A stretch of 59,213 nt of DNA from a virus (taxonomy: Duplodnaviria; Caudoviricetes): IMG/VR virus record IMGVR_UViG_3300032081_000715, positions 1-59,213 of that record. One strand, 5' to 3'. Both the position numbers and the translations under genes were made by a program. The notes under the pieces are model-generated. The model made no database searches. It was not told the origin of the DNA and saw only the letters and a list, made by a program, of their open reading frames with translations. Positions 1 to 59,213 of this stretch are shown here, in pieces. Numbering within the stretch: the first letter of the stretch is position 1; each line of letters begins with the position of its first letter.

Positions 1-2627
1 ACGGTTTTTATTAAAGTATAACAAGTAGAATTATAAAGACTTGAAAAACCTTGAACAACGTTAAATTTAAATTTGTCCCAATCGTTGTAGTTTTTCTGTA
101 TTAAGTAATTTTTAGTAGTATCGTCTTCTATGCTTCCTATTATATTTTCCTGCTCTTTTAAGTAACCATCTAAAAGTTTATATTCTTCTCCTAATATTTT
201 TGAATATTGTTGATACTCTTCAAAAGCTTTTTTATTTACCTTTCTACCATCATCGAGCACAACAAAATCTTGCATTTCATCTTGCCAATTTTCTATTCTA
301 CTATTTGCTCTTTTTAAAGCCTCTTGTTGTTCTTTTTCAAAGCTTTCAAGTTTGTTTATAACTTTACCAGCTTGCTCTTGATATTCTTTGTCAAATTCTT
401 TTAATTCATTTTGTAAATTTTGTTCATTTGTTTTTAAATCATTTTGATATGTACTCCATTGAGCTTGAGCTTGCTCATAAGATATTTTTCCATCATTAAG
501 ATTTTTTTGTATTTCATTAAATTTGTTTTCATATTCTTCTTGTGTTGGAAAAGTGTATTTATCTATAATTCTCTTACCAGCAGCATCATAACCCTCTTGG
601 CTCATTTCAACCTCTTCGCCATTTATTATTATTGGATTGTCTTTTTTTATTTGCTCAACTTTAATGTCAAACTTTTTTTGTGCATCTGCTTGCTTCTCTT
701 CTTCAGTATCGCCCTCTCCGTATATTATGCCTTCTTCTTTGTATACTTCTAAAGGATTAAAAATGTCTTCTAGTTTTTCAGCATCGTTAAAATTTTTTTC
801 GTGGTTTTTAATAACGTCATGCATTTCAATGTTTGTTAAACCAGTTTCTTCATTTTTTTTATTATTCCAATTTTCTGTTTTTGTTTTTAATACACCAAGG
901 TTATCTATTTGACTTTGAATATTTATATTAGAACCTATAGCAACCATAGTGTCATAAGCGTCATCACCATCAACATCATCTTTAAATTCACTGGTTTTTT
1001 GTTCTTGTTTTTCTTGTATTTTAAGGTTTGCTATTTCGTTTCTAACATAGTTTTCAATAGCCTTATCTTTTCCTAAAGCCTCTTCATCTGGTAAGATCAT
1101 TTGGTTAGGATTAGGTATGCTTTTACCTTCATATTTACCAGTTTTTTCATTAAAGGTAAAATACTCACCTGCCATTACATCATCAACATACTTATTATAC
1201 TGTTCTTCTGTTATATGCCCAATATCAAGATAGTACTTTAATTTTTCTTTATAAGAATCAGATGGCTTTAACATTTTTAAATCATACATACCACCTTTGT
1301 CTTTGTATAGCTCGTCCCAGTTTATTAAATCGTTACTTGTTTTTGCTTGAACTTCTTTAAGTATATATCCGTATTCTCCATCGTCTTGTGTTGTTACATC
1401 AGCACCGTATTTACCAATTGGCTTTTGAGTTCCATAAATACCTTCTTCGCCATCCTCACCATACAAAGGCATATTATTAACTTCTTCTATTATACTATTT
1501 TTTTCATCCTTTGTTACATCAATATATTTTTTTTCAATAGCATTGTATAACTTAACTGATTCTGATTGAAATTTACCCATGGCGATCCTGTCGCTATCGG
1601 ACATTGTTTTATCTAAAAATTTAGATAAATTTATACCTTGCCCTTTTTTGTCATAATTATATTCATATATAGTATGTTTTGTAGTTTCATCTGTATCAGG
1701 ATCTGTGTGAGTTATTTCTATACCATGGTAATTTCTTTTAGACGCACGATGTGCTGTTCCATCAAAAACACTACCGCCTTTAGCTCCATATATAGAGTTA
1801 TCCCAAAGTCCAGGTATACCTTTAAAACCACCACCTCTTACTTCAACAGTATAATTACCGTTTTCAACAAGCGGCTTAAAAAAATTTCCAAAATAACTTT
1901 CTTTATGATCCCAGTCATCTCTAACCCATAATTGAGGATCTTCTAAATTTTGTTTACCAAATACACCTTTTTCTGTATCGATTGTTATAGGTGTTCTTGA
2001 TGAAAAATCAAAGTTAATTTCAGTTTTAGTTCTACTGTCTAAATCTTTCCAACCATCAATGTTAAGCTCTTTATCAGTTTCTGCCATTGAAGCCCAGTCT
2101 TCAACGCTTATATCTTTAACTTTGTTTTTAAAAACCTCTTCTTTACTAGCAGGTAATTCTTCATCTCCTACTTTAATTTTAGGTACCTCAACAGGTTTAT
2201 CTAATTTAGTTAAAACACTTGTTGATGGATTAAAACCGTGAGTTCCATCATATATTTTTTTTCTAATTGAATCGCTATATGTAGGATCTTCGTGAAACGT
2301 GCTTCTATTGTTAAACCAATCAGGAGCATTTTCATAAGTTAAAACCTCATTAGGGTTACTGTTAAGAAATTCTTCAGATGATTTATCAATATCTAACGAT
2401 ACCGACGAACCATCTTCCGACTTGGATTCCGTATTTTCTTGTTGATTGTTTTGAGACGGACTTGTCTCGTTGATTTGTGTTTGCTCCGTCGACGTTTCGG
2501 TCGAGGAGCCTTCCTCCTTTCCCGCTTCTTCAACTTTTTTAGCGTTAGGATTGTCTATTAAGAATTGTTTTTCGTTTTGCGGATCTACCTCAAAAGGTTC
2601 TCCACCGTCTATTGTGTATTTTATCAT
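1..2627 (-). CDS. Giant virion/ejection-type protein, N-terminal part (at least 875 aa, 3'-truncated by window edge)
   Basis: Not in ORF track because it has no stop in the window. Hand translation from ATG at 2627 (MIKYTIDGGEPFEVDPQ...) is open to base 1 (...FNVVQGFSSLYNSTCYTLIKT). Acidic, coiled-coil-rich; follows ejection-type genes. Confidence 0.8.
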   Translation of the reverse strand, partial: MIKYTIDGGEPFEVDPQNEKQFLIDNPNAKKVEEAGKEEGSSTETSTEQTQINETSPSQNNQQENTESKSEDGSSVSLDIDKSSEEFLNSNPNEVLTYENAPDWFNNRSTFHEDPTYSDSIRKKIYDGTHGFNPSTSVLTKLDKPVEVPKIKVGDEELPASKEEVFKNKVKDISVEDWASMAETDKELNIDGWKDLDSRTKTEINFDFSSRTPITIDTEKGVFGKQNLEDPQLWVRDDWDHKESYFGNFFKPLVENGNYTVEVRGGGFKGIPGLWDNSIYGAKGGSVFDGTAHRASKRNYHGIEITHTDPDTDETTKHTIYEYNYDKKGQGINLSKFLDKTMSDSDRIAMGKFQSESVKLYNAIEKKYIDVTKDEKNSIIEEVNNMPLYGEDGEEGIYGTQKPIGKYGADVTTQDDGEYGYILKEVQAKTSNDLINWDELYKDKGGMYDLKMLKPSDSYKEKLKYYLDIGHITEEQYNKYVDDVMAGEYFTFNEKTGKYEGKSIPNPNQMILPDEEALGKDKAIENYVRNEIANLKIQEKQEQKTSEFKDDVDGDDAYDTMVAIGSNINIQSQIDNLGVLKTKTENWNNKKNEETGLTNIEMHDVIKNHEKNFNDAEKLEDIFNPLEVYKEEGIIYGEGDTEEEKQADAQKKFDIKVEQIKKDNPIIINGEEVEMSQEGYDAAGKRIIDKYTFPTQEEYENKFNEIQKNLNDGKISYEQAQAQWSTYQNDLKTNEQNLQNELKEFDKEYQEQAGKVINKLESFEKEQQEALKRANSRIENWQDEMQDFVVLDDGRKVNKKAFEEYQQYSKILGEEYKLLDGYLKEQENIIGSIEDDTTKNYLIQKNYNDWDKFKFNVVQGFSSLYNSTCYTLIKT
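2483..2523 (-). other. Candidate -1 programmed ribosomal frameshift signal (G_GGA_AAG, 7-nt spacer, 10-bp hairpin)
   Basis: Heptamer at 2523-2517 in X_XXY_YYZ phase (GCG GGA AAG). Hairpin GCTCCTCGAC-CGAAAC-GTCGA(C)GGAGC at 2509-2483. Confidence 0.65.
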
Positions 2628-2661
2628 GACTGTCTCGTTAGTTACCCGTGTTAATATTTAT

Positions 2662-3681
2662 TTAAGATGGCTTTCCTGGTACAAATACTCCATTTTGTAT
2701 TGTACCACCTTTAACCTTAATACCGCCATCTGTACTAAGTGTTGATTTTTTATTTTGTTCCTCCATAGCTGACCTAACATCAGGATGTAAATTTTTATAA
2801 TAATTTTGTTCTAATATATTAGTGTAATATTCAGCTAAATATTTTTTAAGTTGATCTTCGTCCTTCATTATAGAAGATGTTATTTGAGCAGCATCTTCAT
2901 ATGTTATTTTATCATTAGGTGTTGGGTCCATGTTTTTAATCTGCTCTTCATTAAAACCTAAATTCGCGTAAGTACCAGATGCTATTGACTCCATTAAATC
3001 ATCTTTAAAAACTCTATTACCAAAAATTTTATCAGTTGCTAAAGATCTTACATCTCCAGTTTCAATCATTTTTTCCATTACGTCACTATATTTTTGTTGA
3101 TAATTAAAGCTAGCGCCTTCTGTTTTATTAGCATTTTGAGCTAAATTTTTTTCGTTATCAACTAAAACTTTTAAACCTTCTTTTGATTTTTGGTCAACAG
3201 CGTTGCCATTAACCATATCAATAATACTTTGCATTGGCATAAAGCCGTCTTTTAATTCATACCCAGGGGTGTTGTTATCGTCATAAACAACTTCTAAGTT
3301 ACCATTTATTATAGCATTAAGATCATTTACGTGATTAGGAAATTTACTAGCAGGGTCATGACCAATTTTTTCCGTATTACTTAGCTTTTCAGCTAACTCT
3401 TGTCTAAAAGAATCAGCTTTAAATATTCTATCGCCAGTCTGTACAACATCAGCCTCTAATTCAGCTTGTATTTTTTTACCTTCTTGACCTTGTTTAGAAG
3501 CTTCTCCATACGGCTTTTTATTTTTATAAAATTTTTCTGTTAAAATAGCCATTTCTTCAGAATCCTTTTTAGTAACATCTCTATTTAATTCATTTTTAGC
3601 AGAATTTAATAATTCTTCACTTGTTATTATTGAAGGTGATTGATTACCCTCTGATCCTAAAATTAATTTTTCTTCATCCAT
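2662..3681 (-). CDS. Hypothetical internal virion/ejection protein
   Basis: 339-aa ORF coupled between an ejection-type gene and the giant ORF; function by position only. Confidence 0.55.
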   Translation of the reverse strand: MDEEKLILGSEGNQSPSIITSEELLNSAKNELNRDVTKKDSEEMAILTEKFYKNKKPYGEASKQGQEGKKIQAELEADVVQTGDRIFKADSFRQELAEKLSNTEKIGHDPASKFPNHVNDLNAIINGNLEVVYDDNNTPGYELKDGFMPMQSIIDMVNGNAVDQKSKEGLKVLVDNEKNLAQNANKTEGASFNYQQKYSDVMEKMIETGDVRSLATDKIFGNRVFKDDLMESIASGTYANLGFNEEQIKNMDPTPNDKITYEDAAQITSSIMKDEDQLKKYLAEYYTNILEQNYYKNLHPDVRSAMEEQNKKSTLSTDGGIKVKGGTIQNGVFVPGKPS

Positions 3682-3683
3682 TA

Positions 3684-4586
3684 TTATAATATTTTAAATT
3701 CAACATCAATTTTAGAATAATCAACTCTATCATAACTACCATTATTAATTACAGCGCTATTAGGTATCTCATCGGACATTACACCTTGGTAAGTATGTTC
3801 TCCAAAAAATTTATCAATATACTCAAATGCATATATTTTTAATCCGCTAGGTGATTTACTTATTAACTTAATATTCTTTTTTAATCTTTTATCGGAAAGT
3901 ATACCACCAAGTAAATTAAAGCCGCCTGATATAGCGCCACCTATTGCTTTGTCTTTTTGAGCTTGAGCAGCTGCTGCTGTACCTTGAGCATTTTGGTATT
4001 CTTGGTTAGCCGCGTCCATTAACGTTTTTCTTCTTGTCATATCCAGTTGTTGAGCAGCTTGTTCTCCACTCGCTATTCTCGTTGCTACCTCTGCTTCACC
4101 AGAAGCTTCTTTCAGTTGTAAGTTGCTAGCCTCCTGAGCCGTTGTTCTTTGGTTTGCAGCTTCTTGTTGACCTATACCAGCTGCAGATTTTTGAGCAGCT
4201 ATCTGTCCTTGCTGAGCTAATGATTGCGCTAAAGCAGCTATACCACTACCACCAGCGGCGCCTCTTAATCCAGACATAATATTAGATTGGCTTTGAGCAA
4301 ATTGTTGAGATGCAAATTCAGCTTCTTTTTTATTAATAGTTAGATCTTCCATTTTGTTTTCTAAACCAGCATAAGCATTTTGCATACCTTTAAAAGGATT
4401 ACTTATATCCATTGACATAAAATAATCCTGCATTTCTTTTTGGTTTTTCTTAGCTTCAGCTTCAGCCGCTTCAGCTTTTTTAGCAGCTTTACCAGCTTGT
4501 ATACCTTGATATACACCTCCTACTAAACCGCCAATAGCACCCCATATCTTAAATGGTGATTGTTCTTCTTTTTTAATTGTTGACAT
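3684..4586 (-). CDS. DNA-ejection/pilot-type virion protein with C-terminal peptidase S74-like (intramolecular chaperone) domain
   Basis: Gly/Ala/Gln-rich helical body with hydrophobic GG motifs; C-terminus SDKRLKKNI...YQGVMSDEI...VDYSKIDV. Confidence 0.6.
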   Translation of the reverse strand: MSTIKKEEQSPFKIWGAIGGLVGGVYQGIQAGKAAKKAEAAEAEAKKNQKEMQDYFMSMDISNPFKGMQNAYAGLENKMEDLTINKKEAEFASQQFAQSQSNIMSGLRGAAGGSGIAALAQSLAQQGQIAAQKSAAGIGQQEAANQRTTAQEASNLQLKEASGEAEVATRIASGEQAAQQLDMTRRKTLMDAANQEYQNAQGTAAAAQAQKDKAIGGAISGGFNLLGGILSDKRLKKNIKLISKSPSGLKIYAFEYIDKFFGEHTYQGVMSDEIPNSAVINNGSYDRVDYSKIDVEFKIL

Positions 4587-4607
4587 ATTTGCTTTTTTTA
4601 CTATTAT

Positions 4608-4616
4608 ATAATTACA
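4608..4616 (-). promoter_or_regulatory. Putative phage late/middle promoter motif TGTAATTAT
   Basis: Intergenic, about 20 nt upstream of ATG 4586; one of six intergenic TGTRAYTAY copies. Confidence 0.55.
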
Positions 4617-4627
4617 TTTTTTAACTA

Positions 4628-5002
4628 TTATTTACTACTTTCTGCTATCTCACAGCTAATAGAGAATAACTCAGCTTTACTAGTCGAATTATTTTTAAAT
4701 TTCATAGACGCAAAATAACCCACTAAAGATGTTAAATTAACTTTATTATCTTTTGAAAAAAATATAAAATCGTTTTCGGTAGGATTAGGTGTGTCAGTAT
4801 CTATTTCACAAGTTAAAGTAGTTGTTTCAGTACCATTAGGTAAAGAAGTTGTATTATTTATACTTTTTACTAAACCTATTTTAACAAAATTATCACTAGT
4901 GTTAAATTCAGATTTAACTACTATTTTAGAATAATATGCTGTGTCTCCTACTTGTAATGAAGGATATTCTGATCTTGGTACTTGTATTGTTATTGTTGCC
5001 AT
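4628..5002 (-). CDS. Hypothetical tail-associated protein
   Basis: 124 aa in tail gene cluster. Confidence 0.5.
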   Translation of the reverse strand: MATITIQVPRSEYPSLQVGDTAYYSKIVVKSEFNTSDNFVKIGLVKSINNTTSLPNGTETTTLTCEIDTDTPNPTENDFIFFSKDNKVNLTSLVGYFASMKFKNNSTSKAELFSISCEIAESSK

Positions 5003-5013
5003 AAATTATAATT

Positions 5014-6552
5014 TTAAGATGCCGCAAATATATCGTCTAAATCTAGAACCATTGTTACGTCAGCTGTTCCAAACTTTTTAACTATTACATCAGCTTTTAA
5101 TGTTGCTGATGGCGTTCCGTATGTTGTCGCTATATTAACTATTTCAATATGAGTTCCACCATTTGTTGAGTACAAAGAATTAGTCCAATCGGAGTTTGTA
5201 GAAACCGTACTTGACCATTTAGGATCATCATCAACTTTGCTAACCGCTCTACCAGCTGAATTAGTAATAGTATAATCAATTTGAAAAAACTCTACTACAG
5301 TTTTAATATTCTTTAATTGACCAGGTTTTTTATTTGGTCTTCCAGTGTAGACTATGTTAGTTTGATTTGCTAGTAAACCGTTGGCTGTAGTAGCTCTTAT
5401 TGTTAAAGTAGGATTTATATATTGATATATTATTCCTTGCGGTGGTGCTTGTTCTAAATTTGAATTCAATATTGTGCTACCTTTAGGTGTTACATTTATA
5501 TGATATATTTCATTAGAACTAGCAGATGGAAACTCTTGAATAAACTCATATGTAGCAAATAACTGACTTGTGTTTGTAGACGTTAATGTTTTGTTTAACC
5601 CTCTTATTAACCCTTTTGGAATATGAATAACATCAGCGTTGGCTAAATCAGTGTCCATTATAGATGTGTTGTCACTATTTTTTGTTACTGTTAAATCAAA
5701 CTCAGCTCCAACGTCACCTACTATTTTTATTCTTTTTGTAGCACCTTTAATAGATATTTCAGGTGGCCCATATATAATCTGTCTTATTTCTTTTGTAGAA
5801 CTTATATCTGCTATACCTGTATAATGTATAAAAACTTTACAATCTAATCCACTAGGTATACTAACATCACTGTTTAGTTTTAAATGATATTGAAGATGAG
5901 TAGCCTGCCCCTCACTATTTGTAGCTGCTGTTGAAACGTGCTGCAATGAAAAATTGGCGCTAGACGGTGCATTTTCAACACTGATTGTTGCGTTATCATT
6001 AAAGTGAAAATTAAGAGGGTTTCTTTCAAGAATTACAGTTGCTACGTGTATACTGTTTTCAGCATCGATTGTTCCTGAAAAATTAGTTGTTTTTAAACCA
6101 TTAGAATCAGCACTTGGTTCTCCAATTGATGGATCTTTTGTTATACCAGCCGCTTGAGTTAAAGCCGTAGCTCCATTTAAATTTTCTGTAGTATTATCAA
6201 TAAAATCAAAGTTAATACTAATACGCCTTTTATCATCAAGCAGGTCAGCGTGTCCAGATATTGGTAAATTTATATTTTCTAACTCTGATGTCATTTCAAA
6301 TAAAGCTGAAAACGTAAATGTAACTAATACTGTATTATCAACTTCACCAGCTACAGCTGTGTCTGAAAATGATATACTGGCAAACTGCCCAGGTAAAGTA
6401 CCCGCGGCTGAAAAACTAGAAGCTGAAACAACATAACCTGAGTTAGGCGTTATAGTCATAGTTCCACCACTAATCATGTTGCCAGCATATACTGCATCAG
6501 TTACTGCTTCTGTAAATGTAAATTGCGATACTGTAAAATTATATATAGGCAT
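5014..6552 (-). CDS. Putative tail/structural protein (beta-rich)
   Basis: 512 aa, Ser/Thr/Asn-rich, directly downstream of the nozzle-like gene. Confidence 0.55.
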   Translation of the reverse strand: MPIYNFTVSQFTFTEAVTDAVYAGNMISGGTMTITPNSGYVVSASSFSAAGTLPGQFASISFSDTAVAGEVDNTVLVTFTFSALFEMTSELENINLPISGHADLLDDKRRISINFDFIDNTTENLNGATALTQAAGITKDPSIGEPSADSNGLKTTNFSGTIDAENSIHVATVILERNPLNFHFNDNATISVENAPSSANFSLQHVSTAATNSEGQATHLQYHLKLNSDVSIPSGLDCKVFIHYTGIADISSTKEIRQIIYGPPEISIKGATKRIKIVGDVGAEFDLTVTKNSDNTSIMDTDLANADVIHIPKGLIRGLNKTLTSTNTSQLFATYEFIQEFPSASSNEIYHINVTPKGSTILNSNLEQAPPQGIIYQYINPTLTIRATTANGLLANQTNIVYTGRPNKKPGQLKNIKTVVEFFQIDYTITNSAGRAVSKVDDDPKWSSTVSTNSDWTNSLYSTNGGTHIEIVNIATTYGTPSATLKADVIVKKFGTADVTMVLDLDDIFAAS

Positions 6553-6553
6553 A

Positions 6554-9500
6554 TTAAAAAGGTTTATTTTGTTCGCTATTATATGTTAGGTCATCTGAGT
6601 CAGTAGCCTGGATAGTAACCGTAGTTTCAGTTTGTGTTTCTACAGGTGTTGCTAAAGGAAGGCCAATACCTTGTACGGAAAATTCACTAGTATCTAAATT
6701 AGTTTCAGTAGTAGTATCTCCGTTTATTTTATTAAACCATTTACCTTCTTTTTCTATAAATTCATTAACATTACCAGTTTGTTTATCTGTAGTAATATTA
6801 TCTACATACCAGCCTGTTTTTCCGTCTATATTGTAATACTCTAAATCATTCATTACACCTAAATTATTCCCAGCTGAATCACTAACGTTACCATATGTAT
6901 CACTAAGGGGATCTGTATCTATAGTTCCGCCATATATAGTAAAATTTTCAGGATTAATACTAGTATCACGAAATTTATCTATTTTAGCTTGCGTTCCCTC
7001 GTAATTAATATTTTTAAAAGATTTAATAGAACCAGGTTGATCATTAAATAAAACTTCAATTTCTGAATTATATTGAACGTTGTAAAAGTTATTTCTAAGA
7101 GCAGTAGAACTATTGTGTTTCCATATAGTATTATCTTCAACAGAATAATATCTATCAGATAAACTAGTTGCTGTTAATGGAGTAAAAGACTTAAAGCTAA
7201 CCCAACCTTTAGCCGATTCACTAAAAGAAATTGTTTTAGAATCGAGCAGCGGGGTGTTTTGTGCAAATTTATTTATTTTATGTAAAGTAAGATTATATTC
7301 ATCTTCCACACCATCAAACGATCCAGATATGTTTACGTGGTATTTTAAATTTTCTCTAAAATAAGTTTTCATACCAACATCTGATATAGGCGTAACACCG
7401 TTACCAGATAATCTTAATACAGCACCTCTTTGTTTATCAGCAAAATACATTCTATAACCATCCATAGCTAATGACTCTGGATTAAGTGATATTCCATAAT
7501 CACCAGCAAATGGCATTGATGTACCTAAAACTCTATTAGTAGCGGTTAATTGAGTATTACCATCCGCATTAAACAAAGCGTCTTTACCACCTGATTGAAT
7601 TCTTAATACTTTATCTTCAGTAAAAACAACAACGTCATTATCTCTTGCGTGAGCAGCTTGGATAGAACCATATGTAGTATTTAAATCTTTTGTTATTTTT
7701 CCAGCCATGTTAAACTCATTTAAATTATTAACACTTGACGTGGAATTATATAAGCCTGAAAATATCATACCACTGGTTTTATTTTCTTCTCCGTAATTTA
7801 AAAATGTAGATGATACTTTTACACCGTTATCTATTTGAGGCGCATTAAAGTCATCTCTAATTCTATCAGACTCAACACCATTACCAAACGAGTAACAATT
7901 AAACCAACCTAACTCAACTGAATATTTCCATACTTCTTTTTCTATTTTAAAGTACCCTGTAACATCAATAAATGTAAAACTAGAACTACCCTCTGTTATT
8001 AAAGCTTGATTTAATTTAAATGAAGCGCCTTGAATACTTTTAACAAACGTCCCAGGTTTAACATTATCTCCAGTCACCTGCATTCCAACTGTTACATTAC
8101 CATAATTAGAATCACCAATACTTACGGTAATATAGTTATCAACGTTAGCATCGTCGCTATTTACGCCATCACCAGTTAGTGTATAGCGATCTGAAGGCAC
8201 AACAGCAGCTGTTACTACAGGCGCCGATGTACTAATAATTTTGTAGTGATCTAAAATTTTAGACTTAGTTACTAAGCCACTTTTGTTTTCAAATCTAACA
8301 ACGTCACCAATAGCAGCACACGTGGTATCAGATGTACCATCAGTTACTATTGTTGTTAACTTAGTTATACTACCATTAACAGTTCTTCTTATTTCTATAC
8401 CATCATCTCCTATAGTTTGATAAACAAATGGTTCACCAGATAGTGTTATATTTACAATATTATTATTTGTTATTTTTCTATTTTCAATATTAAATCCACT
8501 AGCTCTTTCTTTTATTTTATTTGCTCCAGTAAAATTTATTATATTTTCTTGCTTTAACCTAACAGGTATAGCTCCACTGGCTTCGTAGTATATATCTAAG
8601 CCTACATCTTCTTTAGGCTCTGTTTCAAAACATGCAGCACTTGTTGATATTGAGTCGTCTGACAAACTATTAACAGGTACTCTTTCTACAAAATCAATAG
8701 TCATACTACTAAGACCGTTATGTTTAACAGTTCCTCTAGGATCCCAAACCGTTGGGTCTAGCCCAGTATTTGGTTGTATTGGCTGGCCATTAGCGCCTAC
8801 TCTTTTAAATCTAACTATTATTGATACTCTATCAACATAATTACTAGATCCGTTATTATCAAAGTTTTTGCTTTCTATAGTTATTGGACCTGAAAGTGTT
8901 TCACCAGAGTCTCCTAACGTTTGTTCTTGTGTAGTTTCAACATAATAAACCTCTTGATTAGGATCATCTCTAAATCTAAACAAAGTACCAGTTTGTTGCA
9001 TTTTACTTTTAAAGTAAGAATTAGTACCTTGCCACGGTTGATTGTCTTCACTATTTGAATTTCCAATTGTAGAAAAAGTAAATTGACCAAGCGTGCCATC
9101 TGAAAGTGCTCCGTTAGATAATCCTTGTGGGTGCCAGTTTGAAGTGCCATCGACTGTGTTCATTGGAGTATATCCAGAGTTATAATCTATTAAAGCGTTA
9201 CCATCGTTTTGAGGTAAATTAAATCCACTGAAAGCTGGAACGCTATCTATAAATATATCAGCAGTTCTATTTGAGCTATTATACCAAGACACCCAAAACT
9301 CATCAGTAGCTCCAGAATCACCATTAAGGTTTATAAAGTTAGGTAAATCACCAGTTGTCCCTCCTATATTTGAGTTAGTAAATTGAGCAACTGTTTCCCA
9401 GTTTTCTGCTTCATAATCCATTTCTGAAGCATATTCGTTATCATCTAAAGCTGGATTAGTTGCTTCATCTGCTAAAAATGCAAGTTCGTAAGTATTTAAA

Positions 9501-12430
9501 ACTTGATATTCACCTAATGAATTACCTAAAACTCTAGCCTCTAAAGTATTGTCTTTTGCTACTTTAACAAAAAACTTACCATCAAACTGCGGCTTGTTTT
9601 CTACAACAGCATCTATAAACTGTAAGTTGTATTGTATATTTTCATCAGCATCACCTATAGGTAAAACACTAGCATCAGGCAGCTGAGCTAATAAACGATC
9701 ATACATGCTAACATCACCTTGATCAAACTCTTCTCTAATAACAATACCAGGACTACCATTGTCGTCAGAAAATATTCTAGTAATAGTTCTTGTTGGGCTT
9801 TCAACTTCATAAGTAACACCACCAGTTGTAAATTGAGCTATTATTTTAACTCTAGGTATACCTTTAAATTCCATATCCTTTATAACACCATTATCATCTA
9901 CAGGAAGATGAGCACTTCTTAAAGTTCTATAACCAATCAACCTACCAGGTACGGCATCGGAAACGTTATTAGGCGTTCCATCGCCATCATCATCGCCATA
10001 AACATTTATGTTATCTATTAATATTAAATCAAACTTTCTTTCGTCAGTTTTTATAAAATCAGGAGCGTCATTAGATATTGCTATTATTTTATATCTAGCC
10101 TCTTCATCAACAGCCGTTTGGCTACCATGTTCATTTTTTAATATCAAATACGTTTCTTCATCTACTTTATTTCTGTCAGCTGAATTAAAAGCCAACCAAA
10201 CATTACCATCGCCAGCATTATAAACTCTATCTAATACTAAATTATAATATTCATTTGAAGTTTCTTTAACATAATACTTCACATACTCCATCCAAGTTAA
10301 TTGTGTTGGGTCAGAGTCTGTCCAGCTTTGTTCTATTTTAAATTTATTAGAATAGCTAGCTAAACTTTTAGGTACTTTAGATGAAGATGGCATAACTTGA
10401 CCGTCGTTATCTTTGTAACCATTAGACATAACTGGAGTTTCTCTACCATATTTATCTCCAATAACAATACCAAATTGATAATTTCTAAGTGATTTTACAG
10501 ATTTTTGTCCTCTTGGAAATAAACCTTTTTTAGAAACCAAAGTTTGCAATAAGCCAATATTAGCATCTAACTCATAACCTTGGGTATAATTACCGTAAAT
10601 AACTCTATTACTAGTTATTGTTTGGGCTCTAGCATATCTTGGAACATTATCCCAAGCTCTTAGTGTTTGATTAGCTTCAACAACTCTATGTATCATTTCT
10701 GAAGCTATAATAAATTCACCTGTTTCACTTAAGTTAACATTATCAGCCATGTCTTTCCACTCAGTATCTATGTTTCTTTTAATACTTTTTACTATATAAA
10801 CATTTTGATCATCTGTTGTTTTCCATAGTATATCAATAGTTTTAACATCAAGTGGTCTTGTATAATTTGTAGGTAACCAACCTCTAACTACTATTTTTCT
10901 AGCAGTGTTAGCCATACCTTCATTGAATCCTTTAGAAGGAGTATATTCAAACCCACCAGGTAAAAAAGCTAATTCTGAAAAAGGTGAAAAGCTAGAATAT
11001 TCATTATCTTCATATTGATATCTATAAGCAAATCTACCGAATTTAGTCTCAAAAAATGGTGGTCTAGTTTCTAAGTTAACTATCCAATTGTTAGGATTTG
11101 TATCTTGTGTTAAGTCACTGTCAACAAATAAAATTTCAACAGTACCTTCGCTATTATTTTTTTCTATTACTTTTAAACGTATAGTTATAGGATTAACAAC
11201 ATTAGAAGCATCAAAACTAAAAACGTCATCTACTCTAAAATTTATAACGTCAGGAAATGTAATAACTCTAGTATCACCAGGTGTTGGTAAAAGATTATCT
11301 TGAATAAAGTTGAAAAATATAGGAAAGTCTTGATCTAAATCTCTATCAGCGCTTTTAACTTCTATATTAGGTGGAGATACAGGAGCTTTTTTAATTACTG
11401 TTATATGCTCTTTTTTTATATCATCAGACAATCCGTTAAGTAAAGTATATTCAAGTTCTGATACAGAAACTAAATCATCTTGCTTTGGAAAATTAACACA
11501 TAGTTTAGTATGTGTTGTGCCACCTTGACTAGCAACTATTCCACCTGAAGGATCAGTTCCAGCTATCGATCTATCTATATTTATTTTTTTTGGCTCGTGT
11601 TTACCATCAGACCACAATAAAAGATTATCTAATATATCTATTGATGCTGTTGGTATTATATTTATAGTTTCAAAAATATCTCCTTTGTAATAATCAAACT
11701 CTAAAACTCTTTCTGGATGTATAAATTTAAAAGCTACAGCGTTATTTAAATCTGCTGTTTGCTGCTTAGCTAAAGTTAGTACGTTTAAATTGCCTCCATC
11801 TCCATCACCTATTCTAATTATTTCAACATAAGGTTTATCACCATCTGATAATAAATTAACACCATTAGTATCTAAAGCATAAATTCTCATACCAACTCTA
11901 TACTTAGTACCATCAATAACTGTTATTTGTGTATAACCATCTGCTGGAGATGATGGAAAAGTATTCATAGTATCAGCCTTAGTCCCCGTAACAGCAAATT
12001 TATCTACAAAAACCCACTTGCCAGTTTCTTCACTACCTACAGTTTCTACTGATCTTATACTATCAGCCCATTGTATTTCTGTTTGCCCGTCATATCCAGC
12101 GATTATAGCTGTGTGAGTAATAGATTCTACACCCTCTAGTGGAACTGGAGCAGCTGTAAAAAAATAAGCTTTATCATCGCCCTCATCACTTATGCTAGCT
12201 ACTATTTTAGATTTTTTACCATTGTAATCTATAGTAGTTGAAGTTGTTAATATTTTTCTATTGCCTTCTAAATTTTGAGCCGTACCAACATTACCTATAC
12301 CAGTAGCATCACCATCACTAGTAGATATTTTAATGTTTAAAGCATCTCTATATTGGCCTTTAGGAACAATTCTCTCATCGAGGTCTTTGTTCATTTTAGC
12401 ACCTGAAAAGTTTTGTTTAATTTGTGGCAT
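6554..12430 (-). CDS. Large tail nozzle/stabilisation protein (podovirus/crAss-like 'muzzle' type)
   Basis: 1958 aa; N-terminal MNKDLDER..P.GQYRDALNI, NGVESDRIRDDFN and GDYGISLNPES beta-propeller-like motifs; follows ring proteins. Confidence 0.7.
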   Translation of the reverse strand: MPQIKQNFSGAKMNKDLDERIVPKGQYRDALNIKISTSDGDATGIGNVGTAQNLEGNRKILTTSTTIDYNGKKSKIVASISDEGDDKAYFFTAAPVPLEGVESITHTAIIAGYDGQTEIQWADSIRSVETVGSEETGKWVFVDKFAVTGTKADTMNTFPSSPADGYTQITVIDGTKYRVGMRIYALDTNGVNLLSDGDKPYVEIIRIGDGDGGNLNVLTLAKQQTADLNNAVAFKFIHPERVLEFDYYKGDIFETINIIPTASIDILDNLLLWSDGKHEPKKINIDRSIAGTDPSGGIVASQGGTTHTKLCVNFPKQDDLVSVSELEYTLLNGLSDDIKKEHITVIKKAPVSPPNIEVKSADRDLDQDFPIFFNFIQDNLLPTPGDTRVITFPDVINFRVDDVFSFDASNVVNPITIRLKVIEKNNSEGTVEILFVDSDLTQDTNPNNWIVNLETRPPFFETKFGRFAYRYQYEDNEYSSFSPFSELAFLPGGFEYTPSKGFNEGMANTARKIVVRGWLPTNYTRPLDVKTIDILWKTTDDQNVYIVKSIKRNIDTEWKDMADNVNLSETGEFIIASEMIHRVVEANQTLRAWDNVPRYARAQTITSNRVIYGNYTQGYELDANIGLLQTLVSKKGLFPRGQKSVKSLRNYQFGIVIGDKYGRETPVMSNGYKDNDGQVMPSSSKVPKSLASYSNKFKIEQSWTDSDPTQLTWMEYVKYYVKETSNEYYNLVLDRVYNAGDGNVWLAFNSADRNKVDEETYLILKNEHGSQTAVDEEARYKIIAISNDAPDFIKTDERKFDLILIDNINVYGDDDGDGTPNNVSDAVPGRLIGYRTLRSAHLPVDDNGVIKDMEFKGIPRVKIIAQFTTGGVTYEVESPTRTITRIFSDDNGSPGIVIREEFDQGDVSMYDRLLAQLPDASVLPIGDADENIQYNLQFIDAVVENKPQFDGKFFVKVAKDNTLEARVLGNSLGEYQVLNTYELAFLADEATNPALDDNEYASEMDYEAENWETVAQFTNSNIGGTTGDLPNFINLNGDSGATDEFWVSWYNSSNRTADIFIDSVPAFSGFNLPQNDGNALIDYNSGYTPMNTVDGTSNWHPQGLSNGALSDGTLGQFTFSTIGNSNSEDNQPWQGTNSYFKSKMQQTGTLFRFRDDPNQEVYYVETTQEQTLGDSGETLSGPITIESKNFDNNGSSNYVDRVSIIVRFKRVGANGQPIQPNTGLDPTVWDPRGTVKHNGLSSMTIDFVERVPVNSLSDDSISTSAACFETEPKEDVGLDIYYEASGAIPVRLKQENIINFTGANKIKERASGFNIENRKITNNNIVNITLSGEPFVYQTIGDDGIEIRRTVNGSITKLTTIVTDGTSDTTCAAIGDVVRFENKSGLVTKSKILDHYKIISTSAPVVTAAVVPSDRYTLTGDGVNSDDANVDNYITVSIGDSNYGNVTVGMQVTGDNVKPGTFVKSIQGASFKLNQALITEGSSSFTFIDVTGYFKIEKEVWKYSVELGWFNCYSFGNGVESDRIRDDFNAPQIDNGVKVSSTFLNYGEENKTSGMIFSGLYNSTSSVNNLNEFNMAGKITKDLNTTYGSIQAAHARDNDVVVFTEDKVLRIQSGGKDALFNADGNTQLTATNRVLGTSMPFAGDYGISLNPESLAMDGYRMYFADKQRGAVLRLSGNGVTPISDVGMKTYFRENLKYHVNISGSFDGVEDEYNLTLHKINKFAQNTPLLDSKTISFSESAKGWVSFKSFTPLTATSLSDRYYSVEDNTIWKHNSSTALRNNFYNVQYNSEIEVLFNDQPGSIKSFKNINYEGTQAKIDKFRDTSINPENFTIYGGTIDTDPLSDTYGNVSDSAGNNLGVMNDLEYYNIDGKTGWYVDNITTDKQTGNVNEFIEKEGKWFNKINGDTTTETNLDTSEFSVQGIGLPLATPVETQTETTVTIQATDSDDLTYNSEQNKPF

Positions 12431-12432
12431 AG

Positions 12433-13761
12433 TTATTTAATTTGCTTACCCATACCTCTAAGTACTTGAGTAAATTCTTCTATCTTAATATTCGATAATC
12501 TTATTTTTGCTTTTCTAGTTTCAGCAAATCTTTCTTTTTTAAATCTTTGAACTAAGTATTCAGGTATGTTAGACCTACCTGAAAGTACTCCATACATTAT
12601 CCATTTATAACAAGCCTCTTCGCAAAACTTATGAACAACCATTTCAGAGTCTGTACCCAGGCCATCGCTTACGTAATGTAATATTATAGTTTCACCAGCT
12701 AATGAAGAACCAAAGTGTATTTTGCCTCTTAAATTATCTATAAAAAAACTACCATTCATTTGAGCGTTTTCAGGCTCTAAACCATATCTTCTACCTTGAT
12801 GAGATATTTCTATATCTGATGAAAAGTTTATATCGTATAAATTAAAATTAGATGTAGTTTGATCTTCAAATAATGAAGATGTATTACTTGGCGTTTGCTC
12901 TAATAAAGTTTCTGCTGAAGAAGTACCGGTGCTAGTTACAGCTATAGCCATGTTTGTTGTGTTTGATTCTGCAGCGCCAGTTGCTCCAGCTGGATAAATA
13001 CCTTCGCCACTAGCCGTGTTCACATAACTAGTACTAAAACCTGATAGATCAGCGGGATATTCCACTTGCAGAGCGCCACCACCAAGATCAGTAGCCGTGT
13101 GATAACCAAGAGCATTAATTTTTGCAATTAAATCATCAACAATTTGTTGTTGGGTTTCACTACCACTTAATGATATACCTGTTTTAATAGAAAGAACATT
13201 ACTAGCTGCGATACCATCAGTTATATCAGTATCTTTATCAAATATAATATGTAATCTTGTAGGTCCTGAAGCTTTCCATATTAATGAAATAAATTCTCCA
13301 TCATTAATATCAGAAGCTCCGTTTGCTGGTATTGTTATTACAACTTTTCTTCTAGCGATATCAAGTGTATATGATCCATCTGTTCCTTGAGTTATTGCAA
13401 ATGGATTAGAAGTATGCCTTGTTGGGTATACTCTTCTTTCAATACCATCAGTACCTATCCTTGTTATTTTAGAATAATTAACATAGTCTTGAGGTAAAGT
13501 CATTGTTAAAGTATTTGGTACTTCTATTTCTTGAGTTTTAAAAGATTTTAAAACGTCGTAAGATAACTCTTGCACAGCTCTCATAGCATGAAATTGTACA
13601 TCAGTTCTATTTATTTTAGATATTATTTTATTTTCACCTACATAAATATACATAAAGTTATTTATAATAGTGTCTAAATTTACAAACTGATAATTACCAT
13701 AATTAGCAGAATTATCTGAACTATAATAACTTGCTTGTGTTGTTGATCCTAATAATCCCAT
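12433..13761 (-). CDS. Tail ring/adaptor structural protein with internal insertion
   Basis: 442 aa; LPQDYVNYSKI motif typical of tail tubular/ring proteins; position after capsid module. Confidence 0.6.
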   Translation of the reverse strand: MGLLGSTTQASYYSSDNSANYGNYQFVNLDTIINNFMYIYVGENKIISKINRTDVQFHAMRAVQELSYDVLKSFKTQEIEVPNTLTMTLPQDYVNYSKITRIGTDGIERRVYPTRHTSNPFAITQGTDGSYTLDIARRKVVITIPANGASDINDGEFISLIWKASGPTRLHIIFDKDTDITDGIAASNVLSIKTGISLSGSETQQQIVDDLIAKINALGYHTATDLGGGALQVEYPADLSGFSTSYVNTASGEGIYPAGATGAAESNTTNMAIAVTSTGTSSAETLLEQTPSNTSSLFEDQTTSNFNLYDINFSSDIEISHQGRRYGLEPENAQMNGSFFIDNLRGKIHFGSSLAGETIILHYVSDGLGTDSEMVVHKFCEEACYKWIMYGVLSGRSNIPEYLVQRFKKERFAETRKAKIRLSNIKIEEFTQVLRGMGKQIK

Positions 13762-13763
13762 AA

Positions 13764-14468
13764 TTAACTATTTTGTTCTTGATTAATCATTTGTAAACCT
13801 TGACCACCAGCTTGTATAACGTCAGGTCTTTGTATTGTTAAGCCAGCTAACATTAATATTCTTAACACTAGCGTTTCTTCTTCAGTAGTCGATAATTCAA
13901 AATTAACACTTTCATTAGAGTTATATAAAGCTTTTTCGTTAACAATAACATAAGCCCATTTTGGAGCAGTCGGTTGTTTATAGTAATTTATAGTACAACT
14001 AGAGCCATCGTTTGGAGCTGGTGTTATTTTAACTGTAGTAGAAGATACTCTATTAAAAATTGGCCTAACACTAGTTGGATATAACACTGAACCAGTTTCA
14101 CCTAAAGATATAATGTATCTTTCTTCTTTTTTATTTACCTCTGTAGCAAGATTACTTCCTACTCTTATAATATCAAGTTTATATATATCACTAGGTAATG
14201 TTAGTATTCCACTGGAAATATTAGTATTTGTATTTGATTTTAAAAAAGGAGATAGCTTAGCTTCTATCATTTCTAAAGTATCTGTATATGTATCATCGTC
14301 TTTTGGTTTGACGTTTGAGTTTCTAGCTTTATGAAAATAGTTTTCATATATTTCATTTTGAGCTTTATCAGCTAATAAGTTAAACTCTTGAGGTGTTATA
14401 TAACCTCTTTGTTCCTTATTAGCTAGCGCTAAAACCTTTTCGTATATCGTGTTTATGTTTATTGCCAT
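13764..14468 (-). CDS. Head-tail connector/tail tubular ring protein
   Basis: 234 aa; NKEQRGYITPQEFN, LP.D.Y and YYKQP..P motifs. Confidence 0.6.
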   Translation of the reverse strand: MAININTIYEKVLALANKEQRGYITPQEFNLLADKAQNEIYENYFHKARNSNVKPKDDDTYTDTLEMIEAKLSPFLKSNTNTNISSGILTLPSDIYKLDIIRVGSNLATEVNKKEERYIISLGETGSVLYPTSVRPIFNRVSSTTVKITPAPNDGSSCTINYYKQPTAPKWAYVIVNEKALYNSNESVNFELSTTEEETLVLRILMLAGLTIQRPDVIQAGGQGLQMINQEQNS

Positions 14469-14489
14469 TTGCTTATATTTTACTATTAT

Positions 14490-14498
14490 ATAGTTACA
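14490..14498 (-). promoter_or_regulatory. Putative late promoter motif TGTAACTAT
   Basis: Intergenic, just past a terminator, about 20 nt upstream of ATG 14468. Confidence 0.55.
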
Positions 14499-14526
14499 TA
14501 ATAAAGCGGAAGGTTAGCCTTTAAAT

Positions 14527-14555
14527 AAAAATAGCCACCCGTTAAGGTGGCTATT
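14527..14555 (-). terminator. Intrinsic terminator
   Basis: AATAGCCACC-6nt-GGTGGCTATT stem followed by T-run on minus strand. Confidence 0.75.
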
Positions 14556-14573
14556 AATATTAATTAAATGTTG

Positions 14574-15401
14574 CTACAACATTCTTTTTTCAACATTGGA
14601 ATAAACTTCCATGCCTTCGTCGGTTTTAAACCAAGCAGCTAATGCTGAGTATGGATGTTCTTCAAATGGTACTGTCATTAGTTTTCTACTAGTTGATGCC
14701 CACATAAAATATCTTTGGTCTTGTGATAATTTTAATATACCAGCCTCAACAGCTTTTATACCAAAGTTTCTAAGTTGAACATTTTCATCAGTTGTTAGTT
14801 CTATAAATAATTGCGGATTTCTTCTAGCAAATAATATTAAATCTCTTCTAAGCTCTTTAGAACTTAAGCCATTTACTTTAGAACCTATTTCAACTCTCAT
14901 TATAGCCTCAACCATATCTATATCTAAATCTTTAGCTATTTTAAGAGCTTCAACTTCAAACTCTAGCCAATCTAATTGATTTTTAGCTGTTTCAACAGGC
15001 TTGTCTTCGTAGTATAAAACATTTCTGTCTGGGTGGTATAAAGATAAAAACTTTTGTAATACTGTTTTTTCTTTTGGTACGTACAAGGATCCACTTCTAA
15101 AAATTATATGTTCTAATCTTTGGTCACCCTTCATTTCATCAACAAACGGGGTTCTTTGATTTTGACAGTATTTTAATTCTCTTTCAAACCCTTTTTCGTT
15201 ATCAAACCAATATACATTAGCTGATCTAATTGATCTTGATAAAGGCTTCTTTTTACCTTTTAAGTAATACATTCTGTCTTTTATTTCCCATTTTGGTTTA
15301 GCTTTTTCTTTAGGAGCTTCAACCTTAGGTTGTTCTTTTACAACCACTGTTTCTTCAACTATAGGCTCTTCAACCTTAGCTGTTTCTTTTTTCTTTGCCA
15401 T
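14574..15401 (-). CDS. Hypothetical capsid-adjacent protein
   Basis: 275 aa directly after major capsid gene; low-complexity K/E/P N-terminus. Confidence 0.55.
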   Translation of the reverse strand: MAKKKETAKVEEPIVEETVVVKEQPKVEAPKEKAKPKWEIKDRMYYLKGKKKPLSRSIRSANVYWFDNEKGFERELKYCQNQRTPFVDEMKGDQRLEHIIFRSGSLYVPKEKTVLQKFLSLYHPDRNVLYYEDKPVETAKNQLDWLEFEVEALKIAKDLDIDMVEAIMRVEIGSKVNGLSSKELRRDLILFARRNPQLFIELTTDENVQLRNFGIKAVEAGILKLSQDQRYFMWASTSRKLMTVPFEEHPYSALAAWFKTDEGMEVYSNVEKRML

Positions 15402-15423
15402 AATATAATATAATAAAAAAATT

Positions 15424-15460
15424 AAAAAAAATATAAGGGCGATACGTGACCGCCCTTATA
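15424..15460 (-). terminator. Intrinsic terminator after major capsid gene
   Basis: TATAAGGGCG-9nt-CGCCCTTATA followed by T8 on minus strand. Confidence 0.8.
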
Positions 15461-15471
15461 AATAAATAGTC

Positions 15472-16977
15472 TTACTTCATTAACATAAAGTTGTTAGCAC
15501 CTTGAGTAACTAAACATCTTTCAGTTAACATATGTAGTTGCATTGCATCTAAAGCAGATGTAGCAGCGCCAACAGAACCAGTAACCCAAGTTTTAAATCT
15601 TCGATTATCAGTTTGTGAAGCTCTATATCTAACGTGTAAGAAAGGTCTCTTAAGATTCTTTCCTAACATTTGATCATATACAGTAGATGTACCAGCAGGA
15701 ACCATAACGCCTCTAATTGCCGCAGAACCAGCAATTCTGTTTATTTCTCCTCTAGTAGCTTTGTCATTTAAGTATCTGAAATCAGATTTGTAGAAGTCGT
15801 AAGAACCTCTTCGGAAACCTGAGAAACCTAAATTTAAAGCCATATCTTCGTCGTTGTCAAATACCCCATAAGAAGTACCTCCAGCTCCGTAAGAATTCAT
15901 TGAAGCTAACATGTCATCAATAGCTAGAGACGTAGCTCTATTTACAAACATCATGTTTTCTTCAATAGCACCTTGCTTGTCAAATTCAGCTAAGATAGCA
16001 TCGAACTCTGCTAAGTCAGTAGCAGCGTTAACACCTGTTACACCTGAAGTAATATTACCTCTTGATTCAATAGCAGCGAATAAACCTTCAGTACCAGCAC
16101 CATCAGCTCCAGCATCAGTACCGTCACGAACAATACTTCCGTTAAAACCAATAATAGAGTTACCATCTGTTTTTTCAGATTCTAACATAGCCATTTCCAT
16201 GTAGTCAGTGAATCTTGCTCTTGTATCACCTTCAGCTTTTAAGTACCACAAGTAACCATTTTGTCCATCTTCTCCAGTAACTTCAACCCATCCAATTTGT
16301 GACGCATCAGATCCAGATACTTCGTAGTAATCTTTCATGATAATTGGTTTGTTACTATAAGATTTAAACGTAGGCGTTAATGCAGTTCTTTTATCAGCTT
16401 CAGCAGCACCAGTAATATCAGCATATTTAGCTCCTTTACCGTACTCAGAACCTACAACTAGTAAAACAGAACCAGATGCAGTTGTTGCGTGTCCAGTTAA
16501 ATCTGCTTTATCATATGGTTCAACCGTAATAACAGCTGTTGCTGGGGTTTCTACAACTAAACATTTAGTTACGATACCAGCAGTTGCTATAAGTACAATA
16601 TCATTTACTCTAACACCGTGATTAGCTACAGCGAAACCATTTTCACCGTCAGCAGATCCATCGATATCAGTTACTACAGTAAATGTACCGTTAGTATCAC
16701 CAGCTGTTGCTACTGTACCAACGTATGATAAGTGTAATCTTGATTGTTCAGACCATACTACTTGATCAGCAGTCATAGCCTCTTCTGCTCCAACTTTCTC
16801 AAGAAATCCAGCGATTGTTCTTTGACCGAACACCTCAGCTTCTTTCTCCATTAAGTCAGGCAAGTATTGTTGCTCCCAGCCAGTAGAACCACCTGCGAAG
16901 TCTATATAGTTGCTAGATAAAGTTTGCTGTTGTGCAGACGGAACTTTATTTAACAACGGCCCATTTGTAATTGCCAT
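15472..16977 (-). CDS. Major capsid protein
   Basis: 501 aa; after portal and scaffold-like gene, followed by terminator; biased codon usage typical of high expression. Confidence 0.8.
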   Translation of the reverse strand: MAITNGPLLNKVPSAQQQTLSSNYIDFAGGSTGWEQQYLPDLMEKEAEVFGQRTIAGFLEKVGAEEAMTADQVVWSEQSRLHLSYVGTVATAGDTNGTFTVVTDIDGSADGENGFAVANHGVRVNDIVLIATAGIVTKCLVVETPATAVITVEPYDKADLTGHATTASGSVLLVVGSEYGKGAKYADITGAAEADKRTALTPTFKSYSNKPIIMKDYYEVSGSDASQIGWVEVTGEDGQNGYLWYLKAEGDTRARFTDYMEMAMLESEKTDGNSIIGFNGSIVRDGTDAGADGAGTEGLFAAIESRGNITSGVTGVNAATDLAEFDAILAEFDKQGAIEENMMFVNRATSLAIDDMLASMNSYGAGGTSYGVFDNDEDMALNLGFSGFRRGSYDFYKSDFRYLNDKATRGEINRIAGSAAIRGVMVPAGTSTVYDQMLGKNLKRPFLHVRYRASQTDNRRFKTWVTGSVGAATSALDAMQLHMLTERCLVTQGANNFMLMK

Positions 16978-16998
16978 AATAAATTTGTTTTAAATTGT

Positions 16999-18129
16999 TT
17001 AACTTTTCTTTCTAATTTTAAAAGATCTGTTTTTAATTTGAGCAGATGATTCACCTAAAGCCTTTACTTTAATACCTCCAACGTTTACTTCGCCGTGAGT
17101 TTTTCTAGGTTCTAAGTTTATGTTTTTACCTCTAGCAACCGTATTTTTAATAGCATCGGCTTTACCTTGCTCATAAAAATGCTTTGCTATAGCATCCGCA
17201 TTCATAGCAGTGAATAAAGACTTATGATACCCAGCGGCATCTTCAATAGTTGTATTATCTTTATCAGTAAACTTACTAACAAAATTATTAATATCACTTT
17301 GAGTTGTCTTTACTTTATCAACATCTTTAATATTAAACCTATATCTTTTATCTCCGACATTATATTCAAAACCTTTGAAATCTTGTCCAAAGAAGCTATC
17401 TGTTCTATTTAAAAATGTTCTTTTGCTTTTCTCTACTATTTCTTTCTGCTCTTCAGATCTGTTGAAAAAATCAATAGCTTTTTGTTGCTCTTCAGTGAGC
17501 TTACTTCCAGCTTTAATTTCTTCGTAATATTTAGACTTTTGCCTGTCTAAGTGGGCTCTAGCCTCGGCAACTTGCTCTTTGAGGGCTATCTTTTTTTTAC
17601 GTATAGTTTTTTCATCATCAACTTCTTCATCTATACCAAATGTGTCTTCTAATAAAAACCCGCGCTCTTCACTTGATAAGTGAGACTTAGTTGTTTTGTA
17701 ATATTCGTCTAACACATCAGAGTCGTCCATTTTTTCAACGTCTCTATTTAAGCTTACGTAATCATTTAAATCACCACCAGTTTCTTCCATAAAACTTACA
17801 AGTTTTTGTATGTTTTCTGGTAAAGGTTTTCCAGTAGCCTCTGTTTCAGCTATAGCTTCATTTGCAACTTCTTTTATTTCTTCAACCTCTTTTTCAGTTG
17901 AATCTTTAAGTTCTTCTACAGTAACTTCTTCCATAACTGGAAGTTCTTCAACTTTTTCATCTTGTTCTTCTTTAACTACCTTTTCTGGTGGCGTAAGTGG
18001 TTTGTTTAAGTCTACCTTAATAACGCTGTCATCACCAGCGCTTTTAAATTTAGACTCGTCTATTTTTTCTACAACCTCTTCAATTGGTTGTTCTGTTGTT
18101 TCTTCAACAACTTTTTTGTTTTCTTCCAT
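16999..18129 (-). CDS. Putative capsid scaffolding/assembly protein
   Basis: 376 aa, very acidic N-terminus, helical; between portal and capsid. Confidence 0.6.
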   Translation of the reverse strand: MEENKKVVEETTEQPIEEVVEKIDESKFKSAGDDSVIKVDLNKPLTPPEKVVKEEQDEKVEELPVMEEVTVEELKDSTEKEVEEIKEVANEAIAETEATGKPLPENIQKLVSFMEETGGDLNDYVSLNRDVEKMDDSDVLDEYYKTTKSHLSSEERGFLLEDTFGIDEEVDDEKTIRKKKIALKEQVAEARAHLDRQKSKYYEEIKAGSKLTEEQQKAIDFFNRSEEQKEIVEKSKRTFLNRTDSFFGQDFKGFEYNVGDKRYRFNIKDVDKVKTTQSDINNFVSKFTDKDNTTIEDAAGYHKSLFTAMNADAIAKHFYEQGKADAIKNTVARGKNINLEPRKTHGEVNVGGIKVKALGESSAQIKNRSFKIRKKS

Positions 18130-18155
18130 AATAAAATTTTATAAAATATTAAAAA

Positions 18156-20558
18156 TTAAAGGCCGAATCTTTCCATATTCGCTCCTCCACTAATTATATC
18201 ATTACCTGATGATTCAAATTTTTTATCAGAATCACCCTGTTTTCTTTGCTCAATCATATTCATTTGATGTTGAGCTTGCCTGTCTATTCTTAGGTCTTTT
18301 TTCTTTTCTCTATTATCCTCTTTTTCTTTTTCAGTGCTTTGCCTCATTCCTTCTAATTTAGAGTTTAATTCAAATTCAAACTCCATTAATTCTTTTTTAG
18401 CTTGTATTTCTTGTTGTAAGTATTGTATTTTTAATTGATTTCTTGTTTGCTCTAATTGTGCCTCAGCTTGCGTTTTGGCTTGAGCTTTTTGTATTTCAGC
18501 TTGAGCGGCCGCTTGTTGAGCTTGTCCATTGGCCTGTGCTTGAGCCTGCATATTTTGTTGTTGCATTTGTTGATCTCTAGAAGCTTTAGCTTTACGTTTT
18601 ACTTTTAATAATTGATTAGCTAATTTTATATTTCTAACACTACGTAAATCTATAGCATCGTCTAAATCTATGCTTTGTTGAGCTAATGATTGTTGTATGT
18701 TATTTTCTAGCAACGCTTTTTCTTCTTCATCCGGTAATAACTCTATAAATATACCAAAATCATACAAGTGTAAATCTTTAAGCTCATCTAACGTAGCAAC
18801 GTTATGTGATCCAATTGCTCTAATAAAAGCGTCTTTTGTTGGAGAATATTCAACTATATCAGATATTCTTAACGACATACATTCGGCAACCTCCGCTGTT
18901 ATATATAACATAGATTGCAATATGTGTCTAGTAGCTGTGTTTGAATTTGCAGCAGCTAATTTTTGAACACCAACTAAAGCGTTTTTATCTGGAGTAGCAG
19001 CGTCTCTAGCTTCATTTAACCCTGTTGTATCTCTTATCATTTGTAAATAATAATTATACGTAGATATTAAACTTTGTATTTTACCGCTATTAACACCGTT
19101 GTTTATTTGTTGTATTGGGACTTTGCCAGGATTACCATCACCTTCAGATGTAAAGCTTCTACCTATAACACTACCAGTTTGAAAGAACATATTTAAAGCT
19201 TCTTGCGGATTATAGTTAGTGCCGTTACCAAGGTCAACTTCTGCTAAACCATCTACATCTAAGTAAACTCCATCAGGTACCATACGTGCCATTACTTGTT
19301 GTAGCTTTAAATGAGTTAATTGAATCATATCAGCAAACCCAGTTATTCTGCTAACTATAGACTCTATTTTACCTCTGTATATTCTAGGTGCAACTATTTG
19401 ATAGTTCATTTTAACACTACCAAAATCAGACTCAGACCTCATCATGTTATCAGCCATTTTCCATTTTAATAATTTATCAGCACCTATAACATAAACACCT
19501 TCATATAAAACTTCTATAACTCTTTCTAGTTTACTAAAATCGCCATCCATGTTTTCAACAGGTGGATTAAACGTATCATCTTTTTGTATTACTTTTTCCG
19601 CGCCACTACCTGTTTTCTTTAATTTATAAACATCATTCATATGAGTTTTGTAATTAAAGTAAAGAACTTCTATTTTATTTTTATCCGTATTTAATCTATA
19701 GTCATAACCAGAATATATTGTTTTACCAGATTTTTTAACTATATCTTCTATTTCAGGTTCTGTTAACTCAGGAAACTCTTTTACTAATTCGTTTATTGGT
19801 ATTTCTTTTAATTCGCCAACATAATATATATCGTCAAAATAAGGTGACTCTGTATAAGAGTAAACTAAATTAGCTGGATCAACATACTTAACTTTAGCTC
19901 CATCAGTAAAGTCAAACGTTGTTTTTGTCGCGCCTATACCAAGTACGGTTAAATCATACAAACATCTTCTTCTTATTAAATCATAATCACTAGCTTCCAT
20001 TAAAACATCTATAGCTTGCTCTTCAGCTATTTCAGCAGCCTGCTTGTAATTAAGTTGCATATGTAAGGCTAGCTCTTCTTCTGTATCAGGTAGTGTTTCT
20101 GGATCGTTATCAAATATATCTATACCAAATTGTTGTTGAACTAAGTTACTGTAATTTTTAGCAGCCATATCTTCCATAATAGACTTCATGTACTCAGTTC
20201 TTTTATTAACGCCATACTGGTCTTGTGAAAAACAAGATATTTCGTAATTTCTTTGAGACATACCGTTTACCACAATATCAACAAACTTAGGAATAATAGG
20301 AACAGGTTTCCAATCTAAATTTAAATAAGACAAATCACCATTAATTGATAATTCGTTTTTATACTTTTGTGCTGATTGTTCTCCTCTAGCATATAATCTT
20401 AATTCGTGATAATTGTTTATATTACTATTGAATTTAGAATTAGCGCCTGTAAACCATTCTTGCCTTATAGCTTTAGCAACTTTTAAACCGTAATCTTCAG
20501 ATAACTTTTCTAAATCACTAACAGCTTGAGATGGAAAGTTTATATAATTCTCTGTCAT
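18156..20558 (-). CDS. Portal protein
   Basis: 800 aa after TerL; YLNLDWKPVPIIPKFVDIVV; Gln-rich C-terminal coiled coil like P22-type barrel portals. Confidence 0.8.
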   Translation of the reverse strand: MTENYINFPSQAVSDLEKLSEDYGLKVAKAIRQEWFTGANSKFNSNINNYHELRLYARGEQSAQKYKNELSINGDLSYLNLDWKPVPIIPKFVDIVVNGMSQRNYEISCFSQDQYGVNKRTEYMKSIMEDMAAKNYSNLVQQQFGIDIFDNDPETLPDTEEELALHMQLNYKQAAEIAEEQAIDVLMEASDYDLIRRRCLYDLTVLGIGATKTTFDFTDGAKVKYVDPANLVYSYTESPYFDDIYYVGELKEIPINELVKEFPELTEPEIEDIVKKSGKTIYSGYDYRLNTDKNKIEVLYFNYKTHMNDVYKLKKTGSGAEKVIQKDDTFNPPVENMDGDFSKLERVIEVLYEGVYVIGADKLLKWKMADNMMRSESDFGSVKMNYQIVAPRIYRGKIESIVSRITGFADMIQLTHLKLQQVMARMVPDGVYLDVDGLAEVDLGNGTNYNPQEALNMFFQTGSVIGRSFTSEGDGNPGKVPIQQINNGVNSGKIQSLISTYNYYLQMIRDTTGLNEARDAATPDKNALVGVQKLAAANSNTATRHILQSMLYITAEVAECMSLRISDIVEYSPTKDAFIRAIGSHNVATLDELKDLHLYDFGIFIELLPDEEEKALLENNIQQSLAQQSIDLDDAIDLRSVRNIKLANQLLKVKRKAKASRDQQMQQQNMQAQAQANGQAQQAAAQAEIQKAQAKTQAEAQLEQTRNQLKIQYLQQEIQAKKELMEFEFELNSKLEGMRQSTEKEKEDNREKKKDLRIDRQAQHQMNMIEQRKQGDSDKKFESSGNDIISGGANMERFGL

Positions 20559-22792
20559 GTTTTATTTTTTATTAATGTAGATTGAAATCCTTTATTATTA
20601 TACCTTGATATATGTATATTTACTGGTTCTCTTTTTTGTTTTGGGTTTGGTCGGTAAAGATGTCTATTACAACCCATTATTGCTAAACCAGAACTTATCG
20701 ACGCATCGTGCTTAGTTCTTTTATTTATATCAAACTTTGACCAATCATTTAATGTTTCATTAAAATACATAGTACCATAAGTACCATCTTGTAATAATCC
20801 AACGTGATCATTGATATACATTTCTATAGCAGCGGCATGAGCTTGTTTTATGTCTTCACTTGAGTTTGGCATACCACCAACTTCTTTTTCTGTTACAGAT
20901 AATTTATTCCAAACCTTATCAGGTCTATTCATACTAAATCCTCTATATCCTCTTCTTCGCAAATAATACAATAATCTTGGTTTGTTATTTTCAGCAAGTA
21001 TTGGCATGCCGTAAAATACTAATGCCATTAAAACATCTTCAAAAAATATTTCAGCTGTTTGTGGTCTTGCTATATATTCAAGGAAAAAAGTGTTTGCTGG
21101 AGCATCTTCCATTGAAAACTTTGTTAGTCCATGCAAAGAACCTTTTGAACCTCGTTTATCTACTGTTCCAGATATGTCGTATGAGTCACATCCAAATGCT
21201 CCTATATGTTCATTACCTGGATATTTTACGCCATTTTTGATAATAACGTTATTTTGTAATTTACCGTTTGGCACCCAACTTATTTTAAACCTACCATTAG
21301 GATCTGGATTAAAAGTAACTAATGTATCTTTTTTACCATTTAACCATTGAAAGTTACCAGGCGTTATTACTGAAGAGTTTCTGTTACCTTCGTTATAGTC
21401 TATTTGCTCGTATATTTTTATAAGATTAAATAAACTATTTTTTGTCTCATCTCTAAACGCATGTTCTTCAGTTCTAGGAAACTGACGATAAAATTCGTTT
21501 AAAGCGTCTTGATCATCTTTTAATCCTTCGGCTTCATTATCCCAATGGTCTATAACACCTTGGTCTATTTCTAATCCTTGCGGATCGTGTATTTCTTTTT
21601 TAGGCGTGTTAAATACTGGTTGACCATACTCGTCAATAAAACCTTCGTAGTTCCACTCCATTGGGATAAATAAAGAATATAGTCCAGATTTTGTTTGTCC
21701 ATTACGATTTCGTTTTGTTACATCTGAGTTATTATATAGTTGTTTAAAGTTATCACCACCTTTATCAAGTGAATTACTAGTACTACCCATCATACATTTA
21801 CCAACTATTCTACTACCTAATCTTAAACAAGTTTTTGTAACTCTCCAATTGTTTTTTATATTATCAGGCCTTTCCCACTTGCCACTTTCATCGTGAACTA
21901 GTAAATTTAGTTTTTCACCATCATAGCTGTTATCACCTGTGTTTTTCCAGTCTATAGTTGTATCTAATCCTTCAACATCATCCATCTCTTCACGCTCACG
22001 TATTTTTTTACGCGTAAACTTTTTAGCTGGCACCCTGTAAGCAAGTTCGGACTTTGGTCGGTCCATACCGTCCTGTATTGGCTTGAAGAAGAAAGGATAA
22101 TTTAAACTAATAGGCACTACTTTGTCCGTAAACATTTTTTTTGCATCAGCACCAGTCTTAGATAATATACCAAATCTACTATCACTAGCTAATGTAGCTA
22201 AATTAACAGTTTCAGCTGAACTCATAAAAGAAAAACCAGAACGTCTATTTTTTAAATAACACATTCCATAGCATCTTTTATCTGCTTTACAAGCTTCCCA
22301 GAATATAAAAAATAATCTATTTGCTTCTCTAAAATCTGGAGCGCCAACATCTATTTTACTCCACTGTAAATACATGTAATGCGTTCCTGTTATATAGGTT
22401 GGTTTACCGTTATTCATAAACCAAAAACCTTCTTCTCTTCTTTTAAACTCTTCGTCTATATATTCGTAATGATCTTGTTTAAAATCATCTGGATAATCTT
22501 GCCAGTCAAATACAGTTTTAATTTTTTTAAAAGCTGGATTAGCTTGGAACTGCTTCCATTTTTGTCCTGCTTTGTCTTTACTACAACTATATATATTAGT
22601 TGGTTGTTTAGGTAAAGCTATTTGTAAACCTTGTATTTCTATAACATCACCTATTATTCCAGTTTTAGATATAACAACTACATCGTTTTCTTTATTATAT
22701 CCGTACTCCCACTTCTTACTTTTATTTAATCTTTTAATAGTATTTAACCTTATTGGCTCTACTATTTTATATAAGCTTTGTTCGTACTTCAT
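20555..22792 (-). CDS. terL: Terminase large subunit
   Basis: Walker A variant LKNRRSGFS, Walker B LLVHDESGKW, coupling motif MGST, nuclease FGCDSYD...HD. Confidence 0.9.
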   Translation of the reverse strand: MKYEQSLYKIVEPIRLNTIKRLNKSKKWEYGYNKENDVVVISKTGIIGDVIEIQGLQIALPKQPTNIYSCSKDKAGQKWKQFQANPAFKKIKTVFDWQDYPDDFKQDHYEYIDEEFKRREEGFWFMNNGKPTYITGTHYMYLQWSKIDVGAPDFREANRLFFIFWEACKADKRCYGMCYLKNRRSGFSFMSSAETVNLATLASDSRFGILSKTGADAKKMFTDKVVPISLNYPFFFKPIQDGMDRPKSELAYRVPAKKFTRKKIREREEMDDVEGLDTTIDWKNTGDNSYDGEKLNLLVHDESGKWERPDNIKNNWRVTKTCLRLGSRIVGKCMMGSTSNSLDKGGDNFKQLYNNSDVTKRNRNGQTKSGLYSLFIPMEWNYEGFIDEYGQPVFNTPKKEIHDPQGLEIDQGVIDHWDNEAEGLKDDQDALNEFYRQFPRTEEHAFRDETKNSLFNLIKIYEQIDYNEGNRNSSVITPGNFQWLNGKKDTLVTFNPDPNGRFKISWVPNGKLQNNVIIKNGVKYPGNEHIGAFGCDSYDISGTVDKRGSKGSLHGLTKFSMEDAPANTFFLEYIARPQTAEIFFEDVLMALVFYGMPILAENNKPRLLYYLRRRGYRGFSMNRPDKVWNKLSVTEKEVGGMPNSSEDIKQAHAAAIEMYINDHVGLLQDGTYGTMYFNETLNDWSKFDINKRTKHDASISSGLAIMGCNRHLYRPNPKQKREPVNIHISRYNNKGFQSTLIKNKT

Positions 22793-23061
22793 TTTGATCT
22801 ACCTTCTGCAAAACCTTTAAACTTAACTTCTTTCTTTTCTTCGACTTTACCTTCAAGCATATTTTCTTCTTCGTTTATACGATTTAATATTTCAAAAGCA
22901 TCGAATATAGCTAACTTCTTTGTAGCCGCGGCATTCTTTAATCTATCAGCTGATATATCATCATCACTATCAACTATAGGTTCTTTAGCAACTTTAATTA
23001 ATTCTTCAACTGCTTTTTGCCCAGCTTGGATTATATTCTTCTTCGTTTCCTTGATATTCAT
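22789..23061 (-). CDS. Possible terminase small subunit
   Basis: 90 aa helical ORF overlapping the terL start. Confidence 0.4.
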   Translation of the reverse strand: MNIKETKKNIIQAGQKAVEELIKVAKEPIVDSDDDISADRLKNAAATKKLAIFDAFEILNRINEEENMLEGKVEEKKEVKFKGFAEGRSK

Positions 23062-23593
23062 ATTTAATTGTAATAAAATTATTCATAACCCTATATAACT
23101 TTTCTCCGTTAATAATAAATTCAAACTCACTATTAGGTCTAAATCCAACTAAGTCTTTTTTATTAAACTTACCATCAGAATATTTAACAATACCAATTAA
23201 TGGCCTTTCTGATTCTACGTTAAATTTATTTATAGCCTTTAAAGGTTTTACAAAACTAAAGCCTGGCATAGCAATCCAATTATCGCGCTTGTATAAATAT
23301 ATTTGATCTTTTGATATTATATATTTATTATCTTTCCAATATGATCTACTATTTTTTTCTCTACCTTTAACATCACTCCACCTTCTAAATATGTTATGAT
23401 GTACTATTATTTCATCACCTACCTTTAGAGGTGATTGAAACAATAGTGGAGTAGCGATAACTTTTGCTGATCTATTTATATATTGATGATTATAAATTTC
23501 AGTATTTAATACTAGTTCTTTGTCATCAATTTGTTTAGTGTTATTATAACGCCCGCCAATAGGAGAGACAATAAAATCTTTATAAGCATTCAT
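23006..23593 (-). CDS. GroES-like-fold protein
   Basis: VIATP...LKVGDEIIV.H and GIVKY...DLVGF...NGEKLYRV segments resemble co-chaperonin strands. Confidence 0.45.
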   Translation of the reverse strand: MNAYKDFIVSPIGGRYNNTKQIDDKELVLNTEIYNHQYINRSAKVIATPLLFQSPLKVGDEIIVHHNIFRRWSDVKGREKNSRSYWKDNKYIISKDQIYLYKRDNWIAMPGFSFVKPLKAINKFNVESERPLIGIVKYSDGKFNKKDLVGFRPNSEFEFIINGEKLYRVMNNFITIKYEYQGNEEEYNPSWAKSS

Positions 23594-23817
23594 TAATATT
23601 CTAAGTTATACTCGACTGATATAGCCATATTTTTATTAAAGTCTTTCCAAGGTATAACCACTTTGTCTTTTCTAATATAAATAGAGTATTTGTCTTCCTC
23701 TTCTATTATATCACAAATCTTATGACCACCATAAACTTCTTGGTTAACAGAATAGTGCATAGCATCATTTTTATAATCCTTACCTATAGTGATTTTTCTA
23801 ATTATATTATTTTTCAT
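23593..23817 (-). CDS. Hypothetical protein
   Basis: 74 aa, translationally coupled. Confidence 0.6.
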   Translation of the reverse strand: MKNNIIRKITIGKDYKNDAMHYSVNQEVYGGHKICDIIEEEDKYSIYIRKDKVVIPWKDFNKNMAISVEYNLEY

Positions 23818-24076
23818 CTTTAGGTTTGTTTATAGTACCATCAGTAATATTAACATCAAAAGTGCCGTACTCTTTAGATAATTTACCTTGCATATCTACT
23901 ATTTTCTTTTGCGTTAAACCTAACTCATGAAGTAAGGTATGCTTCTGTCCTTCTAATTGTCCAATTTTAAATTGGATATTGTTTGTCATATTTAATATAT
24001 CTTGTAGCTCTTTTAAATGCTCATCTGATATTTTGTCATCCTTAGGTTTAAGGTCAACCATTTTTTCTTTTTTCAT
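23807..24076 (-). CDS. Hypothetical coiled-coil protein
   Basis: 89 aa with heptad pattern. Confidence 0.6.
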   Translation of the reverse strand: MKKEKMVDLKPKDDKISDEHLKELQDILNMTNNIQFKIGQLEGQKHTLLHELGLTQKKIVDMQGKLSKEYGTFDVNITDGTINKPKDEK

Positions 24077-24101
24077 ATTTAATTTAATTTAATTATTATT
24101 A

Positions 24102-24470
24102 TTATGGACATTGTATTGCTCTAGGAGAAGAAGCTACTCGACCATTAACTATTTCTGCACTATAAAAAGTACCTTTACTATTAGGTCCTACTTTATAAAA
24201 CCCATCTGCTACATAAAAATTTGAATTAACTCTTTTTCTTGTATAAAAATAATCACCTAGATTAAATGGAAAGCCAATAGAAGTATTATCAGTATATCCT
24301 ATTTCATCCATAGAAGAAACGCTACAAGAGTTAGGTACGTTAGCTTGCTTAGATCCATGAGAAAACTGAACAAAGCTCGACGCTAATGCAACTTCTTTAT
24401 GTCTTTTTACTACTACAGCTTTGTTTTTACCTCTAGACTGAGCAGATGAGTTTGCGTTACCTAATGCCAT
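24102..24470 (-). CDS. Hypothetical protein
   Basis: 122 aa in late arm. Confidence 0.55.
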   Translation of the reverse strand: MALGNANSSAQSRGKNKAVVVKRHKEVALASSFVQFSHGSKQANVPNSCSVSSMDEIGYTDNTSIGFPFNLGDYFYTRKRVNSNFYVADGFYKVGPNSKGTFYSAEIVNGRVASSPRAIQCP

Positions 24471-24901
24471 TATATAGCAGCGCTTCTAGATCTGTAATCT
24501 GGTCTAGGTGCTACATAACATATAACATCTCCAGCATGTAGTTCAACATAATCGTACATACCGTATAAAGTCATACCAGCAGGAAACTCTGTACCACTAC
24601 CATCTAATACTATAAGATCACTATCATTATCACCTGCATTTGTATCAGCACCCCAATCAGTATCTAACGTTTGAGTATCTTCATTAGAAGCAAAGTGTGT
24701 ATTACCTAATCCAAGGCCTTTACCAGCATCTAAAATACCTAAGCCACTACCACCAAATTTTGTATTGCTAACAAAAGTTATAGCACAAATGTAATATTTA
24801 GCGTCAGATTGTGATAAATCTAATATAGCCCCATCGCCACTTAAAAAAGTAGAGCCAAATTGTCCAAAATTATAAGCCGTAGCTGTTGAATTTAATCCCA
24901 T
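24470..24901 (-). CDS. Hypothetical (possible virion decoration) protein
   Basis: 143 aa, beta-rich, coupled. Confidence 0.5.
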   Translation of the reverse strand: MGLNSTATAYNFGQFGSTFLSGDGAILDLSQSDAKYYICAITFVSNTKFGGSGLGILDAGKGLGLGNTHFASNEDTQTLDTDWGADTNAGDNDSDLIVLDGSGTEFPAGMTLYGMYDYVELHAGDVICYVAPRPDYRSRSAAI

Positions 24902-24903
24902 AA

Positions 24904-25329
24904 TTATTTATTATTTATTTGTTGTTCATTTTTTTTAGACGATCCGCCGAAAAAGAAATCGACAACCGTATTTACTTTAGCACTCATAGCGCCAAATATT
25001 GTAGAGACAAAGCTTATTTCAAACTCGCCCATATTTATATCACCTATTATAAAGTATCTAAACATCATAAAGCTTAATCCAAAGTACGCTGCCGTAAATA
25101 ACGTAGCAAGGATTTTTTGAATAAGCGCATCGTCTTTATACATATCCCTAGCGCTCTTTCTGTCTTCAACTTCTTTGGCGAAAGCTTCAGCTTCGGCTTC
25201 GAGTAGTAATCTTCTAAGAGCGAGTTTAGCTTCATCGCGCTCTTTGTCTGTTGTAACAACCTTGTCAAGTATTCCTTCTGCATTGTCTACTATTTTGCCG
25301 AATAAGCCATTAACAAATTTTCCTATCAT
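24904..25329 (-). CDS. Holin-like membrane protein
   Basis: N-terminal amphipathic helix, DRKSAR motif, two TM segments, FFFGGSSKK end. Confidence 0.65.
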   Translation of the reverse strand: MIGKFVNGLFGKIVDNAEGILDKVVTTDKERDEAKLALRRLLLEAEAEAFAKEVEDRKSARDMYKDDALIQKILATLFTAAYFGLSFMMFRYFIIGDINMGEFEISFVSTIFGAMSAKVNTVVDFFFGGSSKKNEQQINNK

Positions 25330-25766
25330 CGTTCATTATCTTTTATCATATCATCGATAGACTTATTCATGACCTTATCGGTGTATGATTGGTTAGTAAA
25401 AAACACACTCTTTTCCGAAGTAGGTATATCTTCTTCCCCTAAAAGTATACGATATATTCTACTTATTAAGTGTGAGCACTTAAAGGAGGTTTTGAATACT
25501 GAGTATTTGATGGTTGTTCTATTTCTGTGTCTCCACGTTTCTATCCAACCATTCCTCCTTAATTTTTCCCAACGGTTCTTATCCCAACTCATGGTATATG
25601 TTCCGTCGATAAATTCTTGACGCGTAAATCTTCCTTTACAATCTAAATATATTAGCAGTTCAAGATCAGCGTCTGTTAACCCGTAAGTCTTACAGGCCCA
25701 TTTTCTAACGAGCCTGTAATACTTAAGGATTTGTAAATCACGTAAATCGTGACTAGTTAATCGCAT
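25326..25766 (-). CDS. Putative winged-helix DNA-binding protein
   Basis: YGLTDADLELLIYL...FTR.EF...WEKLRRNGWI resembles MarR-like wHTH. Confidence 0.45.
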   Translation of the reverse strand: MRLTSHDLRDLQILKYYRLVRKWACKTYGLTDADLELLIYLDCKGRFTRQEFIDGTYTMSWDKNRWEKLRRNGWIETWRHRNRTTIKYSVFKTSFKCSHLISRIYRILLGEEDIPTSEKSVFFTNQSYTDKVMNKSIDDMIKDNER

Positions 25767-26128
25767 TAAACTGGTTGCTCAGCACTGTTTCTAGCAATTA
25801 CTATGCCAGTTACAAAGCTTAGATCTAAAGTGTTATTAGTATCAAGATCAATAACATCTGTTACACCATTCATGTGAGGCCCAGCATTAACTGCTTCTAC
25901 TATCGATTTACCTATAGCTTTACATCTGTGGCCAGTTGTGTTAGTTGTATTATCATGGGTAAATGTAATCACATCTAATTGACCATCTACATTAGCATCT
26001 CCAAAAAAAGCTTTTGTAGCCACAGTGCTGGTTGGCACACATCCTAAAAACTTTTTGCCTTCAACGCAATAAGCTTCTGTTGTTAAGTTCGCTCCGTTAC
26101 CATCAGCGAAATATAAAAATTTTTTCAT
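25766..26128 (-). CDS. Hypothetical structural protein (paralog of the 26153-27043 N-terminal domain)
   Basis: Shares FLYFA...C......GC.P.....T..FF pattern with neighbour. Confidence 0.55.
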   Translation of the reverse strand: MKKFLYFADGNGANLTTEAYCVEGKKFLGCVPTSTVATKAFFGDANVDGQLDVITFTHDNTTNTTGHRCKAIGKSIVEAVNAGPHMNGVTDVIDLDTNNTLDLSFVTGIVIARNSAEQPV

Positions 26129-26152
26129 AATTTTAAATTTTAAAAGTTATTA

Positions 26153-27043
26153 CTAAGACAATACTGGATGTCCGTATAAAGTTAATAATAATTGACCAGC
26201 TGTAAAGACAGAGTCGTCACCATCAGTAGTACCTTCAGTTAAATAAAGATACATACCGTCAGTTACAGCACTTAAATCTAAGTTTTCTACTGATCTTTGA
26301 GCAACATGAGTACCACTATTAACAACGTAATCAGTTCCACCAGCTTCAGTATATCCTAATGTACCGCTAGAATTACCCACTACATTTATATCAACTAAAG
26401 ATCCAGCGCCAGCAGGAAGCTCTAAACAAGCTAAACTTGCTTTGAATAAAACTCCGTGATCAGCACTTTTGTATCTAAACAAGTAAGCATCAGGTGCAAG
26501 GGTTTTAATACCTATAACATCATTAGCAGTAGCGCCATGAGCAGTTAATCCAGTTAAGTCAATTAACGCTGTAGTTACCATTACTCCATTTTGCTCGTAT
26601 CTTTTTACTACTGGCGCTCCTATACCAGTACCAGTTAAGCCAGCTCCACTTCCTCCTGTAACTTGATTACTTTCTTTTGATTCAGTTACAGCAACTGTTG
26701 TAACATCTAGGCCGTTGAAAGCTTTACTATATTCAGAATCTTTTGATGCACCAGCTACGTCAGAGTCTGCCACAACAACAAATCCACCATGACTTGGTTG
26801 AGAGTTAATAATTGACATCATTGCCTTTATAACATCTTTGTTTTTGTTAGCAGCATGAGTAAGCACTACTTTTATAACACCTTCGTCTCTTCCTTCTATA
26901 CCATCAAAAAAGAAAGCTGTGCTAGTAGTACCAACTGGATCGCAACTTAAATATCGGCTTGATGCAATACACAAACCTTCTCTTGCCGCTTTACTACCAC
27001 CTGTATTGATATCAGCGGCAGCAAAAAATAAATAATTTTCCAT
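26153..27043 (-). CDS. Hypothetical structural protein
   Basis: 296 aa, Gly/Ala/Thr-rich. Confidence 0.55.
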   Translation of the reverse strand: MENYLFFAAADINTGGSKAAREGLCIASSRYLSCDPVGTTSTAFFFDGIEGRDEGVIKVVLTHAANKNKDVIKAMMSIINSQPSHGGFVVVADSDVAGASKDSEYSKAFNGLDVTTVAVTESKESNQVTGGSGAGLTGTGIGAPVVKRYEQNGVMVTTALIDLTGLTAHGATANDVIGIKTLAPDAYLFRYKSADHGVLFKASLACLELPAGAGSLVDINVVGNSSGTLGYTEAGGTDYVVNSGTHVAQRSVENLDLSAVTDGMYLYLTEGTTDGDDSVFTAGQLLLTLYGHPVLS

Positions 27044-27130
27044 TTGTATTTTTTTTTATGATTAATAATTAATTTATGATTTTTTGTTTTTTGTTTATGG
27101 TTTATAGTTTACGTATAATCTACTTTAATA

Positions 27131-27139
27131 GTAATTACA
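27131..27139 (-). promoter_or_regulatory. Putative late promoter motif TGTAATTAC
   Basis: Intergenic, downstream of groES, upstream of 27043. Confidence 0.5.
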
Positions 27140-27158
27140 CGTTTTTAGCGAATAGTAA

Positions 27159-27416
27159 TTATTCTACTATAACTATATCTCTAGCACGTATCACCCGGTA
27201 CATACTATCATTATAACTAATATCGTGACCAGCAACAGCATCATAGTAAACACTATTACCTCTTTTAACAATCGGCACATCATTCCCCACAGAAATGATA
27301 GTTCCTTTTTTATATCTGTTAGTTTCATCTGTTTCATCTGTTAATATGAAGCCACCAACTTTTTTTGGCCCTTCTTTTATTATATCTATTATTACGTAAT
27401 CGTTAACTGCTTGCAT
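27159..27416 (-). CDS. groES: Co-chaperonin GroES
   Basis: GGFIL mobile loop, GTIISVG, RARDI; coupled to groEL. Confidence 0.85.
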   Translation of the reverse strand: MQAVNDYVIIDIIKEGPKKVGGFILTDETDETNRYKKGTIISVGNDVPIVKRGNSVYYDAVAGHDISYNDSMYRVIRARDIVIVE

Positions 27417-28971
27417 TTTCTATTCTGATATTTGATATTACACAATCTGCTGACATGATAGTTAATGCTACACTTACAGCATTTTTAAGTGCAGACTTAG
27501 TTACAAGTACTGGATCAATAATACCAGACTCAACCATATTAACCTCTTTACTAGTTATGACATCTACACCTATGCCTTTTATAGGTCTTGGTGCCACTTG
27601 CTCCAAACCAGCATTGTCTAGTATAGTATTAAACGGTGCGGATAAAGCATTAAGTAATACCTTACCAGCTCTGCTGGTCGAAATTTTTTGGCTAGCGTTT
27701 AACAATGCTACCCCACCTCCTGGCACAATACCTTCTTGCAAAGCTGCTTTAGTTGCATATATAGCATCTTCAACTCTATCTTTCTTTTCTTTAAGCTCAA
27801 CCTTAGAGTTTGCTCCAACTTTAATTATACCAACACTACCTGATAACATAGCTAATCTGTCTTCTAGTTTCTTTTTAATAAAACCGTTTTGTTCTTCAGC
27901 TAAATGTTTATTTAATTCATCTATTCTATCTTCGATACCTTGAGTCATACCTTCAAGTGTTAATACTGTATTTTTATCGTCAGTTACGGCAAATTCAGCT
28001 TCACCTAAATATTCTGGTTTCATAAGATCTAAATCATCACCAAGTTCTTCATTTAATACTGTAGCGCCTGTAAGTATAGCTAAATCTTCTGTAGCATCTT
28101 TTTTAGTAGGACCAAAGCCAGGTAAGTCAATAATATTAACTTTTATAGTACCTTTTACTTTATTCATAAGCAACGCCGACTTTACTTGCTGTGCAACTGG
28201 TGCTACTATAAGTAAAGATCGGTTGTTCTTTATTACATACTCTAATATGTTTTGTATCTTACGTACATTAGGTATTTCAGAAGAACAAATAAAAACTAAC
28301 GGATTATCAAGTTCACATGTTTGTTTTTCTGTATTAGTAACAAAATGTGGTGATGTTAACTTACAATCTACTTTTACACCATCAACTATGTCTACGTATG
28401 TTTCTTCAGTTGGGCTCTCCTCCATGAGCACTACACCATTTTTACCAACTGTTTCGTACGCTTCTGCTATAATAGCGCCAAGTTCTTGATCGTTATTACA
28501 AGATATAGCACTAACAGACTTTAACATATCGCCTTCAACATCTATAGCTTTTTCATCTAAATAGCTAATAACGTCTTCCAGTGTTTTGTTAACTTCATCT
28601 TTAATTTCTCTGATTGTTAGATTTTCTGCGACCGCAGCATCTATTTGTTTGATTATTGCTTCAGCTAGTACAGTAGCAGTTGTTGTACCATCACCAGCTT
28701 CTTTAACTGTGTTTCTAGCTGCTTCCTTTATTAAGGTTGCACCCATATTCTCAACCGGATCATATAAGACTACGCTTTCCGCTACGGTTACACCATCTTT
28801 TGTTATGACCGGCTTGCCTCTGCCATCTTCGTAAATAACGCACTTACCTGATGCGCCTAATGTAGATTTTACGGCTTGGGCTAATTTATTAACTCCTGTG
28901 ATAACTTTGCTTTTAGCATCCTTGCCAAAAGACAAATCTTTCACCAATTCACTTGGTAAATTGTATTCCAT
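27403..28971 (-). CDS. groEL: Chaperonin GroEL
   Basis: TKDGVTVA, AGDGTTTATVLA, KDRVEDA, GIVPGGG, GIIDP motifs. Confidence 0.97.
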   Translation of the reverse strand: MEYNLPSELVKDLSFGKDAKSKVITGVNKLAQAVKSTLGASGKCVIYEDGRGKPVITKDGVTVAESVVLYDPVENMGATLIKEAARNTVKEAGDGTTTATVLAEAIIKQIDAAVAENLTIREIKDEVNKTLEDVISYLDEKAIDVEGDMLKSVSAISCNNDQELGAIIAEAYETVGKNGVVLMEESPTEETYVDIVDGVKVDCKLTSPHFVTNTEKQTCELDNPLVFICSSEIPNVRKIQNILEYVIKNNRSLLIVAPVAQQVKSALLMNKVKGTIKVNIIDLPGFGPTKKDATEDLAILTGATVLNEELGDDLDLMKPEYLGEAEFAVTDDKNTVLTLEGMTQGIEDRIDELNKHLAEEQNGFIKKKLEDRLAMLSGSVGIIKVGANSKVELKEKKDRVEDAIYATKAALQEGIVPGGGVALLNASQKISTSRAGKVLLNALSAPFNTILDNAGLEQVAPRPIKGIGVDVITSKEVNMVESGIIDPVLVTKSALKNAVSVALTIMSADCVISNIRIENASS

Positions 28972-29027
28972 AATATTTAATTTAATTTAATTTAACTTTG
29001 TAGATTTAAAGTTCTACTTCTTTTTAT

Positions 29028-29387
29028 TTAATCTTTTGGGGGACCTTGATTAACATTAGAAAGAACGTGTCTATGCCTTTTTTCTTCTGTACTTGATTTA
29101 GTCGGTAACCCGACTTCAGGGTTTTGATGATCCCCATGGTAAAGAGGGGATGCTATATTTTTAGTCATCATTGTATCTCCTCCTTCTTCTCCAACTAATG
29201 CTGAATGTATTTCATCAATCTTTGTATTCATATCGCCTGCTCCACCAGTTGCTGCTGCTCCTGCTTTACCTTTGCTACCTGGCAACATGTTTTTTAATCC
29301 TTTACCTATCGCATTTAGAAAAGGGTAAGGTGTTGAGTTACCTGATCTCATTTGAAAGGGTTTTCCACTTGATTTTTTTCTTTCCAT
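29028..29387 (-). CDS. Small late protein with PFQMRSG/SPLYH leader-like motifs
   Basis: Start moved to ATG 29387 (MERKKSSGKPFQMR), which avoids overlap with the upstream gene. Confidence 0.6.
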   Translation of the reverse strand: MERKKSSGKPFQMRSGNSTPYPFLNAIGKGLKNMLPGSKGKAGAAATGGAGDMNTKIDEIHSALVGEEGGDTMMTKNIASPLYHGDHQNPEVGLPTKSSTEEKRHRHVLSNVNQGPPKD

Positions 29388-29392
29388 ATTAT

Positions 29393-29779
29393 TTATTCTG
29401 TTTCTGCTTGGATAGCTTCTGCTTCCCAAGGGTGGTTAGGATGTCCTTCTGGCCAACGGCCATTTGGTCCATCAATTATAGGTTGTCCATCTTCTTCTTT
29501 ACGCATGTAAATTTTACCTTCCCACATAACCCAGTTATCTCCGTAATCAGCTCTACCTTGCTCCATTTGCTCAGTATGCTTTAGTTCGTGTTTCATTACT
29601 TTTTTACCGAACTCGCTATTTAAATCAACGTTAGGGTCTACTTCAATAGACCCGTCGTTGTTTGCTTGAGCTACTACACCTGGACCCATGCTTCCATTAG
29701 TTGTAACTTTTTTATTAGTAAAAGAAACATCTTTAGGAAATTTTATTCCACGTTTTTCAGATCCAAGCTTAAATGCCAT
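29393..29779 (-). CDS. Zincin-like metallopeptidase with MAFKL leader
   Basis: HELKH (HExxH) plus downstream PWEAEA third-ligand motif. Confidence 0.7.
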   Translation of the reverse strand: MAFKLGSEKRGIKFPKDVSFTNKKVTTNGSMGPGVVAQANNDGSIEVDPNVDLNSEFGKKVMKHELKHTEQMEQGRADYGDNWVMWEGKIYMRKEEDGQPIIDGPNGRWPEGHPNHPWEAEAIQAETE

Positions 29780-29781
29780 TT

Positions 29782-29976
29782 TTATTTTTTAGCATTTTTA
29801 TCATCCATTTTTTTCATATGACTCATTTCCATAGCTGAATGTTTTTTCATATGACTCATTTCCATAGCTGAATCATGCATTTTTTTGTTATGTGTTGTTC
29901 CATAAATTTTAGAAAGCGGTGATGCTGCTTCACTTTTAGCAAACATTGCCTTATAGTAGCTTGTATTTTTGTTCAT
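29782..29976 (-). CDS. Small His/Met-rich protein
   Basis: 64 aa; SPLSK and 2x SAMEMSHMKK. Confidence 0.6.
   Translation of the reverse strand: MNKNTSYYKAMFAKSEAASPLSKIYGTTHNKKMHDSAMEMSHMKKHSAMEMSHMKKMDDKNAKK
29809..29873. repeat. 33-bp-period tandem duplication (in-frame)
   Basis: ttttttcatatgactcatttccatagctgaat at 29809-29840 and 29842-29873. Confidence 0.9.
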
Positions 29977-29983
29977 TTTTTAA

Positions 29984-30277
29984 TTATTTAAAGGTTTTGA
30001 CCACTTTTGGGCCTTTAATGTACTCTAATTTTTTAGTAAAGTGCTCTACACTGCCGTTTATTGCGGCTTCTGCGCCTTCCATTGTCTCTCTTCGCGTAAT
30101 ATCTACCCAAGAATCGTTATTTTCGGGCTTATTTACCTCAGTTTGGTAGTACCCGTTGGGTAATTGCGTAATTCTCCAGTTCTTTTTAGTGGCTAAATGC
30201 TTCCATTCTGCCATTTGTTTCTCTGAAATTTTAGGTTCTGTAGTATAATTACTACTTTTATAGTATATGTATGTCAT
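29984..30277 (-). CDS. Hypothetical protein
   Basis: 97-aa ORF. Confidence 0.6.
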   Translation of the reverse strand: MTYIYYKSSNYTTEPKISEKQMAEWKHLATKKNWRITQLPNGYYQTEVNKPENNDSWVDITRRETMEGAEAAINGSVEHFTKKLEYIKGPKVVKTFK

Positions 30278-30320
30278 TGTTTTTGGTTTTAATTATTAAT
30301 TGGTATAAGGATTTTCCTTA

Positions 30321-30725
30321 TTATTGATCTGTTCCGAAAACCATCCACTCTACAGTAGGATCACTACCGTTTGGTGCGTAGGCCTTTAATGTTTTGTCAC
30401 CGTGCATTGGTACAAAAGCAAAGTCCCCACCATTCAACTGCATCCAAATAGGGTCTCCAGTGGTTGTATCGTTGTATATATATATTTTATTAGCGGCTGT
30501 AGTATCTGTATTTTTAACATATAAATAAGCTATTGCGGCGTAATCGTCTGCTGTGTACAGTGTAACTTGACCTGAAGCGGTTCCTTTAGCTGTCGATGTA
30601 ATTTTTTCTCTTGCTAGACCCGTAGAGTTTCTTGTATCAGTATGAGTAAACTGAGTTGAAAAAGATATAGCATCAGAAATTAAATCTGTACTTGCTAATG
30701 TTAATGTACCTGTTGTTGTAGCCAT
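30321..30725 (-). CDS. Hypothetical virion protein (paralog of 30741-31136)
   Basis: MATTTGTLTLAS...SDAISFS. Confidence 0.6.
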   Translation of the reverse strand: MATTTGTLTLASTDLISDAISFSTQFTHTDTRNSTGLAREKITSTAKGTASGQVTLYTADDYAAIAYLYVKNTDTTAANKIYIYNDTTTGDPIWMQLNGGDFAFVPMHGDKTLKAYAPNGSDPTVEWMVFGTDQ

Positions 30726-30740
30726 ATTTTTATATTTATT

Positions 30741-31136
30741 TTACGTTTCTGTATAGTAAGCACATTCTACTAGTACAGTATGTGAACTAGAAGATATACC
30801 TGTTATCTCAGTACTTGCTTGAGCAGGAAAATATGCAAATTCTTCTGGTCCAAGACTAAGACCAGCTGTTCCACCAAAGTTAATTATTAGGTTATTAGTA
30901 GTTGATGTAGATCCATCGCTTTGTTTTCCTGTATGTTTTATGTACGTATATTTAATACCTGCGCTTGAAGGAACAAGTACTGTATTTCCTCCACCGCCAG
31001 CGGCAACAGCTTTTTTAGATAAACCTTTAATAGGTGGTGATACATTGAGTGTATCTGTCACCGAGAAACTTAAAGCATCAGAAGATACTTCACCTGCGGC
31101 TGCAGCTAATGTTAATGTAGGTGTTAATGTTGCCAT
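30741..31136 (-). CDS. Hypothetical virion protein; first gene of late arm
   Basis: MATLTPTLTLAA...SDALSFS. Confidence 0.6.
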   Translation of the reverse strand: MATLTPTLTLAAAAGEVSSDALSFSVTDTLNVSPPIKGLSKKAVAAGGGGNTVLVPSSAGIKYTYIKHTGKQSDGSTSTTNNLIINFGGTAGLSLGPEEFAYFPAQASTEITGISSSSHTVLVECAYYTET

Positions 31137-31170
31137 ATTCGTATTATTTATTCTTTGTTGTACAAATAAG

Positions 31171-31179
31171 ATAATTACA
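31171..31179 (-). promoter_or_regulatory. Putative late promoter motif TGTAATTAT heading the late arm
   Basis: Intergenic, 35 nt upstream of ATG 31136. Confidence 0.55.
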
Positions 31180-31219
31180 TAGTGATCGTCATATTTACTC
31201 CCGTATTGTAAATATAGAA

Positions 31220-31292
31220 CCCGGGTGCATCCCCTCCTCCCCTACACACCCACCCCCACCACCAAACCCAATATATTTACCCAGTCCCATCC
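31220..31292. other. C-rich (+) / G-run (-) island at the strand-divergence point
   Basis: About eight C3-C5 runs in a non-coding stretch of an AT-rich genome. Confidence 0.7.
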
Positions 31293-31333
31293 ATTTTATT
31301 TCTATTCAATATTATCAATATCATTTTCACTTT

Positions 31334-31364
31334 ACAATATAAATACGAATACACTTTGATAATA
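31334..31364 (+). promoter_or_regulatory. Early promoter-like repeat copy 1 (ACAAWHTAAATACG-N10-GATAATA)
   Basis: One of six copies with invariant 10-nt spacer, each upstream of an ORF. Confidence 0.8.
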
Positions 31365-31423
31365 TAAATGTAAAACAACTAACAACTAATATAATATAAT
31401 AATAATAACTTAAATATAATAAT

Positions 31424-31642
31424 ATGAAGTCAAATAGATTTGTAATAAGAAAATCCTTAATAGGTAAAGATGTAGTAGTAGAATTCACTAACAAGAAAGG
31501 TGAAGACGTAAAGTATAATCATGATGAAGTGTATAACACTCACAAAGAAAGATTCGATGCGATGAACTGTTTCGCTAAGTATAAGTCGTACACTAATACT
31601 AACGCTATGCCCGCTTTCTGTAGAGATATGAAGATATCATAG
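31424..31642 (+). CDS. Early protein (paralog of 32090-32320)
   Basis: RFVIRKSL...YNHD.V...AKYKSYT. Confidence 0.75.
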   Translation: MKSNRFVIRKSLIGKDVVVEFTNKKGEDVKYNHDEVYNTHKERFDAMNCFAKYKSYTNTNAMPAFCRDMKIS

Positions 31643-31661
31643 TAATATCTCTACTAAATAC

Positions 31662-31708
31662 TGTGACAATAGGTAGTTACTCTAAGTACTTATAATGCTA
31701 ATGTCATA
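31662..31708. promoter_or_regulatory. Inverted-repeat operator-like site A
   Basis: TGTGACAATAG...GCTAATGTCATA; second copy at 37847. Confidence 0.6.
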
Positions 31709-31796
31709 CTATTAATAATAACTTTCATTATACAATGAGAGAAGTGGCGGAGTATGCGCTAACAAAAATAAATGTATAAACAAATAATATACTTTT

Positions 31797-31827
31797 ACAA
31801 ACTAAATACGGAAGAGCAAAGATAATA
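31797..31827 (+). promoter_or_regulatory. Early promoter-like repeat copy 2
   Basis: ACAAACTAAATACG-gaagagcaaa-GATAATA. Confidence 0.8.
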
Positions 31828-31851
31828 ATAATGTAAATAAAATAAATAGTT

Positions 31852-32022
31852 ATGGATTTAAAAAAATACTTAATAAATATGATACTAATGTTCGATGGAC
31901 ACGAGTATACTAAAATGGAATTATACACTAAAACATGTATACAATTATCAAGAATAAAAGATGATTTACTAATGCGAGATGATGTTAGTGTAAAAGATGA
32001 GTATGTTTGTACAGTAATATAA
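31852..32022 (+). CDS. Small early protein (56 aa)
   Basis: Hand-translated MDLKKYLINMILMFDGHEY...VCTVI*; sits between promoter copies 2 and 3. Confidence 0.6.
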   Translation: MDLKKYLINMILMFDGHEYTKMELYTKTCIQLSRIKDDLLMRDDVSVKDEYVCTVI

Positions 32023-32023
32023 T

Positions 32024-32054
32024 ACAAAATAAATACGATAAAGTAAAGATAATA
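32024..32054 (+). promoter_or_regulatory. Early promoter-like repeat copy 3
   Basis: ACAAAATAAATACG-ataaagtaaa-GATAATA. Confidence 0.8.
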
Positions 32055-32089
32055 ATAATATAAAGTTTAATACAATAAAATAAATAGTT

Positions 32090-32320
32090 ATGGAAAATAC
32101 AATTTCAAGTAAAAGATTTGTGGTAAGACAATCACTAGTCGGTCAAAATAAAACAATTAATGTTACTTTTAAAAATGGCAAAACTGCCACTTATAATCAC
32201 GATAAAGTATTCGCTATCATGAAAGATAAACTTGAAGCGATGGCTTGTTGGGCGAAGTATAAAAGTTATACTGCGAGTAATAACATACCAATGATGGTAA
32301 GAAATGAAGATATTGCCTAA
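32090..32320 (+). CDS. Early protein (paralog of 31424-31642)
   Basis: RFVVRQSL...YNHDKV...AKYKSYT. Confidence 0.75.
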   Translation: MENTISSKRFVVRQSLVGQNKTINVTFKNGKTATYNHDKVFAIMKDKLEAMACWAKYKSYTASNNIPMMVRNEDIA

Positions 32321-32540
32321 TGAAGCGTAAGTTTTCACACGAGGAAATCGTAGTAACGTCAGTACTCGTGATATGCTCAAGTAGTTTTTTCTACTACCTC
32401 GCTTTGTTTGTTTACAATATGGTAACAAATGGCGTACATATGAACATATAGTTGTAGTTCCACTTGTTTAGCAACTAAAAATAATACGAATGAGTAAAAG
32501 GTAGTAATGGTTTAAGTGAGTTCGATTCTCACCACTACCA
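32321..32540 (+). ncRNA. Candidate structured ncRNA ending in a T-arm/acceptor minihelix
   Basis: No plus-strand ORF in the track; several hairpins; 3' GGTAGT...GTGAG-TTCGATT-CTCAC-CACTACC-A. Confidence 0.45.
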
Positions 32541-32555
32541 CTTAAATTTAATAAT

Positions 32556-32834
32556 ATGATAGATAACTGTATGAGAAATACGTTTGGAGTACTCACTAAT
32601 AGGTGTAGTATTGAAGATATTCTTAATCAGTATGAAGGTAAAGATGCTATGTTTTATGGTAATCCACTCGATCTTCAAACTGATGAGTTGCAAGATATGC
32701 TTGAATACTTTGAAAATACTGAAGAATATGAGTACTGTAGCGAACTAAAAGAGTTAATTGATGCTAAAAATATAGCAGATATTGATATGTTTTTAGATAA
32801 ATTAGCAAGTAATAATGGTAAAACACTATATTAA
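32556..32834 (+). CDS. Early protein with UVR-like motif
   Basis: EEYEYCSELKELI. Confidence 0.6.
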   Translation: MIDNCMRNTFGVLTNRCSIEDILNQYEGKDAMFYGNPLDLQTDELQDMLEYFENTEEYEYCSELKELIDAKNIADIDMFLDKLASNNGKTLY

Positions 32835-32835
32835 T

Positions 32836-32955
32836 ATGAAGAAAATACTATTTTTATTAACAATTATAGCACTAACTTCTTGTTCTACACAAAATTTAGC
32901 GCTTAATTATGAAAGTCCATCACTTGATTGTGAAAACTGCGACGAGATTGACTAA
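32836..32955 (+). CDS. Small lipoprotein (39 aa)
   Basis: MKKILFLLTIIALTS-C lipobox; C-terminal DCENCDEID. Confidence 0.65.
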   Translation: MKKILFLLTIIALTSCSTQNLALNYESPSLDCENCDEID

Positions 32956-32965
32956 AATCTCACTT

Positions 32966-33039
32966 GGTTGAGTAGCTTAACTGGATAAAGCAACAGCCTT
33001 CTAAGCTGTAGAGTGTAGGTTCGAGTCCTACCTCAATCA
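32966..33039 (+). tRNA. tRNA-Arg(UCU)
   Basis: Acceptor GGTTGAG/CTCAATC; D-arm with GG; anticodon arm ACAGC-CTTCTAA-GCTGT; T-arm GTAGG-TTCGAGT-CCTAC; CCA not encoded. Confidence 0.92.
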
Positions 33040-33069
33040 CAATATAAATACGAACACTATAAGATAATA
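33039..33069 (+). promoter_or_regulatory. Early promoter-like repeat copy 4
   Basis: ACAATATAAATACG-aacactataa-GATAATA, abutting the tRNA 3' end. Confidence 0.8.
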
Positions 33070-33074
33070 ATAAT

Positions 33075-33218
33075 ATGAGATATGAATGTAAATATTGCGG
33101 TAAAAATATGACTTCACTAGTTCTTATGCAACTAGAAGGCAAAATAACTAAAGAAGAAGTTGAAAATTACTGCAAACTAAATGGATGTAAGCGTGAAAAA
33201 CAAGAGAATAACTATTAA
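33075..33218 (+). CDS. Small Cys-containing protein (47 aa)
   Basis: MRYECKYCGK...YCKLNGC; starts right after promoter copy 4. Confidence 0.55.
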   Translation: MRYECKYCGKNMTSLVLMQLEGKITKEEVENYCKLNGCKREKQENNY

Positions 33219-33336
33219 AATAGAGTCAAAAGAATATCGAAAAGGTAATCCTTTTTGGCAATTCTCTCGTTTCAAGCGTGTTCATAAGAGTAAAAAGACT
33301 TATAGTCGTAAGAAAAAACATAAAAATTATGAGTAA
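33193..33336 (+). CDS. Small basic ArfA-like peptide (47 aa)
   Basis: GTG start; NPFWQFSRFKRVHKSKKTYSRKKKHK; stop overlaps next ATG at 33329. Confidence 0.5.
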   Translation: MKNKRITIKIESKEYRKGNPFWQFSRFKRVHKSKKTYSRKKKHKNYE

Positions 33337-33532
33337 ATTAAAAACATTAGAAGAATTACTGCAAAATCACGACTGGTTTTACCAATATAGTGATGATTAT
33401 AGTGTATACGAGCGTGGTCAAAACGCTTGGAAAACTATAAGTAAAGTAATGGAAGCGCTAGATGATGCTGGTTTAAGTGATGAATCTAATGCTTTATATG
33501 AAAAATATTTACCAAAACAACTAAAATATTAA
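33329..33532 (+). CDS. Hypothetical early protein (HDWFYQYSDD motif)
   Basis: Start reassigned to ATG 33329. Confidence 0.65.
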   Translation: MSKLKTLEELLQNHDWFYQYSDDYSVYERGQNAWKTISKVMEALDDAGLSDESNALYEKYLPKQLKY

Positions 33533-33534
33533 TT

Positions 33535-34107
33535 ATGAATAAAGTAAAAAGTATACACGAAGCAAGAGCTATATTTGACTTGCTCGGTATTAAAGATGTC
33601 ACTAAAGACTGGCAGAGTAAAAAAGGTACTCAAGTTTTTGAGTTACCATTTAAAACTATGTATGCTAATGGCTATAAAGAAGTAAATAGATTTACTATTT
33701 ATAAAAGTGGCTATGTGCGTAAAATGCTAGTTAGCAGTAGTGGCGCAAGCTACTGTTGTTATCAACTAAACAGAACTCGCTCTGAAGATAATTACTATAA
33801 AGACTACGACATTAATGGTAACTGGACAGGTAAATACAATAAGTATGTCGGTAAAAAGCGAATAATGATACCTAATCATGAAGATCGCTTTGTTTACCTC
33901 TGTAATTATATACTTAAAAATTACTACAGAAATCAAACTGGTGCTAGTTTTTATAGAATTAATGACTATCAAACTAGTTTAATTAAGCAACAATCTAAAG
34001 AGCTTCATGAAACTAAATGTAGTAATGAACAATTACCATTTAAAGACTCGTCAGAACCAAGCGATGTACAATTAATAATTAACGGTCACCGTTATAAAGT
34101 AATATAA
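33535..34107 (+). CDS. Hypothetical early protein
   Basis: 190-aa ORF. Confidence 0.65.
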   Translation: MNKVKSIHEARAIFDLLGIKDVTKDWQSKKGTQVFELPFKTMYANGYKEVNRFTIYKSGYVRKMLVSSSGASYCCYQLNRTRSEDNYYKDYDINGNWTGKYNKYVGKKRIMIPNHEDRFVYLCNYILKNYYRNQTGASFYRINDYQTSLIKQQSKELHETKCSNEQLPFKDSSEPSDVQLIINGHRYKVI

Positions 34108-34108
34108 T

Positions 34109-34195
34109 ATGATAGAAATAATAATAATATTTGTATCTGGTTTTTGTGCAGGTATGTACATAACTACGCAAATAAGTGATAAAATAAGAAAATAA
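34109..34195 (+). CDS. Micro membrane protein (28 aa)
   Basis: MIEIIIIFVSGFCAGMYITTQISDKIRK; fills the gap exactly with TAATG coupling. Confidence 0.5.
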   Translation: MIEIIIIFVSGFCAGMYITTQISDKIRK

Positions 34196-34410
34196 TGATA
34201 GAAAAATTAAAAGAAATAGAACAAGAACTAATGGACGAGTTAAGTCCAGAAAGTTATGAGCAAGTAAAAAGCTTATTAGTTGATTTTACCGCTCATGAAA
34301 CAGCTGTTTATAAAGCAGGTTATTTAGATGGTTTACAAGCGGCTATACTATTATCTCATGAAAATAGTAGTAATCATAGCTACACTATTGATTTAGAAGA
34401 TATATTTTAA
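34195..34410 (+). CDS. Hypothetical protein
   Basis: 71 aa, coupled. Confidence 0.6.
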   Translation: MIEKLKEIEQELMDELSPESYEQVKSLLVDFTAHETAVYKAGYLDGLQAAILLSHENSSNHSYTIDLEDIF

Positions 34411-34413
34411 ATC

Positions 34414-34444
34414 ACAAATTAAATACGATTACTCGTAGATAATA
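34414..34444 (+). promoter_or_regulatory. Early promoter-like repeat copy 5
   Basis: ACAAATTAAATACG-attactcgta-GATAATA. Confidence 0.8.
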
Positions 34445-34445
34445 T

Positions 34446-34667
34446 ATGTATATGAACAAATGTATAAAATGTAATAGTATCATGCCACAAGGTCGCGTTG
34501 ATCTTGGCTATAAAGTTTGTGTTAACTGCTCGTCAGTAATGCGTTATGGATGTATACCAATAACAAATCACAAGACAGGTAACGAAATACAAATAATGTC
34601 TAGCGAAGACGCTGAGTATATACTCAAGAAAACACGTAGACGTGGCTATGGTACTATGTTGAAATAA
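34446..34667 (+). CDS. TraR/DksA-type C4 zinc-finger protein
   Basis: CIKC...MPQGR.......CVNC. Confidence 0.55.
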   Translation: MYMNKCIKCNSIMPQGRVDLGYKVCVNCSSVMRYGCIPITNHKTGNEIQIMSSEDAEYILKKTRRRGYGTMLK

Positions 34668-34684
34668 CTAAAATAATTAATAAT

Positions 34685-34858
34685 ATGACAATAGAAATAA
34701 CACAAGATGACTTTCAAGCTTACGAAGATGTAAGAGAATCAGGAGTAACTAACATGTTTAATACTTCTGTAGTTTCCGACTATTCAGGATTAAGTAGAGA
34801 TAAGATAGTTAGCATTATGCAAAACTATTCTGCGCTGAGAGATAGATACGGAAACTAA
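34685..34858 (+). CDS. Small protein (57 aa), DUF5049-like
   Basis: Hand-translated; VRESGVTNMF motif. Confidence 0.6.
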   Translation: MTIEITQDDFQAYEDVRESGVTNMFNTSVVSDYSGLSRDKIVSIMQNYSALRDRYGN

Positions 34859-34859
34859 T

Positions 34860-35225
34860 TCCGTAAGTCTCCAACGATAATAGCCTTCACGCGGCTGGAG
34901 ATGTAAGTAAATAACGTAATTGTCGTAGACTAGTTATTGAAACTAATAATTATCAAACGCGGGCGAAGAGAGTGTAACCGAAACTCGGCTCACCGAAACT
35001 CGGTATCTAATCTTCTTGCTGCACGAGTGGTGCAAACAGTACACGGTACTAGCTACTCAAAAAATCCGTCAAAGGTAGATCTAAAGTAGAATGAAACGGT
35101 ATAACTACCTCTACAGACGGTGAGTATGAACAGGAGTAATTGCTTGCACTAGTAAACGTTTTAACGAGCTAGTGAGTAATGAAGGTTGCTTGACGAAGCA
35201 GTGGGTTCGAGTCCCACTCATACTA
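34860..35225 (+). ncRNA. Candidate large structured ncRNA with tRNA-like 3' domain
   Basis: About 365 nt, GC-enriched, ORF-free in the track; many stems; AGTATGA(35123)/TCATACT(35224) acceptor-like stem plus GTGGG-TTCGAGT-CCCAC T-arm. Confidence 0.6.
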
Positions 35226-35230
35226 CAATT

Positions 35231-35261
35231 ACAAATTAAATACGAATAAAGTAAGATAATA
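35231..35261 (+). promoter_or_regulatory. Early promoter-like repeat copy 6
   Basis: ACAAATTAAATACG-aataaagtaa-GATAATA. Confidence 0.8.
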
Positions 35262-35266
35262 ATAAT

Positions 35267-35530
35267 ATGAAAAATTTATACGAAAAACTAAAACCTGAAA
35301 TACGCGATAGTATTCAGGAAGACTTAAAAAAATATCCTGCTACAACTATGGCTTTAATTGACAGCTTAAAGCGTAATAACTTTTGGTCTGATTTAAAAGT
35401 CCATGATGTTAGTAAGCTTATTAACTTTTCTCATACTAATTTATTATCTATAAGCCATATGGATTTATTATATGGTGATAGATTTTTAGTTAGTGATGAT
35501 GAAGATTATGTAGTATCAATAACAGGATAG
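35267..35530 (+). CDS. Hypothetical protein
   Basis: 87 aa after promoter copy 6. Confidence 0.65.
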   Translation: MKNLYEKLKPEIRDSIQEDLKKYPATTMALIDSLKRNNFWSDLKVHDVSKLINFSHTNLLSISHMDLLYGDRFLVSDDEDYVVSITG

Positions 35531-35610
35531 TATGTTTGAGGTAAAAACAGTAATAATAATACAGCTTATATGTTATATACTATGGGCTATACAAGTAAGA
35601 ATTAAATAAT

Positions 35611-36024
35611 ATGGGAACAAGAGCAACAATAAGCATCGCTAAGCGTGAAGAAGGAATATCGTTTAGCGAAAAACCAGATAAAAAACTAGTAAGTATATAT
35701 CATCATTATGATGGATATCCTGAGTATTTAGGTGTGACATTAGCTAATTATCTACAAGATAAAACAATAACTAATGGACTAAATAGGAAAGACACAAACT
35801 GTTTTAATGGTATTGCATGCATGGCAGCATCTATTATAGCAGAGCTAAAAGATGAGCCAGGTAATGTATATATAGAAGATCCTGATAGACCTCATTCTTG
35901 GATAGATTATGAGTATTATGTATGGGGTGATTACCATAAAGATATATGGATTAGTATATTTGATGGTGACGAATGTATATTTGTAGGTAAACCAGATAAA
36001 TTACAAAATAAATACGGAGAGTAA
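35611..36024 (+). CDS. Conserved phage hypothetical protein (MGTR...YxHxDGYP family)
   Basis: MGTRA...SIYHHYDGYPEYLG. Confidence 0.7.
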   Translation: MGTRATISIAKREEGISFSEKPDKKLVSIYHHYDGYPEYLGVTLANYLQDKTITNGLNRKDTNCFNGIACMAASIIAELKDEPGNVYIEDPDRPHSWIDYEYYVWGDYHKDIWISIFDGDECIFVGKPDKLQNKYGE

Positions 36025-36311
36025 TGGATAATATACATGAAGATAATTTAAAAAAACTAGCTAGATTTATTGCTGAAGAGTTGATAAATCTAGCACAAGA
36101 GACAAGTGGTGAAGATTGGACTGCCACTAACATAAAAGACCATCAAATAGGTGAGTTAGCACGCTGTGTCACCCTTCAAAATCTATACTTAGATCGCGAA
36201 GAATACGAAAAATGTGCTATAATGAAAATACGAATTATGGAGTTAAGTGATAAGCTAGGCTTACCAATTGACCCAAACTTAATGAATTTTGAAGATGAAG
36301 ATGAAATATAA
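36024..36311 (+). CDS. Hypothetical protein with UVR-like motif
   Basis: REEYEKCAIMK. Confidence 0.6.
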   Translation: MDNIHEDNLKKLARFIAEELINLAQETSGEDWTATNIKDHQIGELARCVTLQNLYLDREEYEKCAIMKIRIMELSDKLGLPIDPNLMNFEDEDEI

Positions 36312-37173
36312 ACCAATGTTAGCTTACCCAGTAAGTGACAAACCAATAGACTACAAGAGTGTAGTGTATATGCAACCAAAGCTTGACGGCGTACGTTGCT
36401 TAATACAATATGAAGGCAGTGAAGTTAATGGCTACGAAAGTGTCGTAGCATATTCACGTAACGATAAAGAGTGGCTTAATATCAACCACATATTAGTAGA
36501 GTTGATACCCTTTTTTCGTAATTTTCCAGATGTTGTACTTGACGGCGAGTTGTATAATCATGATTTTAAAGACGATTTTGAGTCTATAATATCTATGGTC
36601 AGAAAAACAAAACCGACTGACGAGGCACGTCTAGAATCAGCCAAACACGTACAATTTCATTGTTATGATTATGTACCAGGCGCAGCTTTACGTGAAGCTA
36701 AATACTCTAGTCGTATAACTTGGCTTAAAAAAGAATTACAACCTAGTAATTGTATTAAGCACGTTTTCACACAGCTAGTTAGTAGTGAGAAAGAAGCTAA
36801 ACAAGTTCACAAGACTAATTTAGCTAATGGTTACGAAGGTTCTATTGTAAGAATCAATGATGTGTACAAATGTGGTCGATCGTGGTCACTGCGCAAGTTC
36901 AAAGATTTTCACGACGCTGAAGCTAATATAGTTGGTTATGAGGAAGGTAAAGGCAAGAGAGCCGGTACGTTAGGTAAGTTTTTAATGCAAGATGATGAAG
37001 GCATCCAGTTCGGTTGCCCACCCGGTAAGGGCCATAACTATAAAGATCTTGCAATAATGCTAGAAAATATACATCAGTATATAGGCCAACGTGCCACCTT
37101 CACTTTTTTTGAAAGAACCAAAGCAGGTAGTTATAGACACCCGCTATTTAAATGTATAAGAAATTATGAATAA
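36301..37173 (+). CDS. lig: ATP-dependent DNA ligase (minimal)
   Basis: KPMLA, QPKLDGVR (KxDG), LDGELY, YEGSIVR, KFK and OB-fold RHP motifs. Confidence 0.92.
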   Translation: MKYKPMLAYPVSDKPIDYKSVVYMQPKLDGVRCLIQYEGSEVNGYESVVAYSRNDKEWLNINHILVELIPFFRNFPDVVLDGELYNHDFKDDFESIISMVRKTKPTDEARLESAKHVQFHCYDYVPGAALREAKYSSRITWLKKELQPSNCIKHVFTQLVSSEKEAKQVHKTNLANGYEGSIVRINDVYKCGRSWSLRKFKDFHDAEANIVGYEEGKGKRAGTLGKFLMQDDEGIQFGCPPGKGHNYKDLAIMLENIHQYIGQRATFTFFERTKAGSYRHPLFKCIRNYE

Positions 37174-37276
37174 AGATAAACCAGATTGTGATCACTGCGG
37201 TATAGAATTAACCGTAGGAGATCACCCTAGCTGTTGTAGTGACTGCTGGGAAGAAAACGCAAAATATTACGAATAA
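37166..37276 (+). CDS. Small zinc-finger peptide (36 aa)
   Basis: CDHC...CCSDC; coupled between ligase and glycosylase. Confidence 0.5.
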   Translation: MNKDKPDCDHCGIELTVGDHPSCCSDCWEENAKYYE

Positions 37277-37278
37277 TT

Positions 37279-37755
37279 ATGAACATATTTTACCTTGACA
37301 AATGCCCGATAAAGGCAGCCGAATACCAATATAATAAACATGTAGTAAAGATGATACTTGAGTCAGCTCAAATGTTATGCACCGCACATCATTGTGTTAT
37401 GGGTGAAGATGCTGATGTACCTTATAAAGTAGCACATAAAAACCACCCATCAACAATATGGGCTAGAAGTTCTGCTAATAATTATTTATGGTTATACCGA
37501 CATTTTACTTCGTTATCAAAAGAATATACTAAACGTTATGGTAAAGAACACTTGTCATACACTAAGTGTAAAGATAAAGTTAATATATTACCTGGCGGAT
37601 TAGCATGGTCAGGATTAACAGAAATGCCTCAGTGCATGCCTGATGAATATAAAGATGAGTGTAGTATACAAGCATATTGGAATTATTACATAGGTGAAAA
37701 ACATGTAGTAGCTCATGAATCAGAAACAATATATAAAACTAGACCAAATGGATAA
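37279..37755 (+). CDS. Pyrimidine-dimer DNA glycosylase/endonuclease V family protein
   Basis: MNIFYLD, KHVVKMILESAQML, H.NHP..W motifs. Confidence 0.8.
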   Translation: MNIFYLDKCPIKAAEYQYNKHVVKMILESAQMLCTAHHCVMGEDADVPYKVAHKNHPSTIWARSSANNYLWLYRHFTSLSKEYTKRYGKEHLSYTKCKDKVNILPGGLAWSGLTEMPQCMPDEYKDECSIQAYWNYYIGEKHVVAHESETIYKTRPNG

Positions 37756-37846
37756 AAGATTAAAACTAAAAATTGAAGAGTTTAATAAAATAAAGTATAA
37801 TAAAAATAATTCTAAAAGAATTATTATAGGGACATTGAAACCAAAC

Positions 37847-37894
37847 TGTGACAAAAGCCTTAAAAGGTCTAATCAGTAATAGGCTAATGTCATA
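37847..37894. promoter_or_regulatory. Inverted-repeat operator-like site B overlapping HTH gene start
   Basis: TGTGACAAAAGCCT-20nt-AGGCTAATGTCATA; ATG 37887 lies in the right arm. Confidence 0.65.
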
Positions 37895-38522
37895 TATAAG
37901 CATGGAAAGACAGTTTAAATACCTTACAAACAAACGCGTTATATGGAGAAGAGATCCTATAACAGATATACCTGACATAGAAACAAAAGAATATATGTTT
38001 TATGAAAACGGTACTTACCAGGCTTATGACTTATTTAGAAGTAAAGCTAAAATAACAACATACAGGAGTCTAAAGTGGCACATGCTTACACTTTGGTATT
38101 TAAATCCTGACTGGACAAAGCATGACGCTATGGATATAGCTACGTGGATTACTAATAAAGATAATGGTTTTACAACCTTTAGTATTAATAAATGGAACGT
38201 AGCTAGACTCATAGATGATTTAAGTGTATTAGATTTAGAAGTGCCACCAACAAATAAACTTAGAAAAATAATATTTAAGTTTAACTGTGGTCTTACTAAG
38301 AAAGAAAAACTAAGCATTGTAGGTAAATTAATAGGTAGAATGAGAGGCATAAGTAGCAGCGATATCTACGAAGCAATGTTACAAATTAATTACGAAGGTG
38401 ATAAGATAATAATATCAAAGCTTGCAAAAATGTTAAATGTAACACCAAGAACAATATATAGGCGTATGGATAAATACCCTGCATTAAAAGAAGAAAAACA
38501 AATATTAAATGAAGAAACTTAG
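37887..38522 (+). CDS. DNA-binding protein with C-terminal HTH
   Basis: ISKLAKMLNVTPRTIYRRM; start probably 37887 or 37902. Confidence 0.7.
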   Translation: MSYISMERQFKYLTNKRVIWRRDPITDIPDIETKEYMFYENGTYQAYDLFRSKAKITTYRSLKWHMLTLWYLNPDWTKHDAMDIATWITNKDNGFTTFSINKWNVARLIDDLSVLDLEVPPTNKLRKIIFKFNCGLTKKEKLSIVGKLIGRMRGISSSDIYEAMLQINYEGDKIIISKLAKMLNVTPRTIYRRMDKYPALKEEKQILNEET

Positions 38523-38958
38523 AATATATGTAGATATGGACGGGGTCATTGCTGACTTTGAAAAAGCTAAAAAGCTTTTACCAAAACATCAACAAGGTAG
38601 ACCAGACTTATATGTCGATTATCTACACTTAGATGTAATACCAGGTGCTGAAGAAGCGATGAGCTATTTGAACGAGCACCACGAGGTATTTATAGCTTCG
38701 ACTCCTCCATGGACTAGAATACAAGTATGGGCTGACAAGCGTGCGTGGCTTGAGCAATGGTTCCCAGACTTAAAACGTAAACTAATACTCACGCACAGAA
38801 AAGATTTATTAATCGGTGATGTCTTAATTGATGATAGTCAATACAGAGGTCAACCAGATTTTAAGGGTGAATGGTTCTGGTTTAATCAAAACTGGACTAA
38901 CAAGAACTGGAAAGCATGTTTAAAATTTATAAAAAAACTAGAAAATGAAGAAATATAA
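38509..38958 (+). CDS. 5'(3')-deoxyribonucleotidase (HAD, NT5C-like)
   Basis: YVDMDGVIADF, AST, K..WL, LIDD motifs. Confidence 0.85.
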   Translation: MKKLRIYVDMDGVIADFEKAKKLLPKHQQGRPDLYVDYLHLDVIPGAEEAMSYLNEHHEVFIASTPPWTRIQVWADKRAWLEQWFPDLKRKLILTHRKDLLIGDVLIDDSQYRGQPDFKGEWFWFNQNWTNKNWKACLKFIKKLENEEI

Positions 38959-39700
38959 CATACAAAACTACGTAAGATATAAGCACGACATGAGTGCTGT
39001 ATTATCAAGGTTGCCTGACGTTTCGTATAGTCAGTATACTAGAAATCAGTTAATTGAAAAATTTTTACCACTTGTGGAAAACTTAGCTAGAAAATTTTCA
39101 ACATCACAGCAAGCAATAGGCGTAATGACTATAAATGATTTAATTCAAGAAGGTTTTTATGGCTTATGTGCTGGCGCTGATAGGGTAAATTGGCTAACCA
39201 TACAAGACGCTAAAGATCAAGAAAAAACTTTAAAATCTTTTTTATCTAAAAGAATTAAAGGTGCTATACGTAGAGGTATTGATAGCAATAGAGGTAGCAT
39301 GCGTATACCTGAACATAAGTTAAATGAAATACGCAAAGACTTTGGCGAAGATAGAAAAGCTGTTGAGTTATTTTTTAATTCAGTATTTACAAGCCTTGAT
39401 GATGGAACACCAGAACAACGTAATGCAGCTTACAACATACCTGACATAAAGACTTACAATAAAGGTTGGCTGTCAGCTTACTTAAAAGCCTTGATGTTAC
39501 AATACTTAAATCCAAAAGAGTACCAAGTGTTAAGACTATCATATGGGCTTGATTGTGAAAAGCATTCAGCTAAAGAAATTGCAGACATATTAGGTATAAA
39601 AGGTAGTAGCTCTTATGTGCGTATATCGCAGTTAAAAAAGCTTGCTATTGATAAGTTAATCGAGAAAGTTCCACACTCGCAAGTGATTGACTATCTGTAA
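38945..39700 (+). CDS. Sigma70-family RNA polymerase sigma factor
   Basis: LVENLARKF, DLIQEGFYGL (region 2); MRIP; region 4 HTH AKEIADILG. Confidence 0.85.
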   Translation: MKKYNIQNYVRYKHDMSAVLSRLPDVSYSQYTRNQLIEKFLPLVENLARKFSTSQQAIGVMTINDLIQEGFYGLCAGADRVNWLTIQDAKDQEKTLKSFLSKRIKGAIRRGIDSNRGSMRIPEHKLNEIRKDFGEDRKAVELFFNSVFTSLDDGTPEQRNAAYNIPDIKTYNKGWLSAYLKALMLQYLNPKEYQVLRLSYGLDCEKHSAKEIADILGIKGSSSYVRISQLKKLAIDKLIEKVPHSQVIDYL

Positions 39701-39728
39701 GTTACTAATGTAAATTAATAAAAAAATA

Positions 39729-39737
39729 TGTAATTAT
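39729..39737 (+). promoter_or_regulatory. Putative sigma-dependent promoter motif TGTAATTAT
   Basis: Intergenic right after the sigma gene, heading the replication operon. Confidence 0.55.
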
Positions 39738-39761
39738 ATATATAGACCAAAACTATAAACC

Positions 39762-40316
39762 ATGAAAGATTTAAACCAAAAATTAGCAGTCATACAGACT
39801 GAACTAAAAGCAAAAAAGTCTTCTTATAATTCTTTTGGAAAATACTATTTCCGTAAAGCAGAAGACATACTCGAGGCAGTAAAGCCTTTTTTATTACGAG
39901 AGAAAGTATCAGTTAGAGTAGAAGAAGAATTAATTGATACAACTCACGTACCTGTAATTAAATCAACGGCCATCTTGTCTGATGGTGCAAATTCAATCAC
40001 AGCAACAGCAATAGTCGGTGTAGACCTTACACAAAAAGGTATGCAAACAGCACAACAATTTGGAGCGGCTTCATCTTATGGAAAGAAGTATGCATTAGGC
40101 AACTTATTTCTAATCGATGATACAGCAGATGCTGACTCTACTAATAGTGGAGGTACGGCTAGTAAAATTGTGAATAATGCTAAACTTAAAATGAGCGAAG
40201 ACCAATGGAAAAAAGCTATTGAGTTTGTAAAAGGAGGAGGGGCTATATCTGCCATCGAGTCTAAATATAACGTTACACCATCACAAATGGTAAAACTAAA
40301 ATCAATAAATGAATAA
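39762..40316 (+). CDS. erf: ERF-family single-strand annealing protein
   Basis: YNSFGKYYFRKAEDIL; QQFGAASSYGKKYAL..LF.I. Confidence 0.85.
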   Translation: MKDLNQKLAVIQTELKAKKSSYNSFGKYYFRKAEDILEAVKPFLLREKVSVRVEEELIDTTHVPVIKSTAILSDGANSITATAIVGVDLTQKGMQTAQQFGAASSYGKKYALGNLFLIDDTADADSTNSGGTASKIVNNAKLKMSEDQWKKAIEFVKGGGAISAIESKYNVTPSQMVKLKSINE

Positions 40317-41046
40317 AGAAATAATTAATAAATTAAAACAGGACGAACATTACTATGGAGAATATGGTAAGCAGTTCTTAAGTAATTCAGATATATCTAT
40401 ATTACTTAAAAATCCTAAAATGCTACGTGAACCAAAACCTAAAACATCAGCAATGGTTGTTGGAGGTTATTTTCACACGGCAATACTAGAACCTAATAAG
40501 CTTAAAAGTTTTAAGATTATAGAGTCTAGTACTAGGAATACTAAGAAATATAAAGAGATGTCTGATGGCGAGATATGTTTACTACAGCACGAGGCTGATA
40601 AAATACAGTTAATGACAGAAGCTATGATGGATAATAAAATATGCGGAAGCTTAATAATGGGTACAGATGGAAAGTTAAACGATTTTGAAGTACCAGGCGT
40701 TACTGAATTATTTGGTAACAAGTGGAAAGGTAAAGCAGATATTATTAATCATAATGAAAAACTTGTTATAGACCTTAAAACAACTAGTGATATAGACAGG
40801 TTTAGATGGTCTGCTTCTAAATTTAACTATGACAGTCAAGCTTATATTTATAGTAACCTATTTGGTTATGAAATGTTATTTATCGTAATAGATAAAGAAA
40901 CTCACCAAATAGGCTTGTTCGACTGTTCACCAGAGTTTTATAAATCTGGTGAAGAAAAAGTACGTAAAGCTTCTGATGCGTACGATCTGTTCTACAAGAC
41001 AGATGATTTTGACAGTAAGCAATATTTAATAACTAAAACCTTATAA
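40309..41046 (+). CDS. PD-(D/E)XK exonuclease (RecE/ExoVIII-like)
   Basis: LSNS, FHTAILEP, KGKADI...DLKTT, YDSQAYIY. Confidence 0.8.
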   Translation: MNKEIINKLKQDEHYYGEYGKQFLSNSDISILLKNPKMLREPKPKTSAMVVGGYFHTAILEPNKLKSFKIIESSTRNTKKYKEMSDGEICLLQHEADKIQLMTEAMMDNKICGSLIMGTDGKLNDFEVPGVTELFGNKWKGKADIINHNEKLVIDLKTTSDIDRFRWSASKFNYDSQAYIYSNLFGYEMLFIVIDKETHQIGLFDCSPEFYKSGEEKVRKASDAYDLFYKTDDFDSKQYLITKTL

Positions 41047-41049
41047 ACC

Positions 41050-41238
41050 ATGGGATACAAAATGAAGACCTGCGCAATATCAGGCAAAAAACACAGAGCA
41101 AATAATAAAAACTTTTATGTAAACAATAGCTCAAGCGACGGTTTACATCCATACTCTAAAGCTATGGATAACTATAGAAGAACGTTAGGCGTATCTGTAG
41201 GTAAAGTAAAACAATTAGTTAACTTAATAAATCAATAA
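41050..41238 (+). CDS. Hypothetical protein
   Basis: 62 aa in replication operon. Confidence 0.55.
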   Translation: MGYKMKTCAISGKKHRANNKNFYVNNSSSDGLHPYSKAMDNYRRTLGVSVGKVKQLVNLINQ

Positions 41239-41241
41239 ATT

Positions 41242-41556
41242 ATGGCAAGTATAATAAAAACTTCTATAAATCTTTCTGAAATACCGAAAGATAAAATATA
41301 TGTTGGTAAAAAAGGTAAGTATTTACCTATTACCATTACCCTTAATGACGACGTCGACCAGTTCGGTAATCAAGGACCGGTTGTTGTTGAACAGACTAAG
41401 GAAGAACGTGAGTCTAAACAAGCTAAAACTTATTTAGGTAACGTTAAAGTTATTTGGACTAATGGTCAAAATGTTGACAGAGCTCCAATGGATAGTAATC
41501 AGCCTACAGCACCAGCGTCACCAGCGCCTGTAGCTAAAGAAGATCTGCCATTTTAA
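41242..41556 (+). CDS. Putative single-stranded DNA-binding protein
   Basis: Beta-rich body, Pro/Ala linker, acidic EDLPF tail. Confidence 0.65.
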   Translation: MASIIKTSINLSEIPKDKIYVGKKGKYLPITITLNDDVDQFGNQGPVVVEQTKEERESKQAKTYLGNVKVIWTNGQNVDRAPMDSNQPTAPASPAPVAKEDLPF

Positions 41557-41557
41557 T

Positions 41558-43276
41558 ATGAAAGTAGAGAATACAGAGATCAATGGATTCGTGATTGATA
41601 AATTCAATCAACATGGTTTAGAAGTGGGTAAGACACAGGGGATTTGTCCCTTGTGCTCCCACACTAGACAACCTAAGAATAGAAAAGCACAATGTGCTTC
41701 TTATGACTGGGAACGTGGTCTCGGTACTTGTCATAACTGTGATACTAGTTTTCAATTACACACGTATCAACGTAAAGGTAATGCAACTAAAGAATACGTT
41801 AAACCTATACCGGTTGAAGTATTTGAACCAGTTAAAGACAAGGCAGTTGAATGGTTTGAGTCTCGAGGTATATCTCAACAAACGTTAAACGATTTAAAAG
41901 TTACAACGGGTGAAGAGTTCATGCCTCAGACAGGGCAGAAAGAAAACACTATACAATTTAATTATATTATGGGTGAAGAACTTATTAATGTAAAGTATAG
42001 AGATGGTAGAAAAAACTTTAAACTGTACAAAGGTGCTGAAAAAATATTCTACAATATTAATAGTATTGTAGGATATGACTGGTGCGTTATCACAGAAGGC
42101 GAAATGGATGCATTGGCATTACACGAAGCCGGTATTAAACCTGTGATATCAGTTCCTAACGGCGCCACGTTAAACAGTAATAACTTAGATTATTTAGATA
42201 ACTGTATAGATTATTTTGAAGACAAAGAAAAAATAATACTAGCAGTTGATGCTGACGAAGCTGGTCAAGCTTTAAGGTACGAATTTATTAGACGTCTTGG
42301 TGCTGAAGTTTGTTATTTAGTAGACTTCAACGGTAACAAAGACCCTAATGACTTTTTAATAGAACACGGAGCAGAAAAACTTAGAAAAGTTATAACATCT
42401 GCTACTCAAGTTCCATTAGAAGGAGTTTCAACTCTTAGAGACTTAGAGGCTGATTTATTAGACTTTGTACACAATGGCTTTAAACCTGGCTTTCAAGTTG
42501 GTTTAGAAAATTTTGATAAGATATTTTCTACGTATACCTCACAGTTTATAACTGTTACAGGTATACCATCATCAGGTAAGTCAGACTTTGTAGACCAAAT
42601 GTGTATAGGTTATAATAGAAACTACGGCTGGAAGACAGCATATGCATCACCAGAAAACAAACCTAACTTCTTACACGCTCACAAGCTAATACGTAAAACA
42701 TGGGAAGGTATGCCAACTAAAAATGATATTGGCACTGCTAAATGGAAAGAGATTACTAATCACATCAATGATAATTATTTCTTTATTGATATGGATAGAT
42801 ATACTCTTGACGACGTATTAAGTAAAGGCGCCGAGCTTGTTAAACGTAAAGGTATTAAATGTTTAGTCATTGATCCCTTTAATAAGATTAGAGATGTTAA
42901 CTGTAAGTCTGAAGATGTTAATCGTTATACTATGGAATATCTTACTAAAATAGAAACGTTTGCAAAGAAGTATGATGTACTCGTTATTGTTGTAGCACAT
43001 CCTACTAAAATGTATAGAAACCAAGACGGTAAGATTGAAGAGCCAACGATGTACAGCATCAAAGGTGGTGGTGAATGGTACGATGCTAGTTACCACGGCT
43101 TATTGGTTCACAGGGACTATGAAGCTCAGACAGTTAAAGCTAAAGTATTGAAAGTTAAATTTCAAAACTTAGGTGAAAACCAAGCTGAAGCTCATTTTAA
43201 CTGGGAACCTAAGTCTGGTAGTTACATACCAATAATATCAGAAACAGAATCAGAACCTTTGCCATGGGAGAGTTAG
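41558..43276 (+). CDS. Primase-helicase (Zn finger + TOPRIM + DnaB-like; T7 gp4/Twinkle type)
   Basis: CPLC...CHNC; ITEGEMD; DADEAG; GIPSSGKS; VIDP; VAHP. Confidence 0.92.
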   Translation: MKVENTEINGFVIDKFNQHGLEVGKTQGICPLCSHTRQPKNRKAQCASYDWERGLGTCHNCDTSFQLHTYQRKGNATKEYVKPIPVEVFEPVKDKAVEWFESRGISQQTLNDLKVTTGEEFMPQTGQKENTIQFNYIMGEELINVKYRDGRKNFKLYKGAEKIFYNINSIVGYDWCVITEGEMDALALHEAGIKPVISVPNGATLNSNNLDYLDNCIDYFEDKEKIILAVDADEAGQALRYEFIRRLGAEVCYLVDFNGNKDPNDFLIEHGAEKLRKVITSATQVPLEGVSTLRDLEADLLDFVHNGFKPGFQVGLENFDKIFSTYTSQFITVTGIPSSGKSDFVDQMCIGYNRNYGWKTAYASPENKPNFLHAHKLIRKTWEGMPTKNDIGTAKWKEITNHINDNYFFIDMDRYTLDDVLSKGAELVKRKGIKCLVIDPFNKIRDVNCKSEDVNRYTMEYLTKIETFAKKYDVLVIVVAHPTKMYRNQDGKIEEPTMYSIKGGGEWYDASYHGLLVHRDYEAQTVKAKVLKVKFQNLGENQAEAHFNWEPKSGSYIPIISETESEPLPWES

Positions 43277-43611
43277 ATAATGATAATACAAACTACCCTC
43301 ATCATACTAGGCAAGGTGGTGATTTGGTAAAGTGTTTTTGGTGTGAAGATAATGGTATAGATATATTACCAGAATATCATTACAATAATGGTAAACATGA
43401 ATGGAGAATAGGTATAACAATAAATAATAAATACAATAGAGATCCTAAAGTTTACGAAAAAAAAGATGTGATGGAACAAGTATATCAATACTCAAAGTAT
43501 TACTTCAATAAGTATTGTACTAACAAAGACGTAATGAAAGTAAAAGCAGAAAAAATAGAAAGAGCCTCAAAAACATGGAGAGGTTCAATTAATAAAGTAA
43601 GTTATGAATAG
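43264..43611 (+). CDS. Hypothetical protein
   Basis: 115 aa. Confidence 0.6.
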   Translation: MGELDNDNTNYPHHTRQGGDLVKCFWCEDNGIDILPEYHYNNGKHEWRIGITINNKYNRDPKVYEKKDVMEQVYQYSKYYFNKYCTNKDVMKVKAEKIERASKTWRGSINKVSYE

Positions 43612-44257
43612 ATTTAAAAACGCAGACAAAGCATTTAGTTATTATAAAAAACAAATACTAGATTATGGTGTTGACTTTGATAATACTAAAGCTTTATTTA
43701 ACATAGGTTTTACAATAGTAAACCCTATGGATAACTGGATTAAGTGCGATCAACGTAAATGGAAATATAATTACGCTGAAGCTGAATGGCAGTGGTATTT
43801 AACAGGTATGCCAAACATCAAAGTGTTAGGTGAAATTTATGGAAACATACCTGAGATATGGAAACGCATGGCTGATAAAGAAGGTTATGTTAATTCTAAC
43901 TACGGTTATCAATGGGAAAGAAATGATCAACTAGATAATGTTATAGCAATGCTTAAAGCTAATCCAAGAACACGCCAAGCTACGGTTAGTATATATGACG
44001 GTAAAGAAATAAGCAATGGAACATATCAATATGATACTCCATGTACATATGCTATACAGTTTACAATACTAAATGATAAGCTTAACATGTGTGTTACGAT
44101 GCGTTCTAACGATCTATGGTACGGTTTCTGCAATGACCAATATTGTTTTTCAAAACTACAATTAATGGTTGCTGATAAACTAGAAATAAGACTAGGTGAA
44201 TATTACCACTTTGCACATAACTTACATTTGTATAATAATATAATAGAAAAATTATGA
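43604..44257 (+). CDS. Thymidylate-synthase superfamily enzyme, dCMP hydroxymethylase/methylase-like
   Basis: NSNYG, DTPCT (catalytic Cys), MRSNDLWYGFCND, LHLY. Confidence 0.8.
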   Translation: MNRFKNADKAFSYYKKQILDYGVDFDNTKALFNIGFTIVNPMDNWIKCDQRKWKYNYAEAEWQWYLTGMPNIKVLGEIYGNIPEIWKRMADKEGYVNSNYGYQWERNDQLDNVIAMLKANPRTRQATVSIYDGKEISNGTYQYDTPCTYAIQFTILNDKLNMCVTMRSNDLWYGFCNDQYCFSKLQLMVADKLEIRLGEYYHFAHNLHLYNNIIEKL

Positions 44258-44427
44258 AAGAATTAATTATAATGTTCGCTATGTTATTTAGTCCACTAAA
44301 TATTAACGAACCAAAAACGTGTTACTGTGTAGATGGCGAAAAAACTTGGACTGCCTATTGCACACAGCAAAAGTGGTCATGCGAAAAATGTTGTGAATAC
44401 ACAAAACCTAAAGATAAAGATGAGTAA
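44254..44427 (+). CDS. Small Cys-rich protein with hydrophobic N-terminus (57 aa)
   Basis: Hand-translated; ATGA overlap upstream, overlaps ATG 44420 downstream; 6 Cys. Confidence 0.55.
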   Translation: MKELIIMFAMLFSPLNINEPKTCYCVDGEKTWTAYCTQQKWSCEKCCEYTKPKDKDE

Positions 44428-45229
44428 AGAATATATATTATACCATATACCTGGTAGAAAAATAGGTTGTACAACTGACTTATATAATAGAGTTACTGAG
44501 CAACAAGGTTATGAACCAGGTGAATATGAAATTTTAGAAAAGTCTAATGATATAGATTATATATCTAAACGAGAACTAGAACTTCAAAAAGAATACGGTT
44601 ATAGAGTTGATCGTGTTCCTTATAATAAACTTAATAATAATAATAATTTTAATTTAAAGACTATGAATATAAACGTAACAGAACAAACTACTACGTTTCC
44701 TTGTCCTATTAATAAATTGAAAGGTAATCTTATGGATAACCTTGAGATGAGTTGGGACACGGTTGAAGGTAGCGTTATGTTAGATAAAGATTTAGTTGAC
44801 TGGATAGTTGCTAACGCAAAGACGTCTATGTATAATGATAATAGATGTTATGTATACAACAAAGCATTAACTAAATTTTATGATAACAACAAATGTGCTG
44901 ATCTAGAAGACTGTTGTCAACATGAGGATCACATGCCTACTATATTTGACTTAATTAGAGAGTGGGCTGAACACAGAGGCATATATGACAAAGGCGATCA
45001 GAAAACTCAGTACGTTAAGCTAATGGAAGAAGCTGGCGAGGTTGGTAGAGCTATATTAAAAGATGATACGTTAGAAATACAAGACGGTATTGGTGATATG
45101 GTTGTCGTATTAACTAACCTAGCTGAATTAAGCGGTTTAACAATTGAAGAGTGTATTGAATCAGCTTATGATACTATAGCCAAACGTAAAGGTAAAATGA
45201 TTAATGGAACATTTGTAAAAAATAATTAA
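44420..45229 (+). CDS. GIY-YIG-like domain fused to MazG-like nucleotide pyrophosphohydrolase
   Basis: YILYHIPGRKIGCT..L..R; C-terminal KLMEEAGEV...DGIGD; start reassigned to 44420. Confidence 0.7.
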   Translation: MSKEYILYHIPGRKIGCTTDLYNRVTEQQGYEPGEYEILEKSNDIDYISKRELELQKEYGYRVDRVPYNKLNNNNNFNLKTMNINVTEQTTTFPCPINKLKGNLMDNLEMSWDTVEGSVMLDKDLVDWIVANAKTSMYNDNRCYVYNKALTKFYDNNKCADLEDCCQHEDHMPTIFDLIREWAEHRGIYDKGDQKTQYVKLMEEAGEVGRAILKDDTLEIQDGIGDMVVVLTNLAELSGLTIEECIESAYDTIAKRKGKMINGTFVKNN

Positions 45230-45230
45230 T

Positions 45231-45533
45231 ATGAGTAGCAGAGAAATAATGAATGCTAAGGGTTTCGTGGTTGAAGACAAACAAGTCAGAGACGATTATA
45301 ACGGAGAGTTTAGAGATCCTGTTGTAAAACGTGTTGTAGATAAATTTAGATTAAGGTCTGATGAAGGCTTCTTAAAATACGGCACGACTCTTCATGAAGA
45401 GAGAACAACGAAAATGAAAGGTCTAATGAAGTACCTAGTTGATATTCAAGAAGAACTTATGGATGCAATACTGTATATACAGACTGCACAAGAAGAACTT
45501 AAAGATGTATTAAATGAGACGTCGAAAGAATAA
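45231..45533 (+). CDS. Possible all-alpha NTP pyrophosphohydrolase-like protein
   Basis: RS..G..KYGTTL...QEELMDAILY. Confidence 0.45.
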   Translation: MSSREIMNAKGFVVEDKQVRDDYNGEFRDPVVKRVVDKFRLRSDEGFLKYGTTLHEERTTKMKGLMKYLVDIQEELMDAILYIQTAQEELKDVLNETSKE

Positions 45534-45957
45534 ACAGCGAGGTCCTGTTAGGGCAAAGAAGGTTGTATATGACGGTATAACCTTCGCCTCTGGCTTAGAG
45601 AAGTATATGTACAAAGCTTTAAAACAAGCTAACATAAAAAATAAATATGAAGGACAAACATATACTTTAGTAGAGGGGTTTCAGTTTGAAACTTCAAGCT
45701 ACGAAAGACAGTCTAATGGTAAAGGGCAATTTGTAGACAGAGGAAACAAAAAAATATTACCAATTAAATACACTCCAGATTTTGTTGGAGATGGCTTTAT
45801 AATTGAAACAAAAGGAAGAGCAAATGAAAGTTTCCCAATAAGATGGAAATTGTTTAAAAGTTTCATTAACAGATGCTATCCGCATGTAACTTTATATAAG
45901 CCTCAAAACCAAAAAGAGTGTGATCAAGTAATAGAATTATTAACTAAAATTAAATAA
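45514..45957 (+). CDS. Endonuclease/Holliday junction resolvase (T7 endonuclease I-like)
   Basis: FASGLE, YTPDF, IIETKG. Confidence 0.8.
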   Translation: MRRRKNKQRGPVRAKKVVYDGITFASGLEKYMYKALKQANIKNKYEGQTYTLVEGFQFETSSYERQSNGKGQFVDRGNKKILPIKYTPDFVGDGFIIETKGRANESFPIRWKLFKSFINRCYPHVTLYKPQNQKECDQVIELLTKIK

Positions 45958-45958
45958 T

Positions 45959-46096
45959 ATGGATTGGGAATTTAGTATAGGATTTTATCCCGGCGTTCTT
46001 ATTGGTATGAGAACATATAGAGAAAGAAAAAGAAATAATCACGTAGTATATCTACCATTCGTAGATTTTTGTTTAACTACAATTAAAAGAAAATAA
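45959..46096 (+). CDS. Small hypothetical protein (45 aa)
   Basis: MDWEFSIGFYPGVLIGMRTY...YLPFVD; fills the gap before nrdJ. Confidence 0.55.
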   Translation: MDWEFSIGFYPGVLIGMRTYRERKRNNHVVYLPFVDFCLTTIKRK

Positions 46097-46099
46097 TAA

Positions 46100-47965
46100 A
46101 TGAAAGACATTAATAGAAACATACTTTCTGATATCACAGTACATATGAAGTATGCTAGATATATGCCTGAGTTAAATCGTAGAGAGACTTGGGAAGAGCT
46201 AGTTACTAGAAATATGGAGATGCATATCAAGAATTACCCAAAATTAAAAAGCGATATATTAAATGCATATACCTATGTATTTGATAAGAAGGTTTTACCA
46301 TCAATGCGTAGTTTACAATTTGCTGGTAAACCAATACAAGTAAGTCCTAATAGATTATATAACTGTTCGTATTTACCTGTAGATGATATCGAAGCTTTTA
46401 ATGAAATAATGTTTCTGTTACTTTCGGGATGTGGAGTCGGTTATTCGGTTCAACAGCATCATATCAAAGACTTACCTGTAATAACAAAACCTTATATGAA
46501 AAGATCTAAGAGATTTGTTATAGGTGATTCAATTGAAGGTTGGTCTGATTCAGTTAAAGTATTAATTAAATCTTATCTTGGGGGTAATAAAGCTTCTAAA
46601 ATAAACTTTGATTATACTTGTATCAGACCAAAAGGTGCTAGGCTAGTGACATCAGGTGGTAAAGCGCCTGGTCCACAGCCATTAAAAGAATGTTTAATCA
46701 AGGTTGAGGGTATACTTCAATCAAAAGAAGACGGTGATAGGTTAACATCACTTGAAGTACACGATATCGTTTGCCATATAGCTGATGCTGTATTAGCTGG
46801 TGGTATTAGACGGGCTGCATTAATTAGCTTGTTTACTGCTAGTGATAATGAAATGATAGGATGTAAGTCAGGGCATTGGTGGGAAACTAATCCACAAAGA
46901 GGCAGATCTAATAACTCAGCTGTTTTAATGAGACATAAAGTAACAAAAGATTTCTTTATGGACTTATGGAAACGAGTTGAGTTATCTGGAGCTGGAGAAC
47001 CTGGTATATATCTTAATAACGACAAAGACTGGGGAACTAATCCTTGTTGTGAGATAGCGTTAAGGCCTTTTCAGTTCTGTAATCTATGTGAAGTAAATGT
47101 CTCTGATATAGAAGATCAAGAAGATTTTAATAACAGAGTTAAGGCAGCAGCGTTTATTGGAACATTGCAAGCCGCATACACCGACTTCCATTATCTTAGA
47201 GAAATATGGAAAGAGACAACAGAGAAAGACGCTCTTATAGGTGTGTCAATGACAGGAATAGGGAGTGCCGCTGTGCTCCAAATGGATATGAAGGACGCTG
47301 CAAATATCGTGACAAAAGAAAACGCACGAGTAGCGAAGATCATAGGAATAAAGACATCGGCTAGATGCACAACTGTAAAACCTGCAGGGACAACATCTCT
47401 GGTCCTCGGAACATCTTCGGGTATTCATGCTTGGCATAATGATTATTATGTCCGTAGGATGCGCGTAGGAAAGAACGAGGCTATATATAAATATTTATCT
47501 AAGTCACATCCTGAATTAATTGAAGATGAATACTTCAGACCGCACGATACAGCAGTTATATCTGTACCGCAGAAAGCTCCGGCTAAATCAATACTTAGAA
47601 CTGAATCACCGTTTGACACTCTTGAAAGAGTTAAACGTGTAGCTCAAGAGTGGATTAAGCCTGGTCACAAACGTGGTAGTAATACTCACAATGTGTCAGC
47701 TACAATATCTTTGAAAGAAGATGAGTGGGAGAAAGCAGGTGAGTGGATGTGGAGTAATAGAGATTATTACAATGGGTTATCAGTATTACCATATGATGGT
47801 GGTACATACACACAGGCTCCGTTTGAGGACATTGACGAAGCTGAATACAATAAAATGTCCAAGGTATTATCTGATGTTGATTTAACAAAAATAATAGAGA
47901 CTGATGATAACACAGATCTATCAGGCGAGTTAGCTTGCGCTGGTGGTAACTGTGAAATTAATTAA
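46100..47965 (+). CDS. nrdJ: Class II (B12-dependent) ribonucleotide reductase
   Basis: YNCSY, GTNPCCEI, TVKPAGT, C-terminal CAGGNC; no beta subunit gene. Confidence 0.9.
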   Translation: MKDINRNILSDITVHMKYARYMPELNRRETWEELVTRNMEMHIKNYPKLKSDILNAYTYVFDKKVLPSMRSLQFAGKPIQVSPNRLYNCSYLPVDDIEAFNEIMFLLLSGCGVGYSVQQHHIKDLPVITKPYMKRSKRFVIGDSIEGWSDSVKVLIKSYLGGNKASKINFDYTCIRPKGARLVTSGGKAPGPQPLKECLIKVEGILQSKEDGDRLTSLEVHDIVCHIADAVLAGGIRRAALISLFTASDNEMIGCKSGHWWETNPQRGRSNNSAVLMRHKVTKDFFMDLWKRVELSGAGEPGIYLNNDKDWGTNPCCEIALRPFQFCNLCEVNVSDIEDQEDFNNRVKAAAFIGTLQAAYTDFHYLREIWKETTEKDALIGVSMTGIGSAAVLQMDMKDAANIVTKENARVAKIIGIKTSARCTTVKPAGTTSLVLGTSSGIHAWHNDYYVRRMRVGKNEAIYKYLSKSHPELIEDEYFRPHDTAVISVPQKAPAKSILRTESPFDTLERVKRVAQEWIKPGHKRGSNTHNVSATISLKEDEWEKAGEWMWSNRDYYNGLSVLPYDGGTYTQAPFEDIDEAEYNKMSKVLSDVDLTKIIETDDNTDLSGELACAGGNCEIN

Positions 47966-47984
47966 TTAAATAAAATTTTATAAT

Positions 47985-48167
47985 ATGGGTTTAAATGAAT
48001 TATTAGATGCTATGCAAGATGAAATGCACAGCGCTCACGAAGAAATAGAAAAGTTTATGGGTGGAAATAAATCAGCCGGAACTAGAGCTAGAAAGAGTAT
48101 GCAGTCAATTAAAGAAGCTGCTCAAAACGTAAGATTACAAATTCAAGAAATAAAAAATAATTCTTAA
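47985..48167 (+). CDS. Histone H1-like (Hc1 family) small DNA-binding protein
   Basis: GNKSAGTRARK motif. Confidence 0.7.
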   Translation: MGLNELLDAMQDEMHSAHEEIEKFMGGNKSAGTRARKSMQSIKEAAQNVRLQIQEIKNNS

Positions 48168-48172
48168 ATAAT

Positions 48173-48202
48173 AAAGGGAGCTTAATTGCTCCCTTTTTTT
48201 TT
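48173..48202. terminator. Intrinsic terminator between converging arms, probably bidirectional
   Basis: AAAGGGAGC-TTAATT-GCTCCCTTT followed by T-run. Confidence 0.85.
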
Positions 48203-48452
48203 AATCTACTTCATCAAAGTTTTGATCTTCAATGCTAAAGCTAGGATCTTGTTCTTTAATTTGTTTAATTAAATCTTTACCTCTTTGCCCTGAAGGATTA
48301 TCTAAATTAAATAATTCTTTTTTTAATTCACCTACACTAACTTTCTTTTTTTCAGTATTCATTTCAAAATTAGGATCAAGGTCTTTACGTATTGTTTCTG
48401 TTTTTTTGTAAGGTTCACCCATCATTGGAAACCCTTTCATTTTAAATGCCAT
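48201..48452 (-). CDS. MAFKMK-leader small protein
   Basis: MAFKMKGFPMMGEPYKK. Confidence 0.65.
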   Translation of the reverse strand: MAFKMKGFPMMGEPYKKTETIRKDLDPNFEMNTEKKKVSVGELKKELFNLDNPSGQRGKDLIKQIKEQDPSFSIEDQNFDEVD

Positions 48453-48463
48453 AGCTTTATATT

Positions 48464-49798
48464 TTATTTGTTATCGTATATATTAAAAATTCTTTTTGTA
48501 AGACCTACTTTTTTACTTAAGGCTGTCTTTTTAAAATCATAGTATTCATCTGTTCCAAACTCATACGGATTTTTTCTAGTCATAGCAGACTGTGGGGTTG
48601 CTGAATCAGCAAACATTGCTGCTCTTTTTTCTTTTCTATCAACAATTCCATCTTTATTAGTATCTCTTGGGTCATAAGTTTCTTCTTTACTTTCATTATC
48701 GCTTGTTATAGTCTCATTTACATTTGCATCAACAGATTCATTACCACCTTCGGATCCCATTATAGAAGGCTCTTCTGGTATATTAAATTCTTCGCTATCT
48801 GCTGGTAAGTTTGCTTGTATATCAGATTCTATATTTGCTTTTTCTTGTTCTTCTTTTTTCTTCTGCCTGTCATACTTTCTTTTTTCTTTCTTACTCATGT
48901 CAGCATACATAGCGTCATCAAAAAAGCTTTTAGTATCTACATCTACTTGACCAAATGAGTGTATACCTTGTAAATCATCTTTTAAGTGTGGCTTGTTTCT
49001 TAAATAATCGGCAGCAGTACCACCATACTTTTCAATGTGTTCTTCAACTCTTCTTTTAGCATCTGTGGCTTTTCTATTAGCTACAGATATATTTCTTAAC
49101 TCAGCATTGTCAGCATGTAATCTAGCTTTGTTTTCGTTTAACTTATAATCACCTTCTTTAAAATCAATACCAAGTTTATCTAGTTTACTACCTACCATTC
49201 CCATGTTTGGTGTATAACCTTCGTCTGCAGCTAATTTTAATTCATTGTGTATATTAAGCGCTTGGGTAGTTTCGTCTTCAAATCTTTCTCTTAATTTACT
49301 ATCTGGGCCAGTTGAATTTGTACTTTGTTTCCAAGCTTCAAATGAAGCATCGTCCATTTGTAAATCACCACTTATAGGTAGATCGCCTCTATAATTTTTA
49401 ATTGTTTTACTTAAGTCCTTAACATACCTATCGTAATCTTGTTGTTCTTGTTTATTTCTAGCGCCTAAATTAAACTGGTCATAACCAGCACCTTCGTCTT
49501 TAAGTCCAGGATACGCTTCGTGATATTCATCTGTAGCCTGAGTAGAACCCGTAAGCCTACCTTTAGTTTTTCTTACAACTCCTTCTCCTGGTAATCTATC
49601 CATAGCCTTATCACCAGAAGGCGAATCACCTATACTTATATAATCAGCATCACTGTACGCACTCCATTGATTTGGGTCCTCAGGATCAGGTTCTAGATTT
49701 TTACCTTTATTAAATCGCACTGACTGTGGCACATATTCTGTTTTTGCAAAACCTTTAGTTCCTTTGTGCTTAGGAAATCCTTTCATTTTAAACGTCAT
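48464..49798 (-). CDS. MTFKMK-leader protein, with EF-hand-like loop
   Basis: 444 aa; MTFKMKGFPK; DTNKDGIVDRKE. Confidence 0.65.
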   Translation of the reverse strand: MTFKMKGFPKHKGTKGFAKTEYVPQSVRFNKGKNLEPDPEDPNQWSAYSDADYISIGDSPSGDKAMDRLPGEGVVRKTKGRLTGSTQATDEYHEAYPGLKDEGAGYDQFNLGARNKQEQQDYDRYVKDLSKTIKNYRGDLPISGDLQMDDASFEAWKQSTNSTGPDSKLRERFEDETTQALNIHNELKLAADEGYTPNMGMVGSKLDKLGIDFKEGDYKLNENKARLHADNAELRNISVANRKATDAKRRVEEHIEKYGGTAADYLRNKPHLKDDLQGIHSFGQVDVDTKSFFDDAMYADMSKKEKRKYDRQKKKEEQEKANIESDIQANLPADSEEFNIPEEPSIMGSEGGNESVDANVNETITSDNESKEETYDPRDTNKDGIVDRKEKRAAMFADSATPQSAMTRKNPYEFGTDEYYDFKKTALSKKVGLTKRIFNIYDNK

Positions 49799-49799
49799 A

Positions 49800-50207
49800 T
49801 TATTGAAATTTATTTAGTGTTATAGTATCAACAGAATGTTGTACCGTTTTTTTATCCGCTTCTAATTTAAACATTACGTTAGGGTCGAAGCGTTCCTTTT
49901 CAATACCGTTATCAAATATAATAACCGTTGGGATAGCTGTAACGTTATAATCATTTTGAACGTCCATAGATGACATAATATCAATTCGATATACATTACA
50001 TCCTTTTAATTTATTTAATTCATTAAACTGATTCATTTGATTCCACTCCGCCCAAAACTCTACAGCTACAACGTCTTTAGCTATCTTATCTTTAAAGTTA
50101 TTTGTATTAATAAAATCTTGAGAGAATAAACTAGACGTGCCTAGTAAGTATATTATAAATAATACAACTACATACAACCAAGTAGAAATATCTATTTGCC
50201 TTTTCAT
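49800..50207 (-). CDS. Exported thioredoxin-fold protein lacking CxxC
   Basis: Signal/TM N-terminus; VAVEFWAEWN; YNVTAIPTVIIFDNG. Confidence 0.7.
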   Translation of the reverse strand: MKRQIDISTWLYVVVLFIIYLLGTSSLFSQDFINTNNFKDKIAKDVVAVEFWAEWNQMNQFNELNKLKGCNVYRIDIMSSMDVQNDYNVTAIPTVIIFDNGIEKERFDPNVMFKLEADKKTVQHSVDTITLNKFQ

Positions 50208-50548
50208 TGTCTTAATAGTCTTATTTCCTCTTTCAATTCATCTATCTCCTTTACTAATGCGTCAATTTGATTACGGGCCATTTGATCTTTCATGTTAAAC
50301 TCCATACGAGTTGGTGGCCAAGTGTTACTAGCAGCTGGGTCACCCATATCTATAGTATAAGTACCAGTACCAGGTTTAGGTTTTTCTAAAGCCTCTTCTA
50401 CCTTACCTTCTAATTCTACAAACTTAGAATTTATACTACTCATTAAACCAAAATAAGCAGATATAATTGTAGCAACAGCTACAACTATAGTTATTAATGT
50501 TTTAATACTAATTTGAAACTTACTTTCTTCTGAAAGTTCTTTAGCCAT
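50204..50548 (-). CDS. Membrane-anchored coiled-coil protein
   Basis: One TM segment plus C-terminal heptads. Confidence 0.6.
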   Translation of the reverse strand: MAKELSEESKFQISIKTLITIVVAVATIISAYFGLMSSINSKFVELEGKVEEALEKPKPGTGTYTIDMGDPAASNTWPPTRMEFNMKDQMARNQIDALVKEIDELKEEIRLLRQ

Positions 50549-50550
50549 AA

Positions 50551-50721
50551 TTATTTAATTATAGGTGTTTTTATATTTCCACCGTCGCCAAAGTTGTATG
50601 CCGGTGGTTGGTTTTCTATTTTAGGTTCTTGCATTGATACTTCAGATTTAGTTTTTCTCATGTGATCAATACACATTTTAATACCAGGTAGTGCCTGGTT
50701 TCTATATCCTTTTTTATACAT
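50551..50721 (-). CDS. Small hypothetical protein (56 aa)
   Basis: Hand-translated MYKKGYRNQALPGIK...TPIIK*; fills the gap exactly. Confidence 0.55.
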   Translation of the reverse strand: MYKKGYRNQALPGIKMCIDHMRKTKSEVSMQEPKIENQPPAYNFGDGGNIKTPIIK

Positions 50722-50723
50722 AA

Positions 50724-51422
50724 CTATTTTATTTTAAGTTTAATTTTACCATCTTCAATATATAATCCTTCTGGTTCTTTTATTGCTTGCCCGTTAATAT
50801 TATATATTACACTATTTTTCTTAGATTTATTTATAAGCTCATCTATGTTAGAGCTGCAAGGCAAACCTGTGTCACAATCTACATACTCTGTAATATATTC
50901 TATAAACTCTACGTATTCTATTTCTACAATGGTATCATAAACAAACACATCCACGTATTCAATAACATCAATAAATAAAGTATCTAATATATCTTCATAT
51001 ACTGTTACTGTATCAATAATATAAATATACTCAGGTACAAATACTTCTACTTCTACAGTATCAATTATAATTTCATATATATACTCTGGTATAGTATCGA
51101 ATATAGTTTCATATTGAATAACATCTACATAAACCGTATCACAAGGTGGAGGCCCAATAGGCCCACAGTCTTCTATTAAAGTTGGTATAGCGTCTGCTTC
51201 ATCGCTACCATCTACACAATCTTCCCACCCGTCGTTTAAGTAAAATAAATCTGGACCATTAGGTACGCAACCATTTGGAGCGTATTGTGTCCAGTTAGCT
51301 GGATCATCTCCACAATAGAAACCGTTTTGTTCAGCACAGTCTAAGCATAATTGTTGAAAGTCGAGTTGCGCATAAGCGAACGAGCTTATAAACGCAAATA
51401 AAATTATAGTATATTTATTCAT
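50724..51422 (-). CDS. Secreted protein: signal peptide + LDLa-like module + DT-hydrophobic repeats + T9SS-like CTD
   Basis: AYA/Q cleavage site; NDGWEDCVDGSDE; IYNINGQ....PEGLYIEDGKIK. Confidence 0.65.
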   Translation of the reverse strand: MNKYTIILFAFISSFAYAQLDFQQLCLDCAEQNGFYCGDDPANWTQYAPNGCVPNGPDLFYLNDGWEDCVDGSDEADAIPTLIEDCGPIGPPPCDTVYVDVIQYETIFDTIPEYIYEIIIDTVEVEVFVPEYIYIIDTVTVYEDILDTLFIDVIEYVDVFVYDTIVEIEYVEFIEYITEYVDCDTGLPCSSNIDELINKSKKNSVIYNINGQAIKEPEGLYIEDGKIKLKIK

Positions 51423-51433
51423 AGTTATTTATT

Positions 51434-51754
51434 TTAAAGGTTTGGTAACATTTTCTTTTCTGAAAGAAATCTTAAGTACATTTTTTTCTGCTTATTTAAA
51501 GCTTGAGTCAAATTACTTAATTTTTTATTGTTATCTGACATGTGTTTATCATATTCATTTGTTCCTTTTTCATGAGGATTATTTTTCAAACTTTTCTTAG
51601 CTTCATCTATTAACCCTTGAGTATGCTTCATGTCATGCTTTTGCTCATCTGCCTGGTCTAAACCAGAAGGTGGATCTTGATTTTCAGCTATTTTCTTCTT
51701 ATCGTCTCCGTTTGTTTTTGTAAATGCGGAAAACCCGCTCATCTTAAATGCCAT
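51434..51754 (-). CDS. MAFKMS-leader small protein
   Basis: MAFKMSGFSAFTK. Confidence 0.65.
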   Translation of the reverse strand: MAFKMSGFSAFTKTNGDDKKKIAENQDPPSGLDQADEQKHDMKHTQGLIDEAKKSLKNNPHEKGTNEYDKHMSDNNKKLSNLTQALNKQKKMYLRFLSEKKMLPNL

Positions 51755-51757
51755 ATC

Positions 51758-52819
51758 TTAAAATATTAAATAGTTAAACCCAAATTTTACTTCGTATATT
51801 TCTTTACCCCAATATCTCATATGCGTGCCTTCTACAAATAAACCTAAGTGTTGTGTTATCTTAGTTCCAAATATAATACCAGCGTCCCACTCTGCCATAC
51901 TGTCTTCGTATTCATATGAGTAATCATCTAACCCTTTATGGTATGGTAAAAAATTATACCACGTGTGTAGCCAAAATGTTGGTGTATATTTATAATAAGC
52001 TACACCAATAACCGCGCTTAATTCTTTTTGCATACCTAACTTCTCAAGCTCACGCATGTTATAGTTAGCAACAGCACTACCAAAGTAGTGATTGAAGAAC
52101 TCATCATTAGAGGTAGCTACTAATACTGAGTCCCCACCACTAACATCATACCAATTTTGGTCAACATAAAAACCTTGTACCCACTGTTCTGGTGCATAAC
52201 CAAAGTCTTCAGCTAAATCTTGAAATGTATTTTCTCCTGGTACCCAAAAATCTTCTATAGGATTTACCCCATAAACTGGGTGTATTCTAAATATAGTTCC
52301 AATAGTAAAATCCCAATTACCTTTATTTAATCTAATTCTATAATCTAATGATGAATATCTTAAATTTACCCTTTCATTATCTGCGTACTGTGCTTTAACC
52401 ACAAACCAATCGCCGAGGTAACGTAACCAAAAATTTTGCTCAGTAAACTTTTCACCACGATTACGTATAAAAGAATAATTAAACAAATACTCCCAGCCAT
52501 TAGCATTACCAATAGTAACATTGTCTGCAGTATTTCTTTCGGTTCCAGTGTACCATGTTTGTCTTTTAGTTTCATAATCAAATCTTGCTATTTTACGCAC
52601 GCCTAACGTTAAGTTGTAATCGTACGCATTAATTTCAGTTATGTCTTCATAACCTTTTAATACAGCTCTATAATCCTCTCTTTCAACAAACGATGTATTC
52701 ATAGACATCGATGTATAAAAAGTTGAGTACTTAAAGAAATCTTTAGTTTGTGCACAACATTTCTTTGGTGTAGCACATGATATTAGTAATACTACTAATA
52801 ATAATAATAATTTTTTCAT
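51758..52819 (-). CDS. Putative outer-membrane beta-barrel protein
   Basis: Signal peptide (LLISC); alternating aromatic strands; C-terminal YEVKFGFNYLIF. Confidence 0.65.
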   Translation of the reverse strand: MKKLLLLLVVLLISCATPKKCCAQTKDFFKYSTFYTSMSMNTSFVEREDYRAVLKGYEDITEINAYDYNLTLGVRKIARFDYETKRQTWYTGTERNTADNVTIGNANGWEYLFNYSFIRNRGEKFTEQNFWLRYLGDWFVVKAQYADNERVNLRYSSLDYRIRLNKGNWDFTIGTIFRIHPVYGVNPIEDFWVPGENTFQDLAEDFGYAPEQWVQGFYVDQNWYDVSGGDSVLVATSNDEFFNHYFGSAVANYNMRELEKLGMQKELSAVIGVAYYKYTPTFWLHTWYNFLPYHKGLDDYSYEYEDSMAEWDAGIIFGTKITQHLGLFVEGTHMRYWGKEIYEVKFGFNYLIF

Positions 52820-52902
52820 TTTGTTTTTCTTATTATTTTAAAAATTACCAAACCGATTATTGCAGCGGTTGTACATATAGGGCAAGGACATATAGCTAGC
52901 AT
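52816..52902 (-). CDS. Microprotein (28 aa) with CPCxxC and hydrophobic segment
   Basis: MLAICPCPICTTAAIIGLVIFKIIRKTK; overlaps both neighbours. Confidence 0.55.
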   Translation of the reverse strand: MLAICPCPICTTAAIIGLVIFKIIRKTK

Positions 52903-53174
52903 TTCCATCTTCTTCTAGCAGCTAAGCCTCTTTTACTTTTCCAGCCTTTTGATCTAGCACAGAACGATTTTCTACGTTTAGCCGCTTTGCTACCTGGTTT
53001 TACTTTACCTGTAACCGGTGCTGATAAAGTACTACCTGGGTTTTGTTTTTTATAAGCTTTTCTACCTGCTTCAGTCATACCCGCACCTTCTTTAGTTGAA
53101 AGAAAGTGTCTACCTTTACCCTTAGTAGTTTTCCTTAATTTTGTAAACGGATTATTTAATTGTATAAATGCCAT
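52896..53174 (-). CDS. Small basic protein (DUF6321-like) with MAFIQ..NPFTK leader
   Basis: GMT.AG...NPGS.L...RRKSFCAR...RWKC; start reassigned to 53174. Confidence 0.65.
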   Translation of the reverse strand: MAFIQLNNPFTKLRKTTKGKGRHFLSTKEGAGMTEAGRKAYKKQNPGSTLSAPVTGKVKPGSKAAKRRKSFCARSKGWKSKRGLAARRRWKC

Positions 53175-53175
53175 A

Positions 53176-53541
53176 TTATTTTTCTCCACATTTTTTAGAA
53201 GGATTATTAACTTGCCTCCAGTCTTCTTTTTTAAACCAATCTCTTAAAGTAGATCCTTTTTTACGAGCACCTTTAACATTTGTTTTAGAAGATCGTCTAT
53301 ACTTACCTGCTTTACCAGATTTTTTTTTAGCACGAACAAGCTTGTCTCGTTCAGACTTACTCATGCTACGTATCTTGTCAATAGGTAAACAAGTCTTAGT
53401 TGTACCACCACCTTTTTGTTTAGTTAATGGAGATATTTTTTTACAACTACCTTTACTGTAAGGTTTTTTTCCACGAACTGCTCTATAACCTTTCCAGCAT
53501 CTTTTAGTAAATGGCTCAAAACCTTGCATTTCAAAAGCCAT
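53176..53541 (-). CDS. Small basic protein with MAFEMQ..EPFTK leader
   Basis: CWKGY and LRDWFKKEDW motifs; internal SPLTK. Confidence 0.65.
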   Translation of the reverse strand: MAFEMQGFEPFTKRCWKGYRAVRGKKPYSKGSCKKISPLTKQKGGGTTKTCLPIDKIRSMSKSERDKLVRAKKKSGKAGKYRRSSKTNVKGARKKGSTLRDWFKKEDWRQVNNPSKKCGEK

Positions 53542-53543
53542 AG

Positions 53544-53774
53544 CTATTTCTTTTTCTTTTTACCTCCACCAAACTTACTAGGTCCACCAGCTTTTGTACA
53601 TCTAACGCCCCAACCAGAAGCATAAGCGCTTGGCCATACTTTAAACTTACGTTTAGCAGCAGCCTTACAAGGTCCGCTAATTTTAGCAAACGGACTCATT
53701 TGTTCCATGCGTCTTCTACCACATCCTGTTCTAGGAAATGGGTTATTTTCTTGTACAAATTTTTTTAAAGCCAT
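53544..53774 (-). CDS. Small basic protein (DUF5872-like)
   Basis: AKRKFKVWPSAYASG; SPFAK. Confidence 0.6.
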   Translation of the reverse strand: MALKKFVQENNPFPRTGCGRRRMEQMSPFAKISGPCKAAAKRKFKVWPSAYASGWGVRCTKAGGPSKFGGGKKKKK

Positions 53775-53785
53775 AGTTTATTTTT

Positions 53786-54079
53786 TTAAGCTTCACCTCT
53801 TTCATGTTTACTAGCCCATATGGCTTTAAGTTGACCTGGTGCAAATTTTCTTTTAGAAAACCCACCAGATTTTCTAACTTCTTTTGCAAACTCTTCTGGT
53901 AGTTTACCAGATTTTTCAGCCGCTCTTAAACCAGCATTAAACTTAGTATGAGGTTTACCTTTATTCATATCTTTAACGTGACCCTCGACTATATCAGCTT
54001 GTTTACCGTGAGCTTTAACAGCTCCACGTAATTGTTTTACAACCTCTTCAAGGTTTTTATATTTCATTTTAAATGCCAT
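53786..54079 (-). CDS. MAFKMK-leader small basic protein
   Basis: MAFKMKYK. Confidence 0.65.
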   Translation of the reverse strand: MAFKMKYKNLEEVVKQLRGAVKAHGKQADIVEGHVKDMNKGKPHTKFNAGLRAAEKSGKLPEEFAKEVRKSGGFSKRKFAPGQLKAIWASKHERGEA

Positions 54080-54081
54080 AA

Positions 54082-54690
54082 TTATATATCTAAATCGTTA
54101 CTATCTAATAATGTGTATGTAAAGCTATTGCTCCACTTGTCTCTAGCAACTCTACATATATCCATAAACTCATGCCAATCATCGTTAGCTGCTATTACTT
54201 GACATCCAGCTGACCATTTATCTACTTGTTTAGATTTTTTACCACCCCATTTAGTAGCTCGATGTATATTAATTCCATACAAACCTGTTTGAGTGTTGTC
54301 ATCGCTTAAATCAAACTTGTTATCTTTATTAGCGTCGCGGTAAACTGTAACAGGTTTACATTGACCTAATGCTTCATATCTACCTTGATGTAATCTTATT
54401 TTATGAGAACCAGAATACTGCCCTTCTTTCAAGACGGCCACGCCCTCCACTCTCATTATATTCTCCACCCAATATTTACCGGGATCAGTTGTACAATCAT
54501 AACAATAAAACTCCCACTGATCATCACATTTAAATGATAGTGTTATTTTGTCATCAAACTTATTTGTTACCTCATTGCCTGTATCAGAGTTTCTAACTCC
54601 TACTATATTAAGGTTATAGTCACCTTTTTCAAACCACTTATAGCCCTTGCATTTAACCGCTTTTTCTATTATTTCTTTAGTTAATTTCAT
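54082..54690 (-). CDS. Putative endolysin (L,D-transpeptidase/YkuD-like)
   Basis: TTDPG, GINIHRA...WSAGCQV His/Cys motif. Confidence 0.65.
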   Translation of the reverse strand: MKLTKEIIEKAVKCKGYKWFEKGDYNLNIVGVRNSDTGNEVTNKFDDKITLSFKCDDQWEFYCYDCTTDPGKYWVENIMRVEGVAVLKEGQYSGSHKIRLHQGRYEALGQCKPVTVYRDANKDNKFDLSDDNTQTGLYGINIHRATKWGGKKSKQVDKWSAGCQVIAANDDWHEFMDICRVARDKWSNSFTYTLLDSNDLDI

Positions 54691-54992
54691 TACTTTATTA
54701 TTACTGTTACTGTAGGTGTACCTGAACCTGTTGTTGTTATTCTTAAACTAAAAATATTACTGTCAAAAGCAATGTTATCTGATAGTACTAAAGAAGAGCT
54801 AACTGGTATTTCAACTTCTTTTATTATAACAAAAGTAGTTGAACCGTCGTGTAAATCAACCGTTACTTTAGTAATAGCGGCATCTTCATTAGTTATTAAT
54901 ATTTTTTTAATATTACCACTTACTCCACTACCTTTAGTTATTAAAGATTGATTACTAGCTGCGCCTGCAAATCTTTTATATATACCAGCCAT
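54690..54992 (-). CDS. Hypothetical beta-rich protein
   Basis: 100 aa, coupled. Confidence 0.55.
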   Translation of the reverse strand: MAGIYKRFAGAASNQSLITKGSGVSGNIKKILITNEDAAITKVTVDLHDGSTTFVIIKEVEIPVSSSLVLSDNIAFDSNIFSLRITTTGSGTPTVTVIIK

Positions 54993-55213
54993 TATATTAA
55001 ATTTAAAGTTATTCTTTTAGTTACATCACCCTTGCCAAAATCTTTAACAACAGTCATTACTATAGAGTACTTACCTCTATTTTCTGTCATATCACCAAAT
55101 GATATTGTAGTTCCACTAGGAACCGTAATAAGGTTGTCTTTGCCTTTGTCGACAACCTTACCATCTTTTATAGCTTTTTTATATTTTAATTGTTCGCCAC
55201 CTATAAACTTCAT
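54992..55213 (-). CDS. Hypothetical protein
   Basis: 73 aa, coupled. Confidence 0.55.
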   Translation of the reverse strand: MKFIGGEQLKYKKAIKDGKVVDKGKDNLITVPSGTTISFGDMTENRGKYSIVMTVVKDFGKGDVTKRITLNLI

Positions 55214-55392
55214 TATATTTCAAATCCAAAGTTTAATATCATAAATCTAAATCTAGGACACTTACCTTTGTTCTCACACGTAGCGCAAGGACAAAACATA
55301 ATTTCAAACATAGTCCAAGTTCCTAGTCTAAATACTAATTCATATTTTTCTTTTTTATTTCCTGCTTTCCAGGAATTAATCCAATTTACCAT
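55213..55392 (-). CDS. Small protein (59 aa) with CPCxxC
   Basis: Hand-translated MVNWINSWK...FCPCATCENKGKC...FGFEI*; follows promoter motif. Confidence 0.6.
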   Translation of the reverse strand: MVNWINSWKAGNKKEKYELVFRLGTWTMFEIMFCPCATCENKGKCPRFRFMILNFGFEI

Positions 55393-55416
55393 ATTTTAAA
55401 GTTTTGATTCTATAAT

Positions 55417-55425
55417 ATAATCACA
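55417..55425 (-). promoter_or_regulatory. Putative late promoter motif TGTGATTAT
   Basis: Intergenic right after the giant-gene stop, 24 nt upstream of ATG 55392. Confidence 0.55.
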
Positions 55426-55428
55426 CGT

Positions 55429-58400
55429 TTATTGGTGAGCATAACATTTTTTGTTTTTATTCTCTGTTTTGTTCTTACATCTCTTTCCATTAGATTTAGT
55501 AGCGGTACATCTATATTCTTTCTTACCATCACCGTCTGTATCGCTACCATCTTTAAATGGCTTATGGTGTACACATAAGAATTTTTTGTCTGCAGTTTCA
55601 GTCGTTATCTTACATCTTTGACCATTAGAACGTATACCAGAACATCTAACAGTTTTAATACCTTTCTTTTTCTTTTCTTCTTCTTCTTTTTTCTTTTCTT
55701 CTTCTTTTGCTTTTTCTTTTTCTATTTTCTTTTGTTCTTTTTCTTTTTCTTTTTCAATCTTTTTCTTTTCGTCAATACGTTTTTTAGCAGCCTCTTTATC
55801 TTCGTCTTCAAGACCTAACTCCCAAGTGCTCCAACCTAAACCTAGCATTATTCTATTCCATGTAGAATGATTGCCTGTTATAGCTTCTTCTAGGTTATTA
55901 GCTTTTCTAACTAATCTTTGTGTTGGTAAATTAAATCCAGCTTCAAGTAAGCTAGCCCAGAAATATAATTTAGGACTTTCTATACGCCACCCTAACTCTT
56001 CACTAAGCTTACCACCTTTATCGTAATACTCAGATCGTATAGCTTGGTATACCTTTCTAGCCTTACTGCCTATTGGTGGAGAAAAACTAAGTAACTCTAA
56101 TAAAATTTTAGCATCTTCTCTGTTCCACGTTTTATCCTTTTCTTCTTTATAAACATTATATGTATTTTTTACAGTAGAAACAACAGCACCGTGCAAACCT
56201 ATTCCACGCAAGAAACTATCTAAAGTTCCATTAAATACTCGTTTTATATCTTTATCTTTTTCATCTTCATCATCTCCCCATAAAGAGTTAGCTAAAGCTT
56301 GTTGTAAAGCTAAGAATACAAAACTTTGTACAGCGCCGTAATACATTATTTTAGATATATTAGTTTTTGGATCACCTCTTCGGTTAACTAAATCAGATAA
56401 TGCCTTTTTAGTTAAACGAGTATATTGCATTGTGACGTTTTGAAAAGCTAATACAACCCTACCTAATACACTAGCTTGTTGCCCTGATACCATATCTTCT
56501 CTTGAAGACTGCTGAGTTTCTTCAGCAATTTCCTGCATGTCTAACATTGCTTGATCACTAGCTTGTTTATCAGTCATGCCTTGTTTTTTATAAGTATTAA
56601 ACCTATTTCTGTACATAGATGCACCACCAAAAGCAATAGCAAAACTATCTACAATTTGAGTAGGTTTAAAACCTAATTGTAGTAAGTAATTAATAAGTTT
56701 CCTTGGCGTTACTTTTCCATCAGAAAATGTTGCAGCTAACTCTGCCGCGTTTACATCTGTTTGTAAACCACCTCTTCTTTGTTTTAGTTGAGGGGAATTA
56801 AATATCATAGCAAAGTCTTTCCAAAACTGAGGCTGATTAGCAAATGCTTTAGCTGCTTTAAATATATTATTATCATTCCAGTTTATAAAGTTAACTGTAG
56901 ACAAAGTCTGTAGCACAGCTGACCTCATGTTAAAAAACATAATTGCACCAACAGAACCATTAATCCAGTCTAATAAATTATTAACGTTACTATCGGGACT
57001 AATTCTTCTATTAGTGCCGTTTTCCATACGATACATTATATTTTCTAAAGCTTTTCTAAAATTAGTACCATACACAGCTTCTATCTTGTTCATGTTTTCA
57101 GGAGTAAATATTGCCTCTGCGTTAGCCAAATAGTCTGCTAAAAATTGTTTTCTACCTATTTTATTTACTATGTTATTTAGATCACTAGCTATCGTGCCTA
57201 CTGCCCAACCTTCTTTTGGTTTTATATAACCTTCTTCTAATCTAGTAATTTTACTTAAAGTATCTGCATACTGTTTTATTTTATTGTTATTTAAAACGTG
57301 GTCTATTAATTTTTGTTTAGTAGCATTATCAATACCAGGTATATCAAAACCAGCTTTATCCCATAAGTAAACTCTTATAGCAGCATCAGTATTAAAAGCT
57401 GTTCCTTTTACATTTTTATACAAAGACTTACTTACTTCTTTAAAGTCTTTTCTCAGCTGTTTATACTCATTAACCATACCTTGTTTATAAGTATTCCAAG
57501 ACCGTATACCTTTTGCAAATGGGTCTAACAAGTTTTCTTTAAACCAAGCCATATGTTGATCACCTTGCTTGCCTGTGCCTAGAAACCTGTATAATAAACC
57601 TTTAAAGTCTTCCGCTGATGGCGGTACAAATATTCTCCACCAACCTTTATTTCTACCGGTTTTCATTGCCTCAGCTTGAGATATAACTTTTTTAGCATTA
57701 ATACCTTTTGACTCTTCTATTATTTTGTTAAATTCTTTACTAGCGTTTTTACTAAACTTAATTTTAGCTTGAACAACTTTAGATTTAATATCTAATTGAT
57801 CTAACACTTGTTTGACAGCTTCAACATTTTGTATAGCGTCATCAACAAAATACATATCATTATAGCCTTCAGCAAACTTTTCTAGCATCCATTGTGCTTT
57901 AGCATTTCCAGTGCTGTTAGCTAATCCTGTTATATTTTTTAATGGTATGTTTATTCCTTGAGAATCTAAAAACTGTTTTATTGCAGGAGCAGAAGCCTGA
58001 GGTCTAGCGGTTAAAACAAACATGTCTTTAGTGCCGTATTTCTTTGCTCTACTTCTAGCTTTATCCATTAACGGTCCAGGCTTGCCATCGACTACATCAT
58101 TAAACTCTGAAAAATCAAACTTACCACCTTTAGCTAATATAACGTCTCCTTGTTCAGCAAATTCAGTAGCATCTAATCTAACTTTTTCATAACTAGAAAC
58201 AAAATCATCCATTTGTTTTACTAATGTACTTGGCATTGGATCTTGTTGAGTTATATTATCTGTATTAACTTCCATAAACCTATTGCCAAACATATCTTTA
58301 AATGTAGGTTTATTACCTTGTACCGACTCATGATTACGTTTAACTATAGTATCTAACAACGATCTTTCTTTTCTAGCTCTATTACGCTCTAAGGCTACAT

Positions 58401-59213
58401 CTAATGAAGTATCTACAAATAACATACTAACATCATACCCTTTAGATTTAAATTCATTTACGAGGTTTTGCATTGATTTTACAGAGCCACCAGTACCGTC
58501 AACAACAACGCCATTAGCGTTACCTTGATACTTCATCATTTTATTTCTAGCTATTTTTCTAGACTCATGACCTAACTTACCAAGTATACTTCTTTGTTCA
58601 GAGGTCAGCTCTCTCATATCAGCTGGTAAACCATTATTCTTTTTCAACCACTCTAATGATATATCTGAGTTTACTATTTTAAAACCTTGGTTAGCTAAAT
58701 TTAGTTTGCTAATAACATTGCCTTTACCACTACCAGCGCCACCAGCTAAAAATATAACTTTACGTTTTGGTTTAGGTTTGCCATCGGTGTTAGGTATTGT
58801 GGCTCTAACGCCTGATTTAGTAAAACTTAAAGTATCATCAAAATCAAACGTTGACATACCTTTTACTACCGGTTTTTTACTAAACTTTATAAGATTATCT
58901 TTAGCTTTATACATAGCTGAAGACTTAGAGTTTTTTATGTTAGCACTTTTAACTAACTTTGTTTGTTCTTTAGAAAATGCTCTATCAGATTTTACTTCTT
59001 GAAAACTTTTACCATCTGAACTAAATATATTATTTAAATCTGTTTGCTTTAAAATATTTAATCTACTAAAACCAGCTGTACTTGTTTTACCACCTGGAGC
59101 TAAATCTATTAAATCCATAGTGTGTGTACTACCTAAAAATTGTGAGTGATTATTAAATACTAAATCTAACTCGGCATTAATATCAGTACCCTGAGGAGCG
59201 TATATTAACTCAG
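55429..59213 (-). CDS. Giant multidomain virion protein, C-terminal part (5'-truncated): HAD phosphatase with nested P-loop kinase, helical region, tandem C3H zinc fingers
   Basis: Frame stays open upstream of ATG 59118 to the window edge (ELIYAPQGTD...). Motifs: FDFDDT, GGAGSGK, VVDGT, LTAR, FVDD, RCxxxxSNGxRC...CxxH twice. Confidence 0.8.
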   Translation of the reverse strand, partial: ELIYAPQGTDINAELDLVFNNHSQFLGSTHTMDLIDLAPGGKTSTAGFSRLNILKQTDLNNIFSSDGKSFQEVKSDRAFSKEQTKLVKSANIKNSKSSAMYKAKDNLIKFSKKPVVKGMSTFDFDDTLSFTKSGVRATIPNTDGKPKPKRKVIFLAGGAGSGKGNVISKLNLANQGFKIVNSDISLEWLKKNNGLPADMRELTSEQRSILGKLGHESRKIARNKMMKYQGNANGVVVDGTGGSVKSMQNLVNEFKSKGYDVSMLFVDTSLDVALERNRARKERSLLDTIVKRNHESVQGNKPTFKDMFGNRFMEVNTDNITQQDPMPSTLVKQMDDFVSSYEKVRLDATEFAEQGDVILAKGGKFDFSEFNDVVDGKPGPLMDKARSRAKKYGTKDMFVLTARPQASAPAIKQFLDSQGINIPLKNITGLANSTGNAKAQWMLEKFAEGYNDMYFVDDAIQNVEAVKQVLDQLDIKSKVVQAKIKFSKNASKEFNKIIEESKGINAKKVISQAEAMKTGRNKGWWRIFVPPSAEDFKGLLYRFLGTGKQGDQHMAWFKENLLDPFAKGIRSWNTYKQGMVNEYKQLRKDFKEVSKSLYKNVKGTAFNTDAAIRVYLWDKAGFDIPGIDNATKQKLIDHVLNNNKIKQYADTLSKITRLEEGYIKPKEGWAVGTIASDLNNIVNKIGRKQFLADYLANAEAIFTPENMNKIEAVYGTNFRKALENIMYRMENGTNRRISPDSNVNNLLDWINGSVGAIMFFNMRSAVLQTLSTVNFINWNDNNIFKAAKAFANQPQFWKDFAMIFNSPQLKQRRGGLQTDVNAAELAATFSDGKVTPRKLINYLLQLGFKPTQIVDSFAIAFGGASMYRNRFNTYKKQGMTDKQASDQAMLDMQEIAEETQQSSREDMVSGQQASVLGRVVLAFQNVTMQYTRLTKKALSDLVNRRGDPKTNISKIMYYGAVQSFVFLALQQALANSLWGDDEDEKDKDIKRVFNGTLDSFLRGIGLHGAVVSTVKNTYNVYKEEKDKTWNREDAKILLELLSFSPPIGSKARKVYQAIRSEYYDKGGKLSEELGWRIESPKLYFWASLLEAGFNLPTQRLVRKANNLEEAITGNHSTWNRIMLGLGWSTWELGLEDEDKEAAKKRIDEKKKIEKEKEKEQKKIEKEKAKEEEKKKEEEEKKKKGIKTVRCSGIRSNGQRCKITTETADKKFLCVHHKPFKDGSDTDGDGKKEYRCTATKSNGKRCKNKTENKNKKCYAHQ

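Follow-up and report, generated by a model that had tools for sequence, protein, structure and literature searches.

The window, i.e. the whole stretch of 59,213 nucleotides analysed here, belongs to a seawater phage and carries a gene order of terminase, portal and structural genes followed by a giant gene, and its nearest cultured relatives are podoviruses according to an excerpt of PMC11590407. The giant frame-0 open reading frame (ORF) is cut by the contig end. Its 5' part of 875 codons (3..2627, minus strand, as are all features described here) starts with the ATG at 2627, a start conserved in the homologs P0002, P0008, P0012 and L015, and its 3' part of 1260 codons lies at the other contig end (55429..59211) and encodes an AAA_33/Zeta_toxin-type P-loop domain. 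The distance of this domain from the C-terminus is ~980 aa and is matched in the complete homologs of 2783 aa and 3687 aa. The 3' part shares 66% identity over 1201 aa with the C-terminal 1200 aa of the giant protein of locus L012, which begins with the same cassette as the one described here. The giant protein comprises at least 2135 aa in the window and 2783-3687 aa in complete relatives.

Codons 1-37 (2517..2627) form an N-terminal module common to the giant protein and a predicted short isoform encoded via an overlapping -1 ORF. Neither this module, nor the -1 ORF, nor the first 875 aa matched a Pfam or PHROG family, and the tests for membership in a chaperone family were negative for all three. 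Searching viral contigs with the 875-aa protein confirmed no related loci, tblastn of the protein and blastn of positions 2380-2630 against 50,697 phage records gave no match, and a metagenome scan returned one locus only, a duplicate of L012.

Slip site and overlapping -1 frame in the window

Codons 35-37 of the giant gene read GCG GGA AAG and contain the slippery heptamer G_GGA_AAG in X_XXY_YYZ phase (2517..2523), with a TGA shutting the -1 frame just upstream (2530..2532). The heptamer is followed by a 7-nt spacer, GAGGAAG (2510..2516), and by a predicted stimulatory hairpin (2483..2509), which has 10 bp, a single bulged C and a loop of 6 nt and folds at -16.0 kcal/mol with z = -4.03 (0/200 dinucleotide shuffles fold as well) and more weakly in a 151-nt context (z = -2.09, 5/200 shuffles). 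Further downstream we identified a second small stem of 5 bp, GAGAC/GUCUC (2453..2468), the counterpart of the stimulatory stem in short-form relatives, and an A-rich block of 23 nt (2431..2453) read as QNNQQENT in frame 0 and as KQSTRKY in the -1 frame, which is identical across 12 related viral loci, an identity partly built in by how the loci were searched. After the shift, the -1 segment (2386..2517) would comprise 43 codons and the TGA at 2388-2386, ending in a conserved C-terminal tail of 15 aa with the pattern YG-h-x-h-G-x-[WY]-F-h-G, h being hydrophobic (2389..2433), so that the predicted trans-frame product has 80 aa. All coordinates and counts that the preliminary description had given for the heptamer, the hairpin, the -1 ORF and its TGA hold on recount, and the recomputed 80-aa product has the same end as the tail quoted there. 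Frame 0 over the -1 ORF encodes a low-complexity acidic Ser/Thr linker. An AGGAGG sequence is present in the window's spacer and is not kept in L012, and the window's -1 frame uses the rare codons CTC, GTC, CGA and ATC, which we counted against a frameshift.

Three DNA runs, belonging to three studies, contain contigs identical to the stretch 2250-2750 (0 differences, 0 gaps), one of these runs possibly being the window's own source, and the stretch is free of sequence errors. All of its sampled words were moreover found in 19 DNA runs of six studies, at least one of which may be the source. An oligo-dT RNA run yielded a 151-nt contig that stems from a relative, shows 10 differences to the window over 2517-2649 and diverges from it exactly past the heptamer, which is no sign of transcription of the window itself.

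Nowhere else in the contig is codon usage as aberrant as in the stretch overlapped by the -1 frame. NCG codons have a share of 1.5% across the contig's 61 ORFs versus 10 of the 44 codons past the heptamer, and the richest 44-codon window for NCG holds 11 here and 5 in the next-best gene. Contig-wide, TCG accounts for 4.1% of Ser and ACG for 9.3% of Thr codons, bearing out the earlier remark that the TCG and ACG codons are atypical at this place. The anomaly arises because three Gly codons of the -1 frame draw their invariant GG from these codons, each Gly codon being formed by a frame-0 TCG, TTG or ACG and a following G-initial codon, while the frame-0 residues over them vary (S/L and E/V/G/D).

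A chance overlap, in which one of the 138 in-phase XXXYYYZ heptamers in the contig's ORFs would by accident precede a low-complexity stretch rich in GC and poor in stops, would explain several of these features. The -1 run after the window heptamer is the longest of the 138 (43 codons, the next having 32) and hence a best-of-many pick, two further -1 runs of at least 43 codons occur (3/2820 in the contig), the +1 frame (46-aa ORF, 2533..2393) and several antisense frames are open at the site as well, and the local GC content is 0.47-0.49 versus 0.33, with other windows of the contig reaching 0.50. Openness of the +1 frame is expected from the amino-acid composition (P = 0.29), and an exact calculation conditioned on the frame-0 protein and on codon usage in the contig yields P = 2.9e-4 for the open -1 frame, which argues against chance. 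From the window alone the excess over chance is only partly evident; the comparative results on the heptamer, the -1 openness, the tail, the stems and the wider family, set out below, contradict a chance origin, which we regard as exceedingly improbable.

Conservation of the heptamer, the -1 frame and the RNA stems

We collected 13 distinct related 5' ends through a motif located 28-82 nt downstream of the heptamer site; as this motif sits inside the -1 ORF, its conservation is partly by construction, and as the relatives are akin to one another, the counts represent non-independent events. The preliminary description had proposed to look in homologous 5' ends for GGGAAAN in phase, a stop-free -1 frame, a downstream stem and a YGIxxGRxF-like C-terminus, and all four were recovered. 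The heptamer is present in phase in 12 of the 13 sequences, in the form G_GGA_AAT in L007 and L010. The codon preceding GGA-AA[G/T] is GCG, CCG, GTG, TTG, ACG or TCG, i.e. it encodes six different amino acids and always ends with G, such G-ending codons having a usage of 4-9% in the window contig. This pattern indicates that the heptamer is kept as nucleotides and not as protein. Two protein relatives, P0003 and P0012, compared as protein only, have no Gly-Lys at the corresponding place, which we counted against the frameshift.

All 12 heptamer-bearing sequences have a -1 stop 3-15 nt before the heptamer and zero stops in the -1 frame beyond it, which closes at the same aligned codon in six of them and within three codons in the others. 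Internal initiation of the -1 ORF was rejected as its source, the upstream stop lying only 3-15 nt away and no ATG, GTG or TTG being seen in the gap in the sequences inspected. The +1 frame was likewise discarded as coding, since it ends at differing positions, contains stops in 4/12 sequences, is the least conserved frame and is open as expected; P0025, a 48-aa database protein reading the +1 frame past an A-run at codons 30-31, was taken as an indel or read error. Over the 15-codon tail, pairwise identity and BLOSUM62 score per site amount to 0.56 and 3.2 in the -1 frame, compared to 0.44 and 1.43 in frame 0 and to 0.34 and 1.05 in the +1 frame. The entropy at frame-0 codon positions 1, 2 and 3 is 0.55, 0.96 and 0.79, position 2, the wobble position of the -1 frame, being the most variable. 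Replacements in the -1-frame tail are conservative (V/F/I/L, W/Y, R/K) and its three Gly are invariant. The only 5' end lacking the heptamer, L011 (GCG GGT AAG), has four stops in the -1 frame and no -1 ORF, suggesting that the short isoform is dispensable in at least one lineage. A search with the degenerate motif CARAAYAAYCARCARGARAAYAC returned 20 stretches, 12 of them family loci and eight unrelated ones from two other gene families, and revealed no synonymous variants of the A-rich block in family members.

The downstream stems are conserved as well. A 9-bp stem 6 nt past the heptamer is paired in 90/90 cells with 15 double-sided changes in 11 chosen loci, its score being reached by 0/500 shuffles and slid controls pairing 23-46%, so that stems 6-7 nt after the heptamer with compensatory changes are seen in the homologs. 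L012 and L010 have stems at the position matching the window hairpin; L007 has no convincing one (z = +0.54 over 82 nt and -1.44 over the 45 nt after the site). The small stem is paired in 60/60 cells with double-sided compensatory changes in 3/5 pairs, a score reached by 0/500 shuffles. These comparisons show that the heptamer and the stems are under selection, and that the -1 frame is selected as protein-coding sequence.

The selection on the stems would also be compatible with the stems and the A-rich block constituting a regulatory element of RNA or DNA, acting on translation, pausing or mRNA stability, and with the -1 ORF being its untranslated by-product. The small stem lies ~49 nt from the heptamer in long-form loci, too distant to stimulate a shift, and it persists together with the A-rich block in L011 without heptamer or tail, suggesting that these two elements may serve a further role. 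Moreover, many -1 ORFs show a Cys-rich pattern that falls on the stem arms, by which the -1 protein would be partly RNA-shaped. Such an element does not account for a tail varying at the -1 wobble position with conservative replacements and three invariant Gly, for the kept position of the -1 stop, for the first G of the heptamer being kept through six codon families, or for unrelated slip sites leading to the same tail frame, and the tail region itself has no conserved stem. We therefore consider a purely regulatory element improbable. It is highly probable, as predicted from these sequence patterns, that the giant phage gene has a site for programmed -1 ribosomal frameshifting among its first 40 codons.

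A wider family sharing the tail

A DNA search of viral contigs for the tail yielded at least 127 distinct sequences, tail conservation among them being partly by construction, as the family was collected through the tail itself. The family motif is YG-h-x-h-G-[RK]-[WY]-F-h-G-h-[TS]-[RK] (h, hydrophobic). In all 127 listed sequences the short tail ORF ends 42-90 nt after the Tyr codon and overlaps a long ORF; a first ATG was located in 124 of the 127, with the Tyr codon 41-118 codons beyond it, and complete long ORFs of the listed members span 1144-3269 aa from the first ATG. As judged from this layout, the same arrangement is present in more than 100 other phage genomes and is widespread and overlooked. 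As a correction to the preliminary description, the arrangement is not confined to the window; the window's site belongs to a large cassette family, many members of which have an A-run of at least 7 (mostly A9-A11) in place of the heptamer.

The tail frame is predicted to be reached via G_GGA_AAG with a stem, A_AAA_AAG, A_AAT_TTT, a bare A_AAG or A9-A11. Among the 127 listed, GGGAAAN is present in phase in 44, an A-run of at least 7 (mostly A9-A11) in 52 and another in-phase heptamer in 13, the remaining 18 having a non-canonical site. With a stem defined as starting 4-9 nt downstream at an MFE of -6 or lower, one follows the GGGAAAN sites in 84% of 44 cases and the A-runs in 21% of 52, the mean z of the following structure being -2.54 versus -0.67 among the matches listed, an excess that is expected if the GGGAAAN sites are ribosomal. 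Four database proteins of 84-101 aa contain the N-module, KKK and the tail in a single ORF.

The A-runs, usually without downstream stem, raise the alternative that the -1 frame is reached by transcriptional slippage, i.e. by an extra base in the mRNA, and an excerpt of PMC5009743 describes runs of 9 A or T as making bacterial RNA polymerase slip. The cultured Maribacter phage Panino, which carries the cassette, has an A9 run after which, in the sequence as deposited, neither continuation is in frame with the N-module. The window itself has G3A3 only at the junction, and no homopolymer run of ~9 or more was found there; its in-phase heptamer, 7-nt spacer and stem represent a ribosomal geometry. 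Phase is irrelevant to a polymerase, and yet all counted GGGAAAN sites are in phase, most of them with stems. Transcriptional slippage is thus very improbable as the route in the window. G_GGA_AAG is highly shift-prone in E. coli, and a tRNA-Lys(CUU), if the host has one, would lower slippage on A_AAG, which we counted against a shift (both from an excerpt of PMC5009743). We infer the ribosomal nature of the shift and its efficiency from these features of the DNA.

Scanning genome contigs with the tail pattern gave 121 matches: 14 cassette-like, 14 other, and 93 that were set aside as long ORFs of the bacterial Leu/Phe-tRNA-protein transferase type by a motif heuristic, the one such match tested hitting PF03588 with E = 6e-70. 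Phage contigs can be binned into MAGs, so that a host cannot be named from the genome-contig matches.

Proposed recoding and relation to known systems

These data support a model according to which translation would start at the ATG at 2627 and produce the 37-residue N-terminal module, until the ribosome, its P site occupied by GGA and its A site by AAG, meets the 10-bp hairpin 7 nt downstream. A fraction of the ribosomes would slip one base back onto GGG-AAA, read 43 codons in the -1 frame and stop at the TGA, giving a product composed of the N-module, a basic linker and the conserved glycine/aromatic tail, while unslipped ribosomes would carry on in frame 0 into the giant protein. The acidic Ser/Thr linker encoded in frame 0 could bear the constraints of a second frame. 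In relatives with A-runs of at least 7, mostly A9-A11, the same tail frame might be reached by slippage on the run, transcriptional or ribosomal. Our best guess for the short isoform is a small partner made at a fixed ratio, combining the N-module of the giant protein with a portable interaction or anchoring peptide. A role as ejected virion protein for the giant product, and a contribution of the short one to stoichiometry or as a chaperone or membrane-active partner, may be considered as well.

The shift would also reduce ribosome flow into the giant ORF, and it might be a real shift serving only as an attenuator of giant-protein synthesis, with the short product being waste. Its location among the first 40 codons would suit such a function, as the diversion of ribosomes is most economical there, and so would the absence of the short product from L011 and the lack of a detected fold or family for it; in an AlphaFold model of the one-ORF version P0077, predicted from the single sequence, the mean pLDDT is 55 and the tail is below 50, so that no fold backs a function. 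For a mere sink, though, a nearby -1 stop would suffice, and instead a tail of 15-25 aa with invariant Y-G...G...F-G and fixed length is found in at least 127 sequences with differing N-modules and slip sites, making pure attenuation a very unlikely reading. We lean towards a broader interpretation of the recoded short isoform, in which the sequences would represent a large undescribed recoding cassette of aquatic phages: the N-module of a giant, probably virion-associated protein would alternatively be joined to a portable tail of 15-25 residues that is overprinted on an acidic linker and reached by differing slip means, ribosomal and transcriptional slippage being interchangeable, and the tail would be a new functional peptide, e.g. 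anchoring or targeting copies of the N-module beside the giant protein.

The slip site of phage lambda itself is GGGAAAG. In its gpG/gpGT pair, which has analogues in long-tailed phages, a -1 shift in a morphogenesis gene yields two proteins with one N-terminus at a set ratio, as an excerpt of PMC5009743 describes. The window resembles this system in the type of heptamer and in two products with a common N-terminus. It differs in that the lambda shift lies close to the 3' end of a small gene, whose product it lengthens, whereas the window shift would come after ~35 codons of a gene that encodes at least 2135 aa and would truncate the product, and in that the lambda pair is located upstream of the tape measure gene of a long-tailed phage, whereas the window site lies inside the giant gene of a phage with podovirus relatives. 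The lambda-type layout, in which two small overlapping ORFs immediately precede a tape measure gene and the shift extends the product, was looked for in the window and not found.

An excerpt of PMC5009743 also describes dnaX, in which a -1 shift and a downstream stem-loop in E. coli yield a shorter product with the N-terminus of the full-length protein, and in which other species achieve the same outcome via transcriptional slippage on an A-run. These two types of site parallel the heptamer and A-run types of the tail family, and early termination is shared (80 aa predicted versus at least 2135 aa), a likeness in the way of working only, as the Pfam search gave no homology of the window gene to dnaX. 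The dnaX site is A_AAA_AAG with an upstream Shine-Dalgarno stimulator and the window heptamer differs. The truncating shift of the earlier proposal stands, and dnaX is a precedent for such truncation (PMC5009743, excerpt).

Several recoded genes of other viruses give further points of comparison. Alphavirus TF, cardiovirus 2B* and potyvirus P3N-PIPO arise by slippage into a short conserved overprinted ORF, resulting in a shortened protein whose new C-terminus is functional. They belong to RNA viruses of eukaryotes with other slip sites and stimulators, in contrast to a dsDNA phage with a giant ORF and a disordered linker. Among podoviruses, a structural-gene -1 frameshift is known from gene 10A/10B of phage T7, where the shift lies at the 3' end and lengthens the capsid protein; it is not known to have a conserved overprinted tail of the window kind. 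To our knowledge, the tail-chaperone pair and a handful of capsid genes account for almost all known recoding in tailed phages. If true, the cassette would be a second widespread recoding cassette of phages, located in giant multi-domain genes that end the structural module and having an outcome opposite to that of the tail-chaperone pair, i.e. a short isoform. It would offer a handle on the biology of giant phage proteins. As its slip site and stimulator come in dozens of natural variants that lead to one conserved product, it would also lend itself to studies of how efficiently frameshifting proceeds in Bacteroidota and other marine hosts.

No description of the cassette was found in the literature searched, including an excerpt of PMC10885494, the annotation tables of Panino and the PRFect lists lying outside this search. 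The deposited Panino genome carries no annotation of the cassette; its N-module is unannotated and its giant gene is annotated from an internal GTG, suggesting that gene callers miss the cassette and that databases may systematically misplace the starts of giant phage genes.

The giant gene and its candidate frameshift site

The contig is a linear viral sequence of 59,213 bp with 33% GC and an estimated completeness of about 90%, encoding on its minus strand a large terminase, a portal, several 'virion structural protein' families and GroEL/GroES (GroEL-like gene at 27403-28971, minus strand, phrog_5725, E = 3e-137; GroES-like gene at 23006-23593, minus strand, phrog_13932). Its nearest cultured relatives by portal, i.e. 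Maribacter phage Panino and Flavobacterium and Cellulophaga phages (41-52% identity), are podoviruses of Flavobacteriia, a podoviral morphology being given for Panino in its paper (PMC11590407). The giant gene starts at 2627 and runs on the minus strand for 875 codons (3-2627) before leaving the contig, and a further minus-strand ORF (55429-59211) is open at the other contig end. Over 1201 aa, this ORF is 66% identical to the C-terminal 1200 residues of the complete 2783-aa protein of the related locus L012, a protein starting with the same cassette as the window gene. Both contain an AAA_33/Zeta_toxin-type (P-loop) domain at a distance of about 980 aa from the C-terminus. The contig break thus falls within a single giant gene of at least 2135 codons, the two end ORFs being its N- and C-terminal parts. 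Another cassette-bearing giant protein (L061:2105-5914, minus strand, 1270 aa) shows weak similarity to the N-terminal portion of the PHROG 'virion RNA polymerase' family (E = 2.8e-9), which hints at the giant cassette proteins being packaged virion proteins.

The elements proposed for this gene in the preliminary description were each found in the sequence, all on the minus strand: the N-module (codons 1-37, 2627-2517) ends in the in-phase slippery heptamer G_GGA_AAG (2523-2517), a 7-nt spacer leads to a bulged 10-bp hairpin (2509-2483; -16 kcal/mol, z = -4.0) and the -1 frame stays open for 43 codons to a TGA at 2388-2386, resulting in a predicted product of 80 aa. A -1 frame stop lies just upstream (2532-2530). 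The best-supported reading of this arrangement is a programmed -1 ribosomal frameshift at G_GGA_AAG, according to which ribosomes would shift at the heptamer, stimulated by the hairpin, and thereby make, alongside the giant protein, a short isoform composed of the N-module and a conserved tail, i.e. the 15-aa C-terminal end of the -1 product. The mechanism itself is classical: PMC5009743 describes G_GGA_AAG as a shift-prone heptamer and dnaX as a case in which frameshifting likewise results in truncation.

The atypical codon usage ascribed to the dual-coded stretch is borne out, with 11 NCG codons in a 44-codon window versus at most 5 elsewhere in the contig and 1.5% overall, being the strongest such anomaly in the contig. 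Given the frame-0 protein and the contig codon usage, the probability of an open -1 frame is 2.9e-4 for this site, which considered alone is the best pick out of 138 in-phase heptamers in the contig ORFs; for the +1 frame, which is indeed open, the probability under the same conditioning is 0.29. The +1 ORF (2533-2393, minus strand) encodes 46 Arg/Lys-rich residues, and a 48-aa database protein (P0025) reads the +1 frame after an A-run at codons 30-31, a frame change most likely originating from an indel in some assembly. A second GC-rich island of up to 0.49 at 3900-4275, within the minus-strand gene 3684-4586, is due to an Ala/Gly/Gln-rich protein segment with ordinary codons and not to codon choice.

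Conservation of heptamer, -1 frame and stems in close relatives

HMMER, run over the full set of 1.84 billion proteins, revealed the low-complexity segment following the N-module to be conserved in proteins with differing N-modules. DNA of relatives was collected by a protein-pattern scan of viral contigs and a scan for exact copies of a 23-nt A-rich block (2431-2453, minus strand), resulting in a set of 13 distinct sequences including the window; a metagenome scan for further close relatives returned nothing beyond a duplicate. All 13 occupy the 5' end of a very long ORF (stop-to-stop lengths of 2788, at least 2858 and 3697 codons). In 12 of them GGA-AAG (10) or GGA-AAT (2) follows a G-ending codon in phase, this codon encoding Ala, Pro, Val, Leu, Thr or Ser and always being the rare G-ending one (4-9% usage). 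In all 12 an upstream -1 stop precedes the heptamer by 3-15 nt, and after the heptamer the next -1 stop occurs only 65-74 nt beyond the first nucleotide of the A-rich block. These counts, as those of the wider set, do not represent independent events owing to kinship among the sequences, and both samples were collected via parts of the -1 ORF (A-rich block or pattern; tail).

The C-terminal conservation anticipated for the short product is present: in the final 15 codons conservation is highest in the -1 frame, compared with frame 0 and the +1 frame, and the variation is concentrated at frame-0 codon position 2, i.e. the -1 wobble position. In the alignment, the three invariant -1 frame Gly codons are each built from the last G of TCG, TTG or ACG and the first G of the next codon, explaining the use of these codons, while the frame-0 residues vary. 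That the shift serves only as an attenuator of the giant protein seems unlikely in view of the degree of tail conservation. Sequence comparison shows selection to act on the heptamer and the stems as well as on the protein-coding content of the -1 frame; the ribosomal nature of the shift, how efficient it is and what the isoform does are what we infer.

Two forms of the cassette differ in their stems. Eight of the 12 heptamer-bearing sequences are short forms with a 5-bp stem 6 nt after the heptamer, and four (window, L012, L010 and L007) are long forms with 42-54 nt inserted, of which the first three form a stem of 7-10 bp located 6-7 nt downstream of the heptamer, in line with the downstream stem expected for homologues, and L007 has no clear stem. 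The 5-bp stem directly precedes the A-rich block in 13/13 sequences (window 2453-2468, minus strand) and exists in four sequence versions with pairing kept: 60/60 cells are paired, three of the five pairs show double-sided changes and 0/500 shuffles were as good. In the long forms this stem is too distant from the heptamer to stimulate the shift. The 13th sequence, L011, has GCG GGT AAG, an immediate -1 stop and no tail, showing that the short isoform can be lost; stem and A-rich block are kept there (L011:12887-12934) despite the loss of heptamer and tail, and may therefore do something beyond the shift. In 11 GGGAAAN loci selected for a common stem geometry, a 9-bp stem located 6 nt downstream of the heptamer has 90/90 cells paired and four pairs changed on both sides. 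Many -1 ORFs contain a Cys-rich pattern (C-x2-C-x-C...; L027, L030, L035, L046, L088, L112, L113, L118, L121, L143 (45 nt after heptamer)), the window -1 ORF being devoid of Cys. As the Cys codons sit in the stimulatory stem arms, this pattern may be a by-product of RNA structure rather than a metal-binding motif.

A wider family with different slippery sites

A degenerate DNA pattern for the tail, containing neither the heptamer nor the A-rich block, was searched for in viral contigs and yielded at least 127 distinct tail-bearing sequences, the earlier loci included. Among the matches listed, the tail frame is in 127/127 a short ORF stopping 42-90 nt after the Tyr codon of the tail motif and overlapping a long ORF, the first ATG of which was found in 124/127, 41-118 codons upstream of this Tyr codon; complete long ORFs, counted from that ATG, comprise 1144-3269 aa. 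Where the tail ORF begins, the 127 listed sequences have GGGAAAN in phase (44), an A-run of at least seven, mostly A9-A11 (52), another in-phase heptamer such as A_AAA_AAG or A_AAT_TTT (13), or no canonical heptamer and instead GAT_TTT_C or NNA_AAG (18). A downstream stem, starting 4-9 nt downstream with an MFE of -6 or lower, accompanies 84% of the listed GGGAAAN sites but 21% of the A-runs, with mean stem z values of -2.54 and -0.67, respectively, against mononucleotide shuffles. A single trans-frame product attained via slippery sites of different kinds, with stems confined to those at which a ribosomal mechanism requires them, is the pattern expected of real recoding and is difficult to account for in another way. 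In the databases, four proteins of 84-101 aa contain N-module, KKK and tail in one ORF; they may represent natural variation in run length or homopolymer errors.

A cultured example is present in Maribacter phage Panino (L264, PP540027.1, about 8620-8900; unannotated). Its giant gene, annotated as 'tRNA methyltransferase', comes after the structural genes, like that of the window, and starts in the record at an internal GTG, while an upstream unannotated N-module ORF, over which an opposite-strand hypothetical CDS was placed, enters an A9 run. After this run the tail frame encodes two tandem copies of the tail motif followed by a stop, and the giant frame becomes open. Relative to the N-module, the deposited sequence has the giant ORF in the -1 and the tail ORF in the +1 frame, neither being in frame with it, so that either the run length was mis-called or both products need slippage. 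Frameshifting has 0 occurrences in the text of the Panino paper (PMC11590407). The literature searched, supplementary files aside, contains no description of the cassette; to that extent the gene context, the overprinted conserved tail and the breadth of the family with its interchangeable slip sites are new.

Properties of the tail and a possible mosaic boundary

The tail consists of a basic run followed by a Gly/aromatic-rich hydrophobic stretch with Arg or Lys in its middle; it matched no Pfam family, and a single-sequence structure model gave no confident fold. We speculate that it is a docking or anchoring peptide and that small and giant product are made at a set ratio. Its motif is similar to the core (YG-x-x-x-G-x-x-FFGESMF) of bacterial Leu/Phe-tRNA-protein transferase, a likeness which is probably coincidence. 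In the scan of genome contigs (L144-L263), 93 of the 121 matches were transferase-like by a motif heuristic and one example was confirmed as PF03588.

In one RNA sequencing run (X20, an oligo-dT marine library), a 151-nt contig matches window 2517-2649, covering N-module and heptamer, with 10 differences and diverges from the window exactly after the heptamer. This divergence point suggests the heptamer to be a mosaic boundary between N-modules and downstream cassettes.
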